Shown here piece after piece: positions 1-64,000 of a stretch of DNA of 64,000 nt. Under the pieces are notes generated by a model that saw nothing but the letters and a program-made list of their open reading frames with translations, was not told where the DNA came from and searched no databases. Within the stretch, counting starts at the first letter, position 1, and each line of letters opens with the position of its first letter. The DNA comes from Dictyostelium discoideum. Taxonomy: Eukaryota. A program made the translations under genes and the position numbers. The stretch spans positions 2,592,001-2,656,000 of the forward strand of contig CM000152.2 of the NCBI GenBank assembly GCA_000004695.1, written 5' to 3'.

Positions 1-604
1 TTTTTTTTATCTTTAAAAAGTTATAAAAAAACAAAAATATTTACCCTTTTATGTATGTTTATCTAAATAGGGAAAAAAAAAAAAAAAATAATGAATAACC
101 AATTGTAAAAATAAATAAATTTTTAGTGCTGAATAAAAAAAAAAAAAAAAATAAAAAAAAAAAATAAAAAATAAAAAAAAAAAATAAAAAATTTAATAAA
201 AAAAAAAAAATATTTTTCAAATTTGAATGCGCGGACGAAAGAATTTGAAGTGAATTTTTGGTAATATACGTGTAATTTTTAAAAAAAAAAAAAAAAAATT
301 TTAAAACCAAAAACTTTTGTTTTTCCCATCAATTTTTTTTTTGTTAATTTTATTTAATTTCATTTTCTTTTTTTTTTTTGATTATTTAATTCTAATTTTC
401 ATTTTTTTTTTTTTCCTTTTTGTTTATTTTATTCTTATTTTTATTTTTAATTTTATTTTTATTTTATTTTTATTTTTATTTTTATTTTTATTTTTATTTT
501 TATTTTTATTTTTATTTTTATTTTTTTAACTTTTATCTTCACAATGATAAACAGTAAAACTCACCTATTTTTATTTATTCACAAGTTTTTAAAAATAAAT
601 AAAT

Positions 605-635
<31 letters not shown>

Positions 636-684
636 TTTTCACACATATTCCTAAAGGTAATAAGCTACGAACGATAAACATAAA

Positions 685-716
<32 letters not shown>

Positions 717-1260
717 CTAAACACCACACAAACAAAAAAAAAAAAAAAAAAAATATCCAAAACAACCTTTTGTTTACCAAAAAAAAAAATATAAACAAAA
801 TAAAATAAAAATACTATCCAATGTGATAGCGCCAGAGACAACATTTGTGTTTGTGTGACACTTTTATTTATAATAATGTCAGATCCAAATCAGATTTCAA
901 ATAATTACTGACAACCCAACCGCTAAAAAATTTTTTTTTTTTATTGGGCAATGAAAAATCTTGGGTATTTGGAAAAAAAAAAAAAAAAATAAAATAAAAT
1001 AAAATTATTAATAGTAAAAAAAAAAAAAAAAAAAAAAAAACAATTCGAGAAACAAAACAAAAAAAAAAAAAAAAAAAAATATTACCCATCACTGAAATAT
1101 AACTATATTTAAATATATTTGCATATTAATAATTTTTTTATTTTTTTTTTTAAAATTTTGATATTTTTTTTTTTTTTTTTTTTTTAAATAATCACTTCCC
1201 AAAAAAAAAAAAAAAAAAAAAAAAAAATCAAAAAAAAAAAAAAAACTAAATTTATTAAAG

Positions 1261-2061
1261 ATGAAAAGTGGTTTATTTTTAACATATATAACATTTTTAA
1301 TAATAATAAATATTGTTAATTGTGGAATCTTTAAATTTTTAGAACCAGTAAATTATATATCATCATCAAAATGGAGACTATCTAGAGACAGATCAATGAA
1401 TATTGGATGGAATTCCGAAGATCACAATGATACAATTCATTCAATAACAACATCATCAAGTGGACAATATATAATTTCATGTTCAAATGATAAATTAGCA
1501 AAATTTCATAGAGTTTTAATGTAAGTTAATCAATCAATTAATTAATTAATCAATTAATTAATATTTATTAATATTTATTTTATTTTACAAGGTATCCAAA
1601 TTTATATCCAGATTGGACACATATTTATTATGGAGAATTAAAATTAAGAGGATATGGTAATGATGATATTGAGAATTTAAAATGTTTACAAACATTAGAT
1701 GGTAAACAATTATTAACATTATCAGTTAATAAAAAAGAGAATAGAGTTCATTTGGATACTTTTACATTAATTGAATTAGATTCAATTGAAAATAGAAATC
1801 CAATAATAAACATTAAATCACCACAACCACCACCACCAAACATTAATCAATTATCAAATATTACAAACTTTAATATAATATTCCCATTGGATGATTATAA
1901 TGAAGTTTTTGTAAATTCATCATCTTTAAAATCAAATTTATTAAAATCACATATTTCAAAATCATCTTTAAAACAGCTTGAATCAAATAATCATTTTTCA
2001 CCATATACAACAACCTTAATAAATAAATTACAAAAATCACCACAAGGAGAACAGCAACACC

Positions 2062-2123
<62 letters not shown>

Positions 2124-3260
2124 GGAGAACAACAACAACAAGGAGAACAACAACAACCAATTTTTGATTTATCATTAAATGGTAAACATTTATTATTATC
2201 ATTTGATAATAAAATTAAAATTCAAAAAGTTCATAATCAATCAAATGATAATGGTAATCAAAAGTTTAAATGGGAAATTATAACAATTGAAGCAAGATAT
2301 AAAATTCAAGATGTTGTTTTTTTACCTGATAATAATGAAAATGATAATTCAATATTAGTTTTATTATTAGATTTAGAGAATGATGGTGATGGTAGTGATG
2401 GTAGTGATGGTGGTGATGATAGTGCTCAAAATTATCATCATCATCATCAATTAGAGAAACAAGCTAAATTAATTTTATATAAAAATATTGATGGAAAGAA
2501 ATGGAGACCAATTGAATTGGAAATTTCAAATCTACTTTTATCAACATCATTGAAAATCATTAGAAATAAAGCATTACCTCAAAATGATTGTATTTTAAAT
2601 AAACAGCAACAAAAACAACAACCAATTTTCGTTGGATTTCAAGATGATAGATTCACTGTTCATTTAGGTGAAATTAAAAATGATAAATTGATTTTAATTA
2701 AATCATTACCATTACCATTTCACCAAGAATTACCAAATGATCCAAATCATAGAGTTTCAATTGATTTTTCAAAAGATTCAAAAATGTTTTCAATTCAATA
2801 TCCAAATTCAAATACAATTTATATATATACAAGAGATGATTTTGATAATGAAGATAATAATAATAATAATAATAATAACAATAATAATAATAATGATGAT
2901 GATGATGGTTCATATTCGTTTAGATTATCAAGTATAATAGATGATTTGCCAATTAGATCACATGGTTCTGTATTGTTATTCAATTTTAAATATAATTATT
3001 TAGTTACAAATTTCGATGGTCATTTATCATTTTTTAGAGATTTTGAAACTCAAGTATCACAATGTGATCCAGCATCACGTACAAAAAGTTTTTATTTACC
3101 TTCACCACCTTTAAAATCAAATATTACTGGTAGTGATAGATTAGAACTTGAACAATTTGGTTTACTTTATTTACTTAAAATTGGTACCAATTCATCATCA
3201 TCATCATTATCATCAACATCAACATCATCATCAATTAGTCAAATTCAAATTAAAATTTTA
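1261..3260 (+). CDS. Upstream ORF with an N-terminal signal peptide. Exon 1 is 1261..1520; a GTAAGT intron spans 1521..1591; exon 2 starts at 1592. It is in frame with the downstream ALG3 coding region and has no stop between them, so it is either a separate secreted protein or an N-terminal extension of ALG3. It contains a polyQ tract (CAA repeats ~2050-2160) and polyN/D tracts.
   Basis: ATG at 1261 in an AAAATG context. The first 22 residues, MKSGLFLTYITFLIIINIVNCG, are hydrophobic and signal-like. GTAAGT lies at 1521 and a ...ACAAG acceptor at 1590-1591. Exon 1 is 260 nt (phase 2), and the frame is restored so it stays continuous with the 1752..4202 track ORF. The frame is open for ~2.6 kb, which cannot be chance in this AT-rich DNA. 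No confident homology was recognised for this part. Confidence 0.45.
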
Positions 3261-4223
3261 ATGTATACAATTTTTGGATATTCTTTAGTAATTTTATTAC
3301 AAAGATTATTAATTCCATTGGAGGTTTATTATATTGGTCCATTTATTAATAAGGTTTTAAAGAAAATTAGTTTTACTAAAATTAATATTAAAAATATTCA
3401 AAATATTTTATTTTATTCAATTGCATTGGTTATTTTATTACTTTCATTCTATGAAATTACTTTTCAAGCAGCATATACAAATGATTGGCCAGCTCATATT
3501 CATCATATTGATCAATTTTTAAATCCACCTCCTAAAAATATTTCAATATTTAATTCAATATCTGATTCAAATACAAATATTGCTTTTGGTGGTGGTAGTA
3601 CCACTACCACTTCAAATGATGAACAGTTAAATTATAATGATAATAATAATAATAATAATGAAGGTAGTGCTGAAAGTGATTTAAATAAATTATTCCCATC
3701 AATTCAATATCGTCAACAAAAGGATGATATTGATAATAGTGGTTCAAGTTCAAGTAGTGAAGAATTTTTTAATAGTTTAAATATTAAAGCACCACAAGGA
3801 AATAGTAATTTTAATTCAAGTAATGGAGGTTATCAATACTTTTCAAAATATTTACCATCATTTTTAAGAGATAAATTCGATTTCGATTATAATAATTATA
3901 TGCATTATCATGGTCCAAATACTTATCCAGCTGGGTTCCTTTATCTTTATACACTACTATACTATATTAGTAATCATGGTCAATCATTACAAATATTTCA
4001 ATTGATTTGGGCATTTTTAGAATTTTTCAATTTCATTTTAATTAAAAAGATTTGTGAAAAATTATCAATTCCAATCATTTTAGCTGTATTACCAATACTT
4101 TCAAATAGATTACATTTATATAATGTTAGAGTTGTAATTAATGATTTTCCATCAACTTTTTTAATTCATATTTGTGTATTATTATTAATTAGTAAAAGGT
4201 AAATTATAAATTATAAATTATAA

Positions 4224-4304
<81 letters not shown>

Positions 4305-4682
4305 AAAATAATTAAATTATTAATTAAATTATTATTGTTATTATTATTTTATTAGATTTAAATTATTTTCAACATTATTTTCAATTATAGTTTCATTGAA
4401 ATTAAATACAATTTTCCATTCACCTGCAATTTTATTCATATTTTTTAATAGTCTTTCAATTGGTCAAGTAATTTTAAATTTAACTATAATGGCATTCATT
4501 CAATTATTAGTTGGTTTACCATTTTTAATGGTAAATCCAGTTGCTTACTTTACAAATGCTTATGATTTTAGTAGAACTTTATTATGGGAAAAAACTAGAA
4601 ATTTCAAATTTATTGGTAGATTAATTTATGATTCAACTTTATTTAATATTTTATTGGTAATTATTTATTTTTAATTTAATAA

Positions 4683-4729
<47 letters not shown>

Positions 4730-5278
4730 TGGTTCCTAACATTTAAAATTTTTTTTTTTATATTTATTATTTAGTTATTATTATTAATTATTACAATTTT
4801 AATATTTATTTATAAATATCAATTGGCTGTAAATGAAATTAATAGATTATTAAAAGTTGTAAAGAATAATACTGGTGGTACAATTAATAATGAAAATAAT
4901 AATATTGGTGATGAAGAAATTGAATTGAAATTAAAAAGAATTTATATATTATCATTTATTAGTGTAAATTTCTTTGCAGTAGTTTGGGCAAGAGGATTAT
5001 ATACACCATTTATGTGTTGGTATTTCTATACACTACCAATCATATTGTATTTCGCTAAATTCTCTTATACTTTTATTGTATTATTTTGGTTAGCTCACGA
5101 AATACTATTTAGATTCTTTAAAGATTTCTATATTGAAATGTTGGGTACATTTATATTCTTAAATATAAATCTTTTAATTTTAATTAGATTATATAATAAT
5201 TTCAATTTTACAACTTCAACAAAATCTACAATTCCAAGAATAAAAACAAAAACTCAACAAAAAATCAAAACACAATAA
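3261..5278 (+). CDS. alg3: ALG3 (dolichyl-P-Man:Man5GlcNAc2-PP-dolichol alpha-1,3-mannosyltransferase) core. Exons are 3261(or earlier)..4198, 4356..4656 and 4775..5278.
   Basis: Three translated segments match conserved ALG3 blocks: AYTNDWPAH....YPAGFLYLYTLLYY / VLPILSNRLHLYNVRVVINDFPSTF; (R)FKLFSTLFSIIVSLKLNTIFHSPAILF...LVGLPFLMVNPVAYFTNAYDFSRTLLWEKTRNFKF; and ...AVVWARGLYTPFMCWYFYTLPIILYF...IRLY. These correspond to yeast/human ALG3 YPAGHVYIYSILYY, LLILSKRLHSIFVLRLFND, SVKMSSLLYVPAY...AFDFGRAFDYKWTVNWRF. Splice phases were checked: donor AG|GTAAAT at 4198/4199 (phase 2) joins acceptor TTAG| at 4355 to give codon AGA; donor TTG|GTAATT at 4656/4657 (phase 0) joins acceptor TTTAG| at 4774. 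The intron 4199..4355 is almost pure (TTA)n. Confidence 0.85.
4210..4300. repeat. (TTA)n microsatellite forming most of the alg3 intron.
   Basis: Direct reading of ttattattatt... between donor 4199 and acceptor 4355. Confidence 0.9.
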
Positions 5279-5303
5279 ATCAATAATTAAATAACTAAAT
5301 AAT

Positions 5304-5346
<43 letters not shown>

Positions 5347-5531
5347 AAATAAAAAGAAATGTATTTTTAATTAATTCCTTTATTTAAGTTTTTATAGTTT
5401 TCTATTTTTATTTTTTACTTTTTTTTATTATTAAAATATTTTAATTGATTTATAAAATTGATAGAAAAAAAAAAAAAAAGGAAAAAAAAAAAAAAAGAAA
5501 AAAATAAATAGTTAAATATTATATTATTTAC

Positions 5532-6253
5532 TTATTTAGTTTCAGCAAATAATTCTCTACCAATTAACATTCTTCTAATTTCACTTGTACCAGCACCAAT
5601 TTCATATAATTTAGCATCACGAAGTAAACGACCAGTTGGGAATTCATTGATGTAACCATTACCACCTAAAGTTTGAATTGCTTGTAAAGCCATTTGGGTT
5701 GCATTCTCAGCAGTGTATAAAATGACGGCAGCACAATCTTTACGAGAGGTGTAACCAGCATCGGCAGATTTAGCGACAGAGTAAACGTATGAACGACTTG
5801 CATTCAATAAAGTGTACATATCTGCGACTTTACCTTGCATCAATTGGAATTCACCAATTGGTTTACCAAATTGTTCACGTTGGTGAAGGTATGGAACAAC
5901 ATTATCCATACATGCTTGCATAATACCTAATGGACCAGCTGATAAAACTAAACGTTCATAATCCAAACCACTCATTAATACCTTGACACCACCACCAACA
6001 GTACCTAATACATTTTCATCTGGTACGAAACAATCTTCGAAAACTAATTCACATGTGTTACTTCCTCTCATACCAAGTTTATCTAATTTTTGACCAGTTG
6101 AAAAACCTTTCATCTCTTTTTCAATTAAAAATGCTGTAATACCTTTACTTCCTGCATTAATATCTGTCTTTGCATAAACAACTAAAACATTTGCATCTGG
6201 ACCATTTGTAATCCACATTTTATTACCATTTAATAACCAACCACCCTCTTTTT

Positions 6254-6299
<46 letters not shown>

Positions 6300-6325
6300 T
6301 TTATTATAACTACTATTATTTAATA

Positions 6326-6392
<67 letters not shown>

Positions 6393-6965
6393 GTAATAAT
6401 AATAATAGTAATAATAATAATAATAATAATTACCTGTTTTCTTTGCATTTGTTTTCATACTAACAACATCAGAACCAGCATTTGGTTCAGACATAGCGAG
6501 AGCACCAACAAAATCACCACTAATTAATTTTGGAAGATATTTATCTTTTTGAGCTTCATTTGCATTTCTAGTGATTTGATTGATACAAAGATTTGAATGG
6601 GCACCATAAGAGAGAGCGACTGAGGCTGATGCTCTTGATAATTCTTCCATTGCAATACAATGAGCGGTATAACCTAAATCTAAACCACCATATTTAGATG
6701 GTGCTGTAATACCTAATAAACCTAAATCACCCATTTTCTTCCACATTTCATTTGGGAATAAATTGTTTTTGTCAACATCAGCTGCGATTGGTGCTAATTC
6801 GTTTTGAGCAAATTCTCTAACACTTTCTTGTAATTGTAATAAGGTTTCATCAAATCCATTAATATCTCTACCTGTAAAAATGGAACGAGAAATAATATTT
6901 TTATTGCTTGATGAACTTTTAATAAATCCTAAAATATTACTTGATTTTTTTAATGATCTAAACAT
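5532..6965 (-). CDS. ivdA: Mitochondrial isovaleryl-CoA dehydrogenase (acyl-CoA dehydrogenase family). There are 2 exons: 6434..6965 and 5532..~6247. The intron (~6248..6433) is (AAT)n and poly-A.
   Basis: The translation aligns end to end with IVD: [141 protein letters not shown]. The true ATG is at minus 6965 (AATAAAATG); the track's upstream TTG start is spurious. The donor (minus) CAG|GTAATT maps to plus 6433/6434, and the acceptor to AAAAAG| at plus ~6248. The track ORF reads through the intron as polyY. Confidence 0.92.
6305..6425. repeat. (AAT)n microsatellite, ~40 units, forming most of the IVD intron.
   Basis: Direct reading: aataataat...; read-through on the minus strand gives the polyY stretch in the track ORF. 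Confidence 0.9.
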
Positions 6966-6995
6966 TTTATTACTGTTGTTTTGACGTCTCGACTT

Positions 6996-7031
<36 letters not shown>

Positions 7032-7427
7032 AAAAAAAAAAAAAAAAAAAAAACAATGAAAAGTAAAAAATTTTTAGGTGCTGGTAAAAAAGGGGTTTTG
7101 GTCAATAAAAAAAATAAAAAAAAAAAGAAAAAAAAATGTTCCCACAAATCCAAAACACCTTAATTTTTATTATTAACAATTAAAAAAAAAATAAAATAAA
7201 AATAAAAATTATAAAGAAAAAAGTAATGGAAATTTTACTTGTTTTAATTTTTTAAAAAAATTTATAAAAAGGTAATCTATTGCTGATGTAATATTTATTA
7301 TAATGGTTTTTCATATTTTTAATTTATTTATTTATTTGTTTATTTATTTGTTTACTTATAATTTTTTATTTTTTTATTTTTTTTTTTTTTTTTTTTTTTA
7401 ATTTTAAAAACTAGTAGTAGTTAATTT

Positions 7428-7841
7428 TTAATTTATGAATGGTATAATTTTATATGTTGATTTTTTATATTCTTGGTATTGAGGATTTCCAGAAAATTTT
7501 TCATCTGATATTTTTTCCATCATTGGAGTTGAAATTTTTAACATTAAAAAACTTATAAATAAAGGAGAAATCAAAGAAATAAACTTATACCAATAAGAAT
7601 CCAATCCTCTAAAACAAATGAAATAAATTATCCAATGCATCATTATTTCAGAGAAATAATTTGGATGACGACAAAGTCTCTTCCATAATCCTTGGTTAAT
7701 AAATTTACCTTTATTCTCTGGTTTACCTAAAAATAGTGTTTTTTGTCCATCTGCAACAGCTTCAATTGTAAAAAATGTACTCCATAATAAAATTAATATA
7801 TAATCTATTAAACTAATAATAAGAAAAAAAAATAAAAAAAT

Positions 7842-7872
<31 letters not shown>

Positions 7873-8334
7873 TACATTTTATTTATTTTTTTATTTTATT
7901 TTATTTTATTTTTACCTTAAAGAAATTGAAAAATGTTGATGAGTAACTAATAATAAAGGAGTGATTGTAAAATTAATCCATAATGATTGCATGAACCAAT
8001 AGATGAAAAATTTTTTTGGGTTATTTCTAACTTTATCAAAACGTTTATCTTTTTTATTTCTTTTAATTCTATCGTTGAGAAAAATTACTAACCTACTTGA
8101 CCATACAATAATGAAAATTGATACAATTAATGCACGTCTTAACCCATAAACATATCCACTCTCTCCAATATGTTCAATTTCATAATAATAGTTTTTGACA
8201 AGTGATAATAATCCAACTAAAACAAATGTTCCACATCCAAAAACATCATAATATCTTTTTGATTTTATTAAAAATGCTGAATGTAAAAATCCAACAAATT
8301 GAATTAAAAAAACTGATAAATAAATCCCCAACAT
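7428..8334 (-). CDS. DUF1295-family membrane protein (steroid-5-alpha-reductase C-terminal-like / ICMT-like fold). There are 2 exons: 7916..8334 and 7428..7812. The intron is 7813..7915.
   Basis: Exon 1 carries the family signature ...IVWSSRLVIFLNDRIKRNKKDKRFDKVRNNP...FMQSLWI. Exon 2 carries GLWKRLCRHPNYFSEIMMHWIIYF (the xLWxYSRHPNYFGE motif of DUF1295). The donor is AG|GTAAAA (phase 2; the in-frame TAA at the donor is what ends track ORF 7912..8334). The acceptor is TTATTAG| at 7813, and the phases are consistent (419 nt + 385 nt). ATG is at minus 8334. Confidence 0.75.
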
Positions 8335-9488
8335 TTCCCAACCTTTTACCTCTATTTATTTTGTGTTTGTGTATGTGTGTATATATATTGTGATTTTAAA
8401 TTTTAATCTCAAAATTTTTTTTTTTTTTTTTTTTAATTTTGTTTTTTATTTTTTTTATTTTTTTTTTTTTATTTTTGAAATTAAAAAAATAAAATAAAAT
8501 AATAATAATTTCAAATTCAAGAAAAAAAAAAAAAAATAAAAAAAAAAAAAACAATAATAAACTTTTTTTTTTATTTTAAAATTTAATATTAAATTTTACT
8601 TTTTGATTTAAATTTTATCCAAAAAAAAAAAAAAAAGTTAAAAATTAAAAATTCATAGAAAAAAATTGTTTTAATCTTACTTTAATAATTTATAAAAAAA
8701 AGTTTTTACTTGAAAAGGATAAATGACAACAATTTTTTTTATTTAAAATTAATTAAATTTTCGATTATAGCAGAATTAAAAGATAACAAAATTCAAATAA
8801 TTTAAAAAATGGTTTGTTTGTTTTTATTTTTTTATTTTTTTTTTTTTTTTTTTTCTTTTCAAAAAAGATAAATTATATAGACAAATATTATTATATTATT
8901 ATTATTATTTGCTATTTATGGATATCATCATACTATCACAAAATCAAATTATATGAATTTTGTGTATTTTGAAGAGTTAATTTATTATTTATTTTTTTAA
9001 TTAAATAATTTTAAATTAATTATTTTTTATTTTTTTTTATTTTTTATTTTTTTTTAATGATTGAATATAAATTAAACTGATGGGGTATTATTCAACAAAT
9101 AAATAACCACACACCGTCGATAATTTATATTTTTTTTTTTTATTTTTTTTTTTTTTATTTTTTTTTTTTATATTTATTCCATTTTTTTTATTTTTTTAAT
9201 TTTTTTTTATTTTTAAATTATTATTTCAAACAATTTTTTACTTAATTACTCTTCAAATATTTCTCCCGATAATAATATTTCAAAATTTAAACTATAATTT
9301 TTTTGATTAAAAGTATCATATTTTACTTCCATGTTTTTTTTTTATGTGTGTGTGGTTTTTTTTTTTTTATAATGAGAAAAAAAAAAATATATTAAGATAT
9401 TGGGAGATCCAAAGATATTAAAAATAAACATTGCACATCATACTACCCACTATTTGGATTAGTTTTTTTTTTTTTTTTTTTCAATAAA

Positions 9489-9533
<45 letters not shown>

Positions 9534-9911
9534 AATCAAAAAAAAAAAAAGTCTATTATTAAAAAAACATAACAAAAAAAATATATAAATAATTTATATA
9601 CATATTTATTAGTGATATTAATAATTATAAATAATAATAATTATAAAAAAAATAAAATATTACTTTTTTGTAAGGTGTAAAAAAAAAAATCAAAAAAATT
9701 CGAAAATATATATTTTACCTATTAATAGTTGAAGAAGTAAAATTAAAAAAACCTAAAAAAAATAAAAAAAATGGCAAATCTGTGTATGTTAATGTGTGAA
9801 CATTTAAAATTATCTTTTTTTACTATTATTATATTAAAATTTAACTACTATAAATTTTTTTATTAAATATTTCACAAAAAAAAATTAAAAAAAAAATACC
9901 ACCATTCCAAG

Positions 9912-9968
9912 GGTAAGGCCTTTTTTTTTAATTTAATTTAATTTAATTTAATTTAATTTAATTTAATT
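9912..9968. repeat. (AATTT)n pentanucleotide repeat in intergenic DNA.
   Basis: The sequence aatttaatttaatttaattt... appears 11 times. Confidence 0.9.
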
Positions 9969-10210
9969 TTTTTCAATTTAATTTTTAATGGTAATTTAAT
10001 TTATTTTATTTTAATTTTTCCCAAATTATAACAAAATTTTTTTTTTTTTTTTAAACGTTTGTATTGTTTTTTTAAAGACAATTATTTATATAATAATAAA
10101 AAAAAAGAAATGTGAAAGAAAAAGAAAAAAAAAAAAAAAACCGTGTATGTGTTGGAAAAATTAATATTGATTCTTTATTTAGAGTAATTGTTTATTTGAA
10201 ATTTTTGTTG

Positions 10211-10248
<38 letters not shown>

Positions 10249-10285
10249 CTAAATTTTTATTTTTATTTTTATTTTTATTTTTTTT

Positions 10286-10326
<41 letters not shown>

Positions 10327-10495
10327 CCCTAAATAAAAACCAAATCAATAAATTAATAATAGAAAATAAAAATTTTAAATATTAACTAATCCATAGTTAT
10401 TATTATTTTTTTTTTTTCTTTTTTAATATTTATATATATATATTTATTCCTTTTTTTTTTTTTTATTAAACGAAGCGTTCGTTTTTCCTTTCAAA

Positions 10496-11108
10496 ATGGG
10501 ACATCAAATTTCTAAAGAAGATAATGGGTAATTATTATTAATATTAATAAATCAAAATATGCCAAACCTAATAATTTTTAATAATAATTTTTTTTTTTTT
10601 TTTTATAAATAATTATTAATCCACCCCAATTTTTAATTAATTTTTCAAAAATATCAATTTACTTACACCCCACACATTTACCCCACTTTTTATTTTTTTA
10701 TTTTTATATATATATATATATTTTTTTTTAAAAAAAAAAATCAATTTATATTTTACTTTTTTTTTTATATTATTTTTTATTTTGGATTTAGAGAACAAAG
10801 CAATAGTAATAATTTAAAGAAAGAACGTAGATATACAACCAACAGTAGTAATCTACATTTCCTTTATCAACAAGAAGAAGGAATTGGAATTAATTATAAA
10901 ACAGGATCAGCAAATAACAGTTTGAGCAATAGTACTAATAGTAATAATAATAATTATAATAATACAAATAGTAGTAATAATAATAATAATAGTGGAAATA
11001 ACAAAAAAATAACAGAAAGTACAAGTTTAGAAGATTTTAAACAATTTTCAACCACACTTTCAATTTCAAGTACAACACCACCTGACACACCAATAATTTC
11101 TTATAATA

Positions 11109-11147
<39 letters not shown>

Positions 11148-11956
11148 CAAATAAAGCTGTACATTTTACAAGAACAAGATCTAGATCATTAAATATAACA
11201 AATACAAGTAGAAATTTAAAGGTTACATCATCTCCAATCATAGATAGTCAGGTATGCGCACCAAATAACAGTTATAATAGTTCAATTCAATCTTTAAATT
11301 CATTATCATCTACAAATAGTTTATCAATCAATACAAATACAAATACATCATCATCATTATCATTATCTTCAAATTCTTCAAATAATAGTTTATCAACTCT
11401 AACTAATACAACTACTACAACAACAACTACTACAACCACTAATACAACACAACAACAACAACCTATAAAAGGTAGAAAATCAAAATCAAGTAACGCATTA
11501 TTTAAATCATTAAGATCATCTTTAACAGGTTCTTCAAGTAGTAATAGTAATAGTGGTAAAAAGAGATCATCTTCAATATCCTCTAGTACAAATAGTTTAG
11601 ATATAAATAGCGCCAATAATAATAATAATAATAATAATAGTTTAAAAGTATCATCAAAGAAATCATCAAAAGGGGGTTCACCAAATTCAAGTACAGAATC
11701 ACTTCAATCTTTATCAACATCAGCATCAGCATCATCATTAACATCCACACCACCATTACCACCAAAAAGTAATGCTTTTTCAAAATCTCAAAATTCAAGT
11801 GCATCATCATTAAATAAACAAGTTATATCATCATTACCACCATTAGCACCAACATCAACATTAACAACAACAACAACAAATTTAGAAGTTTCAAAAGAAT
11901 CTTTAAAGCCATCATCAACACCAATTGATAATAATTCTGTAGCAGATTCATCCTAC

Positions 11957-12039
<83 letters not shown>

Positions 12040-12971
12040 TAATAATAATTTACTTGATAGATTAACAGATCAATTACATAGAGATCCTTTCTTTTATAAT
12101 ACAAATACAGCATACCAAGAAGAGAATATAATAGTTGAAGAGGTCGTAGTAAAAGAGGAAGAGAAATCATTACCTCCAAAGAAATTACCACCACCTTTAC
12201 CACCTAAAAACTTTAAACAAACAACAACCACCACCGCAACAACAACAACAACAACAACCACAACAATGAATCCACCATCACCAATAATTCAAAATGTAAA
12301 TAGAAATAATAGTAGTAGTAATAATAGTAGTAGACATGAATTATTGAGAAAATCATCAGGTATATTACCACCACAAACTGAACCAACCTATCCAAGTGAA
12401 ACAAGTTCAAAGAGATCATCAGTTGAGATTAAATATTTAGAAGAGAATCATAAATATCAAATATTTGATAGATTGGGTAGTGGAACATTTAGTGATGTTT
12501 ATTTATGTATTAATAAAGAGAATGGTAAACAATATGCAATGAAAATCATTGATAAATCATTAGTGACAATGATTGCACAACATACTGATATGAAAGTTGA
12601 GACAGAGGTAAACATACTGAAACAATCATTTCATCCTCACGTAATTCAAATCATTGATCATTTTGAAAGCGAACTTTATTATTACATTGTCACTGAATTA
12701 CTACAAGGTGGTGAACTCTTATATCAATTAGAAAAGAATCATCCCTCAACCAATGAAAACGTTTCAAACTACACTGAAGAACATGCTAGAAAAATCATTA
12801 AACAAGTCATTCAAGCTGTTGGATTCTTACATTCAAATAAAATTGTACATCGTGATCTTAAACCTGAAAATATCCTATTCCGAGATAAATCATTAGGTTC
12901 AATTTTAAAAATTATTGATTTTGGTTTAGCTTCATATGTTGATCATGATTGTAATTGTAATAATAATAATG

Positions 12972-13011
<40 letters not shown>

Positions 13012-13546
13012 AAATGGTGAAGTAATACAACCATCATCACCACCACCAACAAAATTAATTGATGTTTGTGGTACACCAGAATTTCAAGCACCAGAAATGG
13101 TAAAGAGATTAGGATATTCATATCCAGTTGATATTTGGTCAACTGGTATCATTTTATATATTTTATTATGTGGTCATCCACCATTTCAAGGAAAGAATAA
13201 TATGATAGTTATGAGTTTAATTATAAAGGGTGAATTAAATTTCGATTCAAGTGTTGGTTGGGATAATGTTTCAGAGTCTGCAAAGGATTTAATTAGAAAA
13301 ATGTTAAATCCTGATCCAGAGAAACGTTTAACAGCTCAACAAGTATTATTACACGAATGGATTACTACCTCTAGTGATGTTAATGGTTCCCCTCAATTGG
13401 GTGCTCCTTTATTCTATAAACAACTTAGAAGATATAATTCTCAACGTCACTTTGAAAAAATTGGTGATACTCTTTTAAAATCTCAAAGATTTATTTATAT
13501 GTCACCAGAAAAAGATTATTTAAAAAGAAGATCAATACAATTATAA
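10496..13546 (+). CDS. Ser/Thr protein kinase (CAMK-like) with a long N/S/T/Q-rich N-terminal region. There are 2 exons: micro-exon 10496..10527 ([10 protein letters not shown]-) and 10792..13546.
   Basis: The kinase subdomains are clear: [25 protein letters not shown] (Gly loop + VAIK Lys), [45 protein letters not shown]. The first exon ATGGGACATCAAATTTCTAAAGAAGATAATGG|GTAATT gives MGHQIS, which fits the N-myristoylation consensus M-G-x-x-x-S. The acceptor TTTAG| at 10791 restores the frame (GG+A = Gly) into the long ORF; the track start at 10922 is a TTG artefact. Confidence 0.85.
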
Positions 13547-13798
13547 TTTTATTAAAATAAATAAATAAATTAATAAATAAAATTATTATTATTTTTATTA
13601 TTATTATTTTTTTTTTTTTTTTTTAAAAAATTACTAATTAATGTAGTTAAAAGAAATAAAAAAAAAAAAAAAAATAATAATAATATTAAAAATAAAATAA
13701 TAATAAAAAAATAAATATTTATACCGAATTGGTAAATTTTAATTCTTTTTTAAAGAAATTTGTTTTAAATGAATCATCTGGAATAAGTCTTCCTAGTA

Positions 13799-14125
13799 TT
13801 GAAACCAATTATTTTTCACAATTTTTTATTTTTATTAGCTTTAGTTCATATGTTTACATTTGTTACAAATGATTATAACAATATAATTTGTCCATTCTCT
13901 CAATGTAAATCGTTTAATCTTGGTGTAATTAGACCAAATCTTAATAGAATGTCACTGATAAACCACAATTGTAACGGTAAATACGATATAGGTGGTCAGT
14001 TTGGTACAGCAAAAGATATACCACTCCAATTTACATTTATTATATCAATAGTAAGACTCCTCTCAATAAATAAAATAAATAAAATTAAATCAATTATTGT
14101 CAAAAAAAAAAAAAATAAAAAATGA
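13799..14125 (+). CDS. Possible small ORF or exon (hypothetical). First ATG is near 13847: MFTFVTNDYNNIICPFSQCKSF...NHNCN, followed by a GTAAAT.
   Basis: Only compositional evidence: the segment 13900-14060 is locally GC-richer than surrounding intergenic DNA. There is no homology, and the start is ambiguous (the track uses TTG). Confidence 0.15.
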   Translation: MKPIIFHNFLFLLALVHMFTFVTNDYNNIICPFSQCKSFNLGVIRPNLNRMSLINHNCNGKYDIGGQFGTAKDIPLQFTFIISIVRLLSINKINKIKSIIVKKKKNKK

Positions 14126-14275
14126 AATCAAAAAAAAAAAAAAGTTTTTTTTTTTTTTTTTTAAAGAGCCAAATTAAATTTTAGTTTTATTTTTTTTTTT
14201 CGTTTTTTAGCTTTTTTTATTTTTTTTTTTTTATTTTTTTTTTTTTATTTAATATTTTTTCTCTGATTCATTAAA

Positions 14276-15998
14276 ATGATAAGAAATTTAATTTCAAATC
14301 AATTTAAATCAGTTTTAAATGAAATTAAAATTGGATCTCCAAATTTTTTAATTAAAAGTAATAATAATAATAATAATAATTATGCTCATACTTTATCAAA
14401 TTATTATATAAAATCATGTTTTTCAACAAGAATACTTAGTGATAAACAAAAATCCAAAATTAGAAATGAAAAGAAATTAAAAAGGGAAAAATTAAAATTT
14501 GAATATAATATTCCAACTCAAGAGAATAACAATCAAAATAATCAAAATAATGAAAATAATCAAAATAATGAAAATAATAATAATTTTTCATTTAGTGATC
14601 TTATAAATGGTGGTAAACCAATGTCATCAGAAGATATTAAAAATAAACTTAATATTATGACAGATAGTAAATCAACAGACTCAATGGATAGAAAGTATTT
14701 AAAAGAAGTTAATTCAATTAGTGAATTAAAATTAGAGAGACTTGTTTTAGAATTAAAGAATATTCCAAAAGCCTTCTTTAGAAATAAACAAAATCATTTA
14801 ATGTATATTAAATATTTAACAACAGTTACCAAAGGTATAATATTCACCAATATGGCAACATGGTATAAATTTAGAAGAATTGATTTCACCAATAATTACG
14901 GTACTGAATTATTAAAATTATATGGTGATGATCATATTCAAGCATTGATTTCAATATTCCCATCTTATAAATGGCAATTATGGAAATTTCCAACTTTAAA
15001 TCCATCATTTTGGAGTAATGATAAAAATGCAATTTCATATCTAACTTGGTTCATTAATAAAACAAAAGGTGATTCAAAGAAATTATCAAGTTGTTATGGT
15101 ATTACCAAAAAACATTTCACTCAAAACTATGGTCATCATTTATTAAAAATTAATCAAGATTCATTACCACATGTTTTTTTAAGATATTTCCCAGATTATG
15201 ATTGGAAAGTATGGTTATTTGATTCACATCCAGAGTAAATATTTTAAATTTATTTTATATACATATTATATATATATATCTATAATCTAACATTTTAAAT
15301 TAAAAAAAAAAAGAGGATATTTAAAAAAATATTTTTCAGAGAAAAAGAATGTTAAAAATTATTTATTGTGGTTAGGATTTAAAATCTTGGGTTATAAAAG
15401 TTATGAAGATTTTTATAAATTAGGATTGGGTGATTTAAAAAGAAATTATGGTTTAATTGCTATTTCAAATAGCAAGTATAAATCATCAATTCAAAAGTTT
15501 GTTTCATCAACTTTAGATGAAGAATTTAAATGGGAAATATGGAGATTCAGAGTAATTCCAAGACATCGTAGAAACTTTGGAATCTTAAATGAATACATTA
15601 ATCATTTATATAAATTATTAAATTGTTCAACACCAGAAGAATTAATTCAAATAGTTGATTCTAAATTAAATGAAGATCCAACTACTGATATAATTAAAAT
15701 TACAGGTGGTAAAGATATTTTAAATGAATTTGGTGGTTCACTTAAATCATCTTTTGAAAAAATAGAGAATAAAGAAAGACAAGAAGAAGAAGAAGAAGAA
15801 GAAGAAGAAGAAGAAGAAGATGATGATGAAAAAGATTATGAATTTGATGATCTCTTTGAAATTGATCAAAAAGATGAACATATCAAAGAATATGAAAAAG
15901 ATTTAAAGGATGAATCATCATCTTCACCATATAAAACTGATAAGTTGTACTTTAAACCAAAAAAAACAACAAATACAAAATATAATAAAAAAAAATAA
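14276..15998 (+). CDS. Hypothetical protein with three to four tandem ~60-aa repeats ending in a W-x2-W-x-F motif (WQLWKF / WKVWLF / WEIWRF) and an acidic polyE tail. There are 2 exons: 14276..15234 and 15314..15998.
   Basis: Track ORFs 14276..15238 and 15366..15998 carry the same repeated motif (YLTWF...YGITKKHF..NYGHHLL...FPDYDWKVWLF vs YLLWLGF...NYGLIAIS...EEFKWEIWRF), so they belong to one gene. The donor GA|GTAAAT at 15234/15235 (phase 2) joins the only phase-compatible acceptor AAAAG| at 15313. This yields ...DSHPE-E-GYLKKYFSEKKNVKNYLLWLGF, which recapitulates the inter-repeat linker (FWSNDKNAISYLTWF). The stronger-looking TTTTTCAG at 15339 is phase-incompatible. Confidence 0.6.
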
Positions 15999-16265
15999 AC
16001 AAAATAAATAAATAAAAGAAGAATTTAATAAACTAAAAAAAAAAATATGTTTATTATTTATAAAAAAAAAAAAAAAGAAAAAGTGAAAAAAAAAGATTTT
16101 TATAAAAAAAAAAAATTTTGTTCTTATAAAATAATATTATTATTATTATTATTATTATTTTTGGTATCGGAGTGCGTTATAATTGAGTTCTTTATACATG
16201 TTGGTGTTTGGGTTTTTTTTTTTTTTTTTTTTTTTTTTTTGTTTCTCTTTCTTTCTTTCTTTCTT

Positions 16266-16481
16266 TTAAAAGTCATCAATATTCAAAATTGAATCTATAG
16301 TGAGACCACTTTCTGTCATAATTCTTCTCTTTAACTGTTCTTCTTCTTCTTTTTTTATCTTTTCTAATGCTGCTGCTTTTGTAATTTCATCCCATGATAT
16401 TTTTTTTAATTTCTTTTCTTGTACTTCTTTATCTGGATCCTATAATTATTATTATTAATAAATAATAAATATTAATTAAAC

Positions 16482-16546
<65 letters not shown>

Positions 16547-16922
16547 TGGAAAAATGGTCACAATGATCTTGGGAGGGGATCTTATACATACAATTTCACC
16601 TAAAATGACAACATTATCACCTCTAATAAAGAAAAGACCGAGATTTTTGTCACTATAGCAATCACCAACATAAATTCTTTCAATTGTATCTTGTAATACT
16701 ATATTTGCAAATTGATCAAAAGTTCTCATTATTCCAATAAATTTTCTGCCGTCTCTCAAGACAACAATTAATTTTTCTGTTATTTATTTAAATTTAAAAA
16801 TAAAATTTTCATTAGAATTGATTGAATAATATGTGTGTAGGTATATATGTGTATATGTCAATTTTTTTTTTTTTATTCATTTTTAACTTACTATCTACTT
16901 CATCACCTAAACCAGAGCTCAT
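16266..16922 (-). CDS. lsm1: U6 snRNA-associated Sm-like protein LSm1. There are 3 exons: 16892..16922, 16592..16776 and 16266..16439.
   Basis: The assembled protein [85 protein letters not shown]...[12 protein letters not shown] closely matches LSm1 (EDIDKKHLVLLRDGRTLIGFLRSIDQFANLVLHQTVERIHVG...GIFVVRGENVVLLGEID). Donors are canonical: GATA|GTAAGT and ATT|GTATGT. Acceptors are AACAG| and TTATAG|. All phases were verified. The track ORF 16481..16759 reads through into the (TAT)n intron. Confidence 0.85.
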
Positions 16923-16984
16923 TTTTTTTTCCAAAATATATCTTAATAAACTTCAGTGAAAAATTAAAAGAAATTATAAAAAAA

Positions 16985-17031
<47 letters not shown>

Positions 17032-17183
17032 TTGACTTTCAGAAAAAAAAAAGGGAAAACAAAACCTTGGTTATTTTTAAAAAGTGTGGTAATGTTTAAA
17101 AAAAAAAAAAAAACTCTTTCATTGAATCCAATTAATTATTGTCTAATAGAAAATAAAAAAACTATTATTTAATTTTAAATAAT

Positions 17184-17214
<31 letters not shown>

Positions 17215-17362
17215 GGAGGTATGATTGATCACAATAAAAAAAACAATCAGAAACTGTGATCCTGAAAAAAAATAAAAAATAAATTAAAAAAAAAATAAAA
17301 AAAAAATAAATAAAAAATAAAATAAAAAAAAAAATAAAAAAAAATAAAATAAAATAACAGTA

Positions 17363-17402
<40 letters not shown>

Positions 17403-17522
17403 AAAAATTAATTAAAAGAAACGTTTTTCCAAAAATCTTTAGAACCCCATTTCACGCACAAACACAACACACACAATAAAACCTAAAGTATTCATATAAT
17501 AAAATTTAATAATTAAAAAATT

Positions 17523-17564
<42 letters not shown>

Positions 17565-17747
17565 CTATTTATTCCATCTTTTCATTTTCATTTTCATTTT
17601 CATTTATTCATTTTTTTAAAAAAAAAAAAAAAATAATAATAATTTATTCAACAACACACACACACACACCAAATAGATAAATATTTATCACCACATATTA
17701 AAAATAATTCATTCCTAAATATCTAAAGTAAAAAAAAAAAAAAAAAT

Positions 17748-21314
<3,567 letters not shown>

Positions 21315-21640
21315 GGTGACACAAAAAAATAATTTTTTTATTTTATTTTTTTTTTATTTTTTTATTTTTTTTTTACTGTTATGTAAAATAAAAACTGGTG
21401 AAATGTTCAATTTTTTTTTTCTCCGACTTTAATGATGGGAAATTGGTGTTTTTTATCGAAAGTGGAAAAAAGATATTTTTTTTTTAAAAAATTAAAAAAT
21501 TCTTTTCAATTTTTTGTGGGACCTTCCTAAAAATAAAAAAATCTTCTAAGATCTTTTTTAATAAATAAATATCTTTATTTACATTTTTTCCCACCCATTT
21601 AAATTCTTTATTTTATTTTTATTTTTTTTTTCTCTTTTTT

Positions 21641-21672
<32 letters not shown>

Positions 21673-21813
21673 CCTCTACTTTTTATTTTATTTTATTGTA
21701 TTTTTACGTTTTCTTCTACTTTTTATTTTATTTTATTTTATTTTTTTTTAATTATTTATTTATTTATTTATTTTTATAATTTGCATATTTTTTTTTTTTT
21801 AAAAAAAAAAAAA

Positions 21814-24800
21814 ATGGGATCCCAAAAGATTTTCTTGATTTTGTTTACAATTTTATTGTGTTTGAGAACTATAAAATCTATTTCAGTTGAAGAATGTAAT
21901 TATTTTTTTTTTTAATATTTAAAAAAAAAAAGGAGTTATAAATATTAATATTATGTTTAGCAAATTGTATTAGTTTTTTAGCCAACCAACTTGGAATAAA
22001 TTTTTTTACCTCAATAAATTCTTCAAGCCAAATTCAATATTGTTATTATACATCTTATATTACATGTGACTCTAATGAGAGTATAACTGAATTAAATCTA
22101 TCTCAAAATTCATCTTCTAATATAATAGGTTCAGACCTATTTTTATGTTTTCCAAATTTAAATTCATTGTTTGTATTTATTTTTTATTTTTAATTTTATT
22201 TTTATTTTTTATTTTTATTTTTATTTTTTATTTTTATTTTTTTTTTATTTTTGCTTTTTTTTATTTTTTTTTTTTATCTTTTATCAATTTATTAATTTTG
22301 TGTTTTCAAATAGATATCTTAAAAAAGTAATACTCAATAGTGATATTTTATATACATTACCTTCAACTGTAAAGAAATTACATTTGGAAAGATGCACTGG
22401 TTTAACCAATGTAACTCAAAAATTACCGCCATATGATTATTTGTATGTATTGTTGAAAAAATAAAAAAAAAAAAAAGAAAAAGTGTTTTTTTTTACTAAT
22501 TATTTAAATATTAGAGAGATAATTACCTTTTCATCAGATACTTTCATATTTTATATGTCATGGATTCAAAATATTAAAGAGTTTTATTTTTATAATGTTG
22601 AATTTCCATATACTTTAAATACAACTTTTGTTACAGATTTTGAAAATATTGAAAATTATACCAGACTAGATTACATGGGCTTCTCAACAAATGAAATACC
22701 TGATCTTACTGGTTTTTCATGTGGTGTGTAAGTAAACAAATTATTTAATAAATAAAAATAATAATAGTTTGTTATTGATAAAAATAATAATAATAATAAA
22801 AATAAAAATATAGTGATATGCTTTTAGGTTTTGCTTTTAAAAGTTCATTTGAAAAATTATTAACATTTAGTGGTGTTAAAGATATGATGATTTGGTACTA
22901 TACAAGACCAATAGATATACCAACACAATTATTACAATTAAGTGGAATGCAAAATTTGTAAGTTGTAACTATATTTTCTAAAATTTAACAATAATAATTT
23001 AAAATTTTACTGATTCTTTTTAATGATAAAGGCAAATTAATATAAATTTTAAAGTACCATCTTATCAATATGATTTCTCAAATTTAACATCATTATCAAT
23101 GCTTCAACTTATGGATAAATCAACCAATACAAATAACTTGGGAAGAAATGGTTTACCAATTTCAAAATTACCACCAAATTTAAAAGAATTTTATTATGCA
23201 GGAATTTTAAAGAAATCACCATCAATGGAAATTTTTAAAGATGTTAAAATTGTTGATTTCTCATTATGTGAAATAAATGATACATTAAAAGATGTTTTCT
23301 TACCAACAACTTATTCAACAAATAATTTGTAACTATTTTCATTCATTAAATTATTTTTTACTTTTATTTTTTTTTAAACAGTTACTAATAGTTGTTTTTA
23401 TTTTTATATATATTATATTAATAGATATTTTGAAAACAATAAATTATATGGTTTAATTCCTCAATCATACTGTAATGTAATTACAGATTTTAGCGATAAT
23501 ACTTTAACTGGTGAAATTCCAAAGTAATTATTTTCTTTTTTATAAAAAATATTAGAATTAATTTATATATAGAAAAAAAAAAAAAAAAAAACTAACAATT
23601 TTTTAAAATAATTATAGTTGTTTCACGTGTTATTTTAATGATACTGATTCTTTAGTGAAAAATAAATTTGCAAATAATAAATTCACAAATTATGCGACCC
23701 AAGGTCCTTGTAGTATGTATTTTTAAAATATAATAATTTTTAAAATTTTAATTTTATATATATACTAACTATAATTTAATTTTTAGCAACAATGAAACCA
23801 AATTTATTAGTTAATGCTACAACTTTAATATTATATGGTGAATCTTTAGGTTTTAATGGTAGACTTATAAAAACAAATGCAACAGGTTCAACAACTTTTA
23901 CAATGATACAACCAAGTAGTTATTTTACATTAAATTTAAGAACAACAAATATATTTGCAAAAGGTGCAAGATCATTAATACTCACTTGGACAGTTGGTAG
24001 CGAAATTAGAAAATTCACATTACCAATTGTTAAACAAGCACCTGTACCTGCAAATATTACTTACAGTGGTATTGCATCGAATCAAGTCGAAATAAATGGT
24101 GAATTCTTTACATACAACATTACAGATGTTTCGGTTTTAGTAAGTGGTAATGATTGTCTTGTAACTTATACAACATTCAACCAAATCAAATGTACATTAA
24201 CAAAAGGTTTAAATGAAAGTATTGTATTACCAGTTGATTTTATTTTTGTTGACATTATTGTAGGTGGAAACAAAACAAGTGTTTATGTTAGATTACAAGA
24301 AACATCATATATAAACAATAAAAAGTGTAACCCTGAACTATGTACTTCCAATACATATTGTAATTTAAATGATGGAATTTGCTATCCACATTTAGATTGT
24401 ATTTCAGATTGTACAATAAACAATGCAGTTTGTAATCATGTTAGTGGGTTGTGTGATTGTAGGAATAATTGTAGTAATGCAGGTTTATGCAATGGTGTAG
24501 ATGGTACTTGTTCGTGTAATTCTGGTAGATTATTCAACGATTGCAGTGGTATTCAATGTACAGGTACACCAATTTGTTCAAATCATGGTACTTGTGATAC
24601 CTCAAACGGAAAATGTAAATGTGAATCAATTATATGGGTTGGCAATGCATGTCAAGATACTCAACATTATGTAAATGCAATTACACCATCAAATGAAAAT
24701 GGTGGTAAAGTTTTATTATTTGGTTGGTTTGGTTCAACTCATTCAAATGCATCAGTAATAATTGGCTCACAAGAATGTAATATAACTTCAATAAATCAAA

Positions 24801-26034
24801 CTGTAATAGAATGTGATATTGGTCATGGAAAAGGAATAGTACCAACATATGTTTCCCAAAATTCTTTGGAGTGGTCAAGTCAGACAATGTATAAATATTT
24901 ATCAATACAATTGAAATGTCCAAATGATTGTACAAGTAATTTAAATGGTAATTGTGATACAACTAAAGGTGTTTGTGTTTGTATTGGTAACTTTACAGGT
25001 ATTGATTGTGGTTCATATCCAACTAGTAATCCATCAGATGGAAGTGGAAGTGGACCAAAAACAAATACAACAGTGGATGATAATACTGGTAGTGGTTCAA
25101 TTAACAATGGTAATGTAGATTACCAAGTATCAATCACTTCACTATTAGAAATTGGATTTGATGGTAGCACAATTAAAGAATACAACCTAACTAAATTATG
25201 GGAAAAGCCAAGCAATATTAACAATCCAAACCCTAATATACATACTTTTACACAAACAATTGAAGGTAATTGTACAATCACTTCAACAATTGAAGAAGTT
25301 TCAAAAGATAAAGAATTTTCATTTGCTGGTATTGACTTTACAGTTTCAGGAGGTTCATTAAAATTATCAGTTCAAATTTTAAATTATCCATATAGTTCAA
25401 CATTAAATACATTACAACTAAGAATGAAATCATCAGCTTTAAATTATTCAACACCAAAATGTGGTAGTACTCAAGATGATGAAAAAGTTTCAATAGATTC
25501 AAATGGATTCACAAATGAAAATGATAATTTAAACTATTTAACAATCACAAAGAATAATAGAAAACTTTATGGTCGTTTCCTTTCAAAAATGTTATCAGAT
25601 GGTAGATCAACATTTACAACAAGTAACATCATTTCAACAACTGATGTCGATGTTACTGTTGCATTAAATTTACCACATTGCGATATCTGTTTATTAGATC
25701 CTGGTAAGTTTAATTTTTATAATTGATTTTTACATTTTTTTTTTTTTTTTTTTTTTCTTTTATTCCCTCAAATAACTGACTTTTTTTTTTTTTCATTTCC
25801 AAATCAGATTTTTCAATTCTTTTAAATTCAAATGTAAAAGATAATGAAGAAACATGTGAAGATGAAACTAAAGATACAAAAATATCAACCACAACAATTA
25901 TTGCGATCTGTGTATCAGTGGGGGGTGCTGCAATTATAGGTGCTGCTGGTTATCTTTTGTATAGAAAAAAAATTGTTGAAGTTTTACCATCTTCAATGTC
26001 AAATTCAAAATTAAGAAAACTAAATGCAAAATAG
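21814..26034 (+). CDS. Type I membrane glycoprotein, copy A. Domains in order: signal peptide, plant-type LRRs (LxGxIP), an IPT-like region, EGF/tenascin-like Cys-rich repeats, a single TM segment, and a short tail. There are 10 exons: 21814..21895, 21961..22168, 22314..22442, 22515..22727, 22814..22957, 23032..23328, 23425..23523, 23618..23712, 23787..25703 and 25808..26034.
   Basis: Exon structure was derived by parallel alignment with copy B; every junction was phase-checked. The signal peptide is MGSQKIFLILFTILLCLRTIKS. LRR exons contain CFPNLNSL, YTLPSTVKKLHLERCTGLTNVTQKLPPYDYL and NKLYGLIPQSYC...NTLTGEIPK. The big exon is track ORF 23792..25726, with repeated C-x-C-x5-G-x2-C motifs (CNPELCTSNTYC...CDCRNNCSNAGLCNGVDGTCSC...CSNHGTCDTSNGKCKC). 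The last exon encodes ...TTIIAICVSVGGAAIIGAAGYLLYRKK (TM) and then a stop. The donor of intron 2 is a weak GTTTGT. Confidence 0.75.
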
Positions 26035-26432
26035 TAACTCAATGTATTAATAATTTAATAAACTTTATAAAAATAAAAAATTAAAAATTTGTTAAGGGTT
26101 TTTAAATGATTCTTTTTTTTTTTTTTTTGTTTGGTGATATGTTTTTTTTTATTCTAAAAAAAAAAAAAAGTTGCAAGATATTTTTTTATTTTTCCTGAAA
26201 AGTTGAAAGATTTTTTTTTTTTTTTTTTTTTTTTTTGATAAAAATTGATGAATTTTTAGATCATCTTTTTATAAAAATATCCATTTTTCTAAGTCTCGAA
26301 AAAAAAAGTTTGTAATTATGTAAATGTTGATTGCATTCTTTGATTTTTTTATTTTTTTTTTTTATTTTTTAAATATTAAGTTTTTTAATATTAAATTAAC
26401 CTATTCATTTATTTATTTTTTTATTTAAATAT

Positions 26433-26483
<51 letters not shown>

Positions 26484-26494
26484 TATTAATTGAA

Positions 26495-26545
<51 letters not shown>

Positions 26546-26548
<3 letters not shown>

Positions 26549-27487
26549 AAATTTTCAAAGATTTTCTCTATTTTCATTTTAATTCTTTTATGCATTGGTA
26601 CTTTAAAATCAATTTCCATAGATGAATGTAAGTAAATAATTTTTATTTTTTTATTATAATTTTTAAAAAAAAAACTAATTATTTATTATAATATAGATAA
26701 TTGTTTGGGTTTAGTTCTAACCCAATTTGGAATGAATAATTTTATTCCAAATAGGGTCAATGCTACTGGACAAATCGAATATTGTCTTCCTTTTAACATA
26801 ATTACCTGTGACACAAATGAAAGTGTAATAGGTTTGAATTTATTTCAATTTCTTACATATGGCGTTATAAGTGCAAGTTCTTTCACATGCTTTCCAAATT
26901 TAAAATCATTGTAATTTTTTTTTTTTTATATATTTTTTTTTTATTTTTTATTTCTTATTAATTTCCATTTTTTTTTTCAGATCACTTCAACAAACAATAC
27001 TTAGTCCAGATTTTTTTTATACTCTACCTTCAACATTAAAAAGTTTAGATTTAGATGGTTGTTCTGGTGCTACAAAAATAACATCAAAACTTCCTCCATT
27101 TGACTATTTGTGTGTATAAAAAAAAATATATATATACATAAAAAAAAATCCAATTTTTTACTAATCTTAATACTATTATTTTATTTTGTTTTAATTTGTT
27201 TTATTTTATTATATTTAGCAAAGTTATTTCTATTTCTTCAGATACATTCACTGTTTATTTATCATGGATTCAAAATATTAAATATTTTCATTTTTCAAAT
27301 TATGATTCCAATTATCCAACTATGAATTCAACATATATAACAGATAATGAAAACATTGAAAACTATACAACAATTGAAATTTTTAAATTTTCAACCAATT
27401 TAATACCGGATATTACTGACTTCTCATTTTCATTGGTGTATGAAAAAATAATATTATATTATAAACTATTATTAATATTATTATTAA

Positions 27488-27585
<98 letters not shown>

Positions 27586-30500
27586 TTATTATTTATAGTG
27601 AAATGGTTTTAGGAAATTCTTTTCAAAGTTCATCATTAAATAATTTAACAACCTTTTCAAATGTTATTGATTTTAAGATTTGGTATTATACAAAACCTAT
27701 AGATATACCAATACAATTACTACAATTAAGTAGATTACAAAATTTGTAAGTTGTTTAGGAAAAAATAAAAAAATAAAAAAAATAATATAATTTTACTTTA
27801 CTAATAAAAAAAAAAATAATAAAAATAAAAAAAGACAAATTAATATAAATTTTAAAGTACCATCTTATCAATATGATTTCTCAAATTTAACATCATTATC
27901 AATACTTCAACTTATGGATGAATCATCAAATAATAATAACCTTGGAAGAAATGGTTTCCCAATTTCAAAATTACCACCAAACTTAAATGAATTTTATTAT
28001 GGAGGAATTTTAAAGAAATTGCCATCAATGGAAATTTTTAAAGATATTAAAATTGTTGATTTCTCATTTGGCCAAATCAATGATACATTAAAAGATGTTT
28101 TCTTACCAACAACATATGGAATTAATTATTTGTAATTATTATTTACTTATTTATTATTTATAATTTATCCTAATCATAAATTATTAATTATTATTTTTTC
28201 TTTTCTATAATATAGTTATTTTCAAAGTAATACATTATATGGTACAATACCTCAATCTTATTGTAATTTTATAACGGATTTTAGTACAAATACTTTAACT
28301 GGTGAAATTCCAAAGTAATTGTTTTTAAAAATTTAAAAAAAAAAAAAAAAAAAAAACAATATTAATATTTATTCAAACTTTTCCTTATTCTTCATTTTAT
28401 ATTTTAGTTGTTTTACCTGTTATTTTGGTGATTCTGAAATTGGTTTAAAAAATTTATTTGCAAATAATAAATTCACAAATTATGATACCCAAAACCTATG
28501 TAGTATGTTTTTTTATTAAATTAAACTTGTCTAATTTTTAACAATTATTAATTATGTATTTAATTTTTAGCGTCAATGAAACCAAATTTATTAGTTAATG
28601 CTACAACTTTAATATTATATGGTGAATCTTTAGGTTTTAATGGTAAACTTATAAAAACAAATGCAACAGGTTCGACAACTTTTACAATGATTCAACCAAG
28701 TAGTTATTTTACATTAAATTTAAGAACAACAAATATATTTGCAAAAGGTGCAAGATCATTAATACTCACTTGGACAGTTGGTAGCGAAATTAGAAAATTC
28801 ACATTACCAATTGTTAAACAAGCACCTGTACCTGCAAATATTACTTACAGTGGTATTGCATCAAATCAAGTTGAAATAAATGGTGAATTCTTTACATATA
28901 ATATTCAAGATGTTTTAGTTTTAGTTAGTGGTATTGATTGTCTTGTCACTTCAACAACATTCAACCAAATCAAATGTAAATTAACAAAAGGTTTAAATGA
29001 AAGTATTGTATTACCAGTTGATTTTATTTTTGTTGACATTATTGCAGGTGGAAACAAAACAAGTGTTTATGTTAGATTACAAGAAACATCATATATAAAC
29101 AATAAAAAGTGTAACCCTGAACTATGTACTTCCAATACATATTGTAATTTAAATGATGGAATTTGTTATCCATATTTAGATTGCTTTTCAGATTGTACAA
29201 TAAACAATGCATTTTGTAATCATGGTAATGGTTTGTGTGATTGTAGAAATAATTGTAGTAATGCAGGTTTATGCAATGGTGTAGATGGTACTTGTTCGTG
29301 TAATCCCGATAGATTATTCAACGATTGCAGTGGTATTCAATGTCCAGGTACACCAATTTGTTCAAATCATGGTACTTGTGATACCTCAAATGGAAAATGT
29401 AAATGTGAATCAATTAAATGGGTTGGCAATGCATGTCAAGATACTCAACATTATGTAAATGCAATTACACCATCAAATGAAAATGGTGGTAAAGTTTTAT
29501 TATTTGGTTGGTTTGGTTCAACTCATTCAAATGCATCAGTAATAATTGGCTCACAAGAATGTAATATAACTTCAATAAATCAAACTGTAATAGAATGTGA
29601 TATTGGTCATGGAAAAGGAATAGTACCATCATATGTATATCAAAATTCTTTGGAATGGTCAAGTCAGACAATGTATAAATATTTATCAACACAATTAAAA
29701 TGTCCAAATGATTGTACAAGTAATTTAAATGGTAATTGTGATACAACAAAAGGAGTTTGTGTTTGTATTGGTAACTTTACAGGTATTGATTGTGGTTCAT
29801 ATCCAACTAGTAATCCATCAGATGGAAGTGGAAGTGGACCAAAAACAAATACAACAGTGGATGATAATACTGGTAGTGGTTCAATTAACAATGGTAATGT
29901 AGATTACCAAGTATCAATCACTTCACTATTAGAAATTGGATTTGATGGTAGCACAATTAAAGAATACAACCTAACTAAATTATGGGAAAAGCCAAGCAAT
30001 ATTAACAATCCAAACCCTAATATTCATACTTTTACACAAACAATTGAAGGTAATTGTACAATCACTTCAACAATTGAAGAAGTTTCAAAAGATAAAAAAT
30101 TTTCATTTGCTGGTATTGATTTTACAGTTTCAGGAGGTTCATTAAAATTATCAGTTCAAATTTTAAATTATCCATATAGTTCAACATTAAATACATTACA
30201 ACTAAGAATGAAATCATCAGCTTTAAATTATTCAACACCAAAATGTGGTAGTACTCAAGATGATGAAAAAGTTTCAATAGATTCAAATGGATTCACAAAT
30301 GAAAATGATAATTTAAACTATTTAACAATCACAAAGAATAATAGAAAACTTTATGGTCGTTTCCTTTCAAAAATGTTATCAGATGGTAGATCAACATTTA
30401 CAACAAGTAACATCATTTCGACAACTGATGTCGATGTTACTGTTGCATTAAATTTACCACATTGCGATATCTGTTTATTAGATCCTGGTAAGTTTAATTT

Positions 30501-30792
30501 TAATAATTGATTTTTATTCCCTCAAATAACTGACTTTTTTTTTTTATTTTTCATTTCCAAATCAGATTTTTCAATTCTTTTAAATTCAAATGTAAAAGAT
30601 AATGAAGAAACATGTGAAGATGAAACTAAAGATACAAAAATATCAACCACAACAATTATTGCGATCTGTGTATCAGTGGGGGGTGCTGCAATTATAGGTG
30701 CTGCTGGTTATCTTTTGTATAGAAAAAAGTTTGTTGAAGTTTTACCATCCTCAAAGTCAAATTCAAAATTAAAAAAACTAAATGTGAAATAA
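26546..30792 (+). CDS. Type I membrane glycoprotein, copy B, a tandem paralog of copy A. There are 10 exons: 26546..26627, 26697..26910, 26981..27109, 27219..27437, 27599..27745, 27835..28131, 28216..28314, 28408..28502, 28571..30487 and 30566..30792.
   Basis: The same exon/intron architecture and phases as copy A. The large exon (track ORF 28576..30510) is ~95% identical to A at the protein level, while the LRR exons are much more diverged. Intron 4 (27438..27598) is dominated by (ATT)n. The stop is TAA at 30790. Confidence 0.75.
27455..27595. repeat. (ATT)n microsatellite in the intron of the LRR-EGF gene, copy B.
   Basis: Direct reading; it yields the polyL stretch in the tail of track ORF 27196..27612. 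Confidence 0.9.
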
Positions 30793-31085
30793 GATTAAAA
30801 TAAAATATTATAATAAATTTAAAGACTATTACAAAAAAAGATTTACTTTTTTAACATCTCTTTTATATATCAAGGTCAGATAGGCTCATATAAGAGTGCT
30901 AAGATTTAACTAAGATTTAAAATACTTTGTTTTTCTTGTTAAGTTTTTGAATTTTTCAGAAGGGATAAGGTTAGATTGATTGTTTTTTTTTTATTTTTTG
31001 TTTAGAGGCAATCCACTTTATATTTTTGTTTGGTTAATCTTTTTAAAATGAAAAGAGCAATATTTGGTGAAAAATATCACAAATC

Positions 31086-31255
31086 GCCGCGATAGTATAG
31101 TGGTATTACTTCAGATTGGGAACCTTTGACCATAATTAAGAATTCTTTTATAGATCAAAAAAAAAATTTAGATTTAACATGCAAAGCAATATTATTATAA
31201 CTTTTTTAATTCAGGTGTGTACCCGTGAGATAGGGAATTGAACCTTTGATCAAGA
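31086..31255. pseudogene. tRNA-His-derived fragments. A plus-strand 5' half (31086..~31130, GCCGCGATAGTATAGTGGTATTACTTCAGATTGGG...) carries the same ~40-bp upstream flank as the intact gene. A minus-orientation 3'-half-like piece lies at ~31225..31255 (GGGAATTGAACCTTTGATCAAGAGGTC).
   Basis: Direct comparison shows 31047..31100 (AAAATGAAAAGAGCAAT-ATTTGGTGAAAAATATCACAAATCGCCGCGATAGTATAGTGG) matches the reverse complement of 31331..31390, which is the intact tRNA-His 5' end plus its upstream flank. The fragment lacks a T arm and cannot fold as a tRNA. Confidence 0.5.
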
Positions 31256-31273
31256 GGTCAAATTTTTAAAAAG

Positions 31274-31344
31274 TGCCGCGACCTGGAATCGAACCAGGGT
31301 CAACAGAGCCACAATCTGATGTACTACCACTATACTATCACGGC
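31274..31344 (-). tRNA. tRNA-His (anticodon GUG).
   Basis: The minus-strand sequence GCCGTGATAGTATAGTGGTAGTACATCAGATTGTGGCTCTGTTGACCCTGGTTCGATTCCAGGTCGCGGCA folds as a cloverleaf. It has a 7-bp acceptor stem (one G-U), a D arm, an anticodon loop CAGATTGTGGCT with GTG at positions 34-36, and a T arm GGTTCGATTCC. Confidence 0.85.
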
Positions 31345-31694
31345 AATTTGTGATATTTTTCATTTTAAATTGCTCTTCCCCATTTTCTTAATTAAAAAGA
31401 TTAAACGGCCATGGTGTGTCGGTTTGTAAATATTTAAAAAGATCAGATTTTAATTTCATCAAATTTATTATAATAAATGAGATTTATCTCAAGAAGCTAA
31501 TAATTGCATTATTCCTTTCAAAAGAAAATCGGGTTTTAATTTTTAAAATTGTTTAAAGTGAAAAAAACATCTTAATAATCTGAAAGGTGAAAGAAATAAA
31601 AGGAATTTAAAAAATAAAAGTTATTAAAGTTATGGTTATTTGTTGGAAAAAAAAATGAAAAAACTTAATCGCAAATATTTTATTATATATTAAT

Positions 31695-32706
31695 TTAATA
31701 TCTTAAGTAAGCAGCGCCTGAGCTTGAGCCTGAACCTGAACCTGAACCTGAACCGGTACCAGTCATTTGACCAGTAACGGATGGACCGCTGGTGACGGTG
31801 AAGTTAGCGTAGACAGAGTTAAAGGTGACACTGTGTTTGGCACCACAACTACCTTCACAGATCATTAATTGAACTTGGTAAACACCAGCTGGGAATTGTT
31901 CATCTTCAGATGGGGTGGCGGCGAATGAAAAACTAGTTGAGTATTGACCTGGTTGAGTGTTGACAATTAATTGAGCATCACCAAAACCATTTGAACCAGT
32001 TGGGTCAGTTACCATAACAGCAACTTCACCAGTACCGAGAGTTGATTCAACTTTGTAAGCAACACCAATGGTGAAAGTGGTACCGTGTGGACCAGAAGCT
32101 GGTGAAACATCGCTAGTTAAAACAGTGGCATTACTATTTTGATTTTTTGGGCAAACAGTTAATTCTTCACAAATCCAAACTGGATCAGCATCTTCACCAA
32201 TGTTATTGAAAACTTTAAGGAATTCATCAATACCAACGATATCACATAAAAGATTGCAAGCACCTAAAATTAATAAAATAAAAAATAAAAAAATAAAAAA
32301 AATAAAAAAAAAGTATTAAAATTTGTTTGAAGTATTAATAGTAAAAGTAATAATAAAAATAAGATTTTTTTTTTTTTGTTTTTTTTTTTTTTCTTAAATC
32401 TTACCTTGTTCAATATTATTTGGGAGTAATGAACAAACGGCACCACATGAAGTGGCAATACCACCTGAAATAATTTTTTCTAAATCACCCATATCGTTAT
32501 TGATGAAGTCGACGCTAATTAAAAAAAATAAAAAAATAAAAAAATAATAATATTAGATATAAAATGAAATATTATTATTTTTATAATTATTTTTTTTTTA
32601 TTTCTTTTTTTCACACATACCATGTTGGACATAAACTGAATTGGAGATCAGCTTTGACTAATGAAGCAATGAATAAAATAGCAATTGTGATATATTTAAT
32701 CATCAT
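31695..32706 (-). CDS. Saposin-like (SapB-type) secreted protein with a C-terminal Thr/Gly/Ser-rich tail. There are 3 exons: 32621..32706, 32405..32514 and 31695..32263.
   Basis: Exon 1 is M(M)IKYITIAILFIASLVKADLQFSLCPT with donor TG|GTATGT. The acceptor TTAATTAG| at 32515 gives Cys (TG+C) and continues VDFINNDMGDLEKIISGGIATSCGAVCSLLPNNIEQG; the donor is G|GTAAGA. The acceptor TTTTAG| at 32264 continues ACNLLCDIVGIDEFLKVFNNIGEDADPVWICEELTVCP..., giving six or more Cys in saposin spacing. The tail GSGSGSGSGSSSGAAYLRY* could be a GPI signal. The track ORF 32270..32464 is in the wrong frame. Confidence 0.75.
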
Positions 32707-33511
32707 TTTTTATATATATATTCTCTATGTTTTTGATAAAAAATGAAAAGAAAGAAAAAAAAAAAAAAAAAAAAAAAAATGAAAAAACGATTCAAAAAAA
32801 AAAAAAAAAAAAATAATAATAATAAAAAAAAATAAAAAAAAAAATAATTAAAAATATCTTGAGGTCGATGATTTCATTCACAATTGCACAAACCCATTTT
32901 TTTAAAAATTTGTGATTTTTTTTTTTTCCAATAATTTTTTTTTTTTTTTTTCAAAACGACTAATTTTTGTATGTGATTTTTTTTTTTTAAACAACTACCT
33001 TTTTGTATGTGATTTTTTATGATTTTTTTTTTTTCACTTTTTTTTATTTATTTATTTATTTTTCATTTTCCATAGTTCACGTATAAATGTCTTTTGAAAA
33101 TTGTTTAAAAAATAAATTGAGAATAAATAGATTTTTAAAAAAAAGATTGATTAAAATTGTATCAAAAAATAATTTTTTTATTCTTATCATTTCTTTTTTT
33201 TAATTTTTTATTATTTTATTATTTTATTATTTTATTAATTTTTATTTTTGTTTCTGAATTCTAATTAAATTTTTTATTTTTTTTATGAAACAAACTGCAA
33301 GAAAAAAAAAAAAAAAAAAAAAAAAAAATTAAAAAAAAAAAAAAATTTAATGTGGTAAACAAAATTTTATTTTTAGCTTTTTTTTGAATAAATTAAGTAC
33401 TTCTTCTGATAAAATGATTAAGAATTTCAATAGAAGGGACACTGGTATTCGAAGATATTATTGTGTAGTTTTGAGAACTTGTGGTGGTCGAGGAAATTAA
33501 TTCTGGTGGGT

Positions 33512-33616
33512 TTTGTTGGTGAATAATAATTATACTCAAATAAATAATAATATTTTATCAATTATTATGGCTTAAAATATTATTATTTATTTGAGTGTAA
33601 TTGTTATTCACCAACA
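33512..33616. repeat. 105-nt near-perfect hairpin. The arms are 45 nt each, with a 15-nt loop TCAATTATTATGGCT; the two arm positions that differ are T opposite G (G-U wobble pairs in an RNA fold).
   Basis: The left arm TTGTTGGTGAATAATAATTATACTCAAATAAATAATAATATTTTA and the reverse complement of the right arm differ only at two T/C positions. The flanks (33410-33510 and 33617-33700) are GC-richer than the intergenic background. Confidence 0.8.
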
Positions 33617-35143
33617 AAACATTATCATTTCGGCTTGAGATTTTAGGTCTTTTTGAAGCACGTAGTGGGACGTACCATTTAACTAAAAATTAAAGTTAGC
33701 ATCAAAATTTATTTAATTTTTAAAAATGATATAAATAAATTAATTATAAAAGTATATATACTAACATTTTTAAAAGGTTGTAGTTATTTCCAAAGAAAAT
33801 GATGGCGGTGAGGTCGAAAACAAGAGATCAGAGTTACCCAAACAAATTCAATCCCAGCACTTCACTTTGGTTGGTAAAATCACAGCAATCAAATCTGGTT
33901 ATGTTCCACAAATGAACAATAGTTTAAAAAGAGTGAGTGTTGAATTTCCTGCCTCTGTTGGTGATGTATTTATTAACAATTCTGGTTTCGTATGTATAAT
34001 TTCAACTTTTTTTTTTTTTTGAATTGGATAACGCAATTATTAGTTGCTTCTCCTTGAGATTCTAGATCTCATTTTATTTGTAGTTTTTACAGGGTCTCTA
34101 AAAGAGGGGTCACTTTTTTTTTTTTTTGTTTCAAATTTTGAATTGTATTATTACTTTTGATTAAAACATCTTTTTTGTCCAAACTTTTTTCTAAATCTTT
34201 TTTTATTTTATCATCAGCTTCATGATTGATGTTGATGACATATTTGAATTGTTTTTTTTTTATTTGAGTTTTATCCACAATTTCACTTATTTTTTGTAGG
34301 CATTTGTGTTGTTTGTAATTTTCATCTTATTTTCTTTCGATTTTTTTTATATTACTTTAAAAAGTTAAAAATCTGGAAATTTTCTGCAGCTCTTTGTGTT
34401 TTAATTAGTTCGCGTATGACTTGTTGTCTATGAATTATTATTTCTTTTTCATCGTGGATGAGTTTGTTTCTTTTGTGCCAAATTATATAATTTCAACAAT
34501 CTTATAAAATATATATAAAATATAATATACTTTATGTGAATACATTTTCCTGGCGGCTTCAACTTTATCAGAATGGGACATTTGTTCGATTCTTTCAGGA
34601 GTATATCTAAGTTTATTCATTATCATAAAAATAAAATGTTTTTTTTATCTATTAATTGTACAATTGTAATATTATAAATAAAATGGTAAATTTTTTGTTT
34701 TTTTCATTTTAAGGTGTCCTAAGTTTGTCATTAATTAAAAAAAAAATTAAAAATAAATTTATTTAATTTGAAATCTATGAAAATTAACTTTTATAGATTT
34801 GGATTGTTTATTTTTTATTTATTCCCATATAAAATTTAAAAAAAAAAAAAAAAAAAAAATCTTGCAATAAATTTAAAAAAAAAATACGAGTTTTTATTTT
34901 TTTTTATTTTTTTTATTTTTTTTTTTTTTTTTTTAATTTTTTTTTTTTTTTCCCATAAATCTTAAAAACATCACCATTTATTTTTTGTTTCTAAATTCTA
35001 GTTTAAAATTTAAATTTTTTTTTATTTTATTATTTATTTTATTTCACACCAAAATGTTCGTTAATATTCCGCGGAATCCCAAATAATAAATGATTCTATT
35101 TCATTTTAAATTAAAATAACAATAATAAAAAAAAAAACACTAT

Positions 35144-35182
<39 letters not shown>

Positions 35183-35201
35183 TTTCAATTCATAATTTTC
35201 A

Positions 35202-36062
35202 ATGAACAAAAATAAAATAATAATAATAGCAATATCTTTGTTTTTTATATATTATTTCTTTTTATCAAGTTCAATTAATAAAAATAATACCAATAACAAT
35301 AATAATTTAAATAATAATAACAATAATTATAATAATCATAATAATTTAACAATTCATCGAAAACAAAAAATGTCAAAATTATTTAATTCAATCTTTATTT
35401 CTCATGGAGCACCAAATCTTATCTTAGATCATTCGGATAAAACAAGAGAATTTTTAAAAACATTATCAAAAAATCATTATGGTTCAGTAAAACCAAAAGC
35501 AGTTTTATTAATATCTGTAAGTATTATTACTATTATTATTATTTTATTTATATATTTATATATTTTCAAAATTTTAATTTTTTTTTATTGTTATTATTAT
35601 TTTTATTTTTTTTTTTAAATAGGCGCATTGGGAAGAAAGAGAATTTACAATTCAAACTAAACCAGAACCAGATGTAATTTATGATTTCGGTGGATTTGAA
35701 CCAGAGATGTACAGAATGAAGTATCCAGCAAAAACATCACCAGAATTAATTGATAGAGTATCAGAATTATTTGCAAAAGCAAAGATACCATTAGGAAAAG
35801 ATAATAAACGTGGATATGATCATGGTGCTTGGATGCCAATGAAATTGGTATATCCAGAAGCTGATGTACCAATAGTTCAATTATCTATAAAAGAAAATTT
35901 AAATGCTGCTCAACATTTTCAAATTGGTACAATTTTAAGACCATTAAGAGAAGAAGGTTATTTAGTTTTAGCTAGTGGTGGATCTGTTCATAATTTAAGA
36001 GCAATTTTTGATCCAAAATATCATTTAGATCCATCTTGGGCTTCAAAGTAAATATTATTAAT

Positions 36063-36101
<39 letters not shown>

Positions 36102-36376
36102 TTAATAATTATTATTTATAAATTTATTTTAGTTTTGAAGCATGGTTACAAAATACAATTTGTGAAAAGAGTGGTAAAGAACGTGAGGATGAACTTTTAA
36201 AATATGAAAGTTTACCATATTATAAACTTGCACATCCACGTTCTGAACATTTAATACCAGTTTTTGTAGCAGCCGGTTGTGCATCACCAGATTCAAAAGG
36301 TGTTAGAGTACATGATTTTTGGAAAACACCAGTTTTTAGTGTTTCAAGTTATTTATTCAGTGAACCAAACAATTAA
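35202..36376 (+). CDS. Extradiol ring-cleavage dioxygenase, LigB/YgiD (DODA-like) family. There are 3 exons: 35202..35516, 35623..36047 and 36133..36376. The start is either the ATG at 35202 (with a hydrophobic and N-rich leader) or the in-frame ATG at 35370.
   Basis: Family motifs are present: FISHGAPNLIL, KPKAVLLIS|AHWE, DFGGFEPEMY, YPA...PEL, GYDHGAWMPMKL, DVPIVQLSI, LASGGSVHNL. The donors are TCT|GTAAGT and AA|GTAAAT (the latter creates the in-frame TAA that ends the track ORF at 36051). The acceptors are AAATAG| and TTTTAG|. The phases are consistent. Confidence 0.85.
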
Positions 36377-36469
36377 TAAATAAAAATAAATTATTTATTT
36401 TACACATATAATAATTGTTTTGTTTTTTTTTTTAAAAAATTTATTTATTTGTTTTTATTTTTTTATTTT

Positions 36470-38347
36470 TTAAAAATTAATAGAAAATAAAGAGTCATTA
36501 TCATAATCATCATTATTATTATTATTAAAATTTTGATAATCTTCTAATTTAATAAAAGGTAATAAACCAAATGATTCCCATAAAGGAATTTTATTTGGAT
36601 TATTATGATTTAAGAATTCTAAAATATTTAAAGATTGGAAATATTGACCTTCTAAAAGTTTATCAATTAAAATTTTATTTTCATTAGTGAAAATAGTTAA
36701 TTTTAATCCACCTAAATTTGAAAAATGTGAAATTAATTTTTTAGATAATGAATCACTTATATATGGTATTATGATAATTTGAAATAATACATAAAGTCTA
36801 TCACTATTTAAAATTATATCATCTGATGGTGATGATGATGATGATGGCAATGGCATACCTTTAAATTGTTGTTCATTTAAATTTATTTGACCAAAACCAT
36901 TTGAAAGTAATTTAAAAATATTATAATATTTAAATTGATTTAAACCAAAGATTAATTCAAAGAATGGATTAGTTTCAATACAATTTGAATGAGATAAAAG
37001 TTTTGCTAAACAATTTAATAATGTTGAACAATTAATTTCAAAAAATGAAATATTTGAAATGAAGAATAATAATTGTTTAATATTACCATCAATAAAATAT
37101 TTTTCAATAATTGATGATAATTCATTTAAATTTAATGGAATCTTAATTAATATATATTTGTTTGGGATTTTATATTTTTTTGAACATAATAAAACTGCCA
37201 AATCCTTTTCAATTTCATTATATTTTTTTAAATTATTTAATAAATAACTTGTAATTATTGAATTCTCACCAATCATATTACAAATTGAATTAAAATTTTT
37301 TAATAAATTATTATTATAATTATAATTATTATTATTTTTATTCTTTGATAATTTTACTAAATCATTAAAATTTTGAAATTTATAATTATTAAAATAATCT
37401 TTAAATTCTAATACCATTTTTAAAAATATTTTTCTATTCTCTATTGGTTTTGGTAAATCACAAAGAAAATCTAAATATATTTCATTGATATCAGGTGAGG
37501 TTGTTTTATAAAAATATTTATTTTTTAAAATTGGTAATAATAGTTTGAAAAGATATGGATATCCAATATGTTTATGATTTGGTAAAGATTTTCTTAATAA
37601 TAAAATACAACTATGATTATTTAATGGTTCATAAATTGCTGAAGGTCTTAAAATGTCTATCTTTTCATTGATTATATAAGTAACTAAATTTTCATAACCA
37701 AGATCTATTAAATCTGATATTTTATTTATTGTTAATGAAAAAGAGGTTAAATAATCATCAAAATACTTTAAATTATCATTCATAATTTTACATTTATAAT
37801 AATCATTTTCCATTAATTTTGGTTTAAAATAAATTTGATTTCTAATGATATCATTTTCTCTAATACATTTATATTTAAAAATGATTTTACTTTTTGTTGT
37901 TTTAAAAGAGTTTATATTAAATTCATTTAATTGAACATTATTCTTTTTTAACATTTCAATAATATAATCAGCATAATCTGGATCGTTAACTTCAAATGGA
38001 TTAATTGGTCTATTATTTGCAAATAATTTTAATTCTAACCATACAGTTTCATTCATTAATTTAAATAATGGTAACATTTGTTTATTAGTTTTAAAAATTT
38101 TTAAATTAATTATATCTGCCAATTCTTTTAATGAAATTCTTTCACCAAAAATTTCAACAATACTTGAATCATCTTTTTTAAATTTGAATTTAAATTTTGA
38201 AAATAATTTCTTTACTAAATTTAAATCATCATTTTCAATTGATACATTAATTAATTTACAAATTTTATTAAATGTTTCATTATTTCTTTTAAAAAATGCA
38301 TCATTATTTAACAAATTAAATAATTCATTCCTTATTTCATTTATTGA

Positions 38348-38407
<60 letters not shown>

Positions 38408-38968
38408 GTTATTATTATTATTATTATTATTATTAATATTATTATTATCATAAGAATTTAATAAAATTTCTATAATATCATCATTTGTTAATAAAATTTT
38501 AAAAAATTGATCATCACAATTAAATAACCACCTTAATTTATCAATTGATATAAATGGTATTAACTTGAATAAATGATTATTTTCACATTTTTCAATACCT
38601 TCTAATAATCTTGATTTAAAAGTAATACAAACTTTTTTAAATAAATCTATATCTAATTCTTTCCATTTTAATAACATTAAATATTGTTCCCAATTAAAAT
38701 CTAAATGAAATTTTATAATTTCATCATCATCATTAAAGTTTTTATTATTATTATTATTATTTATCAATAAATTTTTGGAATTTAAAAAATCATTAACTTT
38801 ATTTGATAATAATACTTGATTTTTTATTTTTATTATAAATTCTATTGATAATTCGTAATAGTTAAATCTTTCATAAAAAAGATTCTTATTTATTTTTTTT
38901 ATATTTTTAAATATTAAAAATCTTAAATATATATTTCTATAAACTTGTAAAAATAGATCTTCATTCAT
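36470..38968 (-). CDS. Hypothetical protein (832 aa), single exon, with a polyN tract. It is a paralog of the family member at 17748..21314.
   Basis: Uninterrupted 2.5-kb ORF. The N-terminal motif MNEDLFLQVYRNIYLRFLIFKNIKKINK is shared with the 17748 gene. It converges with the dioxygenase gene, leaving only 93 bp between the two stop codons. Confidence 0.7.
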
Positions 38969-38969
38969 T

Positions 38970-39015
<46 letters not shown>

Positions 39016-39221
39016 AAAAAAAAAAAAAAAAAAAAAGAAAAAAATAAGAAAAAAATTGAATATTTATTGATTACTTTTTATAAAAAATATCTGTTCAACA
39101 AATTTTTTTTTTTTTTATTAAACCATTTTATTTTTATTTTTATTTTTATTTTTTTTTTTTTTATTTTTTTTTTTTTTTTGGTTAAAGTATTAACAAGAAG
39201 TAAATAGTTTGCCTGTATCAA

Positions 39222-39861
39222 TTATTTTACTGCTTTCAACACTTTGGATTGTAATTGAAATGAATTGACCACTAATTGAATAATAATAATATTAGTTGGC
39301 CAATAATTATAAGTGGTTTGAGTTAGATTTACAAATTGTGAACTACCACTAAGTTTAATTGAAACTTGTTTTATATTAATTGCAGAATTAAAAATTAAAA
39401 AAGATGTCCAATAAGCATTACTTCCATCTTTCATCATAACTTTAACATTTCCAGTTACAGTACAGGGTACTTTTACATATGATAATCCATCTAATACACC
39501 CTTTGATTGTAATCCTAAAATTGAGAATGCATTTGGTGATAAACCAAAATGATTATCTCTTTGACAATATCCAGCTTCATTACATGAATCAGTGGCCATT
39601 ACTGTTACTGATGAACCATTAGAATTTGAAATTTTAAAACATTGGCCACATTGTGCACCTACAACAAATTTATTAAATAAAAATAATAATAATAATTTTT
39701 TAATGTTGATATTTTTTTTTTAAAAATTAATAAATTTAATTTATATTATAAACAAACCATTTTGATATAGCTTTGTACCTAATGCACAAATCAAATAATT
39801 TCCAGGACCAGTTGGGCCTGTCAACAAACCATATCCACAGTTTCCATTATCCATTGCACTA
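39222..39861 (-). CDS. Expansin-like protein (DPBB domain plus expansin C-terminal/CBM63-like domain), partial model. The last exon is 39222..39658. The preceding exon is ~39748..39861 and its 5' end is uncertain. The signal-peptide exon was not found.
   Basis: The translation is ...ASATFNSAMDNGNCGYGLLTGPTGPGNYLICALGTKLYQNG | AQCGQCFKISNSNGSSVTVMATDSCNEAGYCQRDNHFGLSPNAFSILG...VKVPCTVTGNVKVMMKDGSNAYWTSFLIFN...NYW. This matches the expansin motifs GACGYG..., GACG.C and HFDLS..AF. Intron: donor G|GTTTGT at 39747 (weak) and acceptor TTGTAG| at 39659 (phase 1). Upstream, the frame is closed by TGA at 39898, so an upstream exon must exist. Confidence 0.7.
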
Positions 39862-40002
39862 TTGAAAGTAGCTGAAGCACCATTAATTGATGATATTGAT
39901 TTTAATCATTTTTTAAAATTTTTTTTTGTAAATATTTAATTGTTTTAAATTATTTTTTGATTAGGTGCTTTGAAAAAAAAAAATTTAAATGGTTTATATA
40001 GG

Positions 40003-40054
<52 letters not shown>

Positions 40055-40481
40055 TAGTATTTATAATTATATGAATTTAAAATTCATAATAATTAATTTA
40101 TAGATTTCAAGATTAAAGTTAAAATTAAACATTTAAGACAATATTTTTCCCCAAACAAAAATAAAATCCATTCTTTTAATTTTTTTTTTTCAAACAGCAA
40201 ATTCTGAAATTTCTTATATAATCTTTTTGAAAAATAAAAATAAATTAAAAGTTATTTATTTGTAATATATTGAGATAGGTATTTTTTTTTTTTTTGTTGT
40301 ATTTTTATTATTTTTATTTAAGTTTCAACAAATGATTTATAATTTAAAAACCAATATGGATAAAATGTTTAATTTACAATTTGTTTTTTAATTTTTCCTA
40401 AAGCTTTGAAAATACTATTTTTTTTTGAATTGGAATTGAAAATACTATCAATATCGCTATTAAAAATTAAATTTTCAACAA

Positions 40482-40553
40482 GTTTCGATAGCTCAGTGGA
40501 AGAGCAAGCGACTGCAAATCGTTAGGTCGCCAGTTCAATCCTGGTTCGGAACT
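40482..40553 (+). tRNA. tRNA-Cys (anticodon GCA).
   Basis: The sequence GTTTCGATAGCTCAGTGGAAGAGCAAGCGACTGCAAATCGTTAGGTCGCCAGTTCAATCCTGGTTCGGAAC folds as a cloverleaf. It has a 7-bp acceptor stem, D-arm GCTC/GAGC, anticodon loop CTGCAAA (GCA at 34-36), and a T-loop TTCAATC. Confidence 0.85.
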
Positions 40554-40666
40554 TTCATTTTTAATTTTTTATTTTGTTTTAAATGATTGCCCCCTCTGTT
40601 TCCTCTCGATTTATCATATTTTCATTAAAATCTGACCATATTTAAAAGAGATTCAGTCATTTTAAA

Positions 40667-40687
40667 GTAAAATTATTATAAAAAAAA
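40667..40687. repeat. 5' target-site duplication of the TRE3-type element: GTAAAATTATTATAAAAAAA(A).
   Basis: An identical 20-mer recurs at 45936..45955, immediately after the element's poly(A). Confidence 0.8.
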
Positions 40688-43600
40688 CCGTACCGCGATC
40701 AAGAGGATACAAGATAGACGTGAAAAGTAATTCATCCTTTTCTATCCTTAATCTCGGTCAATTTTAACCAATCTTTCAAAAAAAATCACCAATCCACCAC
40801 GATCTACAGATCTAACTTACCAAATCGCCGATTCAAAGGAATCCCATCGAGATGAATTCCTACGCAGACGCGGCTAAAATGGCCAACCCCTCCACCCATA
40901 TGGACGAGGCATCAGAGAACTTCATTAAGGAATTCTCCACAAAAACAGCAGAGATAAAGGAGACCTACCCCAAATTATCAATAGGCCTCAAAGACATCTC
41001 CAAATACTGCGAGACCATATTGAACATGACTGCGCTCTCAACCTACGAGAAAAACAACGGATTCTACCCAATTACACTCGAATTCCCCAAAATGGATCTC
41101 ATGGGGTTAGAAGAAATGAGAAAAACACTCTCAAACTACGATATCCCAATCGACAAGATATACATAGGCAAAGGAACTAGAAAAATGATCCACCTGATGA
41201 TTAAAAACGAACAATCTCTCCTAAATATCATTAGAGATAGAAGCAAATTGGGAACCTTCATCACCTCCAGTAGAGACTACCACGTCCTCACAGGAAGAGT
41301 AAGAATTCCAAGAGAAAAGGCAGGAATAGTGGACGCCCTCATCAAAACTGCCTTTGCAGAAGAAATACCCTATGCAATATACCATACTATATACTCCACC
41401 GACCACCTCCTAGTATTCGGTCTAATAGAATGCAAAATAGGCGATCAAATGAAATCTGGCCAACACAATACAGAAATCGCCAACTTTACCATCAGAACGG
41501 CCACCAAAACCTACTCCTCACAAAAGAAAAATAAGAAAGTAGAGTCAAACAACACGGAAGAACCATTAGAAGATGAGATGACAGATGATCCTCCCAACAC
41601 CCAAAACAGGATAGCAATCAAATCCTCTCAACCAAAACCACAACAACAAACAAACAACCCAGCAAAAAATCAGTCTGATAAACAATCAACCCAAGAGAAA
41701 AAAGCCCAATCAAAAAAGCCCTCTCAACCTCTTCCCCCCAAAAACCAAGCAGAATCTCAATCTGTCAAACCCACCACAACCACTACCACAACATCCAACG
41801 CCATCCAAAAAGACAATGCCAACAAAACGAGCACTAACATCCATTCATCCTCGGAAAACAGAGAGAAGACACCAAACATCCCTCCATCACATAAACGCAA
41901 GAACGAGGAAATCCACTCAAACAACGAGGTCACCCAACTCTCACCAACAATAAACAGAAGCAACCCTTACATCCCATCCACCCCTAAGACACCTGTCAAA
42001 AATGAAAGGAAAGGAATCATTGAGAGCTTCATAGAGAGTATCTACCCTTCACCATCCAAACCGCAGCTATACGACTCCCAAGAGGAGATCGATATCATCT
42101 CATAATGGTAGTAATCAAAATCAACCAATGGAATGTCAGAGGTTGGGGCACTGACACCTCCTTCAAAAACAAAACAGACTTTATCAAATCCCAATCCCCC
42201 CCAAACTCATTGGCACTAACCATAGTCAATGAACTCAACGCCGACGCAACACAAGCACACCAGCTATTTCCTGGCTCCATCATTAGCGCAACCAACAGAG
42301 GCAACGGAATAGGAATACTAAACCACAACAACCAAAACATAAAACTCTCACCAATATTCATAATAGAAGGTAGACTAATAATATCAGACATTCTAATAAA
42401 AGATACCACAACGAGAATCTTGGCCATATACGCCCCGGCCCAACCTGATAAAAGAAAAACACTAGCTTCAACACTAAACAAACACTTCAACAACCAATAC
42501 CACAACCTAACGTCTAACCCTAATAAAAACATCGACATCATAGCAGGCGACTTCAACTGTTTAGACTTCAATGACAATCACACATCAAATGATGACCAAG
42601 GCAACTTGACAACACAATCCCCAGATGAGATGGCCACAGTAATCGAAGCCATCAGAATTTCAAATAACCTAATGGATATGGACCAACTAAATAAAAGACC
42701 CACCTTCTCAAGAACGATACACAACACAAACAATAACCTCACAAGAATCTTGGAAAGGAGACTAGACAGAATATACCTTAACAATAGCATAATCAACTAC
42801 AGCCAATTATACTTAAGGAACCTAATCCCCCCAAAAATTAACAACATACCTCTATCAGATCACAACTTCCTATCAACCACCTTCACTCTACCCAACATAC
42901 AGATGAACATGCGCAGATGGAGATTAAAAAATCCTCAATCCTCTCAAGCATAATGCTTAAGAAAATAGACTTCCTACTTAACGATTATTCAAGGGAGTTG
43001 TCATCCAACCATAACTCTATTTCCTTCTCTCAACTCAACAGCTTACTGAACAAAATAAAACAACTATACACAGAATTTCAAAAACAAAACGACTACAACA
43101 ATAAGGCAAACATCAAAAATCTAATCTCCCTACTAGAGACAGAATTTAAAGACCAAGCCTTCGCAACCCTTTCAGCAATAAATGAATCTAAAAGAAGAGA
43201 AGAACAACTTAAACAAGAATTGAACAACTATTGCGAAGAAACCTCACTCAAGTACATCTCCGCGAGAATCAAGAAAAGACATAATGATTTCACCATCAAC
43301 GCAGTAAAAGATGCACAAGGTAGAACAATTAACAAACAGGAATTGATCGAAGAAGAATACGTAAAATATTACTCAAATCTTTATGACTACAAAGAAGATG
43401 ACCCACCATCTCATTATGAAATGTTGGAAAATTGGACAGTGACCAGGGACTCAACATGGGACAACCTTGAAAACGAATTCACATCACAAGAGATCCTAGA
43501 AGTAATAAAACAATTGAACCCACACAAATCTCCAGGCCCAGATGGAATTCCAAACTTATTCTACATAACACACAAAGAAAAACTAGCTCCAATACTGGCC

Positions 43601-45935
43601 TCAGCATTCAACGACACTCTAAGAAATCCTCATCTAATTAGCAAAAATTACAAAGAAGGCCTCATTATCACGATACCTAAAAAGGGAGACCCCGAACTAA
43701 TCAAAAACAGAAGACCAATTACACTGGCCAACTGTATATATAAAATCCACTCAAAACTAATAAACAATAGAATAATCCCAATACTAACGAAAGTGATCAA
43801 CCACAATCAAAAAGGTTTCGTACCAGGCAGATTCATTCTAGATAATATCATATCAATGAACGAATTAATCAACTATTGTAATGATAAAAGAATAAACGGA
43901 ATAATTACACTATATGATTTCGAAAAAGCTTTTGACTCGATCTCACACGGTTCAATACTCAGATCACTACAACACATCAACATTCCAACCAATATAATCA
44001 ACCTGATAATGAATCTACTCACCAAATCTGAAGCAAGAATTGAAATTAATGGTAGAACTACTATACCCTTTGAGATCAAAAGAGGAGTTAAACAAGGAGA
44101 TCCACTATCACCCACCCTGTTCGTCCTTGTAATAGAGGCTTTAGCTAGAAAAATTTTACAAGATGACCGAATTACTGGCCTTCCTCTAAACAACAGCAAC
44201 CACAGAGAGAAATTCCAAAGCTTTGCAGACGACTCGGCTTCAATGGTCCCAGACTCTCAACAACTTGAATTAGTACTACAACACTTCAATTCATTTTGCA
44301 AAGCCACTTCCTCAAAACTAAACATCGACAAATCTTCATCAATTCTTATAGGCAACCCAGACAATACCAACCAAAGAATTCCAATATCTACAAATCCAGA
44401 AAGATACTTGGGATACTTCTTCACAGGCAAAGGGATAACAAGAAAAATGCCAGAAATATTAAACACAATAAGATCATCCTTAGTACTATGGAAAACCACT
44501 GACTCAACAATCAAAACCAAAACCAACATCCTCAAAGCATTCGCACTCTCTAAATTAACCTACTATTCATATGTAGAGAACTTTAAGGAAGAGGAATTAA
44601 ACCAAATCAATAAATTAGTCGAATGGTTTTTATCGGCACCAAACAACAAAAATGCTAGTGGATTTCAAGTTATTAATTTAATGAGAACCAAAAGAGCAAG
44701 ATACCCACTAAAAGTAGGAGGCTGGAACATTTGGAATATAGAATTGAGACAACTGGCGCAGAAACTTTGGATCATAAACCAGTTCATCCTAGCACTAGAA
44801 ACCAAACAAACAAACTCATCTCATCACAAAAGCTGGGAATATCAGATCCAAAAAAACAAATTCACATCCAGATACCTAAAAGAAAACTTAGACGAATGGA
44901 ACAAAATAAGAATAAAAAAAGCAATCTTCAACAATAATCTCACATCCATAAAAAACGAAAATGGACAACCACTTTCACTGGCAGAATGGTATACCACAAT
45001 TCAAGACCAAAATCCAACCATCCCTAAAACGGAATTCCAATCATCTCTAAACTTAAGAGGCTACAGCTATAATCAACTCTTCAACAATATACTGAAGATA
45101 AAAGACCCTAAAACAAGAGACACAATGTTTAGATTCCATGCCAGATGCCTTCCAATAAACTACCTTCACAACAAACAATGCCCACTCTGCAAAGAAGATA
45201 TGAGCAAAGACCCATACGGTCACCTGTTCTTCTCATGCAAGAAAACAAAACAATTCATAAAAATAAATAAACTCAAAAATTTCATCTTTATTACCACAGG
45301 CAAAGGTAAAAACTGGCACCATACAAGAATTAGGCAAAATAACAATTTCATTAATAGAATAACTCCAAAATTATCACCGACAGCCAAAAAAGATCAAGAA
45401 GTGAATGCAGATTACGCCAACCACAGATTCCACAAAGAATACTTTGAATGGAACTATAAAGCAATAGACTATGATCTAACCAGATCATTCGCATATAGAA
45501 ACCTAATGGCCCTTATCCTCCACAACATTTGGATTTGGATTTGCAATCAAATATACAGTGAAGATCCTTTAACAGATGAATCACTATCATACAGCTCCCT
45601 TCTAAAGAAATGGCACAAATTGGCCACTCTAGAATACATCAAAAAAGCAAAAGATCTGAAAAACTTATCAGCAAAAGACCATAATAACTTCAAAGATCCT
45701 AAGATCCTTCTCACTTCAACGATCAAGCTAAGAAAAACAACAGCTAATTACTATTGTATTCCAGAATCATCTCTCCCAAATATTATATCTTTTGATCAAT
45801 TCATATGATTAAAATAACCCTTCAGCTTAAATGATAAGCCTTTAAATAAATATTAAATAAAACTCGTATTAACACAGATGGACATATATCAATCTTGTTA
45901 ATCCAATATTAAAAAAAAAAAAAAAAAAAAAAAAA
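40688..45935 (+). mobile_element. Full-length non-LTR (LINE-like) retrotransposon of the tRNA-targeted TRE3 type (size and position fit TRE3-A/Tdd-3). It is 5,248 bp. ORF1 is 40852..42105. ORF2 is split: the APE endonuclease part is 42105..42953 and the RT plus C-terminal Cys-rich zinc-finger part is 42917..45808. It ends in a 3' poly(A) at 45911..45935.
   Basis: The element is distinctly GC-richer than its surroundings. ORF2a has an AP-endonuclease fold (INQWNVRGW...IAGDFNC...SDH). ORF2b has RT motifs (RPITLANCIYKIHSKLI, LYDFEKAFDSISH, the FADD motif in QSFADDSASMV, and C-terminal CPLCKEDMS...HLFFSC). The ORF1 stop and ORF2 start overlap as TAATG at 42103-42107. It was inserted 134 bp downstream of tRNA-Cys in the same orientation. 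It is flanked by a 20-bp direct repeat. Confidence 0.7.
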
Positions 45936-45955
45936 GTAAAATTATTATAAAAAAA
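45936..45955. repeat. 3' target-site duplication of the TRE3-type element.
   Basis: GTAAAATTATTATAAAAAAA follows the poly(A) tail and matches 40667..40686. Confidence 0.8.
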
Positions 45956-46119
45956 TTGGAATTTCGGTAATAAAAAAAAAATAATAAAAAATAAAAATAA
46001 AATTAAAAAAAAAAATTTCGTTTTTTCAGTTGAAAATTAATTTCCCATTATTTTATTTTAATTTAGAAAACAAAATAAAAAAAGAAACTAAAATATAATT
46101 TTAAAGAGTTTTAAAGGAA

Positions 46120-47986
46120 ATGAGCGCAGCACCACCACCATCAATTTACACCGAATCATTTAGTACGAGTAGTAACAATACAACCGAATCAGAATCGATT
46201 AATGTTGAAGAAACTAGAGAGAATATATTATCAGGATTTTCATTTGAAGAGTATTTTCAAGTTTCAGAATCAATTTCAGTTATAATAAAAAATAATTTTA
46301 AAAAGATTGCTTTACAATTACCAGATTATCTATTATGGGCATCTTCAGAATTATCAAATAAAATTCAAAATAGTGTACCTTTAGAATATGGTATTAAAGT
46401 TTTCATTTTAGGTGATACTTCATATGGTTCATGTTGTGTTGATGAAGTAACTTCTTCACATTTAAAATCGGATTTTATAATTCATTATGGTCATTCTTGT
46501 TTATCACCGTAAGTATACTGAATTTTATGATAATATTATAAAAAACAAAAAAAAAAAAAAATAAAACAACAACAACAATATATTAATATAAAAATTGATA
46601 ATTTTTAGATCATCTAAAATACCAGTGCAATATGTATTTGGTAAAAAAAAAAATTTCAACGTTGATAAATTTTCAATAGAATTAAATAAATTGGTAGAAT
46701 CAAAAAAAGAAGAAAACTTTGTAATTTTTTATGATTTATTATATCATCATAATAGAGATTCAATTGAAAATCTTTATAAAAACAATGATAATATTATAGT
46801 TACAAATATAAATAATTTTAATAATATTTATTTAAATAATTCATTTAAAAATAATAAATTAAATGAAACTCAAAATTGTAATAATAATTATAATAATGAT
46901 TGTTGTGGTAGTGATAATAATAATAATAATAATGATAGTGGTTGTTGTGGAGGTAATAATAATAATAATAATAATAACAGTGGTTGTTGCCAATCACAAT
47001 CACAACAACAACAACAACAAAATGATTGTTGTCAACAAAAATTAAATAATGAAATTAATAATGAAAATGATAATAATAATGAAGAATTAATTTCAGGTAG
47101 GAAAATTGAATTTAAAAATGAAAAAGATATTAAAAAATTTAATTTTATATGGATTGGTGAAGAATCATTAACTTTAACCAATTTATTAATGAATTTTAAT
47201 CAACAAATGGTTTATAGATATTATATTGATGATAATAAATTACTTCAAGAAACATTACCAAGAAATAAAAGTTTAATGAGAAGATATCATATTTCCGAGA
47301 AATGTAAAGATGCATCAATCATTGGTATTGTGGTATCAACATTATCAGTTCAAAAGTATTCAGAAACAATCGATGGTTTAAAGAAATTAATTATAGCCAG
47401 TGGTAAGAAACCATACGTTTTCGTTGTTGGTAGATTAAATGTACCAAAATTAGCAAATTTCTCAGAGATTGATATCTATGTAATCGTTGCTTGTCACGAG
47501 AATACAATGGTTGATTCAAAAGATTTCTATAAACCAATTGCAACACCATTCGAATTAAATCTTTCACTAAGAAATGAAAAATGGACAGGTGAATATATAA
47601 CTGATTTTGGTAGAGTTTTCCCAAAATTAATTAAAGATTTATCTTTTGATGAAGATGATGAAAATAAATGTGAAATACCAGAAGATCAAGTTGAAGATGA
47701 TCAAGGTAATATTCATCATTTCTCATTAGTAACTGGTAGAATTGTTATTCAAAATAAAAATCAATCAACACTTCAACAACAACAACAACAACAACAAACT
47801 CAACAATCAGGTGATTTAATATCAGTTAATAATCAATTTAAACAGGTTTCATTAGTTGGTGAACATTTATCAAATAAAACTTATAAAGGTTTAGATATGA
47901 GAATTGGTGAAACACCTGTAACCACTGCAATAGAAGGAATGTCTGGTATACCAAAGAATTATAATACTGATAAAAATAATTTATAA
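46120..47986 (+). CDS. dph2: Diphthamide biosynthesis protein 2 (DPH2; DPH1/DPH2 radical-SAM-like family). There are 2 exons: 46120..46508 and 46609..47986. It has an unusual Cys/Asn-rich insertion ([35 protein letters not shown]...NDCCQQ).
   Basis: The N-terminal block reads EEYFQV...[21 protein letters not shown]...[37 protein letters not shown]. The C-terminal block reads [72 protein letters not shown]...[28 protein letters not shown]. This closely tracks yeast DPH2 ([25 protein letters not shown]...[30 protein letters not shown]...[29 protein letters not shown]). The donor is CC|GTAAGT (phase 2) and the acceptor is TTTTTAG| at 46608. Confidence 0.85.
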
Positions 47987-48020
47987 ATAAATAATTTAAA
48001 TTTTAATTAAAAATATATAT

Positions 48021-48081
<61 letters not shown>

Positions 48082-48158
48082 TGTTTAAAAATAAATTATT
48101 TATTTATTAATTTTTTTTTTTTTTTTTATTTTTTTTTTTATACACTTTTTTATTTTAT

Positions 48159-48457
48159 TTATTTTAATTGGTCGAATTTTTCAGCACATTTCTTTAAAGA
48201 ATCACCAACTAAACGATATTGTAACCATTCATTTAAAGGTTCAGCACCTAATGATTCATAAAAATCGATTGATGGTTTATTCCATTTGAGTACTTGCCAT
48301 TCCATACGACCATAACCTTTTTCATAACAAAGTTTACTTAAATATAATAACATCTTTTTACCATATCCTCTTCCACGATATTCTGGTTGAACATAAATAT
48401 CTTCAAGATAAATACCAGGTTTACATAAAAATGTACTTTTAAATTTGAATAATGATT

Positions 48458-48493
<36 letters not shown>

Positions 48494-48790
48494 TTAACGA
48501 ACATATTTAATCAAAATAATAATAATGAAAAATAATTACCTATAATTTCTAAAATGTAAAGAATATGCAATAATTTTACCAGTTGATTTTATTTTACCAC
48601 AATTGATAAAAATAACTGGGTCTTCACCAAATGCCCATTTTTCCATATCTTTGACGTCACCAACTACCATATGTTTTAATTTTTCATATTCTGCTAACTC
48701 TACAATTAAATCGTAAACTTTTTGCATATCATCTCTAGTAGCAGGTATAATTTCAAAATCGTCTTGAATTGGTTCCATTTCTTTTTGCAT
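48159..48790 (-). CDS. GNAT-family N-acetyltransferase, spermidine/spermine N1-acetyltransferase (SSAT)-like. There are 2 exons: 48540..48790 and 48159..48435.
   Basis: Exon 1 reads FEIIPATRDDMQKVYDLIVELAEYEKLKHMVVGDVKDMEKWAFGEDPVIF...AYSLHFRNY. Exon 2 reads S-TFLCKPGIYLEDIYVQPEYRGRGYGKKMLLYLSKLCYEKGYGRMEWQVLKWNKPSIDFYESLGAE. These match SSAT (IRPAT..D...I..LIKELAKYE..., [39 protein letters not shown]). The donor is AG|GTAATT (phase 2) and the acceptor is AAAAG| at 48436; the phases are consistent. Confidence 0.85.
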
Positions 48791-49048
48791 TCGTTTTTTA
48801 ATCTGTTGAAAATGTCAAAAATTAAAAATAAAAAAAAAAAAACGAGAATGAATCTTGTTCCAAAAAATTAAAAATAAATTAAAAAAAAAATAAATTAAAA
48901 AAAAAAAAAAAAAAAAAAAATATCTATTAAAAAAAACTAAAAATTATTCTTTTAAAAATACTTTATTTTATTCCATTTAATTAATTTTTATTGTTTTGGA
49001 TATTTGTTCGAATAATTAATTGGTTGGACTATATATTTGAGTTTATTG

Positions 49049-49322
49049 TTATGGATATTGACTTGCATAATTAACTGGCTGAACAATAAACGTTTGCTCA
49101 TGACAATGTTCATTATATTCACAAACCATTTCATTTAAAAAAAATAAATCAACAAACCATCCAATTGTAAAAAGACCTTTTTAAATGTTTTTTTTTTTTT
49201 TAAACAAAGGTTAATAATTAAATTATTTATTTAATTATTTAATTATTTATTCATTTTATTTATTTAGTAATTTTTTTTATTAAATCAATTATTTCATAAT
49301 TTTAAAGTTTTTTTAATAATTT

Positions 49323-49355
<33 letters not shown>

Positions 49356-49568
49356 TTCATATACTTTTTAAAAACTCACCTCCTGTAAAAAAATATAACA
49401 AACCAGACAATGGCATACCAAGGTAAAATCTATGTGCTCCAAATATTCTAAATAAGAATGTTAATAATTTTATTTCAAAGTTTTAAAAATTTAATAAAAA
49501 AATAAATACCCTAAAAAAAACCATAGCAGAAATGTCACGGTAAATGATGCATGATGTGTGTAACACAT
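49049..49568 (-). CDS. Small TM2-domain protein (~84 aa). There are 3 exons: 49510..49568, 49380..49447 and 49049..49176.
   Basis: The assembled protein is MCYTHHASFTVTFLLWFFL-G-IFGAHRFYLGMPLSGLLYFFTGG-GLFTIGWFVDLFFLNEMVCEYNEHCHEQTFIVQPVNYASQYP*. It contains the TM2-domain signature FGxHRFYLG...GG.G...IGW..D. The donors are GG|GTATTT and G|GTGAGT. The acceptors are TTTAG| and AAAAG|. All phases were verified (59 + 68 + 128 nt). Confidence 0.7.
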
Positions 49569-49845
49569 TTTTATATGTATATAATATTTAATGAATATAA
49601 ATTATTAAAAAAAAACAAAGAAAAAATAAATTAAAAAAAAAAAAAATAGATAAAAAAAAAGAAAAATATTAAAAACAAAAAAAAAACAATATTAAAAACT
49701 ATAAAATTAAAAAATTTTAAACAAAACAAAAAAGGAAAAAAGCACAACAGATTAACTTGAATGTTTGAGTTTTTTTTTTTAAAACTAAACATTAACCAAA
49801 TGAAACAACTTTTTTTTTTTTTAATCTATAAATATATTTTTTTTT

Positions 49846-53863
<4,018 letters not shown>

Positions 53864-53963
53864 NNNNNNNNNNNNNNNNNNNNNNNNNNNNNNNNNNNNN
53901 NNNNNNNNNNNNNNNNNNNNNNNNNNNNNNNNNNNNNNNNNNNNNNNNNNNNNNNNNNNNNNN
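53864..53963. other. Assembly gap (100 N).
   Basis: A run of n characters. It is flanked on one side by a low-complexity coding exon and on the other by the terminal inverted repeat of a repeat element. Confidence 0.99.
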
Positions 53964-55790
53964 AATTACCTTATTAATTTCAGCAGCCATATTAATTTCA
54001 GCATGTACATAGCTGCCAAAATTAATATGGTAATTTTGGCATAGAAAAAAAAAAAGTCAAAGTCATTTAATTAATAATCATCTCAAATATAAACAAAATT
54101 TTAGTACTAAAATTAATATTATTATTATTTTTATTTTAATAATTATAATAATAAAAAAAAAAAAAAAAATTTTCATATTATTTTATTTATATCTTTTATT
54201 TATTTTTATCTTTTTATTTTTATTATTAATTTTATAATTTATTTTCATTTCTTTTTTTTTTAGTTGATATATATTTTTTTATTATTCATTTATTTCTAAG
54301 GCTAACAAAAAAAAAAAATTAAAAATAAAAAAAAAAAATAAAATAAAAAAAAAAAAAAAAAAATTAAAATAATTTTTTTTTTTTAATTTTTTTTTTTTAA
54401 TTATCTACTCTTCTACTTACTCTTTTGTTACTAACAGATGAAGTTTCGTTTGAAAATCTTTTGGTGAAAAAATCAGCATCAGATTGTAATTGATTAGCTC
54501 TTTTTTTACCCGTTTTGTTTTTGTTTGATTGAGTTGTGATTCCACCATTATTGGAAGTTGTTGCAGCTTCATGTGTTGATCTAACTTCGGTGGTAGAGTG
54601 CTCGATTGCTTTTCCAACTAGGTCATCTGTTGATTTTCTTTTGGTTATTTCGATATCCCTTTGCAATTTATTTTTACTTGAGAGTTTGGTGGCCTCTATT
54701 CTAGAAGTAGGCTCAGTATTGTAATAAGCCTTTATAATAGCAGAATGATTATCTGCTTTATAATGATTACTGATGTGCTGTTGACACTGGTTTTGATTAA
54801 TCATATGAGAGACACCATCTTCATCTTTGTTAAGCCTAACCTTCTCTATAATCTTCACTAAGTCTTTTGGGTACCAATTTTTTCTTTTTATCTTTATCAA
54901 TATAAAACACTTCTTTAATAGTTGCCGTACCATATTCTACATTCTCAACAACATACTGTTTATCCAAAATGTTTTTCCAATAGCTTATATTTTGTCCACT
55001 CAATTTGGTATTATGAAATTTATAATCTATTTTAAATTTTACATCTTCGTCATATTTTTCCAAGAGTTTTTTTAATTTATTTTTATTATTTTTTCAATTT
55101 CTGTTGCAGAAAGTTGATTATTTAATTTATTGTCTTTACTGAAGACCATTTTTTGGAACGAAAACTTTAAAAAAATAAAAAAATAAAAAAAAAAATACTT
55201 TTTTTTTTTAATTTTTTATTTTTATATTTTTTTTTTTATATTTTTTTTTTTTAAATTTTTTTTTTTAATTTTTTTTTTTTATTTTATTTTTTTTAAGTTT
55301 CGAACAATTATATATAAAAAAAAAGTAAAAGATATCCCTTCGGTTAATTAAATAATAATAATAATAATAATAATAATATAATAATAATAATAATAATAAT
55401 ACTTATTTCGAAATGTTTAAACAATCATACAGTTTAAAATTAAATAAATTGTTTTAAACCACCACTTTTTTTGAACACATGAAAATAAATAAGATATAAA
55501 AATAATAAGATAAAAAAAGATTTTTTTTTTTTTTTTTTTTTTATTTTATAATTATTCTTGTCGTCAGTATTGTTACTATAATTAATCCCATGAGTTTTTT
55601 TTATTATTATTTTTAATTCTTTTATATTTGAGATGATTATTATTAATTAAATGACTTTGAGTTTTTTTTTTTATATTTCTATGCCCAAAATTACCATATT
55701 AATTTCAGCAGCCATATTAATTTCAGCCTAAAATAGTTGGTCTGTGCATGCCAAAATTAATATGGCTGCTGAAATTAATATGGTAATTCT
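53964..55790. mobile_element. Putative DNA-transposon-like unit, unclassified. The left inverted repeat is 53964..54098 (truncated by the gap). The right inverted repeat is ~55608..55790. The ~1.5-kb internal region carries one frameshifted ORF on the minus strand. The subterminal regions are built from 16-bp palindromic units GCTGAAATTAATATGG / CCAAAATTAATATGG and their complements.
   Basis: Region 54003..54098 (GCATGTACATAGCTGCCAAAATTAATATGGTAATTTTGGCATAGAAAAAAAAAAAGTCAAAGTCATTTAATTAATAATCATCTCAAATATAAAC) matches the reverse complement of 55608..55710 at ~90%. Region 53964..54002 matches the reverse complement of ~55740..55790. The core AATTAATATGG recurs >=10 times in both orientations. 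Confidence 0.5.
54397..55063 (-). CDS. Internal ORF of the IR-bounded element. Track ORFs 54836..55063 and 54397..54933 become one ~250-aa reading frame with a single -1/+1 shift in the A-run GATAAAGATAAAAAGAAAAAATTGG. It is hypothetical and basic, with a Ser/Thr-rich C-terminal part.
   Basis: The two overlapping frames (MEKYDEDVKFKIDYKFHNTKLSGQNISYWKNILDKQYVVENVEYGTATIKEVFYIDKDKKK... and ...KNWYPKDLVKIIEKVRLNKDEDGVSHM...KRANQLQSDADFFTKRF...) switch within a homopolymer run. No confident homology was found. Confidence 0.35.
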
Positions 55791-56227
55791 AGCAGACATA
55801 AGTCCCATGCCAAAATTACCATATTAATTCCAGCAGCCATATTAATTTTGGCATGGGACATGCAACATAAAATTTTTATTGCCATTGATTAATTTTTTAG
55901 GTTTTTTTATTTTGTTTTTTTTTTAATTTTTTAAGTAGAAGTATTTTTAAAAAATTAATAAAAAACGAAGGTTAAATAAATAAAAATTAGAGCCAGTTTT
56001 CCCTCAAAATAAAAAAGGCTATTTTCAATACGTCCTGGTGAAAAATTTCACAACAACCTCATACTGTTTATGTATTGCACATTATCATATTTATTTTTAT
56101 TATTCATTGTGTGTCTCAAGACCTTATAAAATTGACAGATATCTCTTTTTGAAAAATCTATTTTTATTTATAATTTTTTTTTTTTTTTTTTATTTACTCT
56201 AATAATTTTTTATAAATTTCCTTGATA

Positions 56228-56499
56228 CTATTTTTCCTCGATAATCTTAAAACAATTCCAAGGATATACACATGGGCTATTGTTGAATTGTTGTTTACAA
56301 GAAGGTGATTTATAAATTTGGATATTACTTGTTATTGGAATTCCTTCGGTTTGTATATCGTCAACATATATAACACTAACACTTGGTGGTATTTCATATA
56401 TTTTTTGATCGAATCCATCCAATAAAAAAAGTGAGGAAACACCTGGTGGTATTGAACCACCCGATAATGGTTTTTTAATAGCTCCAACATATAATGTTT
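56228..56499 (-). pseudogene. FNIP-repeat exon fragment (a truncated extra copy of the FNIP array). Its upstream part was replaced by the palindromic repeat element.
   Basis: ...LYVGAIKKPLSGGSIPPGVSSLFLLDGFDQKIYEIPPSVSVIYVDDIQ... carries FNIP-repeat signatures but lacks the B-box and coiled-coil exons. Confidence 0.5.
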
Positions 56500-56650
56500 G
56501 CCCCATGCCAAAATTAATATGGTAATTTTTAGGAGCCATATTAATTTCAGCATGCATATACAACCTGTTTTTAGGCTGAAATTAATATGGTAATTTTAGC
56601 CTGCTGGAATTAATATGTTGAAATTGGCATGGAACATATACTACATGTAA
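56500..56650. repeat. Solo copy of the inverted-repeat end (palindromic AATTAATATGG units), inserted at or over the 5' part of an FNIP-repeat exon.
   Basis: CATGCCAAAATTAATATGGTAATTTTTAGGAGCCATATTAATTTCAGCATGCAT...GGCTGAAATTAATATGGTAATTTTAGCCTGCTGGAATTAATATGTTGAAATTGGCATGG. The minus-strand ORF 56228..56563 begins MYMHAEINMAPKNYHINFGMG, which is a translation of the repeat, before switching to FNIP sequence (LYVGAIKKPLSGGSIPP...). Confidence 0.6.
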
Positions 56651-56954
56651 TTTCTCACATTTTTAGAAAAGACATTAAAAAAATTTATAACAAACTGCCA
56701 TTAAAAAAAATTTAATATTAATTAAAAATTGATAAAATCTAATATTATTTATTATTGAATAATTAATTTGTTATTAATAAATAAAAAAAATAAAAAAATT
56801 TATTTATTTTTGCCTAATAAAAAGTATAATTTCTTGTAAAATAGTAAAATTTCTAACTTTTTTTCCCGTGGGTGTATATTGTCTCTTGTGAAAAAAATAA
56901 AATAAAATAAAAAATGATAAACTGGATTTATTTAATACTTTTTTATGAGTCCAC

Positions 56955-58296
56955 TTAAAATTCAATTTTAGGCTCCCAATTACCACCATCCCAATTTCTC
57001 ACATTTGAGTGAGTGAGTTGTTGTTTATATTTTGGGCTTCTGTGAATAAGGATTTTGGAATATGGGAAATTTGTTAAAGGAGTATCAAAAAGGAATAACT
57101 CTTTAACTGATTGTGGTATTTCAGTTATTTCTTGATTAAATCCATCTAATAATGACAAAGCAATAACACCATTTGGTATTGAACTTTTTAACAATGGTTT
57201 TTTAATTGCACCAACAAATAGAAATCTAATTGATTGTGGTAGCATGCCTTCTGTCAGTTGAACATTGAATCCATCAAGTAATAGTAAATTTTGAACCGAT
57301 GTTGGAATTGAACCTATTTTAATTGTTTTAACACTTGGTCCAATCGCTACATGAATAGTACCATTTGGAATGATAGAATCATTTTTATAAATAAAATATT
57401 CAGCTGTAAATCTTCCAGCTTTATATAAATAATAATTAAATATTAATAACCCTGTTAAAACAATACTATAGTGTTTTTTAATGATATTTACAAATAACTC
57501 TTTTTGGATCCTTTACATTTGTAATAGAGAGAGAATTGCTAATTTCAAATATTTCTTTAATTGAATTTTTAACTTGTTCGCTATTATTTACAATATTTAC
57601 ATTTTTATATTGATTTATTAATTCTTTGATTTTATTTTCATTTTGATTATCTTTTATTAATAGTTGTGATTGAGAACAATGTTTTAATATTTCAATATGT
57701 TGATCGTTATTATTATTAATGATTTTATCAATATTTATATGATTTATTGTATTTTTATATTTATTTGTAATTAAATTAATATTATTTAAATTATCATGTA
57801 TTGTGGTTGAAATGTTTGTATTGATATCTTTATTTTCATCATAGAGTGTTACTAATTGTTTGATTTTATCAATTTCAATGATTGGTAATAATTTGGAGAG
57901 TTCTTTAAATACTTCTGTGATTGTATTTACATTTTCAGTGTGTTTATCTTCTATTGATTTAAATAAGTTATTTGATTTATTTAATAATTCATTATTGATA
58001 TCAATTTGTTTATCTAAATTTTGAATATGATTATTTTTAAATTCTTCAAAGATTTTTTTTGAATTCTCCACATCTATACGATCAAGTTTATGACCATTAT
58101 GATCTGAAAGAATACATTCAATACATACTACTACCTATTTTATTTATGATAATCATAAAAAATGAGTAAGAATTACCTTTTATTTAAAAGGGTGGAGATA
58201 TGTTACGATATTTACCTTACATGTTGCACATATTATTTTGATTTTGTGCTCTTTATGTATTGCACATTTTCTATCGTATTTATTTTTATTATCCAT
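56955..58296 (-). CDS. B-box zinc finger / FNIP-repeat protein, array copy 1. There are 3 exons: 58216..58296 (B-box: MDNKNKYDRKCAIHKEHKIKIICATCK), 57492..58134 (second half of the B-box, VVVCIECILSDHNGHKLDR, plus a coiled-coil region) and 56955..57418 (FNIP repeats, ending ...NWDGGNWEPKIEF*).
   Basis: Track ORFs 57478..58071 and 56955..57245 lie in the same gene. The donors are AAG|GTAAAT (phase 0) and ATTT|GTAAAT (phase 1). The acceptors are AAATAG| at 58135 and ATAAAG| at 57419 (T+CT = Ser). FNIP signatures: IKIGSIPTSVQNLLLLDGFNVQL, LPQSIRFLFVGAIKKPLLKSSIPNGVIALSLLDGFNQEITEIPQSV. Confidence 0.65.
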
Positions 58297-58444
58297 TGTG
58301 TGAGAGAATTTTTTAGAAAGTTAAAAAAAAAAAAAAATTTTGAAAAAAAAAAAAAAAAAAAAAAAAATTCAACTAACCCAAGATGTTGTTATGAATTTAT
58401 TAAAATCCAGATATTTGTAATTAATAAAGAACAATAATAACTAC

Positions 58445-58530
58445 CTTATAAGTTGATCAAATCAATTAATATCATACTCTTTATGTGTTGCACATTTGTT
58501 ATCATATTTATTTAAATTATTCATTGTGTG
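58445..58530 (-). pseudogene. Stray degenerate copy of the B-box first exon (MNNLNKYDNKCATHKEYDIN*). A second, more degenerate copy lies at ~56040..56140.
   Basis: The reverse complement of CTTTATGTGTTGCACATTTGTTATCATATTTATTTAAATTATTCATTGTGTG parallels exon 1 of copies 1 and 2 but hits a stop after 20 codons. Confidence 0.5.
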
Positions 58531-59014
58531 CGTGTGTTTCAAGACCTTATAAAATTTGAAAAAAAAAAATAAAAAAATAAAAAATTAAAATAATTAAATT
58601 AATCTTTTTTTTTTATGTCGTTTATATTTTTATAATAAAATATTCATATCCTAAAACATAATTTAATATTAATAACCCCTATTAAAACAATCTAATATTA
58701 TTATAATTGTTTTAAAATAATATAGAATATTTACCAATAACTCTTTTTGGGTCTTTTACATTTGTAATAGAGGGAGAATCACTAATTTCAAATATTTCTT
58801 TAAAAATATTTGATTTTATCAATTTTTTTTTTTATGGCAAGTTTCTTTTTTATCAGTTTGTTATAAATCCTATTAAATTATAATAAAATAGTAAAATTTC
58901 TAACTTTTTTTTTCCAGTGGGTGTATATTGTCTCTTGTGAAAAAAATAAAATAAAATAAAATAAAATAAAAAATGATAAACTGGATTTATTTAATGATGT
59001 TTTTATGAATTCAC

Positions 59015-60374
59015 TTAAAATTCAATTATAGGCTCCCAATTTCCTCCATCCCAATTATTCACATTTGAATAAGTGAGTTTTTGTTTATATTTTGAACTTC
59101 TGTAAATGGATTTGGAATATGGGAAATTTGTTAAAAGAGTATCGAAAAGTAATAATTGAAGAACTGATTGTGGTATTTCACTTATTTTTTGATTAAATCC
59201 ATCTAATAAAAACAAACATTGAACACTATTTGGTATTGAACCTTTTAATAATGGTTTTTTAATTGCACCAACTAATAGATACATAATTGATTGTGGTAGC
59301 ATACCTTCTTTTAGTTGAACATTGAATCCATCAAGTAATACCAAATATTTAACCGATGTTGGAATTGAACCTATTTTAATTGTTTTAACACTTGGTGCAA
59401 TCGCTACATGAGTAGTACCATTTGGAATGATAGAATCATTTTTATAAATAAAATATTCTATTCCTGCAGCTTTATATAAATAATAATTTATATTAATAAC
59501 TTCTATTAAAACAATCTAATATTATAATTCTATTAAAATACTATAGTATTTTTTTAAAATATTTACCAGTAACTCTTTTTGGATCCTTTACATTTGTAAT
59601 AGAGAGAGAATTGCTAATTTCAAATATTTCTTTAATTGATTCTTTAACTTGTTTACTATTATTTACAATATTTACATTTTTATATTGATCCATTAATTCA
59701 TTGATTTTATTTTCATTTTGATTATCTTTTATTAATAGTCGTGATTGACAACAATGTTTTAATATTTCAATATGTTGATAACTATTATTATTATTAATGA
59801 TTTGATCAATATTTATTTGATTTATTGTATTTTTATATTTATTTGTAATTAAATTAATATTATTTGAATTATCATGTACAATGGTTGAAATGTTTGTATT
59901 GATATCTTTATTTTCATCATAGAGTGTTACTAATTGTTTGATTTTATTATTTTCAATGATTTGTAATAATTTGAAGAGTTTTTTAAATACTTCTGTGATT
60001 GTATTTACATTTTCAGTGTGTTTATCTTCTAATGATTTAAATAAATTATTTGATTCATTTAATAACTCATTATTGATACCTATTTGTTTATCTAAATTTT
60101 GAAGGTGATTATTTTTAAATTCTTCAAAGATTTCTTTTGAATTCTCTACATCTATACGACCAAATTTATGACCATTATGATCTAAAAGAATACATTCATT
60201 ACATACTACATCCTGTTATAATTGTAATCATACAAAAATGAGCGACAATTACTTTTTATTTAAAGGGTGGAAACATGTTAAAATAATTACCTTACATGTT
60301 GCACAAATCATTTTGATTTTGTGCTCTTTATGTATTGCACATTTGTTATCATATTTATTTATACTATCCATCAT
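59015..60374 (-). CDS. B-box zinc finger / FNIP-repeat protein, array copy 2. There are 3 exons: 60291..60374 (MMDSINKYDNKCAIHKEHKIKMICATCK), 59567..60212 and 59015..59469.
   Basis: The architecture and splice phases match copy 1: donor AAG|GTAATT, acceptor AACAG| at 60213, donor ACTG|GTAAAT, acceptor ATAAAG| at 59470 (G+CT = Ala). The middle exon is open for 215 codons, but the track does not list it because it has no early ATG. The last exon is track ORF 59015..59344. Confidence 0.65.
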
Positions 60375-60699
60375 GTGAAAGAATTTTTATTGAAAATTAG
60401 GGAAAAAAAAAAATTTTAAAAAAAAAAAAAAAATATAAAAAAAATAAAAAAAATAAAAAAAATTTGATCGATGTAAAATTAAATGTTGTAGGGAATTTTT
60501 TTTGAAATTTCGCTTTCTAAACGGCAGTGAATTTTTACACTAAAATACACTGTTATGCATGGTGTAAAAATTCACTAAAATTTTTTTATTTTTATAATTA
60601 AATTAAAAAACAATTTATTTAATCAGAACAATAAAAAACCAATTTTATTCAGTTATTTGCTTGTTATTTATTTTTTTATAACAAAAAAATTTAGTTTGC

Positions 60700-60755
<56 letters not shown>

Positions 60756-61493
60756 CAAATTTTTTTTTTCAACATTAAATAAAATTTTTTTTTTTTTTTT
60801 AAAACAAAAAAGTTAATTTGTTGCAGGGAAATTTTTTTTTTTTTTAAAACAAAAAAGTTAATTTGTTGCAGGGAAATTTAAATTTCTTTCCCCTGAACTG
60901 AGAATTTTATTATTTAATTTCACTACACCAACTGAGTGAAAAAAAAAAAATCATTAACCCACCAAAATTCATTGGTATATTACAAAAGTAAATTGATTTA
61001 TGAAAATGAAATGTTTTTTTTTAAAAATTATATTGTAAAGGTTTTATTTAATAAAGTTTATTGTTATTTTTCTAATTTTACCTTTTTTAAAATTTTTTTT
61101 TAAAGTTCAATTTCAGGCTCCCAATCAATCACATTTGAGTTTTGTAACAAGATCTCAAAAATATCTTGTTAATACTAATATTTATTTAATTTTATGAAAT
61201 GTTCTAAACAGAACATTTAAAAATAACTATTAATATTGAATTAATAATTAAATATTAATTATTACTAACTTAATTTATTTTAATAAATTGTTTCATTTTA
61301 TATAATAAACTCCCTAAACCCAATTAAACAATAATTCAAAAATAAATAATAATTTAGAATATAGTTTTGTTTCAACATTTTATTATGACACATACAATTC
61401 AGAAAATAATAATAATTTATTTTATTGTTTTGTTTAAAGGGGTTTTCTCCCGTTGTAATTAAATTTAATTAATTTTAAATTAAATTTAATTTT

Positions 61494-61541
<48 letters not shown>

Positions 61542-61704
61542 TTTGAATTTCACAAAAGTTTTCGTAATAGATATTAGATACCAGATATTAAAAATGTCAC
61601 ACAAAATCACCATATAAAATAATAATATAAATTTAAAAATAATTAAAAGAGAAAATAATAATTAAATTAAAATAATATAATATTGTAGTTTAAATTGGAT
61701 CTAA

Positions 61705-61832
61705 CCCTATCGGCTGAGGTTGGAGTAGTTAACAGATTTGAGTTCGCTCAAATCTAAGGACTATAAAAGAAAACTAGGTTTCTAATTCAACCTCAGTAAT
61801 AGATATATACAAATAATAAAAACGCGATAGGG
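61705..61832. ncRNA. Candidate structured small RNA of unknown class. It has three nested stems: CCCTATCG/CGATAGGG, CTGAGGTTG/CAACCTCAG, and an internal hairpin GATTTGAG-TTCG-CTCAAATC.
   Basis: The segment is locally GC-rich and sits in an AT-rich intergenic stretch. It has three perfect complementary pairs of 8-9 bp, arranged as a multi-stem fold over 128 nt. No snRNA, snoRNA or tRNA signature was recognised. Confidence 0.3.
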
Positions 61833-61987
61833 CTACGGTCATTAATTAATTTTTGCGTACATTTATTTCTTAAATAATTAATCATTTACTTTAATAATAA
61901 TAAAATAAATAAATTCAATAATAATAAAACAATAAATAAAATTAATAATAAATAATCAAATTTTATTAAATAATTTATTTTAAAAGA

Positions 61988-62290
61988 ATGTCAACTAATA
62001 ATAACGAAGATATTGATAATGATGAATTGCAACAACAGGATAATGAGGAACAAAAACGACAACCACAGGTATCAACATTCAATGAACAGCAACGTCAAAT
62101 AAGGGAACAGCAGCAGGTAATAGATAAACAAAATCAACTTCTTCAACAACACATTCAATTAATAAATCAACAATCTCAACAACAATTAAATAATCATTCG
62201 ACACCACCATCACCCAACATTGCAACACCAATAACTTCAGCAGCAATAACCAACACAATAAAGAAATCATTAGGAAAAATTAACACTGAT
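61988..62290 (+). CDS. Orphan 5' gene fragment, Q-rich N-terminus: MSTNNNEDIDNDELQQQDNEEQKRQPQVSTFNEQQRQIREQQQVIDKQNQLLQQHIQLINQQSQQQLNNHSTPPSPN.... Downstream it is fused to an antisense FNIP exon, so it is probably truncated.
   Basis: ATG in an A-rich context. Its codon usage, with frequent CAG/CAA and ACC/CCA codons, is clearly non-intergenic. The C-terminal third of track ORF 61988..62419 (…KIKSITLFGIEPFNNGFLIAPTNRYN) is just the reverse strand of FNIP coding sequence. Confidence 0.35.
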
Positions 62291-62960
62291 GATACCGACC
62301 ACCAGTTGTTACAAGTTTTTTTGTTAAATCCATCTAATAAAATTAAATCAATAACACTATTTGGTATTGAACCTTTTAACAATGGTTTTTTAATTGCACC
62401 AACTAATAGATATAATTGATTGTGGTAGCATACCTTCTTTTAGTTGAACATTGAATCCATCAAGTAATAGCAAATATTGAACCGATGTTGGAATTGAACC
62501 TATTTTAATTGTTTTAACACTTGGTGCAATCGCTACATAAGTAGTACCGTTTGGAACGATAGAATCATCTTTATAAATATAACATTCCTGCAGCTTTATA
62601 AAATAATAATTTAATATTAATAACCTCTATTAAAACAATCTAATATTATTATAATTGTTGTAGTGAAAAATTTCACCAAGTATAACAGGGAAAAAAAAAT
62701 TGTTAAATTTCCCTACAACAATAATTCTATTAAAATAATATAGAATATTTACCAGTAACTCTTTTTGGATCCTTTACAATTGCAATAGAGAGAGAATCGC
62801 TAATTTCAAATATTTCTTTAATTGATTCTTTAACTTGTTCACTATTATTTACAATATTTACATTTTTTAATTGATTCATTAATTCTTTGATTTTATTTTT
62901 CATTTTGATTATCTTTTATTAATAATTGTGATTGATGACAATGTTTTAATATTTCAATAT
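62194..62960 (-). pseudogene. Truncated third copy of the B-box/FNIP gene. It has part of the coiled-coil exon (62750..62960, running into a (TAA)n tract) and a 5'-truncated FNIP exon (62194..62600). It lacks the B-box exon and the 3' end.
   Basis: The sequence is homologous to copies 1 and 2 (..ITNVKDPKRVTG.., ..GSIPNSVIDLILLDGFNKK..). Identity breaks off at ~62290-62400, where an unrelated plus-strand Q-rich ORF begins. Confidence 0.5.
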
Positions 62961-62974
62961 GTTGATAACTATTA

Positions 62975-63051
<77 letters not shown>

Positions 63052-63383
63052 TTATTATACTAATAATAATATAGATTTATGAAAAAATGAAAAGTTGTAT
63101 GCAAGGAAATAATGGAAAAGAGATATGATAAACTTGTTGAATCAGTTGGCTTTTTAAAACATCCTATATCTAATGTGCTTTATCGTGCAATTGCTGCTGA
63201 ATCTACCTCTATTGTTATTGAAACTCCCACTGATTACCAAATCCAAAAAAAATTACTATTCTGGTAAAAGCAAAAGTCATGTGGTTAAATTATTCGTAAA
63301 CATGATAGCTTTCCAATCTTGGGTAATTATTTTAAATAACCAAATCACTACCTCTTACCTTAATACTTTGTTATTAATTTTTA

Positions 63384-63426
<43 letters not shown>

Positions 63427-63595
63427 TATTTGTAACATTATTATTTTATTTTTTTTTGGAAAAAAAATATTCAAAATACGGTAAACATTTTTTAATTAAT
63501 TTACCCTAAGCATACTTGAACCTATTTTTTTATTATCTTGTATCATGGTAATATTTTTAGGTTTAGTTAATAATTTTGATAATTTCCAACATAAA

Positions 63596-63638
<43 letters not shown>

Positions 63639-64000
63639 TTATTATTATAATAATTATATATTATTGGTATTTTTTATTTATAAAAATTAAAATCTGGGAC
63701 AATAAAAAAAAATAAAATAACAAAATTTGTTTAAGGGTCATTTTTATTTTTATTGATTTTATTGATTTTATTTTTATTATTTTTATTGATTTTATTATTT
63801 TTATTTTTGTCGTTTGAGAAAGTTTTTTTTTTTTTTTTTTTTGCTTGGAATCTAATAAAATAAATTGTTGTAATTGAATTAATTTTTTTGTTTGATAAAT
63901 ATTATTTATAAGCAGAAAGTTAAATAATTAAGATTAATATTTAATTAGCTATATAAGATTGGAAAAAAAAAAAAAAAAAAAAAAAATTCGGTCTAATTGA

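Follow-up and report, generated by a model that had tools for sequence, protein, structure and literature searches.

Partial homogenisation of a tandem pair of ComC-family genes in Dictyostelium discoideum, probably by interlocus gene conversion

The window, the whole analysed stretch of 64,000 nucleotides of Dictyostelium discoideum contig CM000152.2, contains two neighbouring ComC-like genes, here termed copy A and copy B. An initial annotation of this DNA had proposed a tandem pair of ten-exon genes with identical intron phases, and models rebuilt from the sequence, with translations free of stop codons, bear this out. Both copies have ten exons and lie head to tail, 4,732 bp apart, at the following positions of the window.

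21814..26034, + strand: copy A, ComC-like gene with a clean spliced translation, 10 exons, 1,136 aa
21814-21895, 21961-22168, 22314-22442, 22515-22727, 22814-22957, + strand: exons 1-5 of copy A
23032-23328, 23425-23523, 23618-23712, 23787-25703, 25808-26034, + strand: exons 6-10 of copy A
26035..26545, + strand: non-homogenised spacer of 511 bp, with the 3' end of A and the promoter of B
26546..30792, + strand: copy B, ComC-like gene, spliced model, 10 exons, 1,141 aa
26546-26627, 26697-26910, 26981-27109, 27219-27437, 27599-27745, + strand: exons 1-5 of copy B
27835-28131, 28216-28314, 28408-28502, 28571-30487, 30566-30792, + strand: exons 6-10 of copy B

Every intron of both genes is bounded by GT and AG. 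Exons 2 (208 nt in A, 214 nt in B), 4 (213 and 219 nt) and 5 (144 and 147 nt) differ in length by multiples of three only, and hence the intron phases are identical. The 6-nt gap in exon 2 had been recorded in the initial annotation, and the exon-4 peptides quoted there are found exactly as written in A and B. Copy B is DDB_G0279859 (Q54W81) of D. discoideum AX4 and exactly matches EAL67543.1 (XP_641511.1), while the product of copy A is an exact match to KAM9949516.1 (D. discoideum). The 5' and 3' flanks of the two copies show background similarity (approximately 41% in the 3' flank past the stop codon). Intron 4 of copy B contains a (TAT)42 microsatellite (27467-27593). The gene order (an LSM gene, a gene encoding 1,191 to 1,314 aa, A, B) and the ten-exon structure are the same in all genomes compared.

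Both gene products comprise a signal peptide, an LRR_ComC domain, beta-sandwiches, EGF-like repeats, a TIG region, the ComC supersandwich domain, one transmembrane helix and a short tail. The supersandwich domain (ComC_SSD, PF22933) was matched in Pfam over profile positions 2-222 of 222 with 190.3 bits in A and 188.3 bits in B (cut-off 24). LRR_ComC (PF24141; aa 89-385 of A) reached 81.1 and 86.5 bits (cut-off 27), the second beta-sandwich (Beta-sand_ComC_2nd, PF24143) 32.3 and 35.3 bits (cut-off 27) and TIG 28.8 and 24.5 bits (cut-off 20.9). The EGF_2 cut-off of 22.1 was passed by B only (23.4 bits; 20.2 in A). The model of the first beta-sandwich (Beta-sand_ComC_1st, PF24142), present in a 30%-identical relative (P0008), found no match at E<=1 in either copy; an unassigned, strand-rich stretch at aa 424-512 occupies the equivalent place. 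The translation begins with the N-terminal hydrophobic leader MGSQKIFLILFTILLCLRTIKS and has a single hydrophobic span, IIAICVSVGGAAIIGAAGYLLY, with RKK and some 20 more residues behind it; from these features a type I membrane topology is predicted for both copies. The exon-9 product contains 34 cysteines, and N-x-S/T sequons number 25 in A and 21 in B. An AF2 model of an orthologue is confident only in the LRR part (pLDDT 70-90, aa 60-260), where short strands alternate with helices. The domains assigned earlier (LRR, EGF, IPT/TIG, type I membrane protein) are correct according to Pfam and the translation.

Copies A and B are ComC-family cell-surface type I membrane proteins. They have in common with the family the order of signal peptide, ComC-type LRR, beta-sandwich, EGF-like repeats, supersandwich, one transmembrane helix and short tail, but differ from it in the undetected first beta-sandwich model and in their low identity to other members, at best <=37% against the 50%-cluster representatives (402 in the family at E<=1e-10). 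The pair is distantly paralogous to the remaining ComC-like family. In 2003, Kibler et al. reportedly placed comC, in Dev Biol, in a cell-adhesion and communication pathway together with lagC and lagD. The comC gene encodes EGF domains with a signal peptide and a transmembrane segment, is restricted to group 4 dictyostelids, and its mutants show aberrant aggregation (PMC4931340, PMC2873529). Mutant, expression or binding data for DDB_G0279859 were not found. By family resemblance, the two proteins are predicted to act in signalling or adhesion between cells in the course of development, and the ComC-type architecture makes the pair a plausible candidate for a cell-cell recognition or adhesion locus.

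The divergence between A and B is distributed unevenly along the gene, and the following segments can be distinguished.

21814..22957, + strand: exons 1-5 and introns 1-4 of copy A (signal peptide and N-terminal LRR), non-homogenised according to dS, the length of identical runs and the tree
26546..27745, + strand: exons 1-5 and introns 1-4 of copy B, the non-homogenised counterpart
23032..23328, + strand: exon 6 of copy A, older homogenisation island (90.9% nucleotide identity, dS 0.157)
27835..28131, + strand: exon 6 of copy B, counterpart of the older island
23787..25970, + strand: homogenised block of copy A (all of exon 9 and intron 9, plus 163 nt at the start of exon 10)
28571..30728, + strand: homogenised block of copy B (the same parts of the gene as in copy A)

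Exon 9 is 1,917 nt long in both copies and differs at 48 nucleotides and 21 amino acids (97.5% DNA and 96.7% protein identity); the length and near-identity given in the initial annotation are retained, and its estimate of about 95% protein identity is replaced by the measured value. Exons 1-5 are only 61-75% identical at the DNA level. Differences amount to 249 of 777 aligned nucleotides in exons 1-5 versus 54 of 2,139 in exons 9-10 (Fisher p = 3e-103), which excludes uniform divergence and agrees with the stronger divergence of the LRR exons claimed before. By a simple Nei-Gojobori/Jukes-Cantor method, dS between A and B is 0.75-1.07 in exons 1-4, 0.066 in exon 9 and 0.061 in exon 10; by region, it is 0.82 in exons 1-5, a value near saturation (dN 0.34), versus 0.063 in exons 9-10. 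Over aligned columns, identity reaches 98.6% in intron 9, compared with 63-78% in introns 1-8. The longest run without a difference between the copies measures 299 nt in exon 9, against 21 nt in exons 1-5.

In exon 10, all 8 differences lie from position 25971 onward, and within exon 9 the divergence drops from 4.1% (23787-24633) to 0.55% (24971-25703; p = 5e-5). The amino acid differences of exon 9 are concentrated in aa 513-715, the region of the second beta-sandwich and the EGF repeats, which holds 15 of the 21; the supersandwich domain (214 aa) has a single one. The clustering around cysteines that had been suggested for them was not recovered: six of the 21 lie within two residues of a cysteine, where 24% are expected (p = 0.39). 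Exon 6 shows a dS of 0.16-0.18 between the copies also in FIR and FIZ and of 0.45 in D. dimigraforme; introns 5 and 6, which flank this island, are not conserved between A and B. Third-position GC is not enriched in the converted block of the AX4 copies (fourfold GC 0.06 in exons 9-10, 0.10-0.11 in exons 1-5), so that a signature of GC-biased conversion, which is not obligatory, is absent.

The present-day sequences of seven strains or species, including AX4, FIR, FIZ, D. dimigraforme, D. firmibasis and D. citrinum, were compared. In a neighbour-joining tree of exons 1-5, all A copies are separated from all B copies with 100% bootstrap, and the species order is followed inside each clade. Since these clades cross species, the duplication is older than the split of D. 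discoideum and D. firmibasis, estimated at 50-100 My (PMC12745789). With exons 9-10, A and B group by genome in five two-copy genomes, in four of them with high bootstrap: AX4 (100%), cf. discoideum FIZ (99%), D. dimigraforme (100%) and D. firmibasis (100%). The dS of exons 9-10 is 0.02-0.10 between A and B within a genome (five genomes) versus 0.38-0.70 between orthologues of different species. In the discoideum clade, the tracts span exon 9 with intron 9 and the greater part of exon 10; in D. firmibasis they extend over exons 6-10 with introns 6-9, and these introns are 87-97% identical between the copies there. Exons 1-5 are unhomogenised in all six two-copy genomes, even where the tracts reach further 5' as in D. 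firmibasis, and in five of the six the boundary of homogenisation coincides with an intron-exon junction. D. citrinum has one copy only, and in one strain a decayed exon 9 relic of 130 nt lies downstream of the remaining gene. A third donor for conversion was not found, the nearest other family member being the one at <=37% identity.

Diagnostic sites, defined as fixed differences between A and B in three other discoideum-clade genomes, delimit a further tract in AX4.

29272..30048 (minimum; maximum 29230-30726), + strand: tract of copy-A sequence in copy B of the AX4 lineage, delimited by diagnostic sites

In aa 657-915, copy B of AX4 carries the A base at 23 of 23 diagnostic sites. Outside the tract it carries the B base at all but one of the sites up to aa 642, and again at aa 1116 and 1131. 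The tract points to a transfer in the direction from A to B and is missing from the other strains compared; at the protein level it includes an island with KLWEKPSNINNPNPNIHTFTQTIEG in place of NLWRKSANINYSNENIHEFSQKIVEN. It is interrupted by a B-like Pro668, common to FIR, between two converted patches, and 19 differences have since accumulated in 24488-25703; two events or one old event may underlie it. The B-specific supersandwich island at aa 888-915 is retained across species, with two exceptions, D. firmibasis and the AX4/AX2 lineage, where it has been overwritten.

The pair is best read, with a probability of roughly 0.9, as an ancient tandem duplicate of the ComC family, the 3' part of which has presumably been homogenised repeatedly by interlocus gene conversion with the LRR heads kept distinct. 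The 3' part evolves at a normal rate between species and is, on this reading, overwritten again and again in each genome by non-reciprocal copying between A and B, while exons 1-5 (signal peptide and N-terminal LRR) have escaped conversion in all genomes compared and retain the ancient sequences of the A and B types. Exon 9, being long and free of introns, would provide hundreds of bases of perfect homology and thereby sustain recombinational repair. The 5' part, with short diverged exons and fast-changing AT-rich introns, would fall below the homology requirement, which would render the partition self-sustaining; selection for two distinct LRR heads may contribute. The initial annotation had offered gene conversion or strong constraint, of which conversion is strongly supported by dS, intron 9 and the trees, while constraint alone is excluded because synonymous sites and intron 9 are homogenised and orthologous exons differ at a dS of 0.38-0.70. 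That exon 9 owes its near-identity solely to purifying selection on the EGF/TIG/supersandwich part, with the LRR exons drifting, is highly improbable. The dN/dS of orthologues is indeed lower in exons 9-10 (approximately 0.15) than in the LRR part encoded by exons 1-5 (approximately 0.3-0.4), which marks the 3' part as the more constrained protein region, but selection of this kind cannot produce a 13-fold drop in dS or the homogenisation of intron 9, nor does it fit the interspecific dS of exon 9 or the grouping of A with B by genome. Unequal crossing-over or independent recent partial duplications as the source of the 3' similarity, in place of non-reciprocal conversion, are very improbable. 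Unequal exchange is possible between direct repeats 4.7 kb apart, and the single copy of D. citrinum demonstrates that copy number varies at the locus. However, a two-copy array would yield one or three copies, whereas six genomes have exactly two, with trans-specific A and B 5' halves; re-duplication would leave whole genes, exons 1-5 and the spacer identical, which was never seen; and the D. citrinum relic points to deletion and decay instead of a clean A/B fusion.

Positive diversifying selection on the ligand-binding surface of the LRR, driving the A/B difference in exons 1-5 and excluding conversion from them, is unlikely on the present data. Among orthologues, the LRR part does evolve 2-3 times faster at the protein level at similar dS (AX4 A versus D. 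firmibasis A: dN 0.256 in the LRR part and 0.093 in exons 9-10, dS 0.75 and 0.63), and the absence of conversion from exons 1-5 in every two-copy genome would fit such selection. Against it, no exon and no 40-codon window reaches a dN/dS of 1; the maximum is 0.89, in the N-terminal cap (aa 41-77 of copy A), and between A and B the ratio in exons 1-5 is only 0.3-0.7. With dN/dS below 1 everywhere, the diversifying change claimed initially is reduced to faster protein evolution. As dS in exons 1-5 is saturated, age alone suffices, and most of the difference there is simply the age of the duplication. The mismatch density between AX4 and FIR, from few diverged strains, is 4.2% across the pair, near the 3.5% of the upstream flank (1.2% downstream); relative to this upstream flank, the locus shows no clear excess of polymorphism. 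It is rather doubtful that the partition is upheld by selection and not by homology thresholds alone, with LRR heads differing for two ligand specificities on a shared stalk and supersandwich module. If so, A and B may pair or dock on one partner, and the island at aa 888-915 would be a functional specificity patch, the replacement of which would alter the social behaviour of the laboratory strain.

The two copies also differ at the donor of intron 2, as stated in the initial annotation.

22169..22174, + strand: intron-2 donor of copy A, GTTTGT, with T at +3

The equivalent donor of copy B at 26911 is GTAATT. Elsewhere, the same donor of copy A reads GTGTGT (FIR, FIY and both D. citrinum), GTATAT (FIZ), GTAAGT (D. 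dimigraforme) or GTAAAC (D. firmibasis). Among 126 donors of these genes, the +3 base is A in 119, G in 5 and T in 2. GTTTGT is real in the sequence and specific to the AX4 lineage; its use in splicing is a prediction. There is a small chance that copy A is decaying or non-functional in this lineage through this donor, leaving in effect a single gene accompanied by a conversion donor. The rare +3 T is derived in AX4; were splicing to use the GTATTT donor that lies 4 nt further downstream, the sequence indicates a frameshift running into a stop codon. Copy A of AX4 has furthermore lost 3 nt in exon 2, and its lineage-specific changes in exons 1-8 number 14 non-synonymous versus 7 synonymous, among them N100K/E101K/A102V directly after intron 2. 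An AX4 GenBank/RefSeq protein was found for B only, and copy A appears to have no protein record in the original AX4 annotation. On the other hand, the frame is open through all ten exons, a later annotation predicts the identical protein (KAM9949516.1), the non-synonymous excess is small and near that of AX4 B (9:6) and FIR B (9:4), and the A orthologues are intact in all other examined genomes.

As an instance of partial concerted evolution, the pair is clean but ordinary: both the process and the family are known, and no new mechanism is revealed. The primate gamma-globin genes are an example of partial concerted evolution by gene conversion. According to a preprint on frog ATP1A1 paralogues, conversion homogenises most of the gene and selected differences persist (bioRxiv 10.1101/2020.08.04.234435). 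Such systems and the A/B locus have in common a greater similarity of paralogues than of orthologues, conflicting trees for different parts of the gene, tracts that take in introns, and persisting islands of paralogue-specific sequence. They differ in that the part spared at the A/B locus is an entire multi-exon N-terminal domain and that it has persisted since before the split of D. discoideum and D. firmibasis; no adaptive difference between A and B is known. TgrB1 and TgrC1 of D. discoideum, which are polymorphic and used in social development, are likewise adjacent genes for type I cell-surface proteins with an IPT/TIG fold. A Tgr-type architecture was rejected for A and B, for which Pfam gives ComC-type domains (LRR, EGF and SSD) with a single TIG region, unlike the multi-TIG Tgr proteins. 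A and B are arranged head to tail, conversion would homogenise them rather than diversify them, and signs of exceptional polymorphism (AX4 versus FIR, few strains) or of receptor-ligand pairing were not seen. With plant LRR receptor and resistance clusters, the pair shares an LxGxIP-type motif (YGLIPQSY...LTGEIP in exon 7), sequence exchange among tandem paralogues and faster LRR evolution. It has neither a kinase nor an NB-ARC domain, and the plant LRRs are typically under demonstrable positive selection, in contrast to a dN/dS below 1 in A and B.

The locus is a well-resolved natural example of how conversion can preserve identity over a very long time in one part of a duplicated receptor gene and leave another domain free to differ. 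In practice, short reads or knock-out constructs in exon 9 or 10 cannot discriminate A from B, and orthologue comparisons of the 3' part are distorted, dS between AX4 and FIR being three times the value of exons 1-5. Furthermore, copy B of AX4 is unlike that of wild isolates in having a converted tract in the supersandwich domain.

Gene models of both copies of the tandem pair were rebuilt from the sequence. Neither has internal stops, and all introns are of the GT-AG type:

21814-26034, + strand, copy A, 10 exons, 1,136 aa
26546-30792, + strand, copy B, 10 exons, 1,141 aa

The exons measure 82/208/129/213/144/297/99/95/1917/227 nt in copy A and 82/214/129/219/147/297/99/95/1917/227 nt in copy B; since all differences in length are multiples of three, the two copies share their intron phases. 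Arranged as direct repeats, the genes are offset by 4,732 bp and separated by a 511-bp spacer, and a tblastn search with copy A against the whole window revealed no third copy. The window has a G+C content of approximately 20%; its introns are short and AT-rich, and its spacers contain many homopolymer runs. Intron 4 of copy B holds a long perfect trinucleotide array, (TAT)42 (27467-27593). Another, (TAA)43, precedes copy A (21002-21130) and lies about 180 nt ahead of the stop codon of the gene before it. Copy B was identified by exact look-up as DDB_G0279859 (Q54W81, XP_641511.1) of D. discoideum AX4, and copy A as KAM9949516.1 of a newer D. discoideum assembly; literature searches found no paper on DDB_G0279859. 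Since no AX4 GenBank or RefSeq protein was found for copy A among the results of homology searches and look-ups, we infer that this gene is missing from the original AX4 annotation or was treated differently there.

The initial annotation had rightly described the products as type I membrane proteins with LRR, EGF-like and IPT parts. Four Pfam domains exceeded their curated cut-offs (bits for A/B, cut-off in parentheses): LRR_ComC (81.1/86.5, 27), Beta-sand_ComC_2nd (32.3/35.3, 27), TIG (28.8/24.5, 20.9) and the supersandwich domain ComC_SSD (190.3/188.3, 24). EGF-like repeats were found as well, along with an N-terminal hydrophobic leader, a single hydrophobic span near the C-terminus with RKK and about 20 residues behind it, 46–48 cysteines and 21–25 N-glycosylation sequons. 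Judged by this domain architecture, both copies belong to the ComC-like family. ComC itself is an EGF protein with signal and transmembrane segments that occurs only in group 4 dictyostelids and has an aggregation phenotype (PMC4931340, PMC2873529); a literature search for comC together with lagC found nothing, comC appearing in tables only. The family is large: at E ≤ 1e-10, a library clustered at 50% identity contained 402 of its representatives. A, B and all their orthologues form one cluster there, with the next relative at most 37% identical. The genes of the next-closest relatives (P0008/P0009, D. cf. discoideum ACTFIZ_001631/001632, 30–34% identity) are also adjacent, so the family may commonly contain tandem pairs. 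With only the first 423 aa of copy A as query, no match at E ≤ 1e-5 was obtained even though full-length orthologues exist, which is ascribed to the word-indexed search. No related PDB chain was found by sequence search at E ≤ 0.01, and an AlphaFold2 model of one orthologue (P0001, alignment of 10 sequences) reached a mean pLDDT of 48 and a pTM of 0.35; with this shallow alignment it was confident only for LRR residues 60–260 and is too poor beyond them.

Divergence between the copies is uneven along the gene (see table).

Identity and divergence between copies A and B per exon (dS and dN are Nei-Gojobori estimates)
Exon 1: 67.9% nucleotide identity, dS 0.75, dN 0.35
Exon 2: 61.4% nucleotide identity, dS 1.07, dN 0.45
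Exon 3: 67.4% nucleotide identity, dS 0.90, dN 0.33
Exon 4: 70.0% nucleotide identity, dS 0.96, dN 0.29
Exon 5: 75.0% nucleotide identity, dS 0.40, dN 0.28
Exon 6: 90.9% nucleotide identity, dS 0.157, dN 0.082
Exon 7: 82.8% nucleotide identity, dS 0.59, dN 0.12
Exon 8: 76.3% nucleotide identity, dS 0.47, dN 0.25
Exon 9: 97.5% nucleotide identity, dS 0.066, dN 0.015
Exon 10: 96.9% nucleotide identity, dS 0.061, dN 0.023

The non-uniform exon divergence noticed initially was borne out, with 249 of 777 nucleotides differing in exons 1–5 versus 54 of 2,139 in exons 9–10 (p = 3e-103), while a proposed clustering of the exon 9 differences near cysteines was not significant (p = 0.39). The contrast extends beyond the protein to synonymous sites; dN/dS between the copies is 0.21–0.70 per exon and thus below 1 throughout. 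Leaving aside a single 30-nt indel in a T-run, the aligned columns of intron 9 show 98.6% identity, and introns 1–8 and both flanks are 49–78% identical, which is the AT-rich background level. Of the two explanations offered initially, gene conversion or strong constraint, the former is supported by dS, intron 9 and the trees described below. Protein constraint is ruled out, because synonymous sites and intron 9 are homogenised too, which fits homogenisation at the DNA level.

Orthologues were obtained from two further D. discoideum isolates, two 'cf. discoideum', two D. citrinum, D. dimigraforme and D. firmibasis. Seven syntenic loci were compared, with exon models built by threading the annotated proteins through their own DNA; all share the 10-exon structure, and the gene order (LSM gene, a gene for 1,191–1,314 aa, A, B) is kept. 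In exons 9–10, dS between A and B is 0.063 in AX4, 0.105 in the D. discoideum isolate FIR, 0.094 in the cf. discoideum isolate FIZ, 0.061 in D. dimigraforme and 0.020 in D. firmibasis, and orthologues of different species are separated by 0.38–0.70. In exons 1–5, paralogue dS (0.71–1.12) exceeds every orthologue distance. Neighbour-joining trees (200 bootstraps) of exons 1–5 separated all A from all B copies (100%), with the species order repeated within each clade; trees of exons 9–10 paired A with B by genome (AX4, D. dimigraforme and D. firmibasis 100% each, FIZ 99%). Given the A and B clades across species, the duplication is older than the split of D. discoideum and D. firmibasis, which has been put at 50–100 My (PMC12745789). 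The 3' part appears to have been homogenised separately in every lineage, i.e. by concerted evolution through gene conversion. Tandem duplicates that evolve partly in concert typically behave in this way, and the pair adds one more case of a well-known process in a known family; literature searches found no paper on gene conversion in the ComC-like family.

Between AX4 and FIR, orthologue dS in exons 9–10 (23787-26034 and 28571-30792 against FIR locus L003) is 0.13–0.14, about three times that of exons 1–5 (0.046–0.050), probably because conversion carries paralogue differences into 'orthologue' comparisons. Both D. citrinum genomes (L005 and L007) have only an A-type gene at the locus. In one of them, a decayed exon 9 fragment of about 130 nt (L007:11949-12078, aa 740–790) lies around 200 nt downstream of the surviving gene, which suggests that the citrinum clade lost copy B through deletion and decay. 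A fusion of the A 5' part with the B 3' part by unequal crossing-over was also considered for the single gene and was dropped on account of this relic, which is found in the second strain.

On its 5' side, the homogenised block of the discoideum clade and D. dimigraforme starts at the intron 8/exon 9 junction; that of D. firmibasis starts at the intron 5/exon 6 junction and takes in introns 6–9 (87–97% identity). Exon 6 of the discoideum clade is an older homogenisation island (dS 0.16–0.18 between the copies in AX4, FIR and FIZ, 0.45 in D. dimigraforme). In AX4, the block ends about 60 nt before the stop codon, with differences from 25971 on. Within exon 9, the first 847 nt diverge by 4.1% and the remainder by 1.2%, with only 0.55% over the last 733 nt (p = 5e-5), and the longest identical run of 299 nt has a probability of 0.014 under uniformly spread differences. 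Both AX4 copies were painted at 64 sites where A and B show fixed differences in three other genomes of the discoideum clade. Copy A was A-type at all but three (61/64), while copy B was B-type up to aa 642 save one site, A-type at 23 of 23 sites from aa 657 to 915, and once more B-type at aa 1116 and 1131. The pattern is that of an A-to-B conversion tract specific to the AX4 lineage, possibly stemming from two events, since a B-like Pro668 sits between two converted patches. The tract overwrote a B-specific island (NLWRKSANINYSNENIHEFSQKIVEN) at the start of the supersandwich domain. Copy B retains this island in the other genomes of the discoideum clade and, still recognisably, in D. dimigraforme, and has lost it independently in D. 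firmibasis. GC-biased conversion received no support, as GC3 and fourfold GC by region showed no enrichment in the converted block.

Repeated unequal crossing-over is an unlikely source of the 3' similarity, as it would alter copy number and make entire units alike, exons 1–5 among them, and homogenisation of that extent was never seen. With gene conversion as the preferred process, the escape of the LRR head (the part encoded by exons 1–5) is to be considered. These exons are short (82–219 nt), separated by unalignable introns of unequal length with microsatellites, and their longest run of identity between the copies is 21 nt versus 299 nt in exon 9. If recombinational repair has a homology threshold, the partition of the gene would reinforce itself. 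Selection for two LRR heads might be an alternative or additional cause, which these data cannot separate from such a threshold.

The LRR exons had been described initially as fast-evolving and diversifying. Faster protein change was confirmed, orthologue dN being two to three times higher in exons 1–5 than in exons 9–10 at similar dS, but diversifying selection was not: dN/dS, calculated in 40-codon windows with five orthologue pairs pooled for each lineage, was 0.4–0.9 for approximately the first 100 residues, 0.15–0.5 in the other LRR part and 0.03–0.46 in the 3' part, never reaching 1. These values fit a relaxation of constraint, perhaps with selection at a few sites. A hyper-polymorphic locus comparable to tgr was also considered; the comparison with the flanks gave no support. 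In contrast to a Tgr-type allorecognition locus, the pair has another architecture and is not clearly hyper-polymorphic relative to its flanks.

The GTTTGT donor noted for copy A was found at 22169. Every A orthologue splices at the equivalent position (with GTGTGT, GTATAT, GTAAGT or GTAAAC), and T at +3 occurs in 2 of 126 donors of these genes. Use of a GTATTT donor 4 nt downstream would shift the frame onto a stop codon. Exon 2 of AX4 A carries a 3-nt deletion and is one codon shorter than in all other A copies; lineage-specific changes show a slight excess of non-synonymous (14) over synonymous ones (7), and the ORF is otherwise intact. Three of these non-synonymous changes, adjacent to one another (N100K, E101K, A102V), are located at the start of exon 3 (22314-22325), directly after the GTTTGT intron.

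Elsewhere in the window, the following features were found:

31273-31344, - strand, tRNA-His, 480 nt downstream of copy B
around 31083-31125, + strand, truncated tRNA-His-like 5' half, about 150 nt before the tRNA-His (by eye, no ARAGORN call)
40481-40554, + strand, tRNA-Cys, with retrotransposon ORFs starting at most 300 nt after it
40852-42105, 42105-42953 and 42917-45808, three ORFs of a non-LTR retrotransposon, the last matching reverse transcriptase (RVT_1, E = 8e-34)
49846-53487, - strand, 1,213-aa ORF

The 1,213-aa ORF, without a Pfam match at E ≤ 0.001, lies in another stretch of raised G+C, where strand skew is strong. A rise in G+C to 0.33–0.37 coincides with the retrotransposon region (40481-45808), the layout of which, with the tRNA-Cys, is similar to that of the tRNA-targeted TRE elements of D. 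discoideum.

Follow-up and report, generated by a model that had tools for sequence, protein, structure and literature searches.

A tRNA-His pseudogene fragment inverted beside an intact tRNA-His gene of Dictyostelium discoideum

Described systems around Dictyostelium tRNA genes

Closely spaced pairs of identical tRNA genes are a known feature of the Dictyostelium discoideum genome. The tRNA genes of this organism are also accompanied by external B boxes (exB), which have been placed ~41 bp downstream of 66% of them in one study (PMC3159450) and at about 80% of them in another (PMC5911963). The downstream flank is likewise a target of retroelements, the integration window of TRE3 being 40-150 bp downstream (PMC5911963). 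As regards tRNA pseudogenes, tRNAscan-SE lists only three for D. discoideum, i.e., one of Ser, one of Leu, and one undetermined (PMC13063481).

The locus described here shares features with several such systems. As in local tRNA gene duplications and pseudogenes, a DNA-level copy that includes flanking sequence lies within a few hundred bp of its parent. Compared with the D. discoideum gene pairs, however, only the 5' two-thirds of the tRNA (positions 1-47) plus flank is present here, in inverted orientation, and the arrangement is therefore not a pair. It also differs from known tRNA pseudogene fragments in that the fragments of sister lineages end at or near +47, yet occupy other places and orientations. 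Its resemblance to templated inverted insertions consists of an inverted copy of ~110 nt, a 9-nt filler, and the absence of a target-site duplication, whereas published fold-back inverted duplications (e.g., PMC3907307) exceed it by far in size, and for the present insertion such a mechanism is a proposal. Lastly, the location inside the integration windows beside a tRNA gene is shared with TRE3 and TRE5 insertions, but neither retroelement sequence, as judged against the window's own element, nor an ORF, an oligo(A) tract, or a target-site duplication is present in the inserted block.

The intact gene, its partial copy and the external B box

The analyzed stretch of AT-rich DNA (the window) is 64,000 nucleotides long and belongs to D. 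discoideum: it encodes a countin-2 product that shares 100% identity with DDB_G0279797 of D. discoideum AX4. The countin-2 gene (31706-32717, minus strand; spliced product of 254 amino acids) ends ~360 bp from the tRNA-His finding, on the opposite side of which a ComC-like gene ends near position 30803; the two genes are convergent, and the finding thus sits in the ~900-bp (902-nt) intergenic gap between them. Homology search with the ComC-like ORF retrieved paralogues only, with ~30-34% identity. Over 22.5 kb, the window agrees to 99.7% with a second D. discoideum assembly, GCA_054883475.1 (locus L001/L004), and every base of positions 30800-31720 matches in it; since this area is identical base for base, an assembly artefact is excluded.

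Two tRNA genes were found in the window by ARAGORN, namely, tRNA-His(GTG) at 31273-31344 on the minus strand and tRNA-Cys(GCA) at 40481-40554 on the plus strand. The first-pass annotation had placed an intact tRNA-His at 31274..31344 on the minus strand, which ARAGORN and Rfam both confirmed; the Rfam model RF00005 matched it in full length at 31274-31344 with 65 bits and an E-value of 1.7e-13. The internal A box lies at about 31326-31337, the internal B box, GGTTCGATTCC, at 31285-31295, and a TTTTT terminator directly 3' of the gene, at 31268-31272. With these, and with the external B box treated below, the gene carries the usual Pol III signals, i.e., A box, B box, T-run terminator, and exB, and is to be read as a functional tRNA-His(GTG) gene. 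Its sequence is identical in eight of the nine dictyostelid orthologous loci, the sole departure being one compensatory change of an acceptor-stem pair in D. dimigraforme. A 17-nt exact match to the anticodon arm was also seen at 50863-50879, with flanks devoid of similarity, and is taken as a chance match.

Next to this gene, the intergenic region contains an inverted repeat with arms of 66 nt at 31053-31118 and 31312-31377, which are 86% complementary and 193 nt apart, and which are lengthened by two more perfect 13-nt arm pairs. When gaps were allowed, 31034-31131 (+) aligned with 31404-31298 (-), a stretch that comprises ~52 nt of 5' flank followed by tRNA positions 1-47. The right arm, 31298..31404 on the minus strand, is the source-like copy, with tRNA-His positions 1-47 and ~60 nt of upstream flank. 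Within the 902-nt intergenic region, the top-scoring inverted local alignment had a score of 95, while dinucleotide shuffles of the same region gave a mean of 36.5 (sd 6.7) and a maximum of 72, none of the 300 reaching 95. These values bear out the earlier claim that a copy of the 5' half of tRNA-His, together with its upstream flank, lies on the opposite strand. The 15-mer GATAGTATAGTGGTA occurs only at the two repeat-arm sites in the 64-kb window, and no further copies of the inverted repeat block were found in the window or in 11 related loci.

The tRNA-derived part of the left arm, at 31086..31131 on the plus strand by alignment to tRNA positions 1-47, reads GCCGCGATAGTATAGTGGTATTACTTCAGATTG-GGAACCTTTGACC; it is 46 nt long and identical to tRNA-His 1-47 at 39 of 46 positions. 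The A box, TAGTATAGTGGTA, has been retained exactly, whereas the anticodon loop has suffered one deletion and several substitutions. The fragment ends at position 47, just before the T arm, and thus has no T arm, no B box (GGTTCGANTCC), and no 3' acceptor strand; the next 40 nt have no similarity to tRNA positions 48-72, scoring no better than shuffles. Preceding the fragment is the copied 5' flank, 31020..31085 (+), homologous to the flank of the intact gene at 31345-31404 (-); the homology is clear across about 52 nt, and the full copied stretch extends up to 66 nt. The distal part of this flank, gtttggttaatc, has its counterpart in the sequence upstream of the intact gene in two other D. 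discoideum genomes, '355' and '385' (gttcggttaat).

A check for two intact tRNAs at the locus returned only one: no second tRNA was found by ARAGORN in the window, nor by Rfam in 30500-32000 even at E<=10. A functional tRNA gene was accordingly rejected for the fragment, which obtained no cloverleaf call from ARAGORN or from Rfam at E<=10, has no B box, and has a broken anticodon loop. A complete gene pair of the same anticodon was also rejected, as the second copy has only positions 1-47 and a disrupted anticodon loop. TFIIIC requires a B box. We infer that the copy is a decaying pseudogene fragment without a function of its own, and regard it as dead because the B box and the 3' half of the cloverleaf are missing and the anticodon loop is disrupted. 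The fragment is probably absent from the current annotation as well, since there is no His among the three listed pseudogenes and both ARAGORN and Rfam miss it here.

A separate piece of sequence had been described as a diverged 3'-half-like piece that follows the copy in reverse orientation. This piece, GGTTCAATTCC, at 31234..31244, is on the minus strand, i.e., the strand of the intact gene, and is not part of the copy. Its core, GTTCAATTC, fits the B-box consensus GTTCRAnYC (taken from PMC3159450) and starts 30 nt past the 3' end of tRNA-His on the same strand, beyond the TTTTT terminator. A GTTCRA core is found at +29 to +34 after tRNA-His in all nine dictyostelid genomes (9/9), while the sequence around it diverges; the probability of such a match by chance is about 0.02 per genome. 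Compared with the tRNA, the piece reached a local score of 11, where shuffles averaged 7.7 and 69 of 2000 were as good; outside the B-box core the resemblance is weak, and there is no acceptor strand. Identity as a diverged tRNA 3' half was therefore rejected, the similarity being essentially that of the B box alone. Because of its strand, its downstream spacing, its fit to the consensus, and its conservation in 9/9 genomes, the piece is better explained as a putative exB of the intact tRNA-His, belonging to the promoter architecture of that gene and not to the duplicate. Thus, the picture of a palindrome of tRNA pieces was overdrawn. The concern that the similarity might be limited to the promoter boxes applies to the 3'-half-like piece, but not to the 5' copy, which reaches well past the A box into the flank.

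In consensus, strand, downstream place, and conservation at nine orthologous loci, this element is like the external B boxes of D. discoideum, although its spacing (core 30 nt after the gene) is somewhat below the quoted mean and binding by TFIIIC is a prediction. As a general caution, a sequence that looks like a B box downstream of a Dictyostelium tRNA gene should not be mistaken for the remnant of a tRNA.

Related genomes and the 121-nt insertion

The orthologous loci were reached through the 90%-identity cluster of countin-2. They comprise D. discoideum '355' (L006) and '385' (L007), two genomes of D. cf. discoideum, FIY (L012) and FIZ (L010), two loci of D. citrinum (L009, L011), and one each of D. 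dimigraforme (L008), D. firmibasis (L005), and D. purpureum (L003). The orientation of tRNA-His relative to countin-2 is constant in all loci but that of D. purpureum, where tRNA-Met is found in place of tRNA-His.

Fragments of tRNA-His were found in three neighboring lineages, in three configurations, and none in the outgroups. In the AX4 type, the fragment described above (31086-31131 of the window, plus strand; tRNA 1-47; 39/46) is downstream of the gene and inverted, so that the two are tail-to-tail. In 355 (L006:6306-6352, minus strand; 98% identity) and 385 (L007:6248-6294, minus strand; 96% identity), it is upstream and inverted, i.e., head-to-head, and likewise comprises tRNA 1-47. In FIY (L012:6260-6308, plus strand; 92% identity), it is upstream and direct, and comprises tRNA 1-49; position 49 is followed there by what appears by eye, at a rough probability, to be an in-register degenerate T arm, CCTAATTCAATTAGG. 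No fragment was present in the fetched DNA of FIZ, the two D. citrinum loci, D. dimigraforme, or D. firmibasis. Distances over the flanking sequences (1.3-2.4 kb) gave the order (AX4,(355,385)), then FIY, FIZ, and D. citrinum. A tree of countin-2 only, which placed 355 with AX4, was discarded as misleading, the larger flanking blocks showing that 355 and 385 are sisters.

The fragments of AX4, 355, and 385 all stop at tRNA position 47, and the identity of the FIY fragment drops at 47-49. The fragments of FIY, 355, and 385 have in common a G10A change in the A box, while the AX4 fragment keeps G10. The AX4 fragment is also more diverged from the gene (39/46) than are those of the other lineages (43-46 of 47). 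The flank homology of the 355/385 fragment stops near -37, and the homologous upstream site of AX4 is without the roughly 90-nt fragment arm that is present in 355 and 385. A G+C-richer patch, CGGCCATGGTGTGTCGG (31406..31422, plus strand), marks the outer edge of the flank upstream of the intact AX4 gene; its homologue in 355 and 385 directly adjoins position 47 of their upstream inverted fragment. Neither this patch nor the DNA after position 47 in AX4, 355, and 385 could be accepted as a remnant of a tRNA 3' half, the similarity to tRNA 48-72 being no better than that of shuffles. The flanks adjacent to the tRNA are 82-84% identical between AX4 and 355/385, as opposed to 91-94% for the neighboring DNA. 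The 355 locus also contains an extra insertion of ~530 nt, which produced only low-complexity matches in BLAST against the retroelement of the window.

When window positions 30940-31272 were globally aligned with the 385 locus, the whole AX4-lineage-specific insertion was defined as 31020..31140 on the plus strand. These 121 nt consist of 66 nt of flank, the 46-nt tRNA fragment, and a 9-nt filler, ATAATTAAG. In the sister genome 385, the junction is uninterrupted at the insertion point, reading CCACTTT|AATTCTTTTATAG, and BLAST confirmed collinearity on both sides (L004:4013-4566 and 4687-4911 versus L007:5957-6565 and 6565-6767). The insertion is tail-to-tail with the tRNA-His gene, copies that gene from about -66 to +47, and has its inner end 133 nt downstream of the intact tRNA, ~95 nt beyond exB. 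The same alignment revealed no target-site duplication and no poly(A) or oligo(A) tract at the junctions. The inserted block and the intergenic region, when compared with the window, matched only the tRNA-His gene itself and low-complexity runs. A MITE or other transposon with terminal inverted repeats was rejected, one arm being the conserved orthologous tRNA gene itself and no additional copies turning up in the window or the 11 related loci.

The presence of fragments in three configurations among close relatives, and their absence from five more distant genomes, mark the tRNA-His locus as a local hotspot for small duplications and rearrangements.

Origin of the fragment

The fragment probably arose in the AX4-type lineage as a local, DNA-level duplication without function, the tRNA locus concerned being unstable. 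Since 50-66 nt of non-transcribed flank were copied along with the gene, the event occurred at the level of DNA, and retroposition of a tRNA transcript is excluded. In the course of events that we propose, the adjacent tRNA-His gene would have given rise to a fresh inverted copy in the AX4 lineage, possibly accompanied by loss of an older upstream fragment. The copy would have been made by a short-range template switch, or by templated repair of a break, in which the opposite strand of the adjacent gene was copied. Such a mechanism accords with a copy that is small and inverted, that lies no more than 150-350 bp from its source, and that came with filler bases but no target-site duplication. 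As background for this mechanism only, tRNA genes are known as replication-fork pause and fragile sites in yeasts (PMC7073672). The first-pass suggestion of an inverted-duplication or repair event therefore holds in its first part, an inverted partial duplication at the DNA level being evident from the copied flank and the 121-nt lineage-specific insertion, while repair is what the features of the insertion suggest.

Several observations sit less comfortably with the proposed duplication. Apart from the 9-nt filler, neither microhomology nor any other telltale mark was established at the junctions, and no intermediate was recognized. The divergence of the AX4 fragment (39/46) is awkward for a recent event, unless intergenic DNA evolves fast. 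The G10A common to FIY, 355, and 385 suggests an older common fragment, which AX4 must then have lost. Finally, the identical +47 end, together with the absence from AX4 of exactly the upstream arm seen in 355/385, could mean relocation.

Such a relocation, which we consider unlikely, would have started from a tRNA-His duplicate, partial or full, that the ancestor of AX4, 355/385, and FIY already had upstream of the gene and that was shifted downstream in AX4, for example, by duplication and subsequent deletion of one arm of an unstable head-to-head palindrome. Its main argument is the shared +47 end, to which may be added that the ~90-nt arm of 355/385 is precisely what AX4 misses at the corresponding upstream site, and that G10A in the FIY and 355/385 fragments implies an old common origin. 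The AX4 fragment, however, is without G10A, and has ~66 nt of flank with the distal gtttggttaatc of the intact-gene type; the flank homology of the 355/385 fragment ends near -37; moreover, judging from the order of the blocks, no single inversion would turn a head-to-head or direct arrangement into that of AX4. With its G10 and its distal flank like that of the intact gene, the AX4 fragment is more readily taken as a copy of the adjacent gene than as the older upstream fragment displaced. The flank identities are uninformative on the source, all pairs being AT-rich and about 75-90% identical.

It is also possible, if rather doubtful, that partial duplications of tRNA-His arose repeatedly and independently in the sister lineages, the copied unit being defined by the Pol III pre-initiation complex. 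Each copy would then run from ~35-65 nt upstream, near the edge of the TFIIIB/Pol III footprint, to about +47, where the TFIIIC-bound B box begins, and would be made where forks stall, in the course of template switching or break repair. Two readings of the shared +47 end are possible: the fragments descend from one ancestor and were rearranged later, or the Pol III complex sets the boundary.

Improbable, by comparison, is a relic of a complete tail-to-tail pair of tRNA-His genes, one member of which lost its 3' half by deletion. In its favor, only 141 nt separate the two copies, which have both flank and gene sequence in common. Nevertheless, the insertion relative to 385 is just 121 nt and ends with +47 and the 9-nt filler, the DNA past it is collinear with the sister genome, and there is no trace of a T arm, an acceptor 3' strand, or a second exB after the fragment.

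A by-product of retrotransposition, in which a nick by the TRE3 endonuclease or an abortive integration was repaired with the neighboring tRNA gene as template, is very improbable. The position of the insertion, 133 nt after the tRNA and ~95 nt past exB, does fall inside the 40-150 bp window of TRE3 (PMC5911963). At the orthologous tRNA-His of D. firmibasis, a retroelement-like insertion is found directly after exB, and tRNA-Cys, 9 kb away, has a reverse-transcriptase element on its downstream side. However, the junctions are free of TRE-like sequence, oligo(A), and target-site duplication, and TRE3 would leave the upstream fragments in the other genomes unexplained. An actual TRE insertion or remnant was likewise rejected, there being no element-derived sequence (by comparison with the window's own element), A-tail, or target-site duplication. 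A break made by a retroelement endonuclease at the insertion point is conceivable. The element near tRNA-Cys has the same orientation as the tRNA, and its ORF2 has a reverse-transcriptase domain (E=8e-34); it is consistent with the TRE3 type as described in PMC5911963. An earlier remark had set a TRE3-type element at the next tRNA beside the tRNA-His finding; a reverse-transcriptase element is indeed present there in the TRE3 position, but no connection with the tRNA-His fragment was detectable by sequence in the window.

A functional arrangement, such as a split or permuted tRNA gene or a hairpin locus that yields small RNAs, is highly implausible: positions 31020-31410, as single-stranded DNA, fold into a long hairpin (-74.2 kcal/mol, z = -10.25), but this strong fold only restates the inverted repeat, while the fragment is without a B box and has a broken anticodon loop, the exB piece is without an acceptor strand, the T-run ends the tRNA gene immediately, and the fragment varies in place and orientation among close relatives and is absent in five genomes.

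Overall, the finding is real but ordinary, i.e., an apparently unannotated tRNA-His pseudogene fragment next to a normal gene, and no new kind of element. It is of use for annotation, and as a case of structural instability on a small scale at a Pol III gene it is both concrete and datable: copies of the 5' part of one and the same tRNA-His gene have been gained in three configurations within a few percent of sequence divergence, and the DNA that immediately flanks the gene is about twice as diverged as its surroundings. The +47 end common to the AX4 and 355/385 lineages is the one feature that deserves further attention. If the copied unit were indeed defined by the Pol III complex, the tRNA genes of Dictyostelium would bear structural mutations of a characteristic class, shaped by the footprint of that complex, for which whole genomes could be surveyed.

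The tRNA gene downstream of countin-2

Divergence is raised locally next to the Pol III-transcribed tRNA-His(GTG) gene (window 31273-31344, minus strand), the DNA directly around it (window 30804-31705) being 82-84% identical between AX4 and the genomes 355 and 385, and the neighboring genic and intergenic DNA 91-94% identical in the same comparison. In the orthologous locus of D. dimigraforme, the tRNA-His gene (L008:6503-6574) differs at two positions from all other tRNA-His genes compared; the two changes together convert the acceptor-stem wobble T5-G68 into a G5-C68 pair, a compensatory change. The tRNA that occupies the intergenic slot after countin-2 varies among species groups, and in D. 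purpureum a tRNA-Met(CAT) gene (L003:7858-7934), located downstream of the countin-2 orthologue, replaces tRNA-His.

Additional DNA beside tRNA-His in relatives

Between the external B box (exB) of the tRNA-His gene and the conserved downstream sequence, the D. discoideum-like genome 355 carries an additional insertion of ~530 nt (L006:6598-7124), which begins 79 nt past the tRNA-His gene and is absent from the sister genome 385 and from AX4. When this insertion was compared with the window by BLAST, only low-complexity matches were returned. In D. firmibasis, a CAA-repeat tract and a 394-aa open reading frame directly follow the exB of the orthologous tRNA-His in the same orientation as the tRNA gene (L005:14411-16200, equivalent to L002:10411-12176), and together look like a TRE3-like retroelement. 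It is also to be noted that ~3.4 kb of additional DNA lies between countin-2 and the tRNA-His gene in this species.

Other features of the window

The tRNA-Cys(GCA) gene (window 40481-40554, plus strand) is a member of the minority of tRNA genes that lack an exB, and no GTTCRA motif, the exB core, was found within 150 nt downstream of it (window 40555-40700); the downstream reverse-transcriptase element starts within a few hundred bp of this gene. Tandem ComC-like paralogues are also indicated in the window, because a second region (22809-26033), ~90% identical to ~3 kb of the ComC-like gene (about 27600-30800), is located just upstream of that gene in the same orientation. A 17-nt exact match to the anticodon arm of tRNA-His (AGATTGTGGCTCTGTTG; window 50863-50879), lying within coding-like sequence and flanked on neither side by further similarity, was judged a chance match.

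Possible relationship of exB to the T arm

In the FIZ genome (D. cf. discoideum), a 15-nt stretch of the exB (L010:6303-6317; TGGTTCGATTCCAGG) is identical to the T arm of the adjoining tRNA-His. This identity hints that exB elements may be derived from, or homogenized with, the T arm of their own gene.

Follow-up and report, generated by a model that had tools for sequence, protein, structure and literature searches.

A full-length TRE3 retrotransposon, most likely TRE3-A, beside a tRNA-Cys gene of Dictyostelium discoideum, with an ORF2 split attributed to the loss of a single A

[quoted passage not shown] The insertion range reported for TRE3 is 40-150 bp (PMC5911963) and that for TRE3-A is 14-228 bp (PMC5006619). 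TRE3-A, which is the most abundant TRE3 of D. discoideum, has a consensus 5,229 bp long, while TRE3-B, TRE3-C and TRE3-D, which have integration behaviour and domain order in common with it, are listed at 5,279 bp, 4,734 bp and 1,559 bp, the last being partial (PMC5006619, Table 1). By the published count, 13 of 67 TRE3-A copies are full-length with intact ORFs. TRE5-A (DRE) is likewise an L1-clade element that targets tRNA genes and has an APE-RT-ZF ORF2, yet TRE5 is set apart by modular untranslated regions and by insertion about 50 bp upstream of tRNA genes, in an orientation opposite to theirs. Human LINE-1 does not target tRNA genes, has an unrelated ORF1 and differs in ORF1-ORF2 spacing. 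However, the endonuclease catalytic residues and RT core of its ORF2p are collinear with those of TRE3, and residues 311-823 of human L1 ORF2p align to residues 312-820 of the protein from an intact TRE3 copy (L001) with an E value of 3e-50.

The window analysed here, a 64-kb stretch of D. discoideum DNA, contains a full-length element of this kind (Table 1). It lies between two copies of GTAAAATTATTATAAAAAAA, a sequence present exactly twice in the window, and measures 5,249 bp between the repeats, including a poly(A) tail of 25 A's (45911-45935). Without the tail, the body comes to 5,224 bp from ACCG to the tail start, to which an A leader of 6-7 nt is added. At 37%, the G+C content of the element exceeds that of the window (23%), and its strand composition is strongly biased towards A and C. 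Self-BLAST found no terminal or internal repeats within the element; this, the 3' poly(A) tail and the target-site duplication make up a non-LTR architecture. The 5' end is identical across copies, reading CCG(C/T)ACCGC(G/T)ATCAAGAGG. The assembly from which the window was taken has a gap of 100 N at 53864-53963.

Table 1. Features of the element and its surroundings (window coordinates).
Feature	Position	Strand	Basis or remark
tRNA-Cys(GCA), integration landmark	40481..40554	+	ARAGORN; present again at this locus in another assembly (L006)
Direct repeat, 5' copy, GTAAAATTATTATAAAAAAA	40667..40686	.	target-site duplication
Full-length TRE3-A-type non-LTR retrotransposon	40687..45935	+	end-to-end alignment with 14 other copies
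5' untranslated region, starts (A)CCGTACCGCGATCAAGAGG	40687..40851	+	5' end common to all copies
ORF1, 417 aa, intact	40852..42105	+	ORF list; no Pfam domain
ORF1 stop/ORF2 start overlap, TCATAATGG, UAAUG, ORF2 in -1 frame	42101..42107	+	read directly
ORF2 part 1, APE endonuclease domain (about 42129-42863)	42105..42953	+	premature TAA 42951-42953 from frameshift
A6 run, one-base deletion site splitting ORF2	42926..42931	+	A7 in other copies
ORF2 part 2: linker, RVT_1 (about 43673-44416), C-terminal region	42932..45808	+	-1 frame
CCHC zinc-finger-like motif, CX2CX10HX4C, CPLCKEDMSKDPYGHLFFSC	45179..45238	+	read from translation
3' untranslated region and 25-nt poly(A) tail	45809..45935	+	read from sequence
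Direct repeat, 3' copy	45936..45955	.	exact match to 5' copy

The direct repeat is 20 bp long; counting in three A's that it has in common with the poly(A) tail brings it to 23 bp. Target duplications in eight other copies span 6-19 bp, or 9-19 bp if one copy is set aside. In seven of these copies an A-rich leader separates the duplicated target from the conserved CCG(C/T)ACCGCG, the distance being 5-15 nt. Because of these leaders, some of the A7 that closes the window repeat on its 3' side may belong to the element, and the target-site duplication has a true length of about 13 to 23 bp. No external B box was obvious when positions 40555-40666 were inspected by eye.

Most of what an earlier note had read from this DNA stands. 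It had described a TRE3-class element of 5.25 kb, downstream of tRNA-Cys and in the same orientation, with a poly(A) tail, an ORF1 followed by APE-RT-zinc finger, a TAATG overlap between ORF1 and ORF2, and the APE part (to 42953) and RT part (from ATG 42917) in different frames with a 37-nt overlap, all of which agrees with our results. The tRNA gene that it put near 40482 is present, with a start at 40481 according to ARAGORN. Its spacing of 134 bp from the tRNA gene is correct as to downstream placement but differs trivially from the 132 nt that we measured between the tRNA 3' end and base 40687, the first of the element. Its 20-bp target-site duplication is correct as an exact repeat, whereas as a duplication length 20 bp is an upper bound in view of the A-rich leaders of other copies.

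From each of the three ORFs (417, 282 and 963 aa) to the next, the reading frame steps by -1. The last of them starts with the first ATG (42917) of a frame open from 42842, and so overlaps the 282-aa ORF, which ends at 42953, by 37 nt. An annotated protein of a D. discoideum assembly (KAM9949519.1) matches ORF1 exactly and sits in a 90%-identity cluster of 37 members. In the first part of ORF2, Exo_endo_phos was matched over the whole profile with a Pfam E value of 1.3e-3, which is below the Pfam cut-off. In an alignment with L1-like homologues (A1), however, residues N10, E43, Y109, D149, N151, D221, D252 and H253 are invariant, the catalytic APE residues all among the invariant positions, and the profile of this alignment matches the human L1 endonuclease with E values of 1e-53 to 1e-51. 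RVT_1 was found in the second part (Pfam E 8e-34). The CCHC motif at 45179-45238 has no Pfam match. The domain order of ORF2 is thus APE-RT-zinc finger, interrupted in the window copy by a one-base deletion.

The UAAUG overlap of the ORF1 stop and ORF2 start is kept in the D. discoideum and D. citrinum copies, except that ATG has become ATA in two (L013 and L014). Stop-start translational coupling at UAAUG was reportedly described by Kojima et al. in 2005 (Mol Cell Biol) for the silkworm non-LTR element SART1, and by analogy the conserved overlap may serve a similar purpose in TRE3. A review instead calls the TRE3-A ORF1/ORF2 junction a -1 frameshift (PMC5911963). In either case this junction is separate from the split within ORF2.

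Several lines of evidence identify the element as a known TRE3, and as most likely TRE3-A; the subfamily is assigned by length, abundance and context rather than by consensus alignment. The 132-nt gap to the co-oriented tRNA-Cys gene is within the TRE3 insertion range. In the window and five other measured copies, a same-strand tRNA gene ends 69-133 nt before the CCG start (69-111 nt in the other five); in five further copies a same-strand tRNA also lies upstream, at about 105-145 nt in four and about 315 nt in the fifth. The length of 5,224 bp plus the A leader fits the 5,229-bp TRE3-A consensus, and the lengths of TRE3-B, TRE3-C and TRE3-D fit less well. The family is also the most abundant of its type in the protein collection, with clusters of 79 (ORF2) and 37 (ORF1) members. 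A relative (P0003) that is only 58% identical, compared with 99% for the abundant family, forms a cluster of one and is probably TRE3-B, TRE3-C or TRE3-D. Since L1-clade ORF2 proteins are generally similar, one might suppose that the element is a TRE5 or belongs to some other non-LTR family, and that its placement beside a tRNA gene is coincidental. However, relatives of 94-99% identity have a same-strand tRNA just upstream at 10 of 13 loci, next to different tRNA genes, and the relatives of 58-99% identity, which sit downstream of tRNA genes, are not TRE5-like. The sole TRE5-like relative found (P0004) is 30% identical, lies head-to-head beside a tRNA gene and has the longer architecture expected of TRE5. 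Coincidental placement of a TRE5 or other element therefore has a negligible probability.

To compare ORF2, 16 other copies (12 from D. discoideum and four from D. citrinum) were fetched by ORF1 identity, so the state of ORF2 was not selected on. They were chosen for an intact or nearly intact ORF1, and young, functional elements are consequently over-represented among them. All 16 are in a single frame across the site at which the window ORF2 is split, and in 14 of them ORF2 is one ORF of 1,234 aa. Five D. discoideum copies each have one 1,234-aa ORF2 and A7 at the run, and seven further D. discoideum junctions and the four D. citrinum copies are continuous as well. The junction reads TTAAAAAAATCC in other copies, TTAAAAAATTCC in D. 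citrinum, and TTAAAAAATCC in the window and in L006, the same locus in a second assembly. The D. citrinum copies read AAAAAAT at the run, where the window has A6. Among the copies compared, the A6 allele is limited to the window's locus. Within ORF2, an alignment of 15 sequences has no indel other than the deletion at 42931, which is private to this locus along with 13 substitutions (about 0.27%). Differences between the element and the other copies number 55-87 for D. discoideum and 291 for D. citrinum. The ORF2 of the element, aside from the frame shift, contains no stop codons and departs from the D. discoideum copies at only 13-16 amino acids. At the protein level, the 90%-identity cluster P0001, with 79 members, reads WRLKKSSIL across the junction, P0003 reads WRLKRASIL, and distant L1-like homologues have WRLNSS or WKFNSS. 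The W-x-L-N/K-x-S motif is therefore read through both by the 58%-identical TRE3 relative and by distant L1-like proteins. Because none of the 16 other copies changes frame at this site, we regard the split as a mutation private to this locus. We give a probability of about 0.93 to the reading that the window element is a TRE3 copy, most likely TRE3-A, whose ORF2 was broken by the loss of one A.

Of the two options that the earlier note had left for the split, the comparison of copies thus bears out a frameshift mutation, a single-A deletion. The other was a programmed shift or reinitiation. As a family feature, this would mean a conserved split of TRE3 ORF2, with all functional copies using a -1 frameshift or reinitiating at the AUG at 42917. 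The downstream frame is indeed -1, and the overlap holds a slippery heptamer of the X_XXY_YYZ type, A_AAA_AAU (42926-42932), in tandem-slippage register in the APE (zero) frame; the -1 frameshift that the review requires for TRE3-A ORF2 is placed at the ORF1/ORF2 junction. However, the frame arrangement is not conserved in any of the 16 other copies, which come from two species, nor in the 58%-identical relative and the distant L1-like proteins. The frame break also cuts through a conserved motif, and TREs are uniformly described with two ORFs. Folding of the 100 nt past the run (42933-43032) gave a minimum free energy of -13 kcal/mol, with a z score of -1.42 and 17 of 200 shuffles at least as stable, and so no significant stimulatory structure 5-9 nt downstream. 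Programmed frameshifting as a family feature is refuted by the continuous ORF2 of the other copies, which leaves this explanation with almost no credibility, and the heptamer is an accident, having been made by the deletion itself. It is conceivable that the window copy is mutated but leaky, and that slippage, by the ribosome or by the polymerase on the A run, restores a little full-length ORF2. The register of the heptamer would allow this, the slipped product WRLKNSSIL would equal the local sequence of the D. citrinum copies at the junction, and the remaining ORF2 is without stop codons. However, unstimulated slippage at such heptamers typically amounts to about a percent or less, the same folding result provides no downstream stimulation, and at an accidental site nothing would select for efficiency. 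We consider such leakiness improbable; if it did occur, the copy would be weakly autonomous and a natural example of an accidental frameshift site.

The A6 run could also be a homopolymer-length assembly error, in which case the real copy would have A7 and its ORF2 would be intact. Sequencing errors occur most commonly in homopolymer runs, the window's assembly does have gaps, and the copy is otherwise undamaged, with ORF1 intact and a conceptually repaired ORF2 free of stop codons. However, the same locus in the second assembly (L006, GCA_054883475.1) is also A6, which makes a sequencing error unlikely. The two assemblies differ in the lengths of flanking A runs and by 8 substitutions, and are therefore not copies of one another, though a shared homopolymer error is conceivable if the second was polished against the first. 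For L006 the annotators needed a model of 1,025 aa, which falls one base short of those used for other copies, and a run of only seven bases is hardly long enough to cause systematic errors, be it in Sanger or in modern long-read sequencing. An assembly error is accordingly very improbable. Existing gene models for TRE3-A ORF2 begin at an internal methionine (1,059 aa compared with 1,234 aa), and the model at the window's locus spans the frameshift by an invented intron.

With loss of one A as the preferred reading, the history of the locus may be proposed as follows. Functional copies would produce an mRNA with ORF1 and a single 1,234-aa ORF2, ordered APE endonuclease, reverse transcriptase and CCHC finger, with the ORF2 AUG overlapping the ORF1 stop codon as UAAUG. 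Target-primed reverse transcription, as the presumed mechanism, would have inserted such a copy about 110-130 bp downstream of tRNA-Cys in the same orientation, leaving the poly(A) tail and the target-site duplication. One A was lost from the A7 run, now A6 at 42926-42931, within the conserved W-R-L-K-K/N-S-S motif just past the endonuclease domain. The loss itself and its confinement to this locus are shown by the comparison of copies; that it happened after insertion rather than in the source transcript we infer from the absence of the deletion in all other copies. With this loss, ORF2 stops at 42953 after 282 aa and the RT/zinc-finger part is in the -1 frame, as the 963-aa ORF seen here. 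A copy with ORF2 in that state is non-autonomous. The window copy, which has lost one A of A7, is a young pseudo-element with an intact ORF1, and could at best be transcribed or mobilised in trans.

The element is thus already known and the window copy is dead. Beyond annotation the finding is of small importance, as the lesion is a trivial homopolymer deletion and the family, from a model organism whose genome is fully sequenced, has been in the literature since the 1990s. For annotation, the locus should be recorded as a full-length TRE3-A pseudo-element with intact ORF1 rather than as two or three genes. The copy falls outside the 13 of 67 that are full-length with intact ORFs, and it should be left out of counts of retrotransposition-competent TRE3-A.

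All parts of the element described in the earlier note, that is, the tRNA gene, the flanking repeat, the block between the repeats, the ORFs and their overlaps, were found in the window, which is very AT-rich (23% G+C) and whose nearest protein matches are all from Dictyostelium discoideum. The block has a strong A/C-rich strand bias, and each of the three ORFs lies in the -1 frame with respect to the preceding one, the last two overlapping by 37 nt. The element is located downstream of tRNA-Cys as claimed, but the gap measures 132 nt instead of 134, the sole numerical discrepancy.

Features of the window, with strand and defining properties
Feature	Position	Strand	Remarks
tRNA-His(GTG)	31273-31344	-	second tRNA gene in the window
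tRNA-Cys(GCA)	40481-40554	+	ARAGORN
Direct repeat GTAAAATTATTATAAAAAAA	40667-40686 and 45936-45955		20-mer, exactly two occurrences in 64 kb
Block bracketed by repeats	40687-45935	+	5,249 bp, 37% G+C, ends in 25 A's
ORF1	40852-42105	+	417 aa
Second ORF	42105-42953	+	282 aa; ATG overlaps ORF1 stop as TAATG
Third ORF	42917-45808	+	963 aa
CX2CX10HX4C motif	45179-45238		read from translation
Low-complexity host ORF	49846-53487	-	1,213 aa; extremely rich in Q, N, E/R, S repeats

A same-strand tRNA gene is found directly upstream in 10 of 13 related loci, and two of the loci without an adjacent tRNA are second members of tandem arrays. For the five loci measured, 69-111 nt separate the tRNA 3' end from a conserved CCG(C/T)ACCGCG motif at which the element starts; the distance is about 105-145 nt in four other loci and about 315 nt in one. 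TRE3 inserts 40-150 bp downstream of a tRNA gene in the same orientation (PMC5911963), with a distance of 14-228 bp listed for TRE3-A (PMC5006619, Table 1); the placement of the copies behind a same-strand tRNA is thus the defining TRE3 behaviour. Without its tail, and not counting a short A leader, the window element measures 5,224 bp, closer to the consensus length of TRE3-A (5,229 bp) than to those of TRE3-B (5,279), TRE3-C (4,734) or the partial TRE3-D (PMC5006619), and its family is by far the most abundant of such families in the protein collection. For the D. discoideum genome 67 TRE3-A copies have been reported. The only TRE5-like relative found, P0004, is 30% identical and faces a tRNA-Pro gene in head-to-head orientation. 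The TRE3-type classification proposed from sequence inspection is therefore supported by tRNA position, length and domain order, and the TRE3-A subfamily, assigned by length, abundance and context and not by alignment to a named sequence, is well supported but indirect. The locus of the 58%-identical relative P0003 is degenerate, without a nearby tRNA, and was of no help in naming subfamilies.

At the P0004 locus, a D. citrinum outgroup, the tRNA (6316-6387, -) and element (7001-11783, +) have a TRE5-like arrangement, and the annotated 1,560-aa product is two ORFs joined (456 + 1,071 aa). The four TRE3-A copies from D. citrinum (GCA_054859145.1) are about 94.5% identical to those of D. discoideum, have intact ORF1 and ORF2, and are each downstream of different tRNA genes. 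Their ORF1 proteins are identical and each copy has 291 differences from the window; these identities and equal counts suggest that TRE3-A has been recently active in this species. Head-to-tail tandems of TRE3-A occur in the 3' flanks of L004/L014, L005 and L013, all D. discoideum loci, with the second element a few tens of bp past the first poly(A) tail, in line with literature descriptions of a single tRNA gene being targeted repeatedly.

The exact 20-bp flanking repeat reported in the earlier note is present, yet the length of the target-site duplication itself is not fixed at 20 bp. Both junctions were readable in eight other copies, whose duplicated targets measure 6-19 bp (seven of them 9-19 bp). 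All but one of these eight targets stop 5-15 nt short of the CCG start, with an A-rich leader, as a rule (GAT)(C)AAAAAAA, in between. This leader, seen at the 5' junctions of L001-L005 and L014 (about 5820-5836), is either the true transcript 5' end or nucleotides added at integration. Since the target in the window itself has seven A's at its end, the final A's of the 5' repeat are inseparable from such a leader, and the three A's preceding the 3' repeat copy are likewise inseparable from the poly(A) tail, so that the true duplication is about 13-23 bp. At another D. discoideum copy (L002, 5813-5836) the 5' junction holds a duplication of the element's initial ~22 nt (CCGCACCGCGATCAAGAGGATA).

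The domain order claimed for ORF2 held in each of its parts. Pfam places RVT_1 in the 963-aa ORF (E 8e-34) and gives a sub-threshold match to Exo_endo_phos in the 282-aa ORF that spans the whole profile. A single-sequence search of the 282-aa APE ORF against PDB gave spurious interferon-gamma matches only, and a nine-sequence profile was required to detect homology there; this profile matches the human LINE-1 endonuclease and ORF2p (E 1e-53 to 1e-49). The catalytic positions N10, E43, Y109, D149, N151, D221, D252 and H253 are all invariant in an alignment with seven L1-like homologues taken from the protein search, although the endonuclease is a divergent one. The RT core of an intact TRE3 copy is collinear with human L1 ORF2p (residues 312-820 versus 311-823, E 3e-50). 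Together with the CX2CX10HX4C motif these results give the order APE, RT, zinc finger, which is that of all TRE elements (PMC5006619, PMC5633606).

The split of ORF2 into an APE part ending at 42953 and an RT part with its first ATG at 42917 was borne out by the ORF positions, and it is due to a private one-base deletion in a run of seven A's, six of which are left in the window (42926-42931). Across the run the APE frame reads TGG AGA TTA AAA AAT CCT ... TAA (W R L K N P Q S S Q A stop) and the -1 frame AAA AAA TCC TCA ATC (K K S S I L). A protein search with a conceptually fused ORF2 recovered 79 Dictyostelium proteins that form one cluster at 90% identity; the cluster's representative is unbroken over the junction (...MNKRRWRLKKSSILSSIMLKK...), as is the 58%-identical relative (...NKRWRLKRASILSYQM...). 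Since invented introns in eukaryotic gene models can mask frameshifts, the DNA of the copies was examined, these being retrieved via the ORF1 protein, so that the condition of ORF2 played no part in their selection. Five D. discoideum copies (L001-L005) have seven A's and a single uninterrupted 1,234-aa ORF2 from the MVVIKINQWN start. Seven more D. discoideum junctions are in one frame (L011, L012, L013, the second L014 copy and partial neighbours in L004, L005 and L014), as are the four D. citrinum copies, in which AAAAAAT of equal length codes for K-N. In a 15-sequence whole-element alignment the missing A is the only indel within ORF2 and is private to the window locus. The break cuts a W-x-L/F-N/K-x-S motif that distant L1-like proteins carry after their endonuclease domain. 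Neither of the two products of the split ORF2 in the window (963 and 282 aa) is present in the protein collection, and no second locus with the same split was found in this way.

The earlier note had left a choice between a frameshift mutation and a programmed shift or reinitiation. The latter was rejected, as all 16 other copies, plus more distant relatives, are in one frame across the junction, from which the window copy differs by a single A. A homopolymer error common to both assemblies is an unlikely source of the six A's. The window does come from a gapped assembly, as a run of 100 N (53864-53963, inside a 124-aa minus-strand ORF at 53616-53990) indicates. However, the locus was also recovered from an independent assembly (GCA_054883475.1) with the same tRNA-Cys, flanks and direct repeat, and there too it has six A's and the truncated 282-aa ORF. 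Three flanking A/T tracts of different length and eight substitutions demonstrate that the two are not mere copies of each other.

These eight substitutions are clustered at window 42042-42644 (7191-7793 in the second assembly), with none elsewhere in the element. At seven of the eight sites the window base is also found in other TRE3-A copies (two copies at six sites, six copies at one), the second assembly having the majority base; gene conversion, a strain difference or mis-assembled reads of another copy could be responsible.

A second frame break near the APE start, suspected from 1,059-aa proteins, was rejected: in the DNA of those copies an open frame of 1,234 aa runs from the MVVIK start, and with no methionine between the MVVIK and MATVIEA starts the shorter models are annotation artefacts. 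Public TRE3-A ORF2 models (L001-L005 and L007-L014, about 7779-10958) begin at this internal MATVIEA (window 42630). The model at the window's own locus in the second assembly (7779-10957; 1,025 aa) has to get across the frameshift by means of an invented intron, and protein P0002 joins ORF1 to ORF2 likewise.

Functional TRE3-A copies would express ORF1 and then a single APE-RT-zinc finger ORF2. The UAAUG overlap, in which the ORF1 stop meets the ORF2 AUG, is conserved among copies from D. discoideum and D. citrinum, and certain other non-LTR elements use overlaps of this type to couple termination to reinitiation. A review, by contrast, treats the TRE3-A ORF1/ORF2 junction as a -1 frameshift (PMC5911963). 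In the window copy, ORF2 ends after the endonuclease domain, so that no reverse transcriptase can be made from the normal frame, and the copy is thus not autonomous. The deletion turns TTA AAA AAA TCC into TTA AAA AAT CC, whereby a classical tandem-slippage heptamer, A_AAA_AAU, comes to lie in the zero frame, and a -1 slip there would yield ...WRLKNSSIL..., the local D. citrinum junction sequence. No significant RNA structure was detected downstream of the run (z = -1.42). Leaky read-through at this heptamer is highly improbable and, the heptamer having arisen by accident, any such read-through would be small.

Elsewhere in the window, a stretch of anomalous composition at 50-53 kb, on the other strand, was considered as a possible second retroelement and proved to be a Q/N-rich host ORF, whose skew mirrors that of the retrotransposon. 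Self-BLAST, covering TRE3-A-like sequence only, found none beside tRNA-His(GTG).

Deletion aside, 13 substitutions over about 5.2 kb (0.27%) are private to the window copy; 12 are coding and 7 of these synonymous. Neither ORF2 part contains an in-frame stop, and a conceptually repaired ORF2 differs from those of the D. discoideum copies at 13-16 amino acids. ORF1 is intact, with an identical protein sequence already annotated; the two copies of the flanking repeat match perfectly, and the poly(A) tail consists of A's only. The TRE3 element is already known, and the window copy is a dead one, a young insertion hit by one disabling mutation. In L013 and L014 the ORF2 start codon is mutated from TAATG to TAATA (about 7248-7254), and both have in addition lost 3 nt of ORF1 without a change of frame (416 aa); the TAATA copies represent an alternative route for a copy to lose ORF2 expression.

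Follow-up and report, generated by a model that had tools for sequence, protein, structure and literature searches.

The DNA analysed here, a 64-kb window of the Dictyostelium discoideum genome, contains beside an assembly gap an element that is very probably a copy of thug-S, a cut-and-paste DNA transposon already known from this organism, where it is non-autonomous and present in multiple copies. The DNA of the element is repeated and mobile, and has terminal inverted repeats as well as target-site duplications. A preliminary description of the same DNA had seen here an inverted-repeat-bounded element with repeats built from 16-bp units, and had read it as a DNA transposon with subterminal repeat arrays, possibly a non-autonomous one. 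Both points are confirmed, the units of the composite repeats measuring 16-18 bp. The further claim that the element fits no known family (DDT, Tdd-4 or thug) has to be given up: the ORF and the matches to mir-7131 and thug-S miRNAs identify it as thug-S. The clear match to a known family that had been named as counter-evidence thus exists, though the family is thug and not DDT or Tdd.

Extent, copies and termini

The visible part of the element measures 1,897 bp, and its complete length, as evidenced by the window together with complete copies, is about 1.97 kb (Table 1). Three such complete copies are present in another D. discoideum assembly, at loci L002 (4061-6040), L007 (9068-11042) and L008 (9081-11035), and the identity among these and the window copy is 99.5-100%. 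Their termini read TGTCCCATGCC...GGCATGGGACA, that is TG...CA, or TGTCCC...GGGACA, and the right-end terminus of the window copy recurs in all three. Each of the complete copies is surrounded by a perfect 6-bp target-site duplication (ATTAAC, GTTGCA and TATAAC), with GTTGCA on both flanks of the copy in L007, the locus syntenic with the window.

L007 is free of gaps and 99.5% identical over 10 kb. Across the position of the gap it reads ...TTTGGCAGACCTAAGTCCCATGCC...GGCATGGGACA, followed by GTTGCA and by 380 bp of AT-rich sequence, beyond which lie a Tdd-type transposon and an LTR retroelement. As the element in L007 ends 72 bp into the gap, only about 72 bp of the left terminus are absent from the window. 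The left repeat does extend into the gap, as had been proposed from the window alone, but the accompanying idea that the gap represents collapsed copies of the element is contradicted by the same locus, where the element stops after 72 bp and other DNA takes over. That the element abuts 100 N and has one incomplete arm could also point to a local inverted duplication or a scaffolding artefact, with no mobile element involved. We regard such an origin as having next to no probability, for an independent assembly without gaps has the element intact both at the syntenic site and at two further loci, every copy with its own perfect 6-bp duplication, and at least eight AX4 gene models contain the ORF. 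A local inverted duplication in particular is ruled out by complete copies with duplications at different loci.

Each end of the element is a composite inverted repeat of about 205-240 bp, made of 16-18-bp units of the type CCATATTAATTTCAGC or CCATATTAATTTTGGC in both orientations. The left repeat contains the subterminal units ...ATTAATTTCAGC AGCCATATTAATTTCAGC ... GCTGCCAAAATTAATATGGTAATTTTGGC and an inner block GTCATTTAATTAATAATCATCTCAAATAT. In the alignment of the two arms, the left arm from 53964 to about 54100 pairs with the reverse complement of the right arm from about 55620 to 55788; the extended arm-to-arm alignment has 216 of 237 positions identical, and the right arm holds one additional 26-nt unit block. 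Farther outward, the right arm continues to 55860 as a 60-bp mini-palindrome that recurs at either end of the complete copies and whose left-arm equivalent is lost to the gap. Matches to AAATTAATATGG with at most one mismatch number 12 in three tight clusters, against two elsewhere in the 64 kb, a total of 14 that none of 100 shuffles reached.

The third of these clusters (56499-56636) lies beyond the region that the preliminary description had covered. It forms a solo module of 138 bp that shares about 82% identity with the repeat of full-length relatives of the element, with a fold z of -5.7 and a sub-threshold match to mir-7131 (27 bits). Its anatomy is MITE-like, without a duplication: none was found around 56499-56636, the flanks being AATGTT and TATACT. 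A truncated FNIP gene fragment adjoins the module.

Table 1. Positions in the window of the probable thug-S copy, its parts and the neighbouring features
Feature	Position	Strand	Remarks
Assembly gap, 100 N	53864..53963	.	covers the terminal ~72 bp on the left and any sequence farther out
Probable thug-S non-autonomous DNA transposon, visible part	53964..55860	- (ORF on minus strand)	99.5-99.95% identity to the copies in L002, L007 and L008
Left terminal inverted repeat	53964..54100	.	3' side of the ORF, cut off by the gap
Remnant transposase ORF, as judged from sequence	54397..55149	-	N-terminal ~170 and C-terminal ~90 codons of the parent; catalytic core gone
Internal deletion junction	54680..54681	-	1,775 bp (L003 6262-8036) lost; protein ...SRIEATKLS/SKNKLQRD...
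Frameshift 2	54869..54870	-	8-bp deletion relative to the parent (L003 6065-6072)
Frameshift 1	55094..55095	-	1-bp deletion relative to the parent (L003 5839)
Right terminal inverted repeat, 241 bp	55620..55860	.	5' side of the ORF; ends ...GGCATGGGACA at 55860
Hairpin equivalent to the published thug-S miRNA precursor miRNA_can_D3	55689..55788	+	sequence and spacing match
mir-7131 precursor hairpin (Rfam RF03716)	55757..55845	-	inner unit pair and outer mini-palindrome
Outermost mini-palindrome of the terminus, 59-60 bp	55802..55860	.	GTCCCATGCC...GGCATGGGACA; -25.7 kcal/mol, z = -6.7
Target-site duplication, right copy	55861..55866	.	TGCAAC (other strand GTTGCA); left copy within the gap; from comparison with L007
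Solo palindromic thug-type terminal module, 138 bp	56499..56636	.	TGCCCCATGCC...GGCATGGAACA; diverged

Gene labels and hairpins of the thug-S family

Glockner and colleagues reportedly described thug-S in 2001 as a DNA transposon family of D. discoideum. For the present copy the name is based on the miRNA literature and on labels from dictyBase as cited in two papers. The annotated 178-aa ORF at 54397-54933 exactly matches AX4 DDB_G0279895 and DDB_G0282907, and at 90% the window ORF clusters with DDB_G0271154, DDB_G0271172, DDB_G0282703, DDB_G0271194 and the chimera DDB_G0270824. Among these, DDB_G0271154 is listed as 'DDB_G0271154_TE, thugS element' (PMC12405889), and DDB_G0270824 is described as a thugS/tdd-4 chimera (PMC3386910), in agreement with its sequence. 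The dictyBase label relevant to the window ORF is thugS and not DDT.

The second line of identification comes from the repeat arms, which on folding form near-perfect hairpins with z values of -11 to -12. The Rfam model of mir-7131, which we take to be a Dictyostelium entry from the 2012 work of Avesson and colleagues, is covered in full (1-84) and scores 96.2 bits on the minus and 90.7 bits on the plus strand, with a gathering score of 74; the match is also present in the L007 copy. A partly overlapping hairpin corresponds to miRNA_can_D3, which was attributed to thug-S with six exact loci listed (Meier et al. 2016; PMC4894637). Its fold reaches -53.6 kcal/mol on the plus strand (z = -11.4) and -60.9 on the minus strand (z = -12.4), and the 3p-like (55698-55718) and 5p-like (55761-55783) arms each differ from the published sequence by one mismatch, with a start-to-start spacing of 63 nt equal to that of the published loci. 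Having single-base variants of both miRNAs, the window copy lies outside the six exact loci. No mention of mir-7131 was found in the literature searched, and no match to thug or miRNA sequences in the supplement of PMC6161686.

As in other miRNA precursors derived from transposons or MITEs, palindromic terminal repeats give perfect stems of 35-43 bp that match a curated miRNA family. Unlike in those, the thug-S hairpins arise within a single terminal repeat and not by the pairing of two element ends, because the units occur in both orientations. In all, the window copy shares with thug-S an ORF product identical to or clustered with thugS-labelled genes, the thug-S miRNA hairpins (mir-7131 and miRNA_can_D3), and multiple copies that often adjoin Tdd elements (compare the chimera DDB_G0270824). 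Apart from the single-base miRNA variants and the left end lost in the gap, we found no difference.

The ORF and its full-length relatives

Before these matches, the element had been proposed as a possible member of an undescribed transposon family, or as a MITE with a captured host ORF. In line with this, a Pfam analysis of the reconstructed 250-aa ORF gave nothing but noise, with no rve core and, as the preliminary description had also noted for this copy, no transposase motif, and the N-terminal 165 or so residues had no relative outside the D. discoideum complex in an exhaustive HMMER search (query P0002). A new family is nevertheless at odds with the thugS element label of the ORF in dictyBase and with ends that match mir-7131 and the thug-S miRNAs. 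Capture is at odds with the origin of the ORF: its DNA shares 98-100% identity with the N-terminal exon of a full-length member (L003 5074-6261), and collinearity resumes at L003 8037, in the C-terminal exon, so that both ends of that member's transposase gene are retained in order. A MITE in the usual sense, under about 800 bp, free of coding sequence and essentially consisting of terminal repeats, is ruled out by a length of 1.97 kb and the transposase remnants. Taken together we consider an undescribed family or a captured ORF highly improbable; the ORF of this thug-S copy is, judging from its sequence, the family's own transposase gene after a deletion, and not host DNA.

The 1,775-bp deletion took out the integrase-type (Pfam rve) DDE core. 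In addition, the reading frame is broken by two frameshifts and not by the single one initially reported, at 55095/55094 and 54870/54869. The 8-bp deletion causing the second is common to all annotated copies, whose ORFs all begin MVRQLLKKCFILIKIKRKNWYPKD. As both frameshifting deletions are common to all copies, they are older than the amplification. This history is reminiscent of Ds, derived from Ac, or of KP, derived from the P element, in which likewise the catalytic middle was lost while the ends and the two outer parts of the transposase gene were kept, and copies were amplified following the deletion. In contrast to KP, the retained N-terminal frame of thug-S carries two frameshifts in every copy, and for this reason a KP-like repressor protein is unlikely, except if translated from the 178-aa ORF.

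Relatives of 3.8 kb with the same kind of ends and 6-bp duplications occur in newly sequenced strains. The one in L004 (6026-9822) is full-length, with 3,797 bp and the duplication TATGGA. An ORF of 470 aa in L003 holds an rve core at residues 181-329, and the Pfam scores of the full-length relatives, 60 bits for this ORF and 51.8 bits, exceed the cut-off of 32.6; the L003 ORF also matches the PFV integrase core (E = 6e-8). No fully intact transposase gene was found among L001, L003 and L004: L004 has an N-terminal frameshift, L001 an internal deletion, and L003 is truncated and carries a 760-bp insertion, in which ARAGORN found no tRNA in a tRNA-like stretch. Beyond Dictyostelium, the HMMER search with P0002 matched the generic rve core only, at 25-40% identity, and the named matches that we examined were mostly integrases of LTR retroelements. 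Note that an AlphaFold2 model of the full-length transposases from a 5-sequence alignment had a pLDDT of 37.7 and was unusable.

Relation to Tdd elements and possible mode of transposition

The presence of an rve-type core in the relatives raises the question whether the element might be a deletion derivative of Tdd-4 or Tdd-5, which belong to the Ginger2/Tdd group of integrase-like DNA transposons. Wells is said to have reported TG...CA ends for Tdd-4 in 1999, and the full-length thug relatives have such ends together with their rve-type core. Tdd-4 and Tdd-5 are about 3.8 kb long with terminal repeats of 260-297 bp, and the thug relatives likewise reach 3,797 bp with long repeats, those of thug-S measuring 205-240 bp. 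Both kinds of element share a genome in which they are clustered, and Tdd-type elements adjoin thug-S at several loci. The proteins, however, have little in common: the full-length thug transposase is 27% identical to the TDD4 core over 113 residues only, the H2C2 finger region of TDD4 does not align to the thug-type protein, and the thug-type N-terminal stretch of about 170 residues has no relative elsewhere. In tblastn searches, the TDD4 and TDD5 cores found no match in L001, L002, L004, L008 or the window; the thug-parent ORF in L003 gave a weak match at 6474-6782, with 27% identity (E = 5e-6), and strong matches were confined to neighbouring Tdd-type elements in L003 and L007. Finally, the target-site duplication is 6 bp in four of four elements, as opposed to 5 bp in Tdd-4 and Tdd-5 (PMC2836005). 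By low core identity, the tblastn results and duplication length, a Tdd-4 or Tdd-5 derivative is rejected, and we give this descent hardly any credence.

A 2017 review described Dictyostelium DNA transposons without a recognisable transposase (PMC5633606). We tentatively propose, as a possibility that we rate somewhat below even, that thug arose by deletion from a third lineage of integrase-type (rve DDE) cut-and-paste elements in D. discoideum, one not characterised before, whose core is absent from the annotated AX4 proteome and was seen only in newly sequenced strains. Members of this putative lineage would be 3.8 kb long and give 6-bp duplications, and their transposase would combine an orphan N-terminal domain with a core only about 27% identical to that of Tdd-4.

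For its movement, thug-S would need a full-length 3.8-kb member to provide transposase in trans. The family-specific N-terminal 170 or so residues of this enzyme might bind the repeated subterminal units; cleavage by the enzyme would take place at the TG...CA ends, and integration with a 6-bp stagger. The ends, if transcribed, could form hairpins to be diced by DrnB/RbdB into RNAs of about 21-23 nt, which probably feed silencing of the thug-S family. Present-day mobilisation of thug-S in AX4 is unproven, since none of the annotated AX4 proteins contains the DDE core of the thug-type relatives.

The element is thus already known, with thug-S annotated in dictyBase and its ends curated as miRNA precursors, and a false lead to a new transposon is removed. 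What the analysis adds are side results, namely that thug-S derives from an integrase-type 3.8-kb element precisely by a 1,775-bp deletion, that the family makes 6-bp duplications, and that no annotated AX4 protein has the DDE core. Such results are relevant to the mobility of thug-S in laboratory strains and to the reason for which its hairpin ends enter the small-RNA pathway. If the proposed third lineage is real, thug-S may have no transposase left to move it in the laboratory strain.

Structure and identity of the element

The assignment of the AT-rich window (G+C about 20-25%) to D. discoideum is supported by the proteins identified. Beside the assembly gap lies an element bounded by inverted repeats, as the preliminary description had stated and with only small corrections. 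Its left arm (53964-~54100) pairs in a gapped alignment with the reverse complement of the right arm (~55620-55788), which carries an extra 26-nt block once and extends to 55860 via a 60-bp mini-palindrome whose left counterpart lies inside the gap. The arms are composed of 16-18-bp units, CCATATTAATTTCAGC or CCATATTAATTTTGGC, in both orientations. With at most one mismatch, the core AAATTAATATGG occurs 14 times in the window, with 12 occurrences in three tight clusters and two outside them, a total reached in 0 of 100 shuffles. The third cluster (56499-56636) falls outside the coordinates first given. The arms enclose an ORF on the minus strand (55149 to 54397), which is broken twice, rather than by the single frameshift first described.

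Features of the window and of related loci in other D. discoideum assemblies
Feature	Position	Strand	Details
tRNA-Cys(GCA) gene	window 40481-40554	+	within 40481-45808
Three-ORF non-LTR retroelement	window 40852-45808	+	last ORF RVT_1, 118 bits
Assembly gap	window 53864-53963		100 N
Inverted-repeat-bounded element	window 53964-55860		starts directly at gap edge
Deletion versus L003 parent	window 54681/54680		1,775 bp
Deletion versus L003 parent	window 54870/54869		8 bp
Deletion versus L003 parent	window 55095/55094		1 bp
Tandem B-box zinc-finger/FNIP-repeat genes	window 55990-56090, 56228-56500, 56955-58307, on to 64000	-	
Complete thug-S copy	L002 4061-6040		flanking duplication ATTAAC
Complete thug-S copy	L007 9068-11042		duplication GTTGCA; syntenic with window, 99.5% over 10 kb
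Complete thug-S copy	L008 9081-11035		duplication TATAAC
Long relative	L004 6026-9822		N-terminal frameshift
Long relative	L001		internal deletion, without right end
Long relative	L003		~760-bp insertion; truncated by Tdd-type element

Judged by its sequence the element is thug-S, on four independent lines: gene identity, the dictyBase label, published miRNAs and Rfam all point to this family, contrary to the initial view that it fitted no known family, thug included. Over its intact 178 aa (54397-54933) the ORF equals letter for letter the proteins DDB_G0279895 and DDB_G0282907 of the laboratory strain AX4, and the 90% cluster of this stretch also includes DDB_G0271172, DDB_G0282703, DDB_G0271194, DDB_G0271154 and DDB_G0270824. 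The dictyBase label "DDB_G0271154_TE, thugS element" is reproduced in a 2025 transcriptome paper (PMC12405889). DDB_G0270824 is a chimera that joins the thug-S ORF to a Tdd-4 transposase containing SPXX repeats. The thug-S family has reportedly been known since 2001, the original reference being Glockner et al. 2001, and the finding itself is thus already known.

The cluster at 56499-56636 is a solo palindromic thug-type terminal module of 138 bp (TGCCCCATGCC...GGCATGGAACA) with both 'ends' present. No target-site duplication surrounds it (flanks AATGTT and TATACT), and it directly abuts an FNIP gene fragment without the N-terminal part, which hints at an old insertion and a later deletion next to it. 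The module shares ~82% identity with the repeat of the 3.8-kb relatives, has a sub-threshold mir-7131 match and occupies the same place in L007. The two B-box/FNIP copies nearest thug-S are dead, being a start remnant (MNNKNKYDNVQYINSMRLL*) and a C-terminal fragment; three intact paralogues are annotated upstream in the syntenic assembly. Elsewhere in the window, the non-LTR retroelement lies ~300 bp downstream of the tRNA gene in a G+C-richer, strongly strand-skewed region, the layout expected of a tRNA-gene-targeted TRE3-type retrotransposon.

Deletion origin, mobility and the assembly gap

The repaired ORF (250 aa), used as a query, returned D. discoideum proteins of newly sequenced strains that contain the Pfam rve domain (integrase core). 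In L003, which holds a full-length-type family member, the first 1,186 bp of thug-S find a match at positions 5074-6261 with 98-100% identity, and the match picks up again at 8037. The parent ORF at this locus (5784-7196, 470 aa) is open, with an rve core at residues 181-329 (60 bits, cut-off 32.6), and matches the catalytic core of prototype foamy virus integrase with E = 6e-8. The largest deletion in thug-S takes out the whole rve core, leaving "...SRIEATKLS" directly followed by "SKNKLQRD..." from the C-terminal exon. By this alignment the window ORF is the remnant of the element's own transposase; a captured ORF, as proposed earlier, is at odds with its 98-100% identity to, and collinearity with, the ends of the parent gene. 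All annotated thug-S copies begin with MVRQLLKKCFILIKIKRKNWYPKD, so that the frameshifts are older than the amplification, and thug-S evidently spread without need of its own protein.

Three complete copies (L002, L007 and L008) were found in the independent D. discoideum assembly GCA_054883475.1. The element is mobile and multi-copy, a real non-autonomous DNA transposon as first suggested. Its target-site duplication is 6 bp, and the right flank of the window copy, TGCAAC, represents the duplication also present in L007. All copies have the termini TGTCCCATGCC...GGCATGGGACA. In aligned columns, identity among them and with the window copy is 99.5-100%, so transposition was recent.

Judged from L007, no more than ~72 bp of the left terminus lie within the gap. 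Past this point L007 continues with the duplication and AT-rich DNA (~380 bp), followed by a Tdd-type transposon and then an LTR retroelement; within 9.5 kb no match to the left side of the window appears. A mixed repeat cluster therefore explains the gap better than the collapsed thug-S copies originally suspected. On the left, a proline/glutamine/serine/threonine-rich coding stretch (53616-53863, minus strand) enters the gap, so that a host gene is interrupted as well; a 1,213-aa minus-strand ORF very rich in low-complexity sequence, including poly-Q and poly-N, occupies 49846-53487. The Tdd-type transposon (L007 11422-15600), located 380 bp past the end of thug-S in DNA equivalent to the gap, recurs at L003 8095-13196, where it truncates the thug parent. 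Its core is only 55% identical to TDD4 and 44-65% to TDD5 (Ginger paper sequences), yet identity to TDD4 is 96% over the first 50 residues, and the element could represent another Tdd subfamily or be a mosaic.

Full-length relatives and distinction from Tdd-4/Tdd-5

A complete 3,797-bp relative from a second strain (L004) shares the terminus, has like unit arrays and is flanked by a 6-bp duplication, TATGGA. No fully intact copy was present among the long copies retrieved (L001, L003, L004). The insertion in L003 (7149-7907) has inverted ends of its own as well as tandem repeats resembling GGTAATTTTTAA and splits the transposase ORF between '...PPEDV' and 'EFKDVEFNQ...'; ARAGORN detected no tRNA in its tRNA-like stretch.

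None of the annotated AX4 proteins has a thug-type rve core, and the clusters carrying this core contain no AX4 or UniRef member, yet TDD4 is an AX4 RefSeq protein. In an exhaustive HMMER search of 1.84 billion representatives, matches with E < 1e-30 were D. discoideum-complex proteins only. The others covered just residues ~165-345, with identities of 25-40%; the named outside matches examined were mostly LTR-retroelement integrases, and the N-terminal ~165 residues, retained by thug-S, had no relative elsewhere in this search. Outside the window, the model of AX4 gene DDB_G0290953 begins within a thug terminal repeat (MAAEINMVILA...) and then holds a longer piece of the parental C-terminal exon than thug-S keeps. 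Its structure suggests that the family has a second deletion derivative, broken at another point, which may be thug-T. The numerical neighbour of DDB_G0290953, DDB_G0290955, is listed as Tdd-5 (PMC3386910).

Derivation from Tdd-4 or Tdd-5 was rejected by weak transposase alignment, tblastn results and duplication length, using the finger-plus-core sequences of TDD4 and TDD5 from the Ginger paper alignment file. The alignment of the thug-type transposase with that of Tdd-4 spans just 113 residues, 27% of them identical, and leaves the H2C2 finger unaligned. With both queries, tblastn gave no match in the window, L001, L002, L004 or L008 and only a weak one (27% identity) on the L003 thug parent, strong matches being confined to neighbouring elements. 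Tdd-4 and Tdd-5 generate duplications of 5 bp (PMC2836005), whereas those of thug measure 6 bp.

Hairpins matching known miRNAs and proposed mechanism

The DNA transposon thug-S gives rise to a multicopy miRNA pair, AUUAAUUUCGGCAGCCAUAUU and UAUGGCUGCUGAAAUUAAUGUGG (Meier et al. 2016, PMC4894637). The right arm matches both with one mismatch each (55698-55718 and 55761-55783), at the 63-nt spacing of six published loci; the window copy, with its one-base variants, is absent from the published locus list. Rfam RF03716 (mir-7131) matches 55757-55843 over the full model length (96.2 bits, gathering score 74) and also a complete thug-S copy. The miRNA-matching stretches fold into perfect stems of 35-43 bp (-53.6 and -60.9 kcal/mol; z-scores -11 and -12).

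We propose that a full-length family member would supply an integrase-type DDE transposase in trans, which would recognise the repeated units, probably via its orphan N-terminal domain, cut at the TG...CA ends and insert with a 6-bp stagger. A structure prediction of the transposase, aimed at the DNA-binding idea, gave no usable model (pLDDT 37.7). Transcribed palindromic ends would be processed by DrnB/RbdB into small RNAs, as published for exact-match loci.

According to a 2017 review, no Dictyostelium DNA-transposon transposase resembles known ones, and Thug elements make up 0.1% of the genome (PMC5633606). The connection to an rve-type parent may already be covered by thug-T or a Repbase entry. 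Two points may be new: that thug-S is explicitly linked to a 3.8-kb parent of the rve type which makes 6-bp duplications, and that the core of this parent is apparently absent from the AX4 proteome.

Follow-up and report, generated by a model that had tools for sequence, protein, structure and literature searches.

The cluster of related genes at the end of the 64,000-nucleotide window analysed here, which belongs to Dictyostelium discoideum AX4 chromosome 3, raises the question of whether the array is decaying as a whole or retains genes maintained by selection. The original prediction described a decaying tandem array shaped by birth and death, and its observation was confirmed, as tandem B-box/coiled-coil/FNIP genes do lie there among pseudogene debris. 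Its interpretation was supported in part: a gene array evolving by birth and death holds, while the decay of all members, the origin given for the relics and the extent of the array do not. We consider it highly likely that the region is the distal end of a recombining birth-and-death array in which copies A and B are under selection and copy C, like the relics, is dead, and that the products are TRIM-like proteins putatively coupled to Atg101.

Our comparisons showed that 56-63 kb of the window is the distal end of a tandem array of some 10 copies, ~28 kb long and all on one strand, which runs well past the window (only its distal 8 kb are covered) and outside the 56000-63100 stretch first assigned to it. 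The first gene, on the same strand as the rest, is AreA (DDB_G0279871), followed by DDB_G0279873, a 408-aa copy, DDB_G0279877 (G877), DDB_G0279879 (G879), two truncated copies, DDB_G0279899 (G899), and then copies C, B and A, after which relics, thug-S-like palindromes and retrotransposons close the array (Table 1). This kind of system is already known and the genes are already annotated; the link of the array genes to AreA and the periodic variability of their repeats appear not to have been described before, and our literature search found no paper naming the copy A or copy B genes.

Table 1. Features of the distal array, in window positions.
Feature	Position	Strand	Remarks
Copy A (DDB_G0279891)	56955-58296	minus	intact 3-exon gene
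Copy A exons	58296-58216, 58134-57492, 57418-56955	minus	spliced ORF, 395 aa
Copy B (DDB_G0279897 / ACTFIT_010744)	59015-60374	minus	intact 3-exon gene
Copy B exons	60374-60291, 60212-59567, 59469-59015	minus	394 aa
Copy C pseudogene	62317-63051	minus	truncated, three frameshifts, MITE-like insertion
Copy C (AAT)n tract	62980-63051	minus	expanded, poly-Asn; at 5' truncation point
Copy C exon-2 remnant	62753-62973	minus	1-nt insertion
Copy C intron 2	62594-62752	minus	
Copy C exon-3 remnant	62317-62593	minus	5-nt and 2-nt deletions
MITE-like hairpin insertion, 70 nt	62652-62721	none	intron 2 of copy C
Exon-3 tail and 3' flank relic	61036-61140	minus	last ~14 codons, ...WEPEIEL*
Exon-2 3' end (residues ~217-241) and intron-2 5' part relic	58626-58803	minus	
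R-type exon-1 relic	58444-58551	minus	ATG 58524, stop after 20 codons
R-type exon-1 relic	56027-56128	minus	ATG 56107, 4-nt deletion breaks frame
FNIP exon-3 remnant	56228-56500	minus	91 codons, open frame
Palindromic repeat	55672-55860	none	flanks array; Rfam mir-7131 (RF03716)
Degenerate palindrome copy	56497-56645	none	blastn 74% to 55672-55794
(ATT)n runs	62980-63051, 63388-63426, 63600-63638		

The two complete three-exon copies foreseen on the minus strand both proved to be intact spliced ORFs. Both introns of copy A are GT..AG, its reading frame is intact, and its product, with B-box2, coiled coil and FNIP leucine-rich repeats, is 100% identical to P0001 (DDB_G0279891). The product of copy B (393 aa if the second ATG is used) matches P0056 exactly, and P0058 (DDB_G0279897) is identical from residue 22 on, the AX4 gene model beginning at an internal Met. 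Pfam scores for copies A and B are 35.4 and 34.2 bits for zf-B_box (curated cut-off 24.1) and 37.8 and 44.1 bits for FNIP (curated cut-off 21). The A unit (56837-58367) and the B unit (58884-60443) align over 1575 nt at 88.2% identity and with numerous indels. The exon roles originally proposed stand for the B-box, coiled-coil and FNIP parts, but the B-box is not confined to one exon: intron 1 splits it, leaving ligands C-x2-H...C-x2-C in exon 1 and the remaining ligands, with the coiled coil, in exon 2.

Copy C is truncated, as expected, but its family homology spans 62317-62973 and not 62194..62960, 62194-62316 being unrelated DNA, and because it lacks exon 1, as well as most of exon 2, it does not share the B-box exon. 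It is closest to G877-type copies, with which it has an intron-2 insertion in common: the 70-nt hairpin (fold z = -2.9 over 62650-62723) recurs in intron 2 of DDB_G0279877 (96.8% match, L003 16705-16766) and is absent from copies A and B. The relic at 61036-61140 shares 88-92% identity with the 3' ends of seven copies in alignments of 26-34 nt, and 76% with the DDB_G0279873 3' flank in one of 93 nt; it is probably copy C's own 3' end, with 1.18 kb of unrelated sequence now lying between it and 62317. This relic and the one at 58626-58803 (blastn 78% to 59438-59635 and 91% over 101 nt to copy C; tblastn E = 1e-6) are additions to those listed before.

The extra degenerate exon-1 copies reported at 58445..58530 and ~56040..56140 were recovered, both disrupted. 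They are not scattered copies of the A/B exon 1, forming instead a separate R-type clade, recognisable by the motif TATAAGGTCTTGA[AG]ACACAC upstream, which lies at 58532-58551 (TATAAGGTCTTGAAACACAC) and at 56109-56128, and whose shorter core AAGGTCTTGARACACAC stands ahead of full-length genes in other strains. The extra FNIP fragment noted at 56228..56499 was also found (Pfam FNIP E = 0.001; tblastn E = 7e-15); judged from its ~80% DNA identity to L004 18708-19051 and L005 17425-17771, and from a C-terminus (...KSPSCKQQFNN...IEEK) that matches P0030, it is what is left of the old, divergent gene at the terminal end of the array, which is full length in another strain (ACTFIW_006817). The relics stem from at least three paralogue types, namely G877-like, R-type and the old terminal type, of which the latter two, the sources of the exon-1 relics and the FNIP fragment, remain full-length in other strains. 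Palindromes, (TAA)n tracts and hairpin repeats had been said to be interleaved with the array, and the palindromes, (ATT)n runs and hairpin could all be placed. The palindrome at 55672-55860, whose fold z-scores are -9 to -12, hits the Rfam mir-7131 family of microRNA precursors (RF03716) at 96.2 and 90.7 bits, above the gathering score of 74, and probably represents a repeat of the thug-S type; in D. discoideum, multicopy miRNA loci sit inside thug-S (PMC6161686). Its degenerate copy (Rfam 27 bits, below threshold; fold z = -3.8) adjoins the terminal gene remnant, apparently in place of that gene's 5' part.

Birth and death with exchange between copies is supported by a mosaic copy, a two-gene duplication and strain differences in copy number. 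From exon 1 to mid exon 3, copy B is 97-100% identical to DDB_G0279899 and DDB_G0279879; the 3' part of its exon 3 is ~92% identical to G879 and only 73-83% to G899, while its 3' flank is nearest to copy A (91% vs 58-67% for the others). A two-gene unit has undergone segmental duplication within the array, spacers included, and copy number and content differ among three D. discoideum assemblies. Strains share 96.4-97.4% identity in AreA and in the NLE gene that flanks the array; inner copies have best matches of no more than 86-92.5%, and they vary in number. In the tree, the orthologues of AreA sit together in a tight clade and inner copies group by species; AreA has hardly changed across five species, while the inner copies turn over fast. 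The poly-Asn (AAT)n run in exon 2 is variable in length and marks one truncation point. These comparisons show that units of one gene and of two genes have been duplicated, that some copies are mosaics, and that non-homologous deletions and small-repeat insertions have occurred; exchange between copies may proceed via unequal crossing-over and/or gene conversion, which are not mutually exclusive.

The mosaics could instead reflect mainly non-reciprocal gene conversion between fixed copies, copy-number change being rare. The 97-100% identical tract common to B, G899 and G879, which ends within exon 3, would fit such a process, as would the clustering of inner copies by species, as expected under concerted evolution. 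We nevertheless regard this account as rather unlikely, since the differences in copy number and gene content, the duplication of a two-gene unit with its spacers, and the 5'-truncated and 3'-truncated copies lying side by side require duplication and deletion events. We favour duplication and deletion combined with exchange. As for the proposal that unequal crossing-over is ongoing, crossing-over is not separable from gene conversion in these data, and an ongoing process is seen in the comparison of natural strains but not within the AX4 lineage: two AX4-lineage assemblies showed no structural difference in the array, and so no sign of instability on a laboratory time scale.

The proteins are modelled as RING-less and TRIM-like: an N-terminal B-box2 leads into a ~105-residue helix, with return helices, and about 5 FNIP-type repeats build an LRR solenoid at the C-terminus. 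The AF2 model of copy A (pLDDT 83.9) has a helix at 49-153 and five or more short strands; PDB profiles matched the CroV588 FNIP-LRR (E = 2e-49) and the TRIM3 B-box/coiled coil (E = 1.3e-4), and Foldseek matched CroV588 and the KAP1 RBCC. Hypervariable positions (263/264, 284/285/287, 306/307, 327/328, 347/348) fall at the start of each modelled beta-strand, with omega ~2.0 at these codons, chosen partly after their variability was seen, vs 0.58 in the remaining repeat residues. Values of dN/dS are 0.3-0.7 for the coiled coil, 0.7-1.3 for the whole gene and about 0.85-1.75 for the FNIP domain; recombination confounds these ratios, and the pairwise counts are interdependent. If constraint were simply relaxed on redundant duplicates, without diversifying selection on a ligand-binding face, this might account for an FNIP-domain ratio near 1, for high omega at sites picked partly a posteriori, and for the rise in synonymous differences at the same codons (pS 0.26 vs 0.08). 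That explanation seems doubtful to us, however, as the variability is uneven, recurring every 20-22 residues at the strand starts of five successive repeats, next to scaffold residues (L, FN, IP) that are invariant or nearly so, and with omega low in the rest of the repeats. Diversifying selection on the strand starts is the reading we prefer.

Copy C, the relics and the array's distal end do show the decay originally put forward; A and B do not. On the sequence evidence, A and B are intact genes whose frames appear to be kept open by selection, and copy C is dead, as are the relics. That the whole cluster, A and B included, is non-functional and drifting, its open frames surviving by chance, is very improbable. 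The whole-gene dN/dS, the many dead fragments close by and a search that yielded neither expression evidence nor literature for the two genes would agree with drift, and such a ratio is also expected from weakly constrained, redundant copies. However, the three-exon structure, the GT..AG introns and the open frames are preserved in six inner copies that have diverged by ~10%; pairwise indels are in frame in 32/32 cases in exons, as against 29/63 in introns and 1/37 in flanks; and A-B identity is higher in exons (91.6%) than in introns (80%). In a neutral simulation the probability of no premature stop per copy was ~1.7% after 50 substitutions and 0.03% after 100, and real decay, as in copy C, has left three frameshifts in an exon remnant of ~500 nt.

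Repeats often cause misassembly and a 100-N gap (53864-53963) lies 3 kb from copy A, but that the copies are assembly duplicates made near it, the objection raised at the outset, is refuted with near certainty, since the independent assembly GCA_054883475.1 bridges the gap, matches window 53964-64000, A and B included, at 99.5% identity and has the copies and relics in an identical order. A and B also diverge from each other at ~12% of positions, are set apart by numerous indels and each match a separately annotated protein.

What these proteins might do is suggested by AreA, autophagy regulator A of D. discoideum, a negative regulator of autophagy (Mesquita et al. 2015, PMC4554924) that binds Atg101 in yeast two-hybrid and pull-down assays and whose knockout raises autophagic flux (PMC4554924). 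AreA has the same B-box, coiled-coil and FNIP architecture as A and B, a similar length (398 aa) and 49-50% identity to them (full length for A). Unlike A and B, which belong to a fast-evolving, species-specific expansion, it lacks intron 1 and is a slow-evolving 1:1 orthologue, the AreA proteins of D. discoideum strains, D. citrinum, D. dimigraforme and D. firmibasis all falling into one 90% cluster. By analogy with TRIMs, A/B-type proteins may be coiled-coil dimeric adaptors whose conserved B-box and coiled-coil scaffold would couple, like AreA, to the Atg1-complex subunit Atg101 (a binding shown for AreA alone, just 49-50% identical to A and B), while the variable concave LRR face would select different ligands, so that each paralogue might tune or target autophagy to a different partner.

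Among known systems, the fast-evolving clustered TRIM group (PMC2533329), with the TRIM3 and KAP1 structures, shares with the array a domain order in which B-box2 precedes a long coiled coil and the C-terminus holds a variable recognition domain, as well as tandem clustering and fast turnover. Some TRIMs scaffold the ULK1/Atg1 complex (reviewed in PMC5758549), which parallels the AreA-Atg101 interaction. Unlike TRIMs, the array proteins have no RING domain, the B-box starting directly at residue 8, and thus no intrinsic E3 ligase module, so that E3 ligase activity is not part of the analogy; their C-terminal domain is an FNIP-type LRR instead of SPRY, NHL or similar, and D. discoideum has, according to the literature, one true TRIM only. 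Their C-terminal ~150 residues match, by HMM and fold, the FNIP / FGxxFN LRR proteins (Pfam PF05725; CroV588 and CroV539 structures, PMC9525666), a family hugely expanded in Dictyostelium. They differ in having about 5 repeats vs 25 in the closed CroV588 ring, in the fusion of these repeats to a B-box and coiled coil, and in a repeat motif, LLDGFN, that is not strict FGxxFN.

Among LRR recognition genes, plant NLR/R-gene clusters and lamprey VLRs offer a parallel of birth-and-death evolution in clusters. The array genes are without NB-ARC or TIR signalling domains and without somatic assembly, and nothing points to an immune role for them. By analogy, what the array would have in common with them is a tandem, pseudogene-bearing organisation with exchange between copies, and a conserved LRR scaffold carrying hypervariable, solvent-exposed beta-strand residues.

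The original prediction of two complete three-exon copies on the minus strand, at 56955..58296 (copy A) and 59015..60374 (copy B), was borne out, since splicing gives each an open frame, 395 aa long in A and 394 aa in B. Their introns measure 73-97 nt, and the surrounding window is very AT-rich (17-37% GC in 2-kb bins) and carries a 100-N gap at 53864-53963. The spliced copy A protein is 100% identical to DDB_G0279891 of D. discoideum AX4, and all 45 database relatives come from Dictyostelium species; copy B corresponds to DDB_G0279897. In both copies intron 1 interrupts the B-box, with zinc ligands 1-4 encoded in exon 1 and the remaining four, like the coiled coil, in exon 2. The concern that the copies might be assembly duplicates can be dismissed. 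The independent and newer assembly GCA_054883475.1 (a 6.43-Mb chromosome with ACTFIT_ tags) aligns with 53964-64000 at 99.5%, the 10,045 columns containing 8 mismatches and 9 gaps, so that the layout is reproduced in two assemblies, and copies A and B are just 88% identical at the DNA level across 1575 nt.

All array copies share one strand and fall within ~28 kb downstream of AreA. Beside AreA itself, the AX4-type array comprises six intact inner copies, one copy with a frameshift, three that are truncated and no fewer than six small relics. The N gap is spanned by the newer assembly. Intron 1 within the B-box is present in all inner copies and absent from both AreA and the terminal gene of another strain, ACTFIW (L004 17687-18975), which suggests either that the founder of the expansion gained this intron or that the divergent bookend genes lost it. 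A flanking '592-aa' gene ends the array in two other strains but is matched neither in the window nor in the fetched 42.7 kb of AX4-type sequence.

Features of the AX4-type array, in order from its upstream flank (L001 and L003, fetched surrounding sequences; other coordinates refer to the window)
Feature	Position	Strand	Remarks
WD40/NLE gene and 131-aa ORF	upstream of array
AreA (DDB_G0279871)	L003 8064-9360		first array gene; 398 aa
DDB_G0279873	after AreA
408-aa copy	after DDB_G0279873		frameshift under projected splice sites
DDB_G0279877, then DDB_G0279879	after 408-aa copy
5'-truncated copy, then 3'-truncated copy	after DDB_G0279879
DDB_G0279899	just past window end		95% DNA identity to copy B
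Copy C, copy B, relics, copy A, relics	in this order following DDB_G0279899
Relic: exon-3 tail and 3' flank	61036-61140		additional to original prediction
Copy B	exons 60374-60291, 60212-59567, 59469-59015	minus	394-aa open frame; GT..AG introns
Relic: exon-2 end and intron 2	58626-58803		additional to original prediction
Copy A	exons 58296-58216, 58134-57492, 57418-56955	minus	395-aa open frame; GT..AG introns
Further relic: exon 1 and exon-2 start	L001 14464-14790		falls in N gap 53864-53963
Retrotransposon ORFs	past the gap relic, within L001 14339-21342		rve, RVT_1 and RNase H domains

The existing AX4 models of three array genes look imperfect. Those of DDB_G0279897 and DDB_G0279899, both 373 aa, begin at an internal Met, and the 21 codons that they lack encode the first two zinc ligands, while the 488-aa model of DDB_G0279879 departs from a 394-aa model near the C-terminus and runs into a second partial family copy, which is probably the downstream 5'-truncated copy. 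On the plus strand, 61988-62419 is a 143-aa ORF annotated in the newer assembly as the hypothetical protein ACTFIT_010762; it opens in unique Q-rich sequence, from 62317 onwards (about its last 34 codons) it is the antisense of the FNIP exon of copy C, and it is the sole member of its 90% cluster. The ORF is therefore probably spurious, or a very young chimera. The gains for annotation are corrected starts for DDB_G0279897 and DDB_G0279899, an exposed read-through in DDB_G0279879, and a 143-aa ORF that is probably spurious.

The description of the array as 'decaying' does not hold for copies A and B. The six inner copies have a common exon structure and open frames, and in pairwise comparisons among them every exon indel is divisible by three (32/32), against 29 of 63 in introns and 1 of 37 in flanks. 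Identity between A and B reaches 91.6% in exons versus 80% in introns. In a neutral simulation an open frame survived in 1.7% of cases after 50 substitutions and in 0.03% after 100, and Nei-Gojobori dN/dS amounts to 0.3-0.7 for the coiled coil, measured on the older pairs, and to 0.85-1.75 for the FNIP domain. These data demonstrate that A and B are under constraint and represent maintained genes.

Copy C, by comparison, is a real pseudogene, with a 1-nt insertion in exon 2, deletions of 5 nt and 2 nt in exon 3, and a 70-nt hairpin insertion in intron 2. Its truncation had been predicted, with the copy placed at 62194..62960; the truncation stands, but family homology spans 62317-62973, and 62194-62316 is unrelated DNA. 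The poly-Asn (AAT)n run of exon 2 differs in length among copies (copy C and the homologous sites in L003 and L002); it is expanded in frame in DDB_G0279877 and the 408-aa copy, and in copy C it has grown to a 72-nt tract (62980-63051) that sits where the 5' end is truncated. The predicted extra exon-1 relics are real, with ATGs at 58524 and 56107, as is the extra FNIP fragment, at 56228-56500. The exon-3 tail relic is probably the 3' end of copy C itself, from which 1.18 kb of foreign DNA (61141-62316) now divides it. The idea that this insert has mobile-element ends was dropped, as it showed nothing but AT-rich noise and lacked terminal inverted repeats. A tblastn search across the window found no family copies below 56000.

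Sequence exchange among the copies is most evident in copy B. Scored by sliding window, its nearest paralogue switches along the gene: an identity of 97-100% to DDB_G0279899 and DDB_G0279879 extends from exon 1 to the middle of exon 3, the 3' portion of that exon is ~92% identical to DDB_G0279879 and just 73-83% to DDB_G0279899, and the 3' flank is nearest to copy A (91% versus 58-67% for the others). Judged from these alignments, copy B is a mosaic. Copy C and DDB_G0279877 have the 70-nt intron-2 insertion in common (96.8% identity), and the spacers flanking copy C correspond to the ones surrounding the 408-aa copy and DDB_G0279877; together this shows a segmental duplication of two genes.

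Aligned in ATG-anchored windows, the three exon-1 relics form a separate clade. Two of the three carry an exact TATAAGGTCTTGA[AG]ACACAC motif, with a related sequence in the third, and the core of the motif, AAGGTCTTGARACACAC, immediately precedes full-length genes in two other D. discoideum assemblies. The FNIP fragment matches the divergent terminal gene of those strains, with ~80% identity at the 3' end and a common C-terminus, ...IEEK. Because these relics match full-length genes of other strains, the AX4 lineage has lost both the terminal gene and genes of the R-type, the paralogue lineage of the exon-1 relics. Palindromes resembling the thug-S repeat are located at the breakpoints.

Gene-sized copies number ~10 in the AX4-type array and eight in ACTFIW, while another strain, ACTFIR, has AreA and ~4 others, partly degenerate. 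The flanking NLE gene and AreA keep 96.4-97.4% identity from strain to strain, against 86-92.5% for the best inter-strain matches of inner copies. In a neighbour-joining tree the AreA orthologues of five species form a tight, short-branched clade and the terminal type an old, long-branched one, while the inner copies group by species. The array thus displays tandem paralogues together with pseudogenes and fragments, a copy number that varies between strains without strict 1:1 orthology, and mosaic copies. As originally proposed, it is a cluster under birth-and-death evolution, and one with recombination, although unequal crossing-over and gene conversion are indistinguishable on these data.

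Several repeats and structured elements occur in the same region. The palindrome at 55757-55845 matches Rfam mir-7131 (RF03716) with 96.2 and 90.7 bits on its two strands, above the gathering score of 74, and the interval 55672-55860 folds at z = -9 to -12. A degenerate copy at 56497-56645 scores 27 bits to mir-7131 (56495-56562), below threshold, and another copy at 53964-54093 adjoins the N gap. The palindrome is probably a thug-S repeat, known in D. discoideum to contain multicopy miRNA loci (PMC6161686); a literature search on mir-7131 found no papers. The 70-nt hairpin in intron 2 of copy C lies at 62652-62721; bounded by terminal inverted repeats (TTGTTGTAG...CTACAACAA), it resembles a tiny MITE and may have an ATAATT target duplication. 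Allowing up to 2 mismatches, the motif GTTGTAGGGAAATTT is present five times in the window, where chance alone would give 0.57, and always within the array region, including 60485, 60820, 60865 and 56043. At 61685-61855, a GC-richer element of 171 nt in AT-rich spacer folds as a long nested stem (MFE -48.5 kcal/mol, z = -6.1, 0/200 shuffles as good); it is present in both AX4-lineage assemblies, not in the arrays of the two other strains, and has no Rfam match at E <= 1. It could be an unannotated ncRNA or a mobile-element end. The 199-nt segment 63093-63291, which holds a 51-codon ORF, has a 97% identical inverted copy ~400-590 nt upstream of DDB_G0279877 (L002 9414-9611). A DDE transposase reading of 63112-63300, based on the string 'YSGKSKSH', was rejected, Pfam being empty even at E <= 10 on the frameshift-corrected translation; the stretch is accounted for by the 199-nt repeat. 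Elsewhere in the window are a tRNA-His gene (31273-31344) and a tRNA-Cys gene (40481-40554); ~300 nt downstream of the latter, on the same strand, a non-LTR retrotransposon (40852-45808) with three long ORFs of 417, 282 and 963 aa looks like a tRNA-gene-targeted TRE-type element.

Copies A and B match zf-B_box (Pfam PF00643) with 35.4 and 34.2 bits (curated cut-off 24.1) and FNIP (PF05725) with 37.8 and 44.1 bits (cut-off 21). The B-box ligand set CHC(C/D)C2H2 is present (C11, H14, C23, C26, C31, C34, H39, H42), and across 33 family members the three His are invariant and the five Cys at least 90% conserved. In the AlphaFold2 model of the copy A monomer (mean pLDDT 83.9), the B-box (8-46) is followed by a single long helix (49-153), return helices (172-200 and 212-220) and a C-terminal solenoid with short strands every ~21 residues (pLDDT >90). 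Profile searches against solved structures retrieved the CroV588 FNIP-LRR (E = 2e-49) and the TRIM3 B-box/coiled coil (E = 1.3e-4, residues 10-126), and Foldseek returned CroV588 (E = 2.6e-4), with KAP1 RBCC structures among the top matches.

Variability among 21 inner paralogues peaks at positions 263/264, 284/285/287, 306/307, 327/328 and 347/348, each group of which falls at the start of a modelled beta-strand. In LRR proteins, strand-start residues are exposed on the concave face. For the six AX4 copies omega is ~2.0 on 15 strand-start codons versus 0.58 elsewhere in the repeats, a contrast to be read with caution as the variability was already known when some of the sites were picked, pairwise counts depend on one another, and recombination is a confounding factor. 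These periodic hypervariable positions name residues that may set partner specificity.

Copies A and B are 49-50% identical to AreA over 97% of their length, with the same domain order and in the same array. AreA binds Atg101 (yeast two-hybrid and pull-down) and its knockout increases autophagic flux, which is established for AreA itself alone; it was presented as a lone novel Atg101 partner, and the word 'paralog' is absent from that 2015 paper (PMC4554924). As the sole characterised member, AreA in fact heads ~10 close relatives that turn over fast between strains, and given these related copies the mild areA knockout phenotype could partly reflect redundancy. The proteins may act as coiled-coil dimer adaptors. 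Their conserved N-terminal scaffold would link them, as in the case of AreA, to the Atg1 complex by way of Atg101, and their variable LRR faces would choose different partners. We are highly confident of the evolutionary and structural description of the array and its proteins, and put forward this functional proposal only tentatively, as one that may well be wrong.

Part of the above was already known: the genes already carry annotations, under the label of hypothetical 'B box-type domain-containing' proteins, and both AreA and tandem multigene families of this kind have been described. Literature searches on DDB_G0279873, 75, 77, 79, 91, 93, 95, 97 and 99 found no papers, and the FNIP genes of two studies on social behaviour (PMC4118049, PMC3559258) are different from those of the array. 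What is new is modest, namely the link between the array and AreA, the fast turnover of inner copies against a frozen founder gene, and the periodic hypervariable LRR positions. Beyond the AreA link, the count of TRIM-like genes, the LRR hypothesis and the annotation, the locus is an ordinary tandem multigene family.

Comparison with the TRIM (RBCC) proteins reveals both a likeness and a difference. As in TRIMs, the B-box of the copy A model leads directly into a long coiled coil. However, TRIMs have an N-terminal RING, and copies A and B have just seven residues ahead of the B-box and no Pfam match to RING at E <= 0.1. Because the RING is absent while TRIM3 and the KAP1 RBCC are matched, the modelled proteins would act like the B-box/coiled-coil/recognition part of TRIMs, yet stand outside the TRIM family. 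The literature credits Dictyostelium with a single TRIM, to which these RING-less B-box/coiled-coil/LRR genes add a TRIM-like family physically linked to an autophagy regulator. A bolder and, in our opinion, unlikely reading is that the array is the amoebal counterpart of clustered, fast-evolving TRIM and LRR immune receptors, its products being RING-less B-box/coiled-coil dimers docked on the Atg1 complex via Atg101, with diversifying LRR faces that recognise different cargo or pathogen molecules. If so, each paralogue would be a receptor-regulator for selective ('precision') autophagy, and the turnover between strains would reflect an arms race with bacteria or other intracellular parasites.
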